Source of the DNA: Thelocarpon superellum | Lineage: Eukaryota | DNA: 20,000 nucleotides | Assembly: GCA_026025795.1 (NCBI GenBank) | Contig: JAPEUG010000054.1 | Location: 44,947-64,946, forward strand | Direction of reading: 5' to 3' | Part shown: positions 1 to 20,000 of the stretch, one piece after another | Layout of the letters: every line of letters starts with the position of its first letter | Position numbering within the stretch: the stretch's first letter is position 1 | The notes under the pieces: generated by a model | The model's input: only the letters and a program-made list of their open reading frames with translations | Told to the model about the DNA's origin: nothing | Database searches by the model: none | Position numbers and translations under genes: made by a program

Positions 1-635
1 GGTCGGGCGGTACGTCCGTCGCCCTCGAGGGGATTTTCGACGCTGACGCGCGCGTCGACCGGGGACCCCCGGTCGCCGAACTCGCACCGCGGGCACCATC
101 TTGGCCGCACCACGAGCGACCAACCTTAGCTATCCGAAGAATCCTCTCCAACATCCCTTCCCCGTCCCCCAGTCCCGACGGAGGCGAAAAGGCTGTTCCG
201 GTTCAGGGCACAACCATGTTGCGTTTGCTGCCTGCTTCCGGCATGGTGGCACAGCACCGTCTGCCTTAGCGGATCTACACGTGGGGCGTCCCTATAGCAT
301 CGCAGTCCATGCGGCGGGTCGAGGCCCACGTCCATTGCTGTGGGCCGTGACCCCTCCGCCCTTCGGCATTGGTCTGATCTCATGCGCAAGATGGACGTTG
401 TATATAGTTCCGTCAGCTCAATTGTTCTGGTCAAAGGACAGCACCATGTCGCGAGAGCATCGCGGCGTGTTACTCCCTCTGTCATTCACTTCATGGGTGC
501 CGGAGTCCTACGTCCTGTGGCCTTAGTCCCCGGGATCAGATCTCCCATGTCGTCCACCTCGTCCCTCTTGGCCTCCTTGTGCTGTGCGAGCTTCCCATCC
601 TCTGTGCCTTCGTTGTCCGGAGCTATTCCCTCACT

Positions 636-671
636 CTCGCCATCGCCCTCGCCCTCGCCCTCGCCCTCGCC
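636..671 (+). repeat. (CTCGCC)x6 microsatellite, one ATCGCC variant, just upstream of the NOS start
   Basis: Read directly: ctcgcc atcgcc ctcgcc ctcgcc ctcgcc ctcgcc. Confidence 0.9.
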
Positions 672-698
672 ATCGTCTCTACCACGCCTGTGCCTACG

Positions 699-3600
699 AT
701 GCCGCATCCGCACGCGCAGCTGACAACGAGCAACATGCCCGGCCTGACCCACCTGAGTACCACCACGAAATGCCCAGCGTTGACCCCCGAGTTACAACGC
801 ATCCAGGACAGTCACGCCGTCCTTGCCTCCACCGGTTGCTCCGCGAAATTCTGTCAAGCGGGTCGTGCGGTCCACACAGATGAACCCCGCGTCGGCGAAA
901 ACCGTACCCTAGCCGCCGTGCTGCAGGAAGCCGAAGAGTTTCTACGCGACCTCCACCGTGACGGTGTTTTACCTTCCGACGACGCCCTGACCGCGCGTCT
1001 CCAACATGTCCGCGAGGAGATATGCCTGGGTGCCATCGACGGCCTCAGTCGACAGGATCAAGTACAATGCGAGCTGGGCGGAAACTGGACGCAAACTCCC
1101 CAAGAACTCGAGTTTGGTCTCCGTCGCGCCTGGCGGAATGCGAGGAAGTGCATCATGCGGTCCCACACAGAAGAGCTCAAGTGAGTTGCCTCGCGTCGGC
1201 GATCGTGTCCCTACCCGCATTGGCCACCGATGAGGGCGCCAGGCTGATTGCATCTCTAGGCTCTGCGACTTGCGTCACGTCAACACCAGCGCTGGCATGG
1301 CCCGGGCGTTGATCGACGGCATGGTACAGGCCTTCAATGGCGGCACCATTCAGCCCACCGGTGCGTCGGCCCTTTCAGCTCTGCATCCGGTGGGGGACAA
1401 GCGGATGATGGCTGACCTTGTCCGCTAGTTTTTGTCTTTCCGCCCCGCACCCCCAATAGCCGTGGACCTATGATCTGGAACCATCAGATCCTCGCCTTCG
1501 CCGGGGTAAGGGCCTACGTCGCTCGTGCAACCCCATATCAGAGTGCCGCTAACAGGGGTGATGCAGTATCAAACCGACGACGGCTCAGTGCTTGGTGATC
1601 CGAAGAATGTTGAGCTGACCAACTCCTTCATCGAGCTCGGCTGGCTGCCCCCGAAAAGCCGCAGCCGCTGGGACCTCTTGCCTCTCGTTACCATGGCTGA
1701 AGGGGATCTCCCCGTCATCGCCGAGCTACCTGCGAGTCTCCGCACGCTGGTCCCCATCCGCCACCCTCATTATGGCACCGCCTTCGAGGAGCTGGACCTG
1801 AAGTGGGTGCCGTTTCCGGCCTTGACCCGACTCGGCTTCGATATTGGCGGCGTGCAATACACTGCCGCTCCATTCGTCGGCTGGTATGCTTCCCTCGTCA
1901 CATCTCCGCCCTGGACTGACTGAGTGCCCCGTACAGGTTCATGGACGCCGAAATCGGAGTGCGTAACCTGGGCGACACGAGTCGCTATAACGTCTTACCA
2001 GATGTTGTCCGCGTCTTGGGCCTGACGGACGGGAAGCTCGAAGGTGGCGTCGAGGGCTTCGACGATCTGCCCGAGTATGAGCGACTCATGATGCTGTCAC
2101 GGGCCCAAGCCGAGCTCAACTACGCCGTGCATTGGTCCTTTCTCCGCGCCGGCGTGAGCATGTCGGACTCGATGACAGCCTCGACCAAGTGGATTCGCTA
2201 CGACGACGCCTTCCAAAAGAAGCACGGCTATCGACTGCCGTCAGATCCATACTGGCTCGCCCCCCCGCAGGGTTCGATCATCCCACTTTGGCACCGCGGC
2301 GCCGCGCCGAACTACCAGCCCAAACCTTTGATCGCGCGGCACGTCGAGGACCCGATCAAGGCGTGGGGACGCGAGAAGGACGCCTGGTCCGTCTTCACCA
2401 CACCCTGTCGCACGCTCCCGACGCGGCCGGAAGCGGGCGACGCCACGAACCGCATGAACGGTCGCCAGTCGGCGTCGACCGGCTTGAATGTGCGTGCGAC
2501 GGGCCGGTCCAGTGTTCCGACTCGGGTCGTTCCGCGACTGCAGATTGGGGTGGAGCGTCATATTACTCGCTCACAGCCGAAGCCGAAGACCAAGATCGTG
2601 GTCCGCTTCTGCAGTGAGGGCACTATGGCGGAGAATCTTGCGGGCAAGCTACATGGTCGCGTCCAAGAAATGATCAAGGCATCGGATCATGTGGACCTCT
2701 GTCCTCGCGTCGAGCCGCTCGACAATGTCGGCGCATCAGATCTCACGGCGGACAAGATCTTCCTCCTGGTGATCAGCTCCACTGGGCAAGGTGCCATACC
2801 CGCCAATGGATTGGCTTTTGCAGCGCTTTGCGGAACTCTTGCGTCAAAAGCCGTCTCGGACGGTAGCGAGTCCTTCCGATTCGACATCTTCGGCAACGGC
2901 GATAGCCGATACTCCACGACCTATAACGGTGGAGCCAGCAAGATGGCCGCTCATCTCCGGTCCGTTGGAGGTGTGGCGCTGGCCGGTGGCCTCTTTGAAG
3001 GCGACACGGCGGCCCAGGGACTCCCCTTATCGGCACTGAACGCGTGGTGGGACACGCTCAAATCCAGCCTGATGGACGTCGTGGGCAAAGGACTCCAAAC
3101 GCCGAGCTCGAGCGGGAGCGCGAGTAGCAGTATGGGGAGCGGAACGGAGGGGGTCCTGAGCGATAGCGACACCTCCATGCTGAGCTCCCGATCGTCGGTC
3201 ACGTCCTTGGACCGCTTCTTCCTCCGTGGACCGGAGCTCCTGTCGCACTTTCGCGACGCCGTCTTGGTCAAGACTTATCCCGCCGTGCCGCTCCGAGAGC
3301 AGGGATCGGTGCGGGTAACTCTGGACATTGGGCTGGAGTCCTACAAAGAGATGAGCTGCATTCAGATACTGCCGGTGACGTCCCCGGCAAAGGTGATGCG
3401 CGCCCTTGATGCGCTGTGTGTCAAGCCTTGGACGCCGGTGGAGCTTGGCTTGGACGCGGCCAAGAATCCATCCTATGCTAGATTCTTGAGGGAATACGTG
3501 GATCTCGAGCAGCCGTTTGTGGGGATGAAGTGGTGGGACCAGCTCGACGTGAACGCGCGCAAGCGTCTGGATCGGCAGACACTACGCGCACGACCGGTGC

Positions 3601-4406
3601 TGGAGGTGCTCGAACATCTCCAGGCACAGGACGTGCTCACCTACGCGCGATTCGATGACGAGTTCCAGCGGGGGCTATGTCTAGATATGGCGGTCCTCCA
3701 CCCACGCACCTACTCGGTCGCATCGTCGCTCCGGTTCCTCTGCGCGAATGGGACACACGGCTCCAGCAACAAGGTCGATGTGGTGGTCAAGGTACATCCG
3801 CAGGGACGATTCAGCAGCGTCTTCCTAAACGAGGCGTCGACTGGTGCATGTCTCCGATATCGCTTCGTCGATGGACATTCTGGTGACCGACTTCGACAAG
3901 ACACGTCGGCGGCGCTCATCATCGTGGCGACAGGTGCCGGGTTTGGCCCGGTGCGGTGCCTGCTCCAACAACGCATCGCCGTGACACGGGAGCACTTGGC
4001 AGCGGGTGGTTCCCTCCCTTCGCGCAAGTCGGCCATCTCGCTCTTTCTCGGCCTGCGACGCTCCGACGTGGCCATGACGATCCCCGTGGTGCGCGAAGCG
4101 TCGTCGTTGAACCTCATCGACATGCTTTCCATCGTGCCGAGCAACGAGAACAAGACCCGCGTGCACGACAAGGTGATGTCGGAGAAGTTTGCGTCACACG
4201 TGCGACGAAAGTTGTTCGATGGCCTGACGATGGTGTACGTCTGCACGAACCTGGACGCGGCCAAGGCGATCGCAGCCGCATTTGATGTCTTGGTCGGCGG
4301 CAACGAGAAAGGCATGACAACGCCGTCGACGGCAGGCACCACTACGAAGAAGATGAACAAGACGAAGATGATGTTGGGTGAACGATACATTGAGGAGGTC
4401 TTCTAG
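699..4406 (+). CDS. NOS: Nitric oxide synthase-like protein (oxygenase + flavodoxin + FAD/NADPH reductase), ~1148 aa. Exons 699-1180, 1260-1360, 1429-1505, 1567-1883, 1937-4406; alternative start ATG at 735
   Basis: Four GT-AG introns with branch sites join the frames (3447 nt CDS). Oxygenase motifs: CSAKFC (Cx4C), AWRNARKCIMR (heme-thiolate; NOS AWRNxxRCxGR), IWNHQILAFAGY, GDPKN, PFVGWFMDAEIGVRN (NOS GWYMxxEIG), DPYWLAPP. Reductase motifs: SSTGQG and FGNGDSRY (FMN), RTYSVASS (FAD), ATGAGFGP (NADPH), C-terminal RYIEEVF. Confidence 0.92.
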
Positions 4407-4470
4407 GCGTTTTCTATGACCAGGGTATTTCCCGAGCGACTCCAGGAAATCCTCATCTGGGGACGGAGCA

Positions 4471-4590
4471 GAAACGGAACGGAACGGAACGGAACGGAAC
4501 GGAATGGAAAGGAAGAACATGAAGGAAGGAAGCAAAGGAGGAAAGGAGGAAAGGAGGAAAAGGAGGAACGGGATGGGAGAAAGGAGACGA
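4471..4590 (+). repeat. (GGAAC)x5 microsatellite followed by a purine-rich GGAA/GAG low-complexity tract downstream of the NOS stop
   Basis: ggaac x5 at 4476-4500, then ggaat ggaaa ggaag and an almost purine-only tract. Confidence 0.9.
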
Positions 4591-5189
4591 CAGCAGCATA
4601 TGACCCCGAGGAGACAAAAGTGCCCTTGCATTTGCATTCTGCATTCCGATGGTGCATGGGAGTGTACGACATGATAGCGTGCGATAAAGAGGAGAGGACA
4701 GAAAAGGAGGTGATCGAGCAGGATCGTGCAATCAATCGCTTGATTCACGGTCACTTACGCTGATTACGATCAATTACTCGGACTTGCATTGAGTGAGGAA
4801 CTGATGAAGGCAATAATTGATGTTTACTTGCCACATGAGCTGATAGGCTGACACTGCCGATGCAGGCCGTGACGCGTGTTCCGCCTTCACAGGGGGACGC
4901 TGGAGGGTGCACCAACGGAGGATTGTTTCAGGGCCACCATTGACGCGCAATGGATCCAGTACTCATGTAAGGACCGGCGTAGCGTGGATGTTTCGTAGGT
5001 GTGACGCGGGCATATGGTGATGCATAACAACCAATATTCTCATGCCATATACCATGCTACTCCGCATCCTGCACGAGAGATGGGCATCCGATTTTTCTCT
5101 TTGAATCGTCTTGTCCATGCTGGGGGCGGCTTTCTAAGATTGTATGCTGGGATATCTAACCCAGCTCCCTAAAGGTTGAGACGAGTCCG

Positions 5190-6202
5190 CTAGGATGTTC
5201 CAAGCGCCGCCATGCGCTGGAAGCAGTTGGCATAAGCCACGTGCACCTCGGGCACCTCGAAGTGATACTCCTTCAACTTCGTCACTAGCTTGGTGGTGTC
5301 GAGCTCGCAATTGCTGCGGCCAGCCTTGAGGATCTTGCTCTGTTCCTCGAGTGAGAAGTTCTTCCACGTGAAGCTCGGTCGGACGTATTGCTTGAAAAGC
5401 GCCAGCACCTCGTTGTGCGAGATGGCGCCCGGGTTGGTGAAGTTGTACACCCCGATCTCCTTGTGCTCGGCCATCAAGATCGAGGCCGGGAGCAGGTCGT
5501 GCAGGATCGTGTTGGAGTTGGGCACGTCCACCACGCGTTCGTACTTGGCGATCTTTGTCACAAACGAGCGCGGGTGGAGGTCGTCCGATACCGGCATGCG
5601 CAGCCTCAGGATGAGACAGTTCGAATACGTCTGCATGATCTGTTTTGCGTGTCAGGCTCGATGCTCCTGGCTGGCCACGGGCCGATGACCCCTACCTCTT
5701 CCACCTTGGATTTGGTGGCGGAGTAGTACGAGCCGGCGAAATTGGCCGGGTCCGTTTCCACGTAGCCCGGCCCTCCGATCGGATGCTTGTCGTCATAGGC
5801 ATAGATGCCTGCCAGGTTCCTGTCAGCAATCGAGATGGACGTCCACGGACGGATGGGATGGCTTCTCGACTGACAGCCCGTTGCAAAGACGGTGATGTGG
5901 ATATTCTTCAGAAAACAGCAGTCCGTCAGGTTCAGCGTGCCAATGACATTGCTCCGAACCGTGGCCTCCTTGTTGTCCTCGCACCAGTCGACATTGGGCC
6001 GGCCGGTGCAGCCAGCACAGTTGAGCACATGCGTGGGCTTCACTCGCTCGAGCTCGGCCAAGACCGACTCGCGGTTCTCCATCCGCACGGTCGTCGAGTG
6101 CACCGTCTCGCCTTGTTTGGTCAAGAGCTCCTTGAGGTGGCCAGCCACCCACCCTGCACCACCCCAAATCAGGAAGATATTGCCTTTGGACGAATCGACC
6201 AT
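5190..6202 (-). CDS. NRS/ER: NDP-4-keto-6-deoxy-glucose 3,5-epimerase/4-reductase (nucleotide-rhamnose synthase, NRS/ER; RmlD-like fold), ~296 aa. Exons 6202-5875, 5808-5696, 5639-5190
   Basis: GGAGWVAG Rossmann motif, TGRPNVDWCE, ATGCIY, YSATK (YxxxK), LRLRMP, NFTNPGAISHNE and RSNCELD all match plant/fungal NRS/ER. Introns 5874-5809 and 5695-5640 give an 891-nt CDS. Confidence 0.93.
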
Positions 6203-6721
6203 GGTGACAGCACTTCTGCGGAAATGCCCAAAAGGAGGAGACGAAAAATCGGTCGGCGGACTCGACTCTGGTGCAGGAGAGTCGTGGCAGCCCCCCCGCT
6301 ACCGAGCGGGACAGCGTCGTCAGGCGAACGAGAACCCCACGCCGGTACCCCTAACGACCCGTACCCGTGCCTGAAAGCATGGGTGAAGGCCGCCCCACGC
6401 CAGCGACCGACGCCGGACGCAGCACAGGCGCCAAGCCAAGGCTAATAATAATAATGGCATGGGGTGCTCGCCTTCTCACCCCCGGGCTCTCACACCTCTG
6501 AAACCAGCAGCATGGCGACCGTGTTCGTACTCGTGCTACAGGCCCACGCTCCCTACACCGGTGAGTGGATCGCATGAAATCGTCACGTATCTCTTCGCCG
6601 TTGGAAAGGCGTCCGCACTCGAGCCAGTCGTCGACATTGTCACGCCTCACTCCTCCATACCCATGTGGCGAGCGCACACTGGCACAGCGACGCGGGTGCT
6701 ACACTCGAAAGGGGCCCAACT
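6203..6721. promoter_or_regulatory. Putative bidirectional promoter between NRS/ER and DUF5672-like paralog A
   Basis: 519-bp interval between head-to-head start codons. No specific binding site identified. Confidence 0.5.
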
Positions 6722-7852
6722 ATGAGCGGGCTGCCCACGACCCACGAGTCTTCATGGCGCCAGTCCTTTCAGTCGACCCTGGCGCTGGCGTCCATGGGGA
6801 TGAAGAAACCCCGCTTCTACATCGCCGCCACCGTCGGTGCGCTGCTGCTCCTCTTGTTGTATGTCGCAGCCAGGCCAGGCCCATGTCCCGCGTCTGCCGC
6901 GAGCAGCCACTGACCGCAAAGCAGTTGGACCATACACACGTCCGACACCTCTCTGGCCGAACTCGAAGTGCCATCGGTGACGCTGGACTTTCATTCGTCG
7001 CCCTTCAATAGCAGCAGGCTGGCGCTGCTGGTGGAGAACCGGAAGATGCCCAATCTGGTGCCGCTGATGCTGCACATGATGTCGGTCGTGCCGCCAGAAT
7101 GGCGGTTCAACTTCATGGGCTCGGAGGAGTCGGTGGCACAAATGAACGGCTCGGCCGCCATCCGACGGCACGTGAGCAGCGGCAAGCTCGACCTGACCCT
7201 CGTGCCATCCAACATGAGCGTCGCGAGTGCAGAGGAGATCAGCCAGTTCTTCACCACGCTGTGGCTGTACGACACGGTGCTGGCGCCGGCCGAGCACCTC
7301 TTTGTCTTCCAGACCGACAGTGAGTGCGACCTCTCCTCCGCTCGTCCGGCCGCGAGGCAGACGCTGATCCACAATGCACCAGGTATCCTCTGCGCCAACA
7401 GCGAGCAGAGCCTGAACGACTGGATCGATTACGACTGGATCGGGGCGCCATGGATGCCAGAAGACCGATGGGGCGGCAACGGCGGCCTCTCCCTGCGACG
7501 AGTGAGCGCGATCAAGGAGATTCTGCAGCACCAAGAACGGCGAGTCGACTCGCAGGCCGAGGACGGCTGGCTCAGCGACCGACTTGCGGCGCGACCCGGC
7601 GCGCGCGTTGCCAACGCGAGCGAATCCGGCCGCTTCTCCAGCGAAACGCTCTTCAGCGAGCGACCGATGGCCTACCACATTGGCGGCTCGGGCACGATGA
7701 TGCCCGCCGCCTTGCACCCCAAGAAGAACCGGCAGCAGATCTACGAGTACTGTCCCGAGTTCAAGCTGATCTTGGAGGTCATGGATGTCGATGGCCGCAT
7801 CCCCGAGGGATGCGCCCTGGGAGACACGCATTTTGATGACGGATCGTATTAG
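6722..7852 (+). CDS. Type II membrane DUF5672-like protein A (putative glycosyltransferase), ~333 aa. Exons 6722-6858, 6925-7319, 7383-7852
   Basis: Basic KKPR followed by a hydrophobic anchor (FYIAATVGALLLLLFW). Motifs FQTDSILCANS, YDWIGAPW, GGNGGLSLRR, EDGW, PMAYH and YCPE, which I recognise as typical of DUF5672. Introns GTATGT..CAG and GTGAGT..CAG; 1002-nt CDS. Confidence 0.85.
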
Positions 7853-8149
7853 GAGCATTGGCTTAGCTTGGCTTGGTTGAGGGTGGCCGAACTTCGCGTT
7901 CTGTATGAGTGCTGTACTGAGCTGTTTGATATCTGGGTAGATGGGTAGTTGGGTATTCTAGTGGTAGCAATACGTTTGGGGTTGATCACATCGACTCCGT
8001 CTTGGCTATGGTCCGATCGTGCCCAGGCAACCCGTGCTTCCATTTCCATTCGCATCTACTCTATCCATGCATCCTAAAGAATACGCCTGGGTCCAATCCC
8101 TGCATTCGACGGCTCGTTGGTGGGCCGGGACTACCAGCGAACCCCCATA

Positions 8150-9621
8150 TCACTTTTTGGTATTCATCATGATGTGGGAGTAGCTGTTACGCTCGTCAGC
8201 TGTGCCTGCCAATGGGACGAGATGGAGAGCGGAGCGAGGCCGCGGGTGACGTACGAGATCATCCCGCCTAGCGCGAGTAAAATGCCGAAGATGCCCTTGT
8301 CGTTCACCGCCCGCCCGCTCGCGATCCAGCCCAGCGCCACGATGGAACATGTCTTGAGGTGGCCCACGACCGTGCTGCTGACCGGGCCGGCGCCGGAGAT
8401 GATGAAGAATTGCGAGATGTTGATGAGACATGCACAGAGCCCGCTCTGCCCTGGATGTCAGTCGTGGGTCAAGAGCAAGACGGAGGTTGTCCCGCACGTA
8501 CCATGAGCACCAGAATGCATCGACCGAGCGTCAGGTCCGACCAAGTCGGGAGCGTGTCGGTGAAGGGAATGACGTAGAGAAGGAGACAGCCTCCAACGGG
8601 CATCAGGTTGAAGAGGAGCTGCATGCTGGCTAGCTGAAGTCGCTTCAGGTATGACGCCACCCAGACCGTGTACACGGAACTGGCCAGCACGCCGGCAAAG
8701 GCAAAGAAGACGCCTGTCGGCGAGGTCGGCTTGGCCTTGAGGTTCGGATTCCCACGAGAGTCGTAGTATGTCACCATGGCCACCCCGAGGCATGCCGGCA
8801 CAAGGGCGAGCGCGGCGGCCCGGGAGATCTTGGTGCCGTAGAGGACAAAGTTGATGATGACGACCGTGGGCGTCAGGAGGATCCGCGAGATCTGGTAGAA
8901 GGTGACGGACGAGAAAGCGAGCGAGGTGTTGGGCAGGATGACATTGAGCGCCAGCGCCAGCGCCAGCGGGGCCATGGCCCTGATGGGCACGCGTTGTGGC
9001 ACAAAGAGGCCAAACTTGGGCCGTGACACGACATAGAGCGCGGCACCGGAAAGGAAGAAATGATACGCGGCAAAGCTGGTCTGCGCGTGCCGGAAGGCCT
9101 CCAGGTCGAAGATGTGCTTGTTGATGAAAACCTGGGCCTACGTGTAAGTCCCCCTCTCGATCCAAGACGCCACACGCCGCCGGGGTTAGGGGACGTACGA
9201 TGCCAATGGTCGCCAGCGTGTTCACCGTCATCCACAAGGCCAGTCGTCCTCTGGACTGACCGTCGCCTCGATCCTGCACCTTCTCCTCGCTGACGGGTTC
9301 GTCGCGGTCCAGGGACTGAGCCAGGGCATCGTCGACGCTTTCGCCACCCTCGCTCACCGAACTCAAGGAGCTCACGTCGCTGAAATGCAGCACCTCCTCT
9401 TTGGACTCGACGTTGCCCACTTGGACCACGAACGGCTCATCCTCGTGGGTTGGGGGAGATTGAGGCATGTTTGGTGATGAGGAGGAGGAAGCGGCATCCG
9501 CAGTCGCGTCAAGTATGCCTTTGCTCTCGTCCTGGGCCAGCTGTGGCTGGAGGCTGCGAGGTGCGGACCATGGCTTCTGCTTCACACGGCCGCTCCACAG
9601 CGTACCGACAAGTTCTGGCAT
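8150..9621 (-). CDS. Nucleotide-sugar transporter, TPT/SLC35 (DMT) family, similar to SLC35E3 and plant URGT/UXT transporters, ~425 aa. Exons 9621-9199, 9131-8502, 8445-8255, 8183-8150
   Basis: IGIVFINK, NTSLAFSSVTFYQISRILLTP, GPVSSTVVGHLKTC and multiple hydrophobic segments. Three GTACGT..CAG introns give a 1278-nt CDS. Confidence 0.9.
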
Positions 9622-10403
9622 GATGAACAACGGACATGCGGCCAGGAGCAGTGTACAGGACCGGCCCTGTCGAGACGTGAAGGGTGCCAGCGTCTGGAGA
9701 GGTGCGACGAGCCATAGGCGAGACCTACCGCTGCTATTGGGGACCTCCCTACGGGAGTGGTCGACGAGTCCTGCTGGAATTACAAAGGAGCTCGTTAGGC
9801 GCACTCGTACCGGCCGTGCATGGTGCCTGAACGCCCGAGGCGCCGCACACGGCTGCATGACACGCCACTACCGTTACTTTCCGCGCCACTGGGACGACTG
9901 GCGTTCGCAGGGTTCAGTGGCCACGGCTCGTGCGCCCGGTGGTGGCACTGACCCGCCCCAGGCCTTGTCCCACGGTGTCATCCCATCCCGGCCGACGGTG
10001 GCCGTTTTCGAACCTAACCGTGCCTGTTTCGCCGTCTGCTGCGCCTCCATGCACTGGCCAGCACGTCGCGTCCGGTCATTGCTGCCACCTCACCATCATC
10101 CGCATTGACAGGATCAATCGCTGGAGCTCGGCTGGTTGCGGAGGCTCACCGTCTGGAGATCACCTTCGACGGGACCCGCGTCACGACGCTATTGAATCCG
10201 ACTGTAGCCGTCAGGGCTTTGCACGCATGAAACGAGAGACTTGGACATTCCTTCCAGCCTTCCAGGTGGTCTCTTGAGTCCGGCTGTTGCAAAAAGGATT
10301 TTGGGTGCCATCCTGGGGATCGTCGTGCCCTATCGGTACACTTCTCCTATTCATCGGTCTGCGCTGCCACTGAGCGGTCGTTGAATCCTCGTCGTTGGAC
10401 ATC
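9622..10403. promoter_or_regulatory. Putative bidirectional promoter between the transporter and the 4,6-dehydratase
   Basis: ~780-bp interval between head-to-head genes. No specific binding site identified. Confidence 0.45.
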
Positions 10404-11873
10404 ATGATGAGCGCGGAATATCCTGCTGGCATGTACCATCAGTCTCCTCGACGAGGCGACTTTGCGCTGACTAGCGGGCGGTTCAGCGGCGGGGCCGAAT
10501 GGTGGCGGCAGCCATCTCGCGGTGGAAGGGTCGGTGCTGAAAGGCACCACCCAGTTCGAGCCGCTGCCGGAAGTTAAGAACATCATGGTCACGGGCGGCG
10601 CGGGCTTCATGTACGACACCCCCCGACCATGCTCCAGATCAGATCCAGATCCAGAATCAAATCGTCGGCGTTCCGGGCGACCTTGATCGATCGCTGCTCG
10701 GGACGGACTCGTGCTAATAGCGCTGCCTCCAATTAGTGCGAGCTGGGTGGTGAGGCACCTGGTGCTCACTTATCCCCATGCCTACAAAGTGGTTTCGTTC
10801 GACAACCTGGACTATTGCTCTTCGCTGAATAACACGCGAATGCTGGACACTCGCAAGAACTTTGCCTTCTTCCACGGGGATATCAAGCGGTCCGAGGACG
10901 TGGTGCGGTGCATCAAGATGCACGAGATCGATACCATCATGCATTTTGCGGCGCAGTCGCACGTCGACCTGAGCTTTGGCAACTCCTATCGCTTCACCAG
11001 CAACAATGTGTACGGCACGCACGTGCTGCTGGAGTGCGCCAAGGAGATGAAGATCCGCCGATTCATCCATGTCTCTACGGATGAGGTCTACGGCGAGATC
11101 GATGACCAAGATGAGGATCCGATGGAGAGCAGCCTGCTGGCTCCCACCAACCCCTATGCCGCCAGTAAAGCGGCGGCGGAGATGCTGGTGAATGCGTACT
11201 GGAAGAGCTTCAAGCTGCCGGTGATCACGGTGCGGAGCAACAATGTATATGGGCCCCACCAGTTTCCCGAGAGTAAGCCTGTCCTTCCCTCCTTCTCTTC
11301 TGTCCCCCTCGCCTTTGCTCTTGAGCTCCCATCCTCGCCGTCGCCATGGCCTGATGTCTGACCGGTGTGGCAGAGGTGATTCCCAAGTTTGCCTGCCTGC
11401 TACAACGGGGCTCGCCCTTGATCCTCCATGGTGATGGCAAACACACGCGGCGCTATCTTTACGCGAGCGATGCGGCAGATGCCTTTGACACGGTCTTGCA
11501 CCGCGGCTGCCTCGGCCAGATTTACAACGTGGGCTCGCGCGACGAGATCTCCAACTTGCAGCTCTGCTCTGAAGTGCTCCGTCTCTTCCACCTGCCGCAC
11601 GACACAGAGGAGGAGCGGGCCAAGTGGATCACGCACTCGCGCGATCGGCCCTTCAACGACCGACGCTACGCAGTGAACGCGACGAAGCTACATCAGCTCG
11701 GATGGGAGCAGAAGGTCTCCTTTGCCGAGGGACTCGAGACGACGGTCGCGTGGTACCGGCTTTATGGGCAGAGTTGGTGGGGCGATATTCGGAATGTCTT
11801 GGTCCCCTTCTCCTACGTCGCAGATAAGAAGGTGGTCTCCGAGGACGAGGGCGTGGATATTCCATGTCCATGA
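10404..11873 (+). CDS. UDP/dTDP-glucose 4,6-dehydratase (RmlB / RHM N-domain-like), ~394 aa. Exons 10404-10428 (via an inferred GC-AG intron), 10487-10610, 10737-11272, 11374-11873
   Basis: KNIMVTGGAGFIAS, DNLDYCSS, HFAAQSHVD, STDEVYG, TNPYAASK, RSNNVYGPHQFPEK and DRPFNDRRY. Introns 10611-10736 and 11273-11373 are canonical; the first exon is less certain. Confidence 0.93.
10634..10657 (+). repeat. Short imperfect (CCAGAT)n repeat inside dehydratase intron 2
   Basis: ccagat cagat ccagat ccagaat. Confidence 0.6.
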
Positions 11874-12341
11874 CCACGGGTCCGACCACGTGCTGGGCGC
11901 GTGGCGCCTCGTGCACCCATCTCTTGCCACCCCCGCATTCCACCACGTCATTTTGTGTCATGTCTTCCTTTCACCCTCGCTTTGGTCTGAAGTCCATGTG
12001 TTCGACGATGCTCTGAGAAGTAGATGCAGAAGATGTCGTACGCATGAAGTACCGCTAGTAGATGCTTGAGATCAGGTCGAAAAGTAGATGCATCACGACG
12101 GCGTAACTACACTGATTGGAGGCGGCACGTCAGAACCAATGGCGCTTTGGTGGGCGCTATGTGACGGCACGCCACCCGTCTTGCGTGATCTGCGCGAACA
12201 TGAGCAACGCCGGCGCCCCTACGCAGGTACCGTCGCTAACGCTCGCCCCAAGAGATTCCAGGAGACTTGCTCGAAGACCCAAGCCAGGGATACCCAGCAC
12301 CCCAATAACAACGGTGCAGCAAGCCAGGGCCTGGCTGTGCG

Positions 12342-12411
12342 CCCAGCACCCAGCACCCAGCACCCAGCACCCAGCACCCAGCACCCAGCACCCAGCACCC
12401 AGCACCCAGCA
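12342..12411 (+). repeat. (CCCAGCA)x10 perfect heptamer tandem repeat, intergenic
   Basis: 70 nt of perfect 7-mer units, plus an isolated copy near 12293-12299. Confidence 0.95.
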
Positions 12412-12620
12412 CTTCGTACTCGCATCCTCGTGCTCTACAAGTAGAGTATTCAACGACCGCTAGTACTACTCTTACACGGCTGCATCAACAAATGACGTAG
12501 GAGGACTCGTAGCCTGGCTCCAGACACACGATCGGTCATGCAGCTGGCAGCTTGGCTTCAGGATGAAACCCAAGCGAAGTGAGCTCGCCGGCTGTGCTCG
12601 TGGGGGTGGTGTCCGGGCTA

Positions 12621-12641
12621 CTCGTACTCGTACTCGTACTC
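12621..12641 (+). repeat. (CTCGTA)x3.5 short repeat
   Basis: ctcgta ctcgta ctcgta ctc. Confidence 0.7.
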
Positions 12642-13118
12642 CTTGACCTCCTTCAAAGGAGTTCGTCCTGCTGCGACAATGACCTGGACTCGTACCCGTC
12701 TATTACCGGCCGCCGTAGTGCCGGCGCGAGGGATCAGAACACGGCCCTCGCTACGAGCGACGAGTAGGGAGCCGCTACGGGGCGGGGCCTCGTGCTTGAC
12801 GATGGACACCATTCCATTTGCGATGAACGGAGGACTTTCGGTAGGAGGGAGCGCCAAGAAATATCCTCGTCGGCGCATAAGCATTGGGCGTGAGGTGAGA
12901 CTCTCTACGCCGTCCACCCAAACATTCAAAGGCCACAGCGACGCAACCGGCGAGGGGCGGCCATGGTGCCCGCAAGCACCCGAATTACGACCGACGTCTC
13001 TGCGCGCTCAGTCTTGACCCAGGCAACATCGCCAGTGGCTTCACGACGGTGAGAGCTGCCTCGCGTCGACGCAATCCTGACGACGCGCCAAGATCGGCTC
13101 CCTCTCCCTCCATCCAAG

Positions 13119-14214
13119 ATGTTGCCGGGAATCTTGTCCCGGGGCGACCAGCACACGCTCTGGATCTATCTATCCACTTTGGCCCTGGTGTAGGTGACCT
13201 CTGATCGAGCGTTGCCCGCGCACGAGACGAGATGGCATGGCGCTGATGCACCGACCGCACAGATGGCTGTTTGCCGCCCTCCTCCCCTCGCCCTCGAGCA
13301 CAACCCACATGATCCAGCAAATCCTCCCCTCGGTCCGGGTCGACTTCCATCCCTCGCGCTCGCCCTACAATGAATCGAAACTGGGCCTGATGGTGGACAG
13401 CCGGCCGCTGCCGCAACTGGCACCGTTGTTGTTGCACATGATGTCGGTGGCGGGCCCCGACTGGAGGTTTCTGTTCCTAGGCTCCAACGAGAGTGTGGCG
13501 CTCGTCAACACCAGCTTTGCCGTGCGCCAACAGCTCGAGGCCGGTCGACTGTCGCTGCGAGAGATGCCTGAGGAGAACGTGACAACGAGCCAGGAGCAGT
13601 ACAGCCAGCTGTTCACCAACCTAGCCTTCTACGAGAGCCTTCTCCCGGCCGAGTTCTTGTGGGTCTTTCATGCCGACAGCGTCATCTGCGCCAACTCGGA
13701 GCAGAATCTCGACGATTGGCTAGAATACGACTGGGTCGGCGCGCCATGGTATGTGACGAGGACTGCGACTCGCTGTGGCCTCGCCTCTTCGATACAACGG
13801 GGAGACTGACGCACTTTCGGCAGGGACGAATCCAAAAGCGTTTCGTGGAACACGCGCAAAGGAAACATGCCAGGCGGCGATGGCGGATTCTCACTGCGGC
13901 GCATCTCGCGCGTCATGGAAGTCCTACGCTTCCAAACCCGGTACGTGGAGGACATCGATCCAGAGGACGAGTGGCTGGCGGCGCGCATCGGCAATTTGCC
14001 CAATGCCAAGATGGCCTCGCCGAATGATGAGCGGCGGTTCTGCGTAGAGGATCAGTGGTATGAGCAGCCCATGGGCTATCACCTGGGCCGCGTGCTGGAA
14101 GCCAGCGGTGATCCTATCTGGAACGATCCCCAACGACGACGCGCCATCTTTGACTATTGTCCCGAGGTCAAGATGGTCCTGCCCATGGTGAAAGTCAACC
14201 GCACGTGTTTCTAA
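13119..14214 (+). CDS. Type II membrane DUF5672-like protein B (paralog of 6722-7852), ~315 aa. Exons 13119-13189, 13263-13748, 13824-14214
   Basis: N-terminal hydrophobic anchor (LWIYLSTLALVWLFAALL). Aligns by eye with paralog A: LLLHMMSV, WRFLFLGS, FHADSVICANS, YDWVGAPW, GGDGGFSLRR, EDEW, PMGYH, YCPE. Introns 13190-13262 and 13749-13823; 948-nt CDS. Confidence 0.85.
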
Positions 14215-14352
14215 GAAGCGTCGATCGAGGCCGGGCTTCGAACTTGGGTCATGGATGTTGGGTGTTTGGTTGGTTGTCTCTCAGAAGAGAGCTTTGTACA
14301 TAACATACTGGAAAGAAGAATTGGAAGGTATCCAAAGGAGAAAAAGGTCATA

Positions 14353-16286
14353 TCATCTTCCGTGCCGCCAAATAGCATCAGCCATCTTAACCACCTGCGC
14401 CATGTGCGCGACGTCATGGACGCGCACGATGTCCGCGCCGCCAGCCACCGCGGCGCTGATGGCAGCCGCAGTACCCCAGATGCGATCCCTGGGCTCCGCG
14501 ACGCCCGTGATCCTCCCAATGAAGGCCTTGCGACTGGGTCCCACCAGCCACGGCAAGCCCTGTAGGCCTGACCAGTCGCGCAGGAGGTGGAGGTCGCGTA
14601 GCAGCTCGAGGTTCTGCGCCTGCGTCTTGGCGAACCCGATGCCCGGATCAACGAGGATGCGCCATCGTCGTATGCCTGCCGCCTCCGCGGCTTGGACTCG
14701 TGCGGAGAGCTCGCGCGCCACGGTAGGGACGATCCCCTCGGGATATTGCGTCAGTTGCGTCATGGTGCTCGGTGTTCCCCGCATGTGCGTCAGGCATATG
14801 GACGCGCCTAGCTTGGCGACCGTCGCGAGCATCGCGCGGTCCAGCGTGCCGCCCGAGACGTCGTTGACCAGGTCCGCACCGGCGCCGACGGCCTCCGCCG
14901 CGACCCGCGCCCGGTAGGTGTCGATGCTGATGCAGAGAGGACGGGTTCGCGCTGCGGATCGCAATGCCCGAATCATGGGTACGGTGCGGCGAAGTTCTTC
15001 CTCTTCACTGACCTCCATCGCACCTGGTTTGCTCGACTGCCCGCCGACGTCGACGATCGTGGCGCCAGTGACGTCGAGTAGCTCCATCGTGCTGCTGGCC
15101 AGGGCATCCACGTCCACGTTGAAATTATCGCCGCCGTCAGAGAAGGAGTCAGGCGTGACGTTCACAATTGCCATGACTTGCGTCGAACGGTTTTCCGCTA
15201 GAGGAGTCAGGGGTGGTAATGATGGAGAAACAGGCGTAAGTGTCGATGTAGCGGACTCAGAACCTGGTAGAGACTGTAAAGTGGTTTGAAAGGTTGTCAA
15301 TGGGTGCGGCGAGGGGTGGAAGCCGTTCGGAATAAGGCTGCCTGGTCAGTCCTAATCCTGCCCTGCGACAAGGTGTTACTTACTCGCAGAGTGGACGAAG
15401 GACGAATTCTCGCTCCAGCATCAGCGGATGCGGGATTGTGAGCCTTGAGTGCTGCATGGAAAGGTGGTCATAGAGCAAGATATCCAAGTCGATGTTCCGA
15501 GGGCCTTTATCAACCACTTTCTGCCGACCCATATGCCGTTCGATGTCTTGAAGCTCTTCAAGCAGCTCCAGAGGGCTCAGCTCCGTTGTAATCTAATTGT
15601 CACCGCGTTAGACGCACCGCGGGCCACCGTGTACCATCGACTTCTATTTCGACTAACCTCACCAACACCATTTACAAACGGAGCTTGATCGACGACGTAC
15701 ATGGCCTCGGTTTCGTATAACGAGCTGGTCCGGGCCAGCGCAATTCCTCGTCGTTCCATCTCACGACATGCCCGTTCAATCATCGCAATCCGATCTCCCT
15801 CATTGCTTCCTAGGCCTATGAAGGCCCGTGCTTTTGGTGTGGATGAGGTGGTATCATTGTTGGCGGCTGAGGTGGGCAAGGGTCTTCTCGCGGCCACCCC
15901 GGAGGATTTCCTGTCGTGTGCGACTGATTCCGTACAAATTGGCCACCTTCTAGAATGTTGAGGGATCTGCAATAAGGGTTCATCTCGATAGAGTGCCGCG
16001 TGTCTGGAGCACAAACGTCAGCGAATTGAAACACCGCTACGCACAATGGCGGGCTAAGCAGATTGACATACGAGCAAGAGCCTTCCCCGCCGCTCTTTTC
16101 GGCTTCGCGATAGTCAGCTGTGTGTTTCAACGATGACACGCTTAGACATGATTGGCTTCCAGGCAAAGCTAAGCTACGTCCTGGTCTGAGCAGTGCGCGC
16201 CGGCGCTCTGTGTGGAAGGATGAATGTGGCCAGAGCTCGAATGAGCGACGCAGAGACCATCGCAAGAGCAGTGGAAACTCGAGCAT
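14353..16286 (-). CDS. FOL1: Folate synthesis protein, HPPK-DHPS fusion with a probable mitochondrial presequence, ~584 aa. Exons 16286-16072, 16003-15658, 15592-15384, 15337-14353
   Basis: HPPK motifs: AFIGLGSN, SSLYETE, GPRNIDLDILLY, IPHPLMLEREFVLRPL. DHPS motifs: NVTPDSFSDGG, SIDTY, NDVSGG, DPGIGFAK, GPSRKAF, RVHDV. Three GT-AG introns give a 1755-nt CDS; the first exon is less certain. Confidence 0.92.
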
Positions 16287-18204
16287 GTTTTCTGTCTCAT
16301 TTTGCCAAACTAGGATACGGGTGGCTGCATGTGGTAATGGAATGTTGAGTGGGTATGAGGATCGTGTGGTATCGAATATGTGGCGGATGCGTCTAGAGGT
16401 GCGGCGCACAATTGAGTTGATGTCGGATATTAGTAAGCGGAGATTGGCGCGAAAGTGTGGTGGTGGGGACTCCTAGTCTCCAGGCGCTCAAAGACTCCGC
16501 CCTCTGCCCATCTCCACACTAACCGTGCTTGGAGCAGGCTATATCCAAATGCTCTACCAAGGGTGAAGAGGATCTTGTTGAAATCACTGGAAAGAAATAT
16601 ATCAGACGTCGATTGTGTGCGAGGTGGGTCGTTACGGACAGACAGGAGAGATCGTTATCGTAATCATCTTGAGACCGTTACGAAAAGAGATCAGATGCAG
16701 AAGCAGCAGGCCCGTGGGGGAGACTTGGGCGCATCAAGACTTTTACATCAAGACCACCAAAAAGACTATACCAAGGTTCGTATGACAAGGTCACCTCGGC
16801 GATGTCTTCCAGCCCGCGAGACTTGTCTGCACCGTCGCCATCGACTCAAAAGACATCAGCATGGAGATCCATGATGTCGAAGCCCACCACCGCCGCCCAC
16901 GAGAAACGCTGAGGAGCCAACGGCTTAGGGAGGAGACAAGTCCACTCTCTACCGAGGGACAACCGCCAGGGAATCTCCGGTGGACCGACGTGCGCGGTAC
17001 GGCAATCCGGAGAAGAGACTGCACGCTTGGGCCTACGAGAATTGCGCGAACGTTCGACAAGCCTGGAGCACAATCCGTTCCACTGCTGGACGTCCGCGGG
17101 TGCATAAGTCGTCACAGATGGGATACTTGAAGGAAGAGGTTTGCCACGATAGGAGCATCACATGCGTCATGTTCTGCGCGTGGGGGGCCATTGCAGATTT
17201 CGCAGAAGTGCGGAATACCATACCTAGGCTATGGGCGCAGGCGGGGTCGTGCACTGCCCGTACTCGTTGTGGGCCACGCACGAACGACTCACGAGTAGGG
17301 ATGGCTCGCAATATAAGTTGCGGCTCTGCGGTTCGGGTCCTTCGGTCGGCTCCCCTCGGCTCCCTCGATCATCACCTTGCCTTGGTGCGACCTTTCTCAC
17401 CGGCTTCGCGAGCAAGCTCCCCACACTCGGCGCGTGCCGCCCATGGTCTGTATTGGTAGTGCCACCAGGGCAATGAATGCTTGAGCCGGTGCTCACTGGG
17501 TATGGTCCGTCTAGATCAGGTCTTCATTCGTCCTAGCATCTCTAGATCTAGCCCGCTTCAGGCGTGAGTCGCTAGTCTCGTAACGTTGGAGACGCGCCCT
17601 GCCCGGGGCTAAGGGACGGCCTGGCGGGCGTTCGCCCTGACCTCAGCCGGTCCCGACGCGAAAGCGCCTTGCACACGCGACCTCCCTCGTCCAGGAGCGG
17701 CGACGCGGCCTCCATCGTACCGTGGTGCATGGTCAAGTCACTCTGGCCCATGTCTCGCTTCACTCCCCCGGTCACATCCGCCATGCTGGCGCCGGTGGAA
17801 GGCTCGACAGCAAAGACGACTTGCCTGCCGTTGTACCACCATCTCATAGGTCCTTTCCATCTGGCCCCCTTCGGATGAGAGATCACCGCACCTGGGTCCC
17901 ACCTAAACCCTAGCGCAGCGGCATGTCTCCCGGCGCGCACCTCGTCGGCCTCCAAGGCCTCCACGGCCATGCCCGATTCGACCCACGCCGCTCGGGATAC
18001 GAAATACCCACGGCAGAGGAGGCTTAGCTGTCAGCCTCGTCTCCCCTTGCTGTCGCCCCCGTCACACGACCCTTTAAAGACCCATGTGTAGCCCTTGCCT
18101 GGCCAAATGCACCCATCGCGCAACCCCGTCATCAATCATCATTGTTCGTATGCTGATGTCGAACGATGGGTCGACGCCTCGCGCCGCCGGTCTCGTTCAG
18201 CATC

Positions 18205-20000
18205 ATGCATCTTCTCTCGTGGCTCACCACCTGGCCCGCCTTGGTCTTGCTCCCCTCCCTCCCCACGGTGCGTGCTCAGCAAAATACCACACACTTCACG
18301 ACGCTCGTCGACGCCTTTCCCGACCTCTACACTCTGCAAAAGCCCTTGACCAGGCCCACATACTTGGGCGGCCAAGACTTCGACCGTTGCTGCCGCGTCG
18401 CCGTGAGCGAGATGTTCTATATCGGCGACGATGGCTTGCTGCAGAAGCGTCCTTCAACGGCCGACATCACCATCGACGCGGGCCCTGACGCATTCCTCAA
18501 CTCGTTCCCATGCAACGCCAGCTATTCGCAAAATCCAAATGGTAGCCCGACGGTGGCCGTGAGCTTCAATTGGTGCTCGTCGAACTGCGGCGGTTGGGAG
18601 CTCTCCAGTGGCTCGAATCTGAAGCAGTGGGTGCAACCGCTGGTGGGCTTCATCCTGCCCGCCGTCGTCTTCTGTCTGGCGATACCTCGCCGCCGCCGGC
18701 TGTACATCCCCGACAGTCTGTTCCCCAGCGACGTCACCAATTGGATGAAGCTTTTCAAAGCCATGTTCTTTGCCATAACCGCTGCCCTGATCGTCACGGT
18801 CGACACCATCGTCTGGCTGTGCGTCGTCTTCGCCTTCTCCGGGCCTTTGCTGCTGAGTGGGCTCTACGAAGCCCTGCTGGACAAGCGTGTGATCGACCAC
18901 ATGCAGGAGAAGCTCGACAATCGGAGGCTCAGTGTCCAAATGCGGGCGCGCATCTATTATACCGTGCTCGTGGGCAACCTCGACGTCGATCAAGCCTGGA
19001 ATTCCACCATGGACCTGACCTCGCGTCTTCCCAACACTATCCCAGATACGGACACGCTGGCCTTGCGCTCCCCTCGACCTGGCGTGGGAAGTTCCCTGGA
19101 GCAGATGAAGGCGGGGCCACTCTTCAACACCAGGGAATCGGCCTACGCACCAGACGGATCCCGAGATGTGAGCCCGTCCGCGCCGGCAGGACGGACGCTT
19201 CGCCCCGATGATGAGGTCCAGTCCATCGGCGACCGTTTACAGCCGATTGGACATAGTCGGACCACATCACAGGCGTCTCCCTACCCGCCACCCATGCAGG
19301 AGCTGGACTTTCGGAAGCACATCGCGGAGACGCGGATCCGACTTAACGCGATGTTGGCATGTCAATATAGCTTTGGCTCGATTGTTGGAGCTCCGGTACG
19401 CCTCCCGTCCTCAGGCATGGCCTAACGTGGCTTACGAGAGGTCTAGGTCGTTTTCTTCATCGGATCCTTCATCTTCGCCCTGCTCTCGGTGAAGACGGAT
19501 CTGGGCGACAACGGTGAGAGTCCTCCAGGCCGTCGCCGGATCATGCTCACTATGATGGCAGACACGAGTCACGCGCTCGCATTTGGGATGTGGTGGATGA
19601 GGTGAGATCACGGTGCCACTTGTGTCGGGCCTGGACCTGTAGCTGACAGAGCATGCAGCATCCCACACCTTGCGATCGTGACAGGATGTCTCTTGGCTGG
19701 AAACAACCCCAACACACTTGAAGCGATTGTGACGGAGTCGATCAACGCCGAGCAAGCGGATAGCGCGGCGGCGGGCGAAGCTCCAAAGTCCTTCCGCGAG
19801 CACATGCGCTCGTGGATGGGAACGGTAGTGGTTCCGACGTACGAAGCGCATTACCAGCCGGCGTGGATGTGGGAGCGGGGCCGGAGCAAGCGTGAGTGGG
19901 TGATGAAGCTGTGTCAGGAATTTCATGACGAGGATCCCGTGGAGCTGCGACAACTGCGCAACAGCCTCCGGATGAGTCCCGGCGACTGGACGATGATTTC
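18205..20000 (+). CDS. Uncharacterised membrane protein (signal peptide, Cys-rich extracellular N-domain, multiple TM segments), truncated by the window edge. Exons 18205-19395, 19447-19513, 19562-19601, 19659->20000
   Basis: Signal-like MHLLSWLTTWPALVLLPSLPTVRA; CC..C..C..C ectodomain; hydrophobic segments (WVQPLVGFILPAVVFCLAI, VVFFIGSFIFALL, ALAFGMWWMSIPHLAIVTGCLLAGNNP). Three GT-AG introns maintain the frame to the end of the window. Confidence 0.8.

Follow-up and report, generated by a model that had tools for sequence, protein, structure and literature searches.

The window, meaning the whole 20,000-nt stretch of Thelocarpon superellum DNA analyzed here, carries on its forward strand a five-exon gene that starts at position 699 (or 735) and ends at 4406. 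Judged from the sequence and a predicted model, its product is a full-length protein in which a nitric oxide synthase (NOS) oxygenase domain is fused to a CPR-type diflavin reductase. In our reading, to which we give a probability of about 60%, the gene encodes the NOS-like enzyme of Dikarya: a heme-thiolate oxygenase, a floppy linker, and a CPR-type reductase, which together would produce NO from L-arginine without calmodulin. The gene adds a member to this family and is not a new kind of gene; because the family is already catalogued in many molds and some mushrooms, the find itself is not new. When rehydrated, lichens produce NO, for the most part in the mycobiont (sections of PMC8073698 and PMC6681199 on this subject). 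Our literature search turned up no paper dealing with NOS genes in lichen fungi, and the window gene is a concrete candidate for the enzyme behind this NO.

Gene structure and residence in a fungal genome

Joined as listed in Table 1, the exons give a coding sequence of 3447 nt and 1148 aa with a single stop codon, at its end. The preliminary description had proposed one spliced coding sequence of about this length, and it stands: residues 13–1148 of the product are, letter for letter, the 1136-aa T. superellum database protein P0001, which is labeled "hypothetical protein." The positions given there for the Cx4C motif, the heme Cys, the Glu of EIG, and the Trp are likewise all correct in the spliced frame. 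The first in-frame ATG lies at 699 and the deposited model uses the one at 735, both with an A at −3. All four introns run from GT to AG, none has a length that is a multiple of 3, and each contains exactly one CTRAY match, 12–17 nt upstream of its AG.

Table 1. Features of the NOS-like gene (positions in the window)
Feature	Position	Strand	Remarks
Exon 1	699..1180	+	N-terminal Cys13, Cx4C, heme-Cys loop; phase 2 end within the Lys codon of EELK
Intron 1	1181..1259	+	79 nt, GTGAGT..TAG, CTGAT 12 nt before end
Exon 2	1260..1360	+	101 nt, phase 1 end; Pfam NO_synthase profile positions 77–108
Intron 2	1361..1428	+	68 nt, GTGCGT..TAG, CTGAC 13 nt before end
Exon 3	1429..1505	+	77 nt, phase 0 end; gapless alignment to B. 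subtilis NOS
Intron 3	1506..1566	+	61 nt, GTAAGG..CAG, CTAAC 14 nt before end
Exon 4	1567..1883	+	317 nt, phase 2 end within the Trp codon of GW/F; Pfam profile positions 135–236
Intron 4	1884..1936	+	53 nt, GTATGC..CAG, CTGAC 17 nt before end
Exon 5	1937..4406	+	Oxygenase end, linker, FMN/FAD/NADPH domains; stop codon 4404–4406
NOS oxygenase domain	921..2327	+	P0001 residues 63–444 (Pfam), interrupted by four introns
Cx4C (Cys35 and Cys40, P0001 numbering)	837..854 (codons 837–839, 852–854)	+	Putative inter-subunit zinc ligands
WRNARKC: proximal Trp133, heme-thiolate Cys139 (codon 1149–1151)	1131..1151	+	Probable heme ligation, from the motif
Glu319 of AEIG	1950..1952	+	Putatively guanidinium-binding; aligns with Glu of TEIG in bsNOS
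Trp420	2253..2255	+	Putatively pterin-stacking, like iNOS Trp457
Oxygenase–FMN linker, residues 461–531	2376..2588	+	Unconserved, low model confidence; position of the animal calmodulin helix
FMN (flavodoxin-like) domain, residues 532–698	2589..3089	+	Pfam Flavodoxin_1, predicted model, hhalign
Ser-rich unconserved loop, residues 699–735	3090..3200	+	Low model confidence
Connecting, FAD, and NADPH domains, residues 736–1136	3201..4403	+	RTYSVASS, GAGFGP, VCTN, terminal RYIEEVF

None of the four splice junctions opens a gap when the product is aligned to the intronless NOS of B. subtilis, the nearest gap being a single residue at D212, and at two related loci (L001 and L005) residues 4–1136 are uninterrupted in one frame. 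The introns themselves recur to different extents. The place and phase of intron 1 are matched by an intron in another locus (L002), and six further loci are broken in the same region (tblastn). Introns 2 (at LPT/VFVFPP, phase 1) and 4 (phase 2) are matched in both place and phase at six out of six loci examined, and no equivalent of intron 3 was seen in any of 16 related loci. As judged from the alignment and the homologous loci, this is an intact and resident fungal gene. The eukaryotic residence claimed earlier is borne out by the annotation of the product in a T. superellum metagenome-assembled genome (MAG) and by introns of spliceosomal form, three of the four recurring at homologous loci.

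That we are dealing with a decaying or silent relic, or with an artifact of assembly or contamination, so that no working protein is made, seems hardly credible. The idea draws on the metagenomic source of the sequence and on the low confidence of the first AlphaFold model in parts of the heme domain, the model being unsure at residues 1–53 (Cx4C), 292–332 (Glu319 region), and 413–451 (Trp420 region). Against this, the 1148-codon frame is open once spliced, the catalytic and cofactor residues are all kept, and the intron places are typical of the family. Together, contigs from what is probably the source run cover positions 715–4462, and contigs from a second study match the gene at 97–100%, these independent DNA contigs spanning introns 1 and 3 with zero differences. 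Of 11 strain-variant calls in the gene, seven fall at the unconserved residues 4–20 (five replacements and two silent changes); the four others, at residues 28, 78, 80, and 1052, are silent except for a single replacement, P80A. Moreover, 0 of 19 pattern matches could be confirmed in prokaryotes, where confirmation meant the family motifs together with a relative. With the window, a lichen-forming lineage is shown to hold the family in intact form and under constraint.

Domains and conserved residues

Over the entire protein, the Pfam NO_synthase profile (PF02898, cut-off 22.7 bits) reaches 291.7 bits. The exon pieces match it in order, at profile positions 5–72, 77–108, 135–236, and 238–352, the 25-aa exon 3 giving no NO_synthase match when taken alone. 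Solved NOS oxygenase domains match the heme domain at an E value of about 1e-61. For the pterin site, we take iNOS Trp457 to be the stacking Trp and W455 the second Trp of the pocket, with Trp420 and Pro418 as their equivalents. Trp133 and Cys139 are present in all 69 family members and all 36 other NOS rows, and Glu319 in 68/69 and 36/36, respectively. Also highly conserved among the family members are Arg323 (68/69), Trp420 (69/69), Cys35 (67/69), and Cys40 (66/69). The part assigned to Glu319 follows from Glu592 of nNOS, which binds the substrate guanidinium according to the active-site text of PMC6120233. In a profile–profile alignment, Cys35 and Cys40 share columns with the animal-clade profile's C108 and C113 and are putative zinc ligands.

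Mean column identity within the family is 0.17–0.31 in the linker (residues 461–535). No calmodulin-type motif matches P0001; for three motif classes, matches occur in 2, 0, and 1 of 30 family members versus 12, 12, and 13 of 14 animal-clade rows. There is no C-terminal regulatory tail either, the protein ending at the FAD-stacking Phe. Electron flow is most likely free of calmodulin gating.

The fused diflavin reductase of the preliminary description is upheld by its fold and its motifs. In the predicted model, the fold matches nNOS reductase 1tll, CPR, BM3, and SiR-FP at about 1e-21 (Foldseek). The reductase alone aligns with animal-clade NOS over 544 columns (hhalign probability 99.9, E 3.9e-34), keeping the motifs for FMN, FAD, and NADPH in register, and the whole protein does so with 14 animal-clade NOS over 966 columns (probability 100). 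Pfam passes Flavodoxin_1 with 33 bits, leaves NAD_binding_1 below the threshold (E 0.011–0.021), and misses FAD_binding_1 in this protein because the reductase is so diverged. Within the family, Ser907 (68/69), Gly980 and Gly982 (69/69 each), Cys1083 (68/69), and the terminal Phe/Tyr (67/69) are kept. The position of the FMN-stacking aromatic residue is occupied by Thr596 in the window protein, and at the NADPH 2'-phosphate site SN stands in place of SR.

The gene structure, the domain folds, and the conservation of catalytic and cofactor residues across the family are shown here. What we infer, from heme, zinc, pterin, and flavin binding through dimerization, substrate, and product to nucleotide preference and expression, can be assembled into one scheme. 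FAD would be reduced by NAD(P)H, and the electrons would travel via FMN to the heme, probably that of the partner subunit in a dimer. O2 would then be activated at this heme, aided by a pterin stacked on Trp420, and L-arginine held by Glu319 would be converted via N-hydroxy-arginine to citrulline and NO, with no calmodulin gate on the electron flow. NO synthesis from arginine by the window protein is likely.

Altered residues and ancestry

The family departs from other NOS at several nearly invariant positions. The second Trp of the pterin pocket, found in 35 of 36 other NOS, is Pro418 in 67/69 members; the Gly following the heme Cys is Met in 62/69; and the residue six after that Cys is never Trp, unlike in other NOS. 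Family-wide, the Asn of PFNGW (Asn312) is replaced by Ile, Met, or Val, and the DHH motif reads DS(L/M). Where nNOS has Tyr588, a ligand of the substrate carboxylate according to the active-site text of PMC6120233, 60/69 members and 9 of 36 other rows have Phe. The window protein has Val289 and Phe315 where Tyr is usual. The residues framing the guanidinium and pterin sites, namely Glu319, Trp314, Arg323, Arg330, and Gln202, are kept.

Such changes would suit an alternative that we regard as possible but doubtful: the same fold and redox chain may serve another chemistry, with a different cofactor, a different guanidino or amino substrate, or a product other than free NO (such as nitrite, nitrate, or a nitrosating species channeled into a metabolite). 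Besides the altered residues at Pro418, Val289, Phe315, Asn312, and DHH, the oxygenase scores lend it weight, as NO_synthase gives 266–314 bits in seven family members versus 386–604 in 106 of 107 other representatives (the remaining one being a 336-aa fragment with 257 bits), about 100 bits or more below other NOS. There is also precedent, since NOS act in specialized metabolism in bacteria and reportedly in Lepista, where the NOS of Lepista sordida feeds the synthesis of the fairy-ring compound 2-azahypoxanthine (Ito et al. 2022, as relayed in a passage of PMC10831120). In the lichen Ramalina, furthermore, NO was not reduced by the NOS inhibitor L-NAME, as reported in the relevant part of PMC6681199. 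The kept residues of the guanidinium and pterin sites, on the other hand, speak for the usual chemistry, and 18 of 101 other NOS rows likewise have Phe at the position of Phe315. No conserved neighbor or biosynthetic cluster was found: none of the seven neighboring ORFs in the window recurs across 16 related loci, where housekeeping genes adjoin. NO synthesis from arginine remains our preferred reading.

The label "animal-like," applied to the gene earlier, holds only in part. The protein is a full-length fusion whose Cx4C columns align with the animal Cx4C, but calmodulin motif and C-terminal tail are lacking, and the heme domain scores as well with B. subtilis NOS (211 bits, residues 111–435) as with rat/human nNOS (208) and iNOS (204–206). 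The oxygenase phylogeny suggested at that time recovers the fungal rows as one clade of their own with 100% SH-aLRT (19/19 rows in one tree, 11/11 in another), on a long stem of 0.77, and of 1.11 + 0.32, changes per site. Constraining fungi and animals together gives a delta lnL of 0.68 (p-AU 0.473), and constraining the family with bacterial NOS gives a p-AU of 0.378, neither grouping being rejected by the AU test.

We find it very improbable that the gene encodes a true calmodulin-regulated NOS of animal type, little changed since the common ancestor of animals and fungi. The identical domain order, the aligned Cx4C, and the fungi–animal tree would agree with this, as would the best non-family match, P0153, whose closest named relative is the NOS of the chytrid-grade fungus Gonapodya. 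However, a conserved linker helix, a calmodulin-type motif, and the tail are all missing, and the equal scores against bacterial and animal NOS, the long stem, and a bacterial grouping that also fits argue against it. Slightly less remote, but still improbable, is a horizontal origin, in which Dikarya acquired the family from a bacterium or some other eukaryote and not through descent from opisthokont NOS. Its patchy distribution in fungi, as described in parts of PMC4160249 and PMC4778047, and the p-AU of the bacterial grouping are compatible with transfer. A search with the family motifs through 185,579 prokaryotic species, each represented by a single genome, nonetheless found no close relative, and the oxygenase–FMN–FAD–NADPH order with Cx4C is of the eukaryotic/cyanobacterial type. 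Moreover, a site-heterogeneous tree attaches the family among the eukaryote-type rows P0153, P0158, P0161, and P0188, and in three of these rows Met141 or Arg1055 is shared.

A broader proposal, tentative and rather unlikely as a whole, is that the Dikarya family is a much diverged, calmodulin-free descendant of the ancestral opisthokont NOS that is still canonical in chytrid-grade fungi, and that in lichen-forming fungi the NO given off by rehydrated mycobionts would come from this family, as the arginine-dependent source that has been missing. If true, the altered pterin pocket and arginine-carboxylate site might explain the poor action of classical NOS inhibitors in lichens.

Family distribution and comparison with known systems

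Over its full length, the window protein is 38–56% identical to annotated proteins of Dikarya fungi, and a score gap separates this family (435–635 bits) from all other NOS (243 bits at most). Its members are named nitric oxide synthase in many genomes of Aspergillus, Colletotrichum, Cercospora, Zymoseptoria, Ophiocordyceps, Apiospora, and Collybia, and the proteins called NOS in Neofusicoccum and Collybia/Lepista fall within it as well. Members also occur in dozens of lichen-fungus MAGs. The family is common in lichen-fungus genomes: genera that we take to be lichen-forming account for 36 of the 40 database matches bearing an organism name, although relatives of the query are overrepresented among these matches. 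With annotations across so many mold genomes and lichen-fungus MAGs, the earlier claim that NOS-like sequences are reported only sporadically in ascomycetes is overstated. That fungal NOS-like proteins are poorly characterized is, on the contrary, a fair statement in light of the pertinent parts of bioRxiv 10.1101/2020.07.12.191361, according to which functional analysis is lacking, and of PMC9241723. Members of this family from Aspergillus and Colletotrichum make up the few fungal NOS-like sequences listed in the pertinent sections of PMC4160249 and PMC4778047, which give no functional data on them, and our literature search found no enzymology for ascomycete members. Parts of the fungal literature even still deny NOS homologs in fungi (statements in PMC9241723 and PMC6681199).

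The closest known systems are the other NOS-like proteins of Dikarya, which share the domain order, the Cx4C, and the family-specific substitutions of the window protein. Those of Aspergillus (sections Flavi and Nigri), Colletotrichum/Glomerella, Neofusicoccum, Zymoseptoria, and Cercospora belong to the same family; P0128 of Aspergillus pseudocaelatus, for example, is 41% identical to P0001 over 99% of its length. What sets the window apart is its host, a lichen-forming fungus of the order Thelocarpales, and the loss of more canonical residues, as the Aspergillus branch retains Tyr289, Tyr315, and Trp366. The intron pattern varies between lineages of the family.

Among basidiomycetes, Ito and colleagues reportedly linked NO synthases of Lepista sordida to 2-azahypoxanthine synthesis in 2022 (Org Biomol Chem 20:2636). 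No purine or triazine pathway genes adjoin the window gene. P0008, a 1113-aa "nitric oxide synthase-like protein" of Collybia sordida, matches the exon-5 product at 44% identity and has the same architecture and N-terminal motif. This species, Lepista (Collybia) sordida, has seven NO-synthase gene candidates according to the relevant passage of PMC6458111.

Mammalian iNOS, the animal form without the FMN-domain insert, shares with the window protein the oxygenase–FMN–FAD–NADPH order, the Cx4C, the heme Cys, the proximal Trp, the Glu, the stacking Trp, and RYxExxF at the FAD site. Identity between the animal-clade profile and the window family is 27% over the 966 profile columns and 21% in the reductase. 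Only iNOS carries the calmodulin helix, and the iNOS-like P0160 extends 32 residues past the terminal Phe of the window protein, which is also altered in its pterin pocket and at further near-invariant positions. The ways in which the family departs from animal NOS bear on regulation (no calmodulin site found) and on pharmacology (altered pterin-site and substrate-end residues).

The best whole-model Foldseek match is the cyanobacterial syNOS 9q05 (E 2.3e-39, 1168 columns, 20% identity), like the window protein a full-length NOS outside animals. It differs by extra N-terminal domains (a globin in P0182, whose heme domain occupies almost the residue range that it has in 9q05), and that syNOS-like row has Thr at both Cys positions of the fungal Cx4C. 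Finally, bsNOS of B. subtilis, the top-scoring solved relative of the heme domain, has neither the N-terminal Cx4C region nor a reductase.

Gene structure and genomic surroundings

The NOS-like gene belongs to a Dikarya family (an oxygenase domain joined to a diflavin reductase) whose members already carry the NOS annotation and have hardly been studied biochemically. Based on reading frames and sequence, it has five exons, which on joining by script give 3447 nt, 1148 codons, and a single terminal stop. The deposited Thelocarpon superellum protein P0001 (1136 aa, labelled a hypothetical protein, the source of our residue numbers) equals residues 13-1148 of this product without any difference. 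The preliminary description had read the locus as one intact, full-length, eukaryotic gene for a NOS-like protein with a Cx4C motif, and this is upheld: the five exons join as proposed, and each motif codon sits exactly where it had been placed. Two start codons are candidates, ATG 735 of the deposited model and ATG 699 of that description (the first in-frame ATG), both with an A at -3. All introns are GT..AG and, with lengths of 79, 68, 61, and 53 nt, none is a multiple of three; each holds exactly one CTRAY match, 12-17 nt upstream of its 3' end. Microsatellites flank the gene on both sides.

Features of the window (window coordinates)
Feature	Position	Strand	Basis or remark
(CCCTCG)x8 microsatellite	628-675		directly upstream of start codon
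NOS-like gene, five exons	699-1180, 1260-1360, 1429-1505, 1567-1883, 1937-4406	+	reading frames and sequence
Cys codons	837-839, 852-854	+	exon-joining script
Haem Cys codon	1149-1151	+	exon-joining script
Glu codon	1950-1952	+	exon-joining script
Trp codon	2253-2255	+	exon-joining script
(AACGG)x8.4 microsatellite	4473-4514		directly after stop
GGAAAGGA array	4506-4568		directly after stop
Sugar-nucleotide gene, rhamnose type	5190-6298	-	Pfam
Two DUF5672 ORFs, interleaved with sugar-nucleotide genes	6914-7852, 13198-13809	+	
Sugar-nucleotide gene, rhamnose type	10687-11873	+	Pfam
Dihydropteroate-synthase-type gene	14353-15345	-	Pterin_bind 2.5e-76

Splicing was judged by comparative evidence. 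The exon products match Pfam NO_synthase in order (profile positions 5-72, 77-108, 135-236, and 238-352), and P0001 aligns with the intronless B. subtilis NOS gap-free at all four junctions, the closest gap being a single residue, D212, 3 residues past junction 3. A scan of metagenome contigs supplied 16 related loci, and P0001 was aligned to each by tblastn. Residues 4-1136 run in a single uninterrupted frame in two intronless loci (L001:6001-9306 and L005:6001-9306); 7/16 (L002, L003, L004, L006, L012, L015, and L016) break around residues 149-155 and at 182/183; 6/16 (L007-L011 and L013) break at 314-316, L007 again at 441; and the partial locus L014 is unbroken. With a small script for spliced alignment, introns were placed in the Lys codon of EELK|LCDLR in L002 (phase 2), at LPT|VFVFPP in 6/6 loci tried (phase 1), and in the Trp codon of GW|F, also in 6/6 loci tried (phase 2). 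Introns 1, 2, and 4 of the window match these in place and phase; for intron 3, no counterpart turned up among the 16 loci. Intron content varies by family lineage: two loci have none, seven introns 1 and 2 only, six intron 4 only, and the window all of these plus its private intron 3.

In the probable source run, DNA contigs that together cover 715-4462 contain the introns. Small contigs of a second study agree at 97-100%, and two among these cross introns 1 and 3 with zero differences. Among 11 variant calls, the four at residues 28, 78, 80, and 1052 are silent except for the replacement P80A, and the remaining seven, all in the unconserved stretch 4-20, comprise 5 replacements and 2 silent changes. 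In the probable source run, window 715-824 occurs in two versions (depths 98.7 and 48.8) that differ at 5 sites, 4/5 of which alter protein residues 4-20; the two versions may stem from different strains or be alleles.

As for the neighbours, one sugar-nucleotide gene has RmlD_sub_bind/Epimerase matches and the other matches GDP_Man_Dehyd (2.4e-43); together with the DUF5672 ORFs they may form a cell-wall or exopolysaccharide glycan neighbourhood. The dihydropteroate-synthase-type ORF lies 10 kb away from the gene for a pterin-dependent enzyme, which is probably a coincidence because this pairing is absent from the 16 related loci. A conserved gene cluster including dihydropteroate synthase was considered and rejected: 0/7 window neighbour ORFs recur in these loci, which are flanked by housekeeping genes (DNA polymerase eta, GT2, GST, ankyrin, and methyltransferase genes). 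Across the window and the 16 loci, we found no conserved partner or biosynthetic cluster around the NOS-like gene, and the window gave no tRNA or Rfam matches.

Extent and phylogenetic position of the family

Fungal NOS had been described as rare and sporadic, a view that does not survive the database searches, as the family is annotated as NOS across many Dikarya genera. A word-indexed search with the exon-5 product scored 8000 candidates and returned 314 proteins at E <= 0.001. Among the best 120 of these, a list skewed to the query's relatives and to one large lichen MAG project, 40 rows name an organism: 36 fall in lichen-forming genera, 3 in Collybia, and 1 in Lepidopterella. A second search started from P0128, the most basal family representative, which is an Aspergillus pseudocaelatus "nitric oxide synthase". 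It brought in Aspergillus sections Flavi and Nigri, Colletotrichum, Neofusicoccum, Zymoseptoria, Cercospora, and Venturia, as well as Ophiocordyceps, Apiospora, Glutinoglossum, Acephala, and Collybia; many of the family proteins carry the UniRef name nitric-oxide synthase (NADPH).

The literature is divided. Passages of some papers state that NOS homologues are absent from fungi (PMC9241723, PMC6681199), and passages of others list NOS-like sequences from Aspergillus, Glomerella, Colletotrichum, Macrophomina, and Neofusicoccum (PMC4160249, PMC4778047); the sequences cited in the latter are the NOS-annotated Dikarya sequences of our P0128 search. A bioRxiv passage notes that functional analysis of fungal NOS-like proteins is lacking (10.1101/2020.07.12.191361). 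Seven NO-synthase gene candidates are mentioned for Lepista sordida (PMC6458111), and a fungal NOS is described as contributing to 2-azahypoxanthine formation (Ito et al. 2022, as cited in PMC10831120). Lichen NO is described as released on rehydration, chiefly by the mycobiont, with its source unsettled (PMC8073698, PMC6681199), and in Ramalina as not lowered by L-NAME (PMC6681199). Our literature search, of limited coverage, turned up no publication that treats NOS genes in lichen-forming fungi.

The family is well separated from other NOS. When 1.84 billion representatives were searched exhaustively for residues 59-464, 1592 matches reached E <= 0.001 (328 of them E <= 1e-30). Among the best 150 of these, 43 show 50% identity or more to the query (435-635 bits for the full-coverage ones), and the remaining 107 are 35-45% identical, headed by the best non-family match, P0153 (243 bits). 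Against Pfam NO_synthase, 7 family proteins score 266-314 bits and 106/107 non-family representatives, most of them labelled by Pfam architecture only, score 386-604; the exception is a 336-aa fragment (257 bits). In a prokaryote genome collection, 0 of 19 pattern matches were confirmed as relatives, and no genome carried both signature peptides of the family in a relative. Among named proteins, P0153 is closest to the NOS of Gonapodya sp., followed by animal NOS at 32-36% identity; the NOS of Gonapodya sp. JEL0774, a chytrid-grade fungus, has every domain of the canonical Pfam set, FAD_binding_1 and NAD_binding_1 among them (compare P0153 and P0203). In many presumably bacterial NOS, the haem domain is C-terminal and preceded by two modules, a [2Fe-2S] one of the BFD type and one of the FNR type; in some, two cNMP-binding domains or EF-hands stand ahead of these. 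Representatives with these architectures are P0159, P0163, P0165, P0171, P0187, P0191, P0154, and P0184, with P0154 fused to GGDEF and P0184 to a Ras/Roc domain.

Before tree building, 31/150 rows were dropped, all of them fragments or two-piece matches. The LG+G4 tree of 119 rows plus the window (120) gathers 19/19 family rows into a single clade (SH-aLRT 100, stem 0.77) and places the animals in a separate clade (23 rows, 100) with no resolved connection to it. A site-heterogeneous mixture model on 57 hand-picked rows again gives one clade (11/11 family rows, support 100, stem 1.11 + 0.32), which joins a polytomy with the eukaryote-type P0153, P0158, P0161, and P0188, and the prokaryote-type rows are nested elsewhere. 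AU tests rejected neither fungi with animals (delta lnL 0.68, p 0.473) nor fungi with 17 bacterial rows (delta lnL 5.28, p 0.378). The oxygenase-domain phylogeny suggested as a check yields a fully supported family clade that is compatible with an animal as well as a bacterial affinity. The representative P0180 joins the family weakly in the LG+G4 tree; it retains canonical residues and moves off under the mixture model, and we treat its placement beside the fungi as a long-branch artefact. Vertical descent with strong divergence would be the simplest story for these sequences.

Domains, residues, and putative activity

The NOS oxygenase domain spans residues ~63-444, and solved structures match this part only, with near-equal scores for B. 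subtilis NOS (211 bits), nNOS (208), iNOS (204-206), syNOS (201), and eNOS (197); the whole protein scores 291.7 bits with Pfam NO_synthase. The C-terminal 600 residues are a strongly diverged diflavin reductase. By phmmer it matches yeast CPR (1e-10) and the sulfite reductase flavoprotein (3.5e-4), NOS reductases only at E 0.011 or worse. By Pfam, Flavodoxin_1 is present, NAD_binding_1 reaches E 0.011-0.021, and FAD_binding_1, present in 35/107 non-family representatives scanned, was not found.

AlphaFold2, given a 30-row alignment, produced a model of mean pLDDT 67.9 whose good stretches are 532-698 and 736-1100 and whose poor ones are 1-53, 292-332, 413-451, 465-529, and 699-735. With Foldseek, the whole model matches full-length syNOS (9q05; E 2.3e-39, 1168 columns), the reductase the nNOS reductase 1tll, CPRs, P450 BM3, and SiR-FP (~1e-21 to 1e-20, 15-19% identity), and the haem domain nNOS structures (~1e-19 to 1e-20, 26-27% identity). 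An ESM Atlas search gave no usable match, and a complex prediction of 2x residues 1-450 with 2 haems and 1 zinc, computed without the family alignment, yielded no call for or against a dimer (score 0.00).

Residues were compared in an alignment that set 69 family members beside 36 other NOS, 25 of them full-length and 11 bacterial and oxygenase-only. Among the 69, the oxygenase keeps Trp133 (69), Cys139 (69), Glu319 (68), Arg323 (68), and Trp420 (69); the Cx4C motif keeps Cys35 (67) and Cys40 (66); and the reductase keeps Ser907 (68), Gly980 and Gly982 (69 each), Cys1083 (68), and the terminal Phe/Tyr (67). The listed family-specific changes fall at positions almost fixed in other NOS.

Family-specific residues (P0001 numbering)
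Position	Family	Other NOS
141	Met 62/69	Gly 28/36
145	never Trp	Trp 36/36
312	Ile, Met or Val	Asn or Ser
418	Pro 67/69	Trp 35/36
596	Thr 58/69	Phe 19/25
1050	Asn 64/69	varied
1055	Arg 66/69	Tyr 21/25

The family also has DS(L/M) in place of DHH and Phe in place of Glu406, and the closest non-family rows share Met141 or Arg1055 with it. Structural roles are read by analogy with iNOS W455/W457/F470/R375 and CPR Y140/Y178/R597. The Aspergillus branch differs in retaining more canonical residues (Tyr289, Tyr315, and Trp366). Phe315 takes the place of nNOS Tyr588, the Tyr described as binding the arginine carboxylate (PMC6120233); as a family hallmark it was rejected since 18/101 other NOS rows also have Phe.

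The same scaffold could house a changed chemistry, which we consider rather unlikely. With a probability of 0.6, the protein would instead be a NOS that is driven by NAD(P)H, works independently of calmodulin, and uses L-arginine as its substrate.

Comparison with animal NOS

Profile-profile alignment with 14 animal-clade NOS gives a probability of 100 over 966 columns (27% identity) and sets the fungal ASTGCxxxFCQ on the animal CxxxxCxGS. The reductase alone still aligns (probability 99.9, E 3.9e-34, 544 columns, 21% identity), with these fungal and animal-clade motifs in register: FCSxGTxAE and YATETGKSE, SSTGQG and TSTFGNG, FGNGDSRY and FGLGSxAY, RTYSVASS and RYYSISSS, GAGFGPVR and GTGIAPFR, VCTN and VCGD, and RYIEEVF and RYHEDIF. 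The fungal protein ends at the Phe of RYIEEVF, whereas an iNOS-like representative extends 32 residues beyond it.

Column identity is 0.17-0.44 over residues 461-540, which are also of low confidence in the model, vs 0.6-0.97 in the haem domain. A scan of the P0001 linker for basic 1-8-14, 1-5-8-14, and 1-5-10 calmodulin-type motifs found none; per class, these motifs occur in 2, 0, and 1 of 30 family rows and in 12, 12, and 13 of 14 animal-clade rows. From the unconserved, motif-free linker and the missing C-terminal tail, we infer that electron transfer in P0001 would not be gated by calmodulin. The description of the protein as animal-like therefore needs tempering: with bacterial and animal oxygenase scores about equal it is not specially animal-like, but it is NOS-like, and its Cx4C aligns with the animal motif.

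Follow-up and report, generated by a model that had tools for sequence, protein, structure and literature searches.

Gene content of the locus

The window analysed here is a 20,000-nucleotide stretch of a Thelocarpon superellum contig. It holds genes for an epimerase/reductase (ER), DUF5672-A, a transporter, a 4,6-dehydratase and DUF5672-B, in that order, all spliced and intact. In each model the frame is open after splicing, there are no internal stops and the introns are canonical. The genes, together with the spacers of the two head-to-head pairs, are as follows:

5190..6202, minus strand: ER, UDP-4-keto-6-deoxyglucose 3,5-epimerase/4-reductase (NRS/ER type), 296 aa; exons 6202-5875, 5808-5696 and 5639-5190, open spliced frame
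6203..6721, no strand: ER/DUF5672-A spacer, 519 bp, head-to-head, bounded by the start codons
6722..7852, plus strand: DUF5672-A, predicted type II membrane GT-A fold glycosyltransferase, 333 aa; exons 6722-6858, 6925-7319 and 7383-7852, protein identical to P0001
8150..9468, minus strand: nucleotide-sugar transporter (TPT/SLC35E3-like, GHLKT motif), 374 aa; four exons, 9468-9199, 9131-8502, 8445-8255 and 8183-8150, open frame
9469..10403, no strand: transporter/dehydratase spacer, 935 bp, head-to-head
10404..11873, plus strand: UDP-glucose 4,6-dehydratase, 394 aa; exons 10404-10428, 10487-10610, 10737-11272 and 11374-11873, open frame, first intron putative
13119..14214, plus strand: DUF5672-B, predicted second type II membrane GT-A protein, 315 aa; exons 13119-13189, 13263-13748 and 13824-14214, open frame, Pfam PF18922 on two exons

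An earlier, sequence-only reading had described five consecutive genes in this order with no unrelated gene between them, and both points were borne out: no additional gene was found in the four spacers, whose two longest ORFs had no Pfam match, and tblastx of every spacer against the 80 loci introduced below gave no match. Its term "operon-like" fits only loosely, as the cluster consists of two head-to-head pairs and one further gene, and no promoter word common to eight head-to-head spacers rose above shuffled controls.

The ER protein is identical to database protein P0159; its source locus tag and that of DUF5672-A are consecutive (M1838_004690 and M1838_004691) in a Thelocarpon superellum MAG. 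It is 81% identical to B. cinerea BcER (P0287, annotated as characterised) and 78% to P. oryzae MGG_09238, matches PDB entry 4QQR (E 3e-98) and Pfam Epimerase/RmlD_sub_bind, and carries a glycine-rich NAD(P) loop (GGAGW) and a YxxxK motif (YSATK). Full-length similarity places it in the NRS/ER group. ER is predicted to be the UDP-L-rhamnose-forming enzyme, an activity shown for orthologs (PMC5698552, PMC7695001).

The dehydratase has the motifs GGAGFI, STDEVYG and YAASK of an extended-SDR 4,6-dehydratase and falls in Pfam GDP_Man_Dehyd/Epimerase. Its best matches, including those in the PDB, are dTDP/TDP-glucose 4,6-dehydratases rather than GMD or GalE; one exon searched by itself matched TIGR01181 at E 5e-53, under the whole-protein cut-off, versus 6e-14 for gmd and 4e-26 for galE. 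The first intron is probably 10429-10486, with GC-AG borders; a GT-AG first intron gave no ATG-started open frame and was rejected. Linkage of the two enzymes had been taken as already known in some ascomycetes. We found no such statement, and PMC7695001 assigns the B. cinerea genes bcdh (Bcin03g03060) and bcer (Bcin06g02380) to two chromosomes (3 and 6).

For the transporter, we discarded a three-exon model with its stop at 8167 in favor of one with four exons that ends at 8150 and whose last intron (8254-8184) was located from homolog C-termini. An alternative upstream ATG is possible at 9621. The protein is 50-60% identical to fungal proteins named SLC35E3/TPT and has nine hydrophobic segments at a threshold of 1.2, in keeping with the NST/TPT superfamily. 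Its scanned exon matches Pfam TPT/EamA weakly (E about 0.005), and the homolog P0124 passes the TPT cut-off.

Conserved neighborhood in other fungi

Synteny was surveyed in 80 of 331 confirmed metagenome loci, most of them short, which had been found by DUF5672 and which collapse to 61 groups. Across these groups, DUF5672 neighbors a related transporter in 11, a dehydratase in 5, ER in 1, a second DUF5672 gene in 16 and an RgpF-like gene in 4; close transporter homologs adjoin DUF5672 in 15 of the 80 loci, and dehydratases of related loci are ∼59-63% identical to that of the window. Locus L002 carries all five gene types and both head-to-head pairs, with ER and DUF5672-A divergent as in the window. 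Order and orientation also agree with the window in L015, L027 and L035 (DUF5672-A plus, transporter minus, dehydratase plus) and in L069 and L070 (transporter minus, dehydratase plus, DUF5672-B plus), so that these five loci share with L002 the divergent transporter/dehydratase pair.

Among 20 named species in which the two genes could be paired, ER and DUF5672 are adjacent or two apart in 7 and apart in 13. Consecutive locus tags occur in Thelocarpon, Phylliscum, Pycnora, two Gyalolechia and Loekoesia, and the Aureobasidium accessions are two apart. In B. cinerea, DUF5672-A (BCIN_03g03030) lies three loci from bcdh. The linkage of DUF5672, the transporter and the rhamnose genes is therefore conserved, in parts, across fungi. 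On such linkage in other genomes the sequence-only reading had staked its case, and it held in metagenome loci and named species alike.

In many named species the cluster has come apart. Flanks of 3 kb or more on each side are available in 18 groups; in 13 of these, among them five of the six outside DUF5672 clade A, neither transporter nor dehydratase nor ER gene is present. The loci nearest to Sordariomycetes (L016, L019, L032, L044 and L058) retain the DUF5672 pair alone. This class is also that of the rhamnomannan-rich Sporothrix and Scedosporium. The dispersal in named species and near Sordariomycetes, like the lack of a common promoter word, would be expected if the grouping were a relic of ancestral gene order whose members share no function. 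We consider that explanation very improbable, because the partners have remained linked despite inversions and changes of order, with all flanking genes different, and because every member is a nucleotide-sugar gene. The window flanks (NOS-like, DHPS and 18-kb ORFs) match none of the 80 loci; further recurring neighbors (an aldehyde dehydrogenase, LMBR1, a P450 and a 639-aa ORF) are found in some sets of related loci, and we counted them as flanking genes. The five-gene grouping exceeds chance, the expected chance of one given gene lying within 10 kb of another being ∼4 to 8 in 10,000 for an assumed genome of 25-45 Mb.

With shared function as the preferred reading, the transporter would import UDP-rhamnose. 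Alternatively, synthesis and transfer could proceed as proposed while the transporter carries UDP-xylose, UDP-galactose or the keto intermediate, or the luminal 6-deoxy sugar could be one other than L-rhamnose. Of the head-to-head pairs, that of transporter and dehydratase is the most stable, ER often lying elsewhere; UDP-4-keto-6-deoxyglucose has a luminal role of its own for human TGDS/UXS1 (PMC12488480); and the transporter homologs bear generic names. We nevertheless judge another cargo improbable, given the 81% identity of ER to an enzyme annotated as characterised, the co-occurrence of dehydratase and ER in the top 100 fungi (PMC5698552) and the B. cinerea phenotypes, in which bcdh deletion abolishes rhamnose production and dh and er mutants are both without rhamnose (PMC7695001).

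DUF5672 proteins and candidate rhamnosyltransferases

DUF5672-A matches Pfam PF18922 at E 2e-32 (112.6 bits against a gathering cut-off of 24.4), and both scanned exons of DUF5672-B exceed the cut-off as well (61.1 and 47.1 bits); the two proteins are 44% identical over 285 columns. That both are type II membrane proteins, as had been supposed, agrees with a single N-terminal hydrophobic segment in each (residues 32-50 in A, 13-31 in B) followed by N-glycan sequons. They are predicted to be type II Golgi glycosyltransferases with a short cytosolic tail and a luminal domain.

A profile of DUF5672 found no match among PDB sequences at E ≤ 10, and fold comparison was made with a structure model of DUF5672-A (pLDDT 85.8). 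Foldseek returned 370 matches at E ≤ 0.001, all glycosyltransferases among the matches listed. VIA-align gave Z scores up to 12.2, with 114 chains at Z of at least 8, nearly all GT-A among the matches listed; these include LARGE1 (Z 11.7, rmsd 3.8, 217 aligned), BoGT6a (Z 11.6, rmsd 3.3, 190 aligned) and the rhamnosyltransferase RmlT (Z 10.0), which was not ahead of the others. Matches spread over many GT-A families, and in the fold searches none stood out as a single best family. An Atlas search of DUF5672-A minus PF18922 gave leads below 0.9 only (WavE 0.86, GT6 0.85), which were therefore excluded from the evidence.

The motifs of DUF5672-A are QTD (175-177), GGNGG (208-212), ED (237-238) and H276; those of DUF5672-B are HAD, GGDGG, ED and GYH. 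Over 93 fungal rows, D177 is conserved in 92, E237 in 93, D238 in 92 and G212 in 93, and H276, the C-His, in all 82 rows that reach the position. At the DxD-like site, which was placed by the secondary structure of the model, the second Asp is present in 92 of 93 rows, and the first position is Q (76), E (12), H (4) or R (1). E237 and D238 open helix 237-246 of the model. The order QxD, G-loop, xED, C-His agrees with the GT-A order in PMC7185993, according to which the xED Asp marks most inverting enzymes. DUF5672-A is thus a predicted GT-A fold glycosyltransferase whose motifs would fit an inverting enzyme. It resembles known GT-A glycosyltransferases (LARGE1, GT6, Kre2/GT15, GT8 and GT31) in fold (Z 10-12) and in the order of four core motifs, and differs from them in its 5-15% identity and in having QxD, ExD or HxD instead of DxD. 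In a quick tree, A falls in clade A (support 98), and B groups with B-type partners of other clusters (support 89, long branch); given the long-branch warnings, we treat the placement of B as weak and claim no order of events.

RgpF is a proposed rhamnan-extending rhamnosyltransferase (PMC8327497). DUF5672-A was ruled out as RgpF (PF05045), since at E ≤ 10 the one family matched by P0001 is PF18922. An RgpF-like gene does join the cluster in L012, L014, L015 and L025. Its protein has a GT-A fold (Z 12.9) and scores 0.97 in Atlas, with 26 of 30 matches in RgpF clusters; 48 of 84 homologs match PF05045 at E ≤ 0.05 (best 6e-14). It is missing from L002, L027, L035 and L069 and from the window, which has no tblastn match. 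The description of the locus as self-contained was not supported, because clusters elsewhere carry a third DUF5672 clade and the RgpF-like gene, both missing here; an acceptor-building enzyme is likewise not present in the window cluster.

These observations bear on a different role for DUF5672, namely that it adds not rhamnose but glucuronic acid, mannose, galactose or xylose to build or cap the acceptor of a rhamnose-containing glycan, with rhamnose moved by the RgpF-like protein or by RHT-type enzymes encoded elsewhere. RgpF-like genes exist in these fungi, and in Phylliscum a homolog sits on a separate contig. Around DUF5672 genes of viruses and bacteria the neighbors are general glycan genes; no rhamnose-specific context was found, and none of 52 loci has an ER homolog. 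In Sporothrix, glucuronic acid occurs in O-glycans besides rhamnose (PMC4226871), and silencing of RHT1/RHT2, unrelated GT-B genes still termed putative rhamnosyltransferases, is reported to lower rhamnosylation (PMC13429783). Set against this, DUF5672 is the constant partner of UDP-rhamnose genes across classes, also where the RgpF-like gene is missing, and the loci show no recurring gene for a different nucleotide sugar. We therefore hold a role with another sugar to be rather unlikely.

Proposed pathway and comparison with known systems

With a probability of roughly 0.6, we read the locus as an old filamentous-ascomycete cluster for luminal rhamnosylation, in which the transporter would supply DUF5672 proteins acting as rhamnosyltransferases in the lumen; genomic context suggests the donor and the cargo. 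The cytosolic dehydratase would convert UDP-glucose to UDP-4-keto-6-deoxyglucose, with ER making UDP-beta-L-rhamnose and clearing the toxic keto intermediate, both as shown for orthologs. The transporter may then bring UDP-rhamnose into the endoplasmic reticulum/Golgi lumen, probably in exchange for UMP. There DUF5672-A and -B, by fold and motifs of the model putative inverting GT-A enzymes anchored by one N-terminal helix, would add alpha-L-rhamnose to mannan or glycoprotein glycans, with the xED aspartate as base and with C-His and the aspartate of QxD placed where donor or metal binds. The paralogs appear to be old clades kept adjacent, most likely for different linkages or successive residues. 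Several findings weigh against this reading: the spread of structural matches over many GT-A families with RmlT not ahead, the Q, E or H in place of the first Asp of DxD, the separation of ER and DUF5672 in 13 of 20 named species, the groups and Sordariomycete-like loci that lack the other partners, the general glycan context of viral and bacterial DUF5672, and the RHT1/RHT2 silencing report. The core of the secretory rhamnosylation module put forward in the sequence-only reading is nevertheless supported by the conserved linkage and strengthened by the predicted glycosyltransferase fold and the motifs of DUF5672; rhamnose as transferred sugar and as cargo we infer.

A 2014 genome paper noted no obvious rhamnosyltransferase in Sporothrix, and a 2017 survey noted that no fungal rhamnosyltransferase was characterised and that RgpF homologs were absent from 24 proteomes. 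How rhamnose is attached to fungal walls is a long-open question, and the cluster offers candidates for the transfer and luminal import steps. DUF5672 gains a predicted GT-A fold and a likely mechanism, and RgpF-like genes are shown in fungi. Wall rhamnose influences immune recognition of Sporothrix, and synthesis of rhamnose glycans is not known from humans, which makes the pathway relevant to diagnostics and to the choice of antifungal targets. The literature searched yielded no description of the cluster, and some earlier pathway papers could mention the neighborhood.

The fungal UDP-L-rhamnose pathway (B. cinerea bcdh/bcer, P. oryzae MGG_09238, V. dahliae NRS/ER) uses the same two enzymes but is known as two separate genes, and the literature searched assigns it no transporter or transferase. 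Plant URGT/UXT (NST-KT) proteins and SLC35E3 belong to the TPT/EamA superfamily of the window transporter, which we liken to URGT/UXT by family and by its GHxKT motif, presumably the link to NST-KT. [quoted passage not shown] Sporothrix RHT1/RHT2 are proposed for the same job in fungi as DUF5672; they are modelled as GT-B and so differ from it in fold, and the words "synteny", "Golgi" and "transmembrane" are absent from PMC12295706, which treats them.

The Aspergillus galactosaminogalactan cluster (uge3, gtb3, agd3, ega3, sph3) likewise joins a nucleotide-sugar enzyme to glycan-building genes but differs in its plasma-membrane synthase, its sugar and its lack of a Golgi transporter or type II transferases. 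To our knowledge, eukaryotes rarely keep the genes for a secretory-pathway glycan in one conserved cluster. Bacterial rml-rgp (gac) loci of streptococci and lactococci, with RgpF/GacG, work with dTDP-rhamnose and a lipid carrier and export by an ABC system, whereas the fungal cluster would use UDP-rhamnose and luminal import and lacks an RgpF-like gene in the window. In both, one locus joins nucleotide-rhamnose synthesis, transport and (in the fungi, putative) rhamnosyltransferases, and the likeness extends to the RgpF-like GT-A gene of four fungal loci. We give even odds to a broader proposal. In it, the DUF5672 family would consist of inverting GT-A alpha-L-rhamnosyltransferases so far unrecognised as such and would provide the main route to rhamnomannans in fungi, and the cluster would be the ancestral rhamnosylation locus of filamentous ascomycetes, a counterpart of bacterial rml-rgp. 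This locus would combine synthesis of UDP-rhamnose with the first UDP-rhamnose transporter from fungi, with two or three transferases that differ in linkage and, in some lineages, with a eukaryotic RgpF-like enzyme.

Gene content and enzymes of the cluster

The sequence-only reading had proposed five consecutive genes with no unrelated gene between them, and this held: all five are intact and intron-containing, and no further gene was found in the spacers between them.

Genes of the cluster, in order
within 5190-14214, (-), ER gene (UDP-4-keto-6-deoxyglucose 3,5-epimerase/4-reductase), intact, intron-containing
within 5190-14214, (+), DUF5672-A gene, intact, intron-containing
within 5190-14214, ending at 8150, (-), nucleotide-sugar transporter gene, intact, intron-containing
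within 5190-14214, (+), 4,6-dehydratase gene, intact, intron-containing
within 5190-14214, (+), DUF5672-B gene, intact, intron-containing

ER and DUF5672-A lie head to head with 519 bp between their starts, as do the transporter and dehydratase genes (935 bp). The spliced models of ER and DUF5672-A are identical, letter for letter, to database proteins P0159 and P0001, whose source labels make them adjacent genes in a MAG of Thelocarpon superellum. The transporter model required a fourth exon and ends at 8150, and intron 1 of the dehydratase gene appears to be GC-AG. A Botrytis cinerea protein with the annotation UDP-4-keto-6-deoxyglucose-3,5-epimerase/4-reductase is 81% identical to ER, and Pyricularia oryzae MGG_09238 is 78% identical; the best ER relative with a solved structure is 4QQR. 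Catalytic motifs are preserved in the dehydratase, whose best matches are glucose 4,6-dehydratases. Rhamnose production is lost in both dh and er mutants of B. cinerea (PMC7695001), and without ER the pathway intermediate is toxic (PMC5698552).

On one side of the cluster lies a gene resembling nitric-oxide synthase, on the other a folate gene (DHPS/HPPK). The former (408-4406, +) has NO_synthase oxygenase segments spread over three ORFs, plus a flavodoxin domain and a tail resembling a reductase; a full-length gene of this kind in an ascomycete may merit separate attention. The latter (14353-16017, -), with HPPK and dihydropteroate synthase domains, lies 138 bp from DUF5672-B. Long ORFs with hydrophobic stretches (422 aa and onward) at 18157-19998 (+) gave no match in Pfam or NCBIfam. 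The spacer upstream of DUF5672-B holds a perfect 7-bp tandem repeat of 10.1 copies (12342-12412), and three other short repeat arrays lie at 628-675, 4473-4514 and 4506-4568.

Linkage in metagenome loci and named species

The gene cluster is real and is conserved in parts across several classes. Linkage outside the window, also expected from the sequence-only reading, held for those parts; ER was present in 1 of 61 metagenome groups and apart from DUF5672-A in 13 of 20 named species. The DUF5672 profile confirmed 331 stretches; the best 80 of these were analyzed and collapsed at 95% identity into 61 groups, most loci being short. Besides ER, these groups contained a close homolog of the transporter (11/61), a dehydratase homolog (5/61), a second DUF5672 gene (16/61) or an extra RgpF-like gene (4/61). 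Where flanks of at least 3 kb were available on each side (18 groups), the transporter, dehydratase or ER was present in 5 groups, and some partner was found in 10 of 12 groups of DUF5672 clade A versus 1 of 6 others. Locus L002 contains B, ER, A, dehydratase, transporter and a third DUF5672 gene, with both head-to-head pairs retained. The arrangement of DUF5672-A (+), transporter (-) and dehydratase (+) recurs in L015, L027 and L035, and that of transporter (-), dehydratase (+) and DUF5672-B (+) in L069/L070. With genome size assumed, chance linkage of one gene is ∼4 to 8 in 10,000. None of the 80 loci matched the window's flanking genes, the folate gene included. In L051, L057, L063 and relatives, DUF5672 paralogs carry QPD instead of QTD; their available 6- to 10-kb flanks held no rhamnose genes, and these paralogs possibly have another function.

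For named species, ER and DUF5672-A homologs were paired by eye from listings wherever both appeared. The two were linked in 7 of 20 species. The pair carries consecutive locus tags in Thelocarpon, Phylliscum demangeonii, Pycnora praestabilis, Gyalolechia sp. 2, G. ehrenbergii and Loekoesia sp. 1; in Aureobasidium, the accession numbers differ by two in four pairs and by 7 and 9 in two further pairs. The classes with linked ER are Lichinomycetes, Lecanoromycetes and Dothideomycetes; loci nearest to Leotiomycetes have transporter and dehydratase linked, and the A/B pair only is found in loci nearest to Sordariomycetes. ER and DUF5672-A lie apart in B. cinerea, two Verticillium, two Pyricularia, Coleophoma cylindrospora, Zalerion, Immersiella, Coniochaeta, Phialemonium, Naviculisporaceae sp., and the fragmented Fulgogasparrea and Polycauliona. 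In Cercophora, 87 separates the DUF5672 and transporter accessions. The B. cinerea DUF5672-A is BCIN_03g03030; the dehydratase gene bcdh, three loci away, is Bcin03g03060, and the ER gene bcer is on chromosome 6 (PMC7695001).

DUF5672 as a probable glycosyltransferase family

The cluster's DUF5672 proteins are very probably luminal GT-A glycosyltransferases. A DUF5672-A model built from 115 sequences (mean pLDDT, 85.8) gave 370 Foldseek matches at E≤0.001, the first of which include glycogenin, UGGT, GT8 and GfsA. An exhaustive aligner placed BcsA on top (Z 12.2, but rmsd 25), alongside LARGE1 (Z 11.7; rmsd 3.8; 217 aligned), BoGT6a (Z 11.6; rmsd 3.3; 190 aligned) and Kre2 (Z 11.5; rmsd 4.3; 202 aligned); no single family stood out in either search. 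Invariant residues lie in four elements: QTD, which secondary structure places after strand 4 as the probable DxD counterpart; a glycine-rich loop, GGNGG; ED where a helix begins; and a C-terminal His. D177 and D238 are each kept in 92/93 fungal rows, E237 in 93/93 and H276 in 82/82 rows reaching that position; viral rows keep all four (8/8), and DUF5672-B has the same motif set. These positions coincide with the GT-A motif placement in PMC7185993, which describes the conserved xED aspartate as a mark of most inverting GT-A enzymes.

A quick tree of 112 rows separates clade A (support, 98), a third clade (97) and, less firmly, a B-type group (89) in which the window's DUF5672-B sits on a long branch. 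Given this separation, and the different intron positions in the catalytic domain, the A/B pair probably did not arise by recent local duplication.

DUF5672 also occurs beyond fungi, in 43 viral and 9 prokaryotic loci. Among 92 of 222 candidate neighbor ORFs scanned (29 loci), 21 match glycosyltransferase families (18 loci), 6 match Methyltransf_24 and 4 match NDP-sugar epimerases or dehydratases; ER homologs occur in 0 of the 52 loci. Over the whole family, this context supports "glycosyltransferase," not "rhamnose."

Proposed rhamnose transfer and comparison with known systems

The transporter is 50 to 60% identical to its homologs in the loci and to fungal proteins that bear the name SLC35E3 or TPT. 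It shares with these the motif GHxKT, a mark of the plant subfamily to which UDP-rhamnose/UDP-galactose and UDP-xylose transporters belong. One homolog, P0125 from Seiridium cupressi, is annotated as a fusion to a GT2/GT92-like domain, possibly real or a merged gene model.

Our search found no literature on the cluster; an earlier mention may exist. In the literature searched, a single paper, on a streptococcal secretion system, contains the term DUF5672; none contains PF18922 or the locus tag of any of four orthologs. Reports of rhamnose in lichen polysaccharides are few and describe low levels; no wall analysis of Thelocarpon superellum was found in the literature searched. The motifs of Rht1, a published fungal rhamnosyltransferase candidate, may resemble those of Alg13, an enzyme of N-glycosylation. 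Alg13 is not mentioned in PMC12295706, where the Rht1 motifs are listed.

Overall, this is a glycan-building gene cluster with a probable new glycosyltransferase family. In the best reading, to which we give a probability of about 0.6, the DUF5672 proteins transfer rhamnose supplied by the cluster's transporter, donor and cargo being putative. Inversion at UDP-beta-L-rhamnose yields alpha-L-rhamnosides, the linkage of fungal rhamnomannans.

Rhamnose transfer has another candidate in the extra gene of four metagenome loci (L015:5355-6575, L012:6484-7696, L014:6209-7861 and L025:6039-8573), which resembles bacterial RgpF and is not in the window. Atlas gave it 0.97, with 26 of 30 matches lying in RgpF-bearing clusters. 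Aligned with 83 of 150 listed homologs (84 rows), it belongs to a set in which 48 rows match PF05045 at E≤0.05 (best, 6e-14), and the fold of its model (pLDDT 95; best Z, 12.9) is GT-A or nucleotidyltransferase-like. Named homologs occur in Rhynchosporium, Phylliscum, Orbilia and Pseudohyphozyma; the fungal RgpF-like GT-A family is large, a search over all life giving 1880 representatives at E≤0.001. A 2017 survey of 24 fungal proteomes did not find RgpF. The gene cuts both ways: it is an alternative to DUF5672 for rhamnose transfer, yet it links the cluster to rhamnan, which RgpF is proposed to lengthen in streptococci (PMC8327497).
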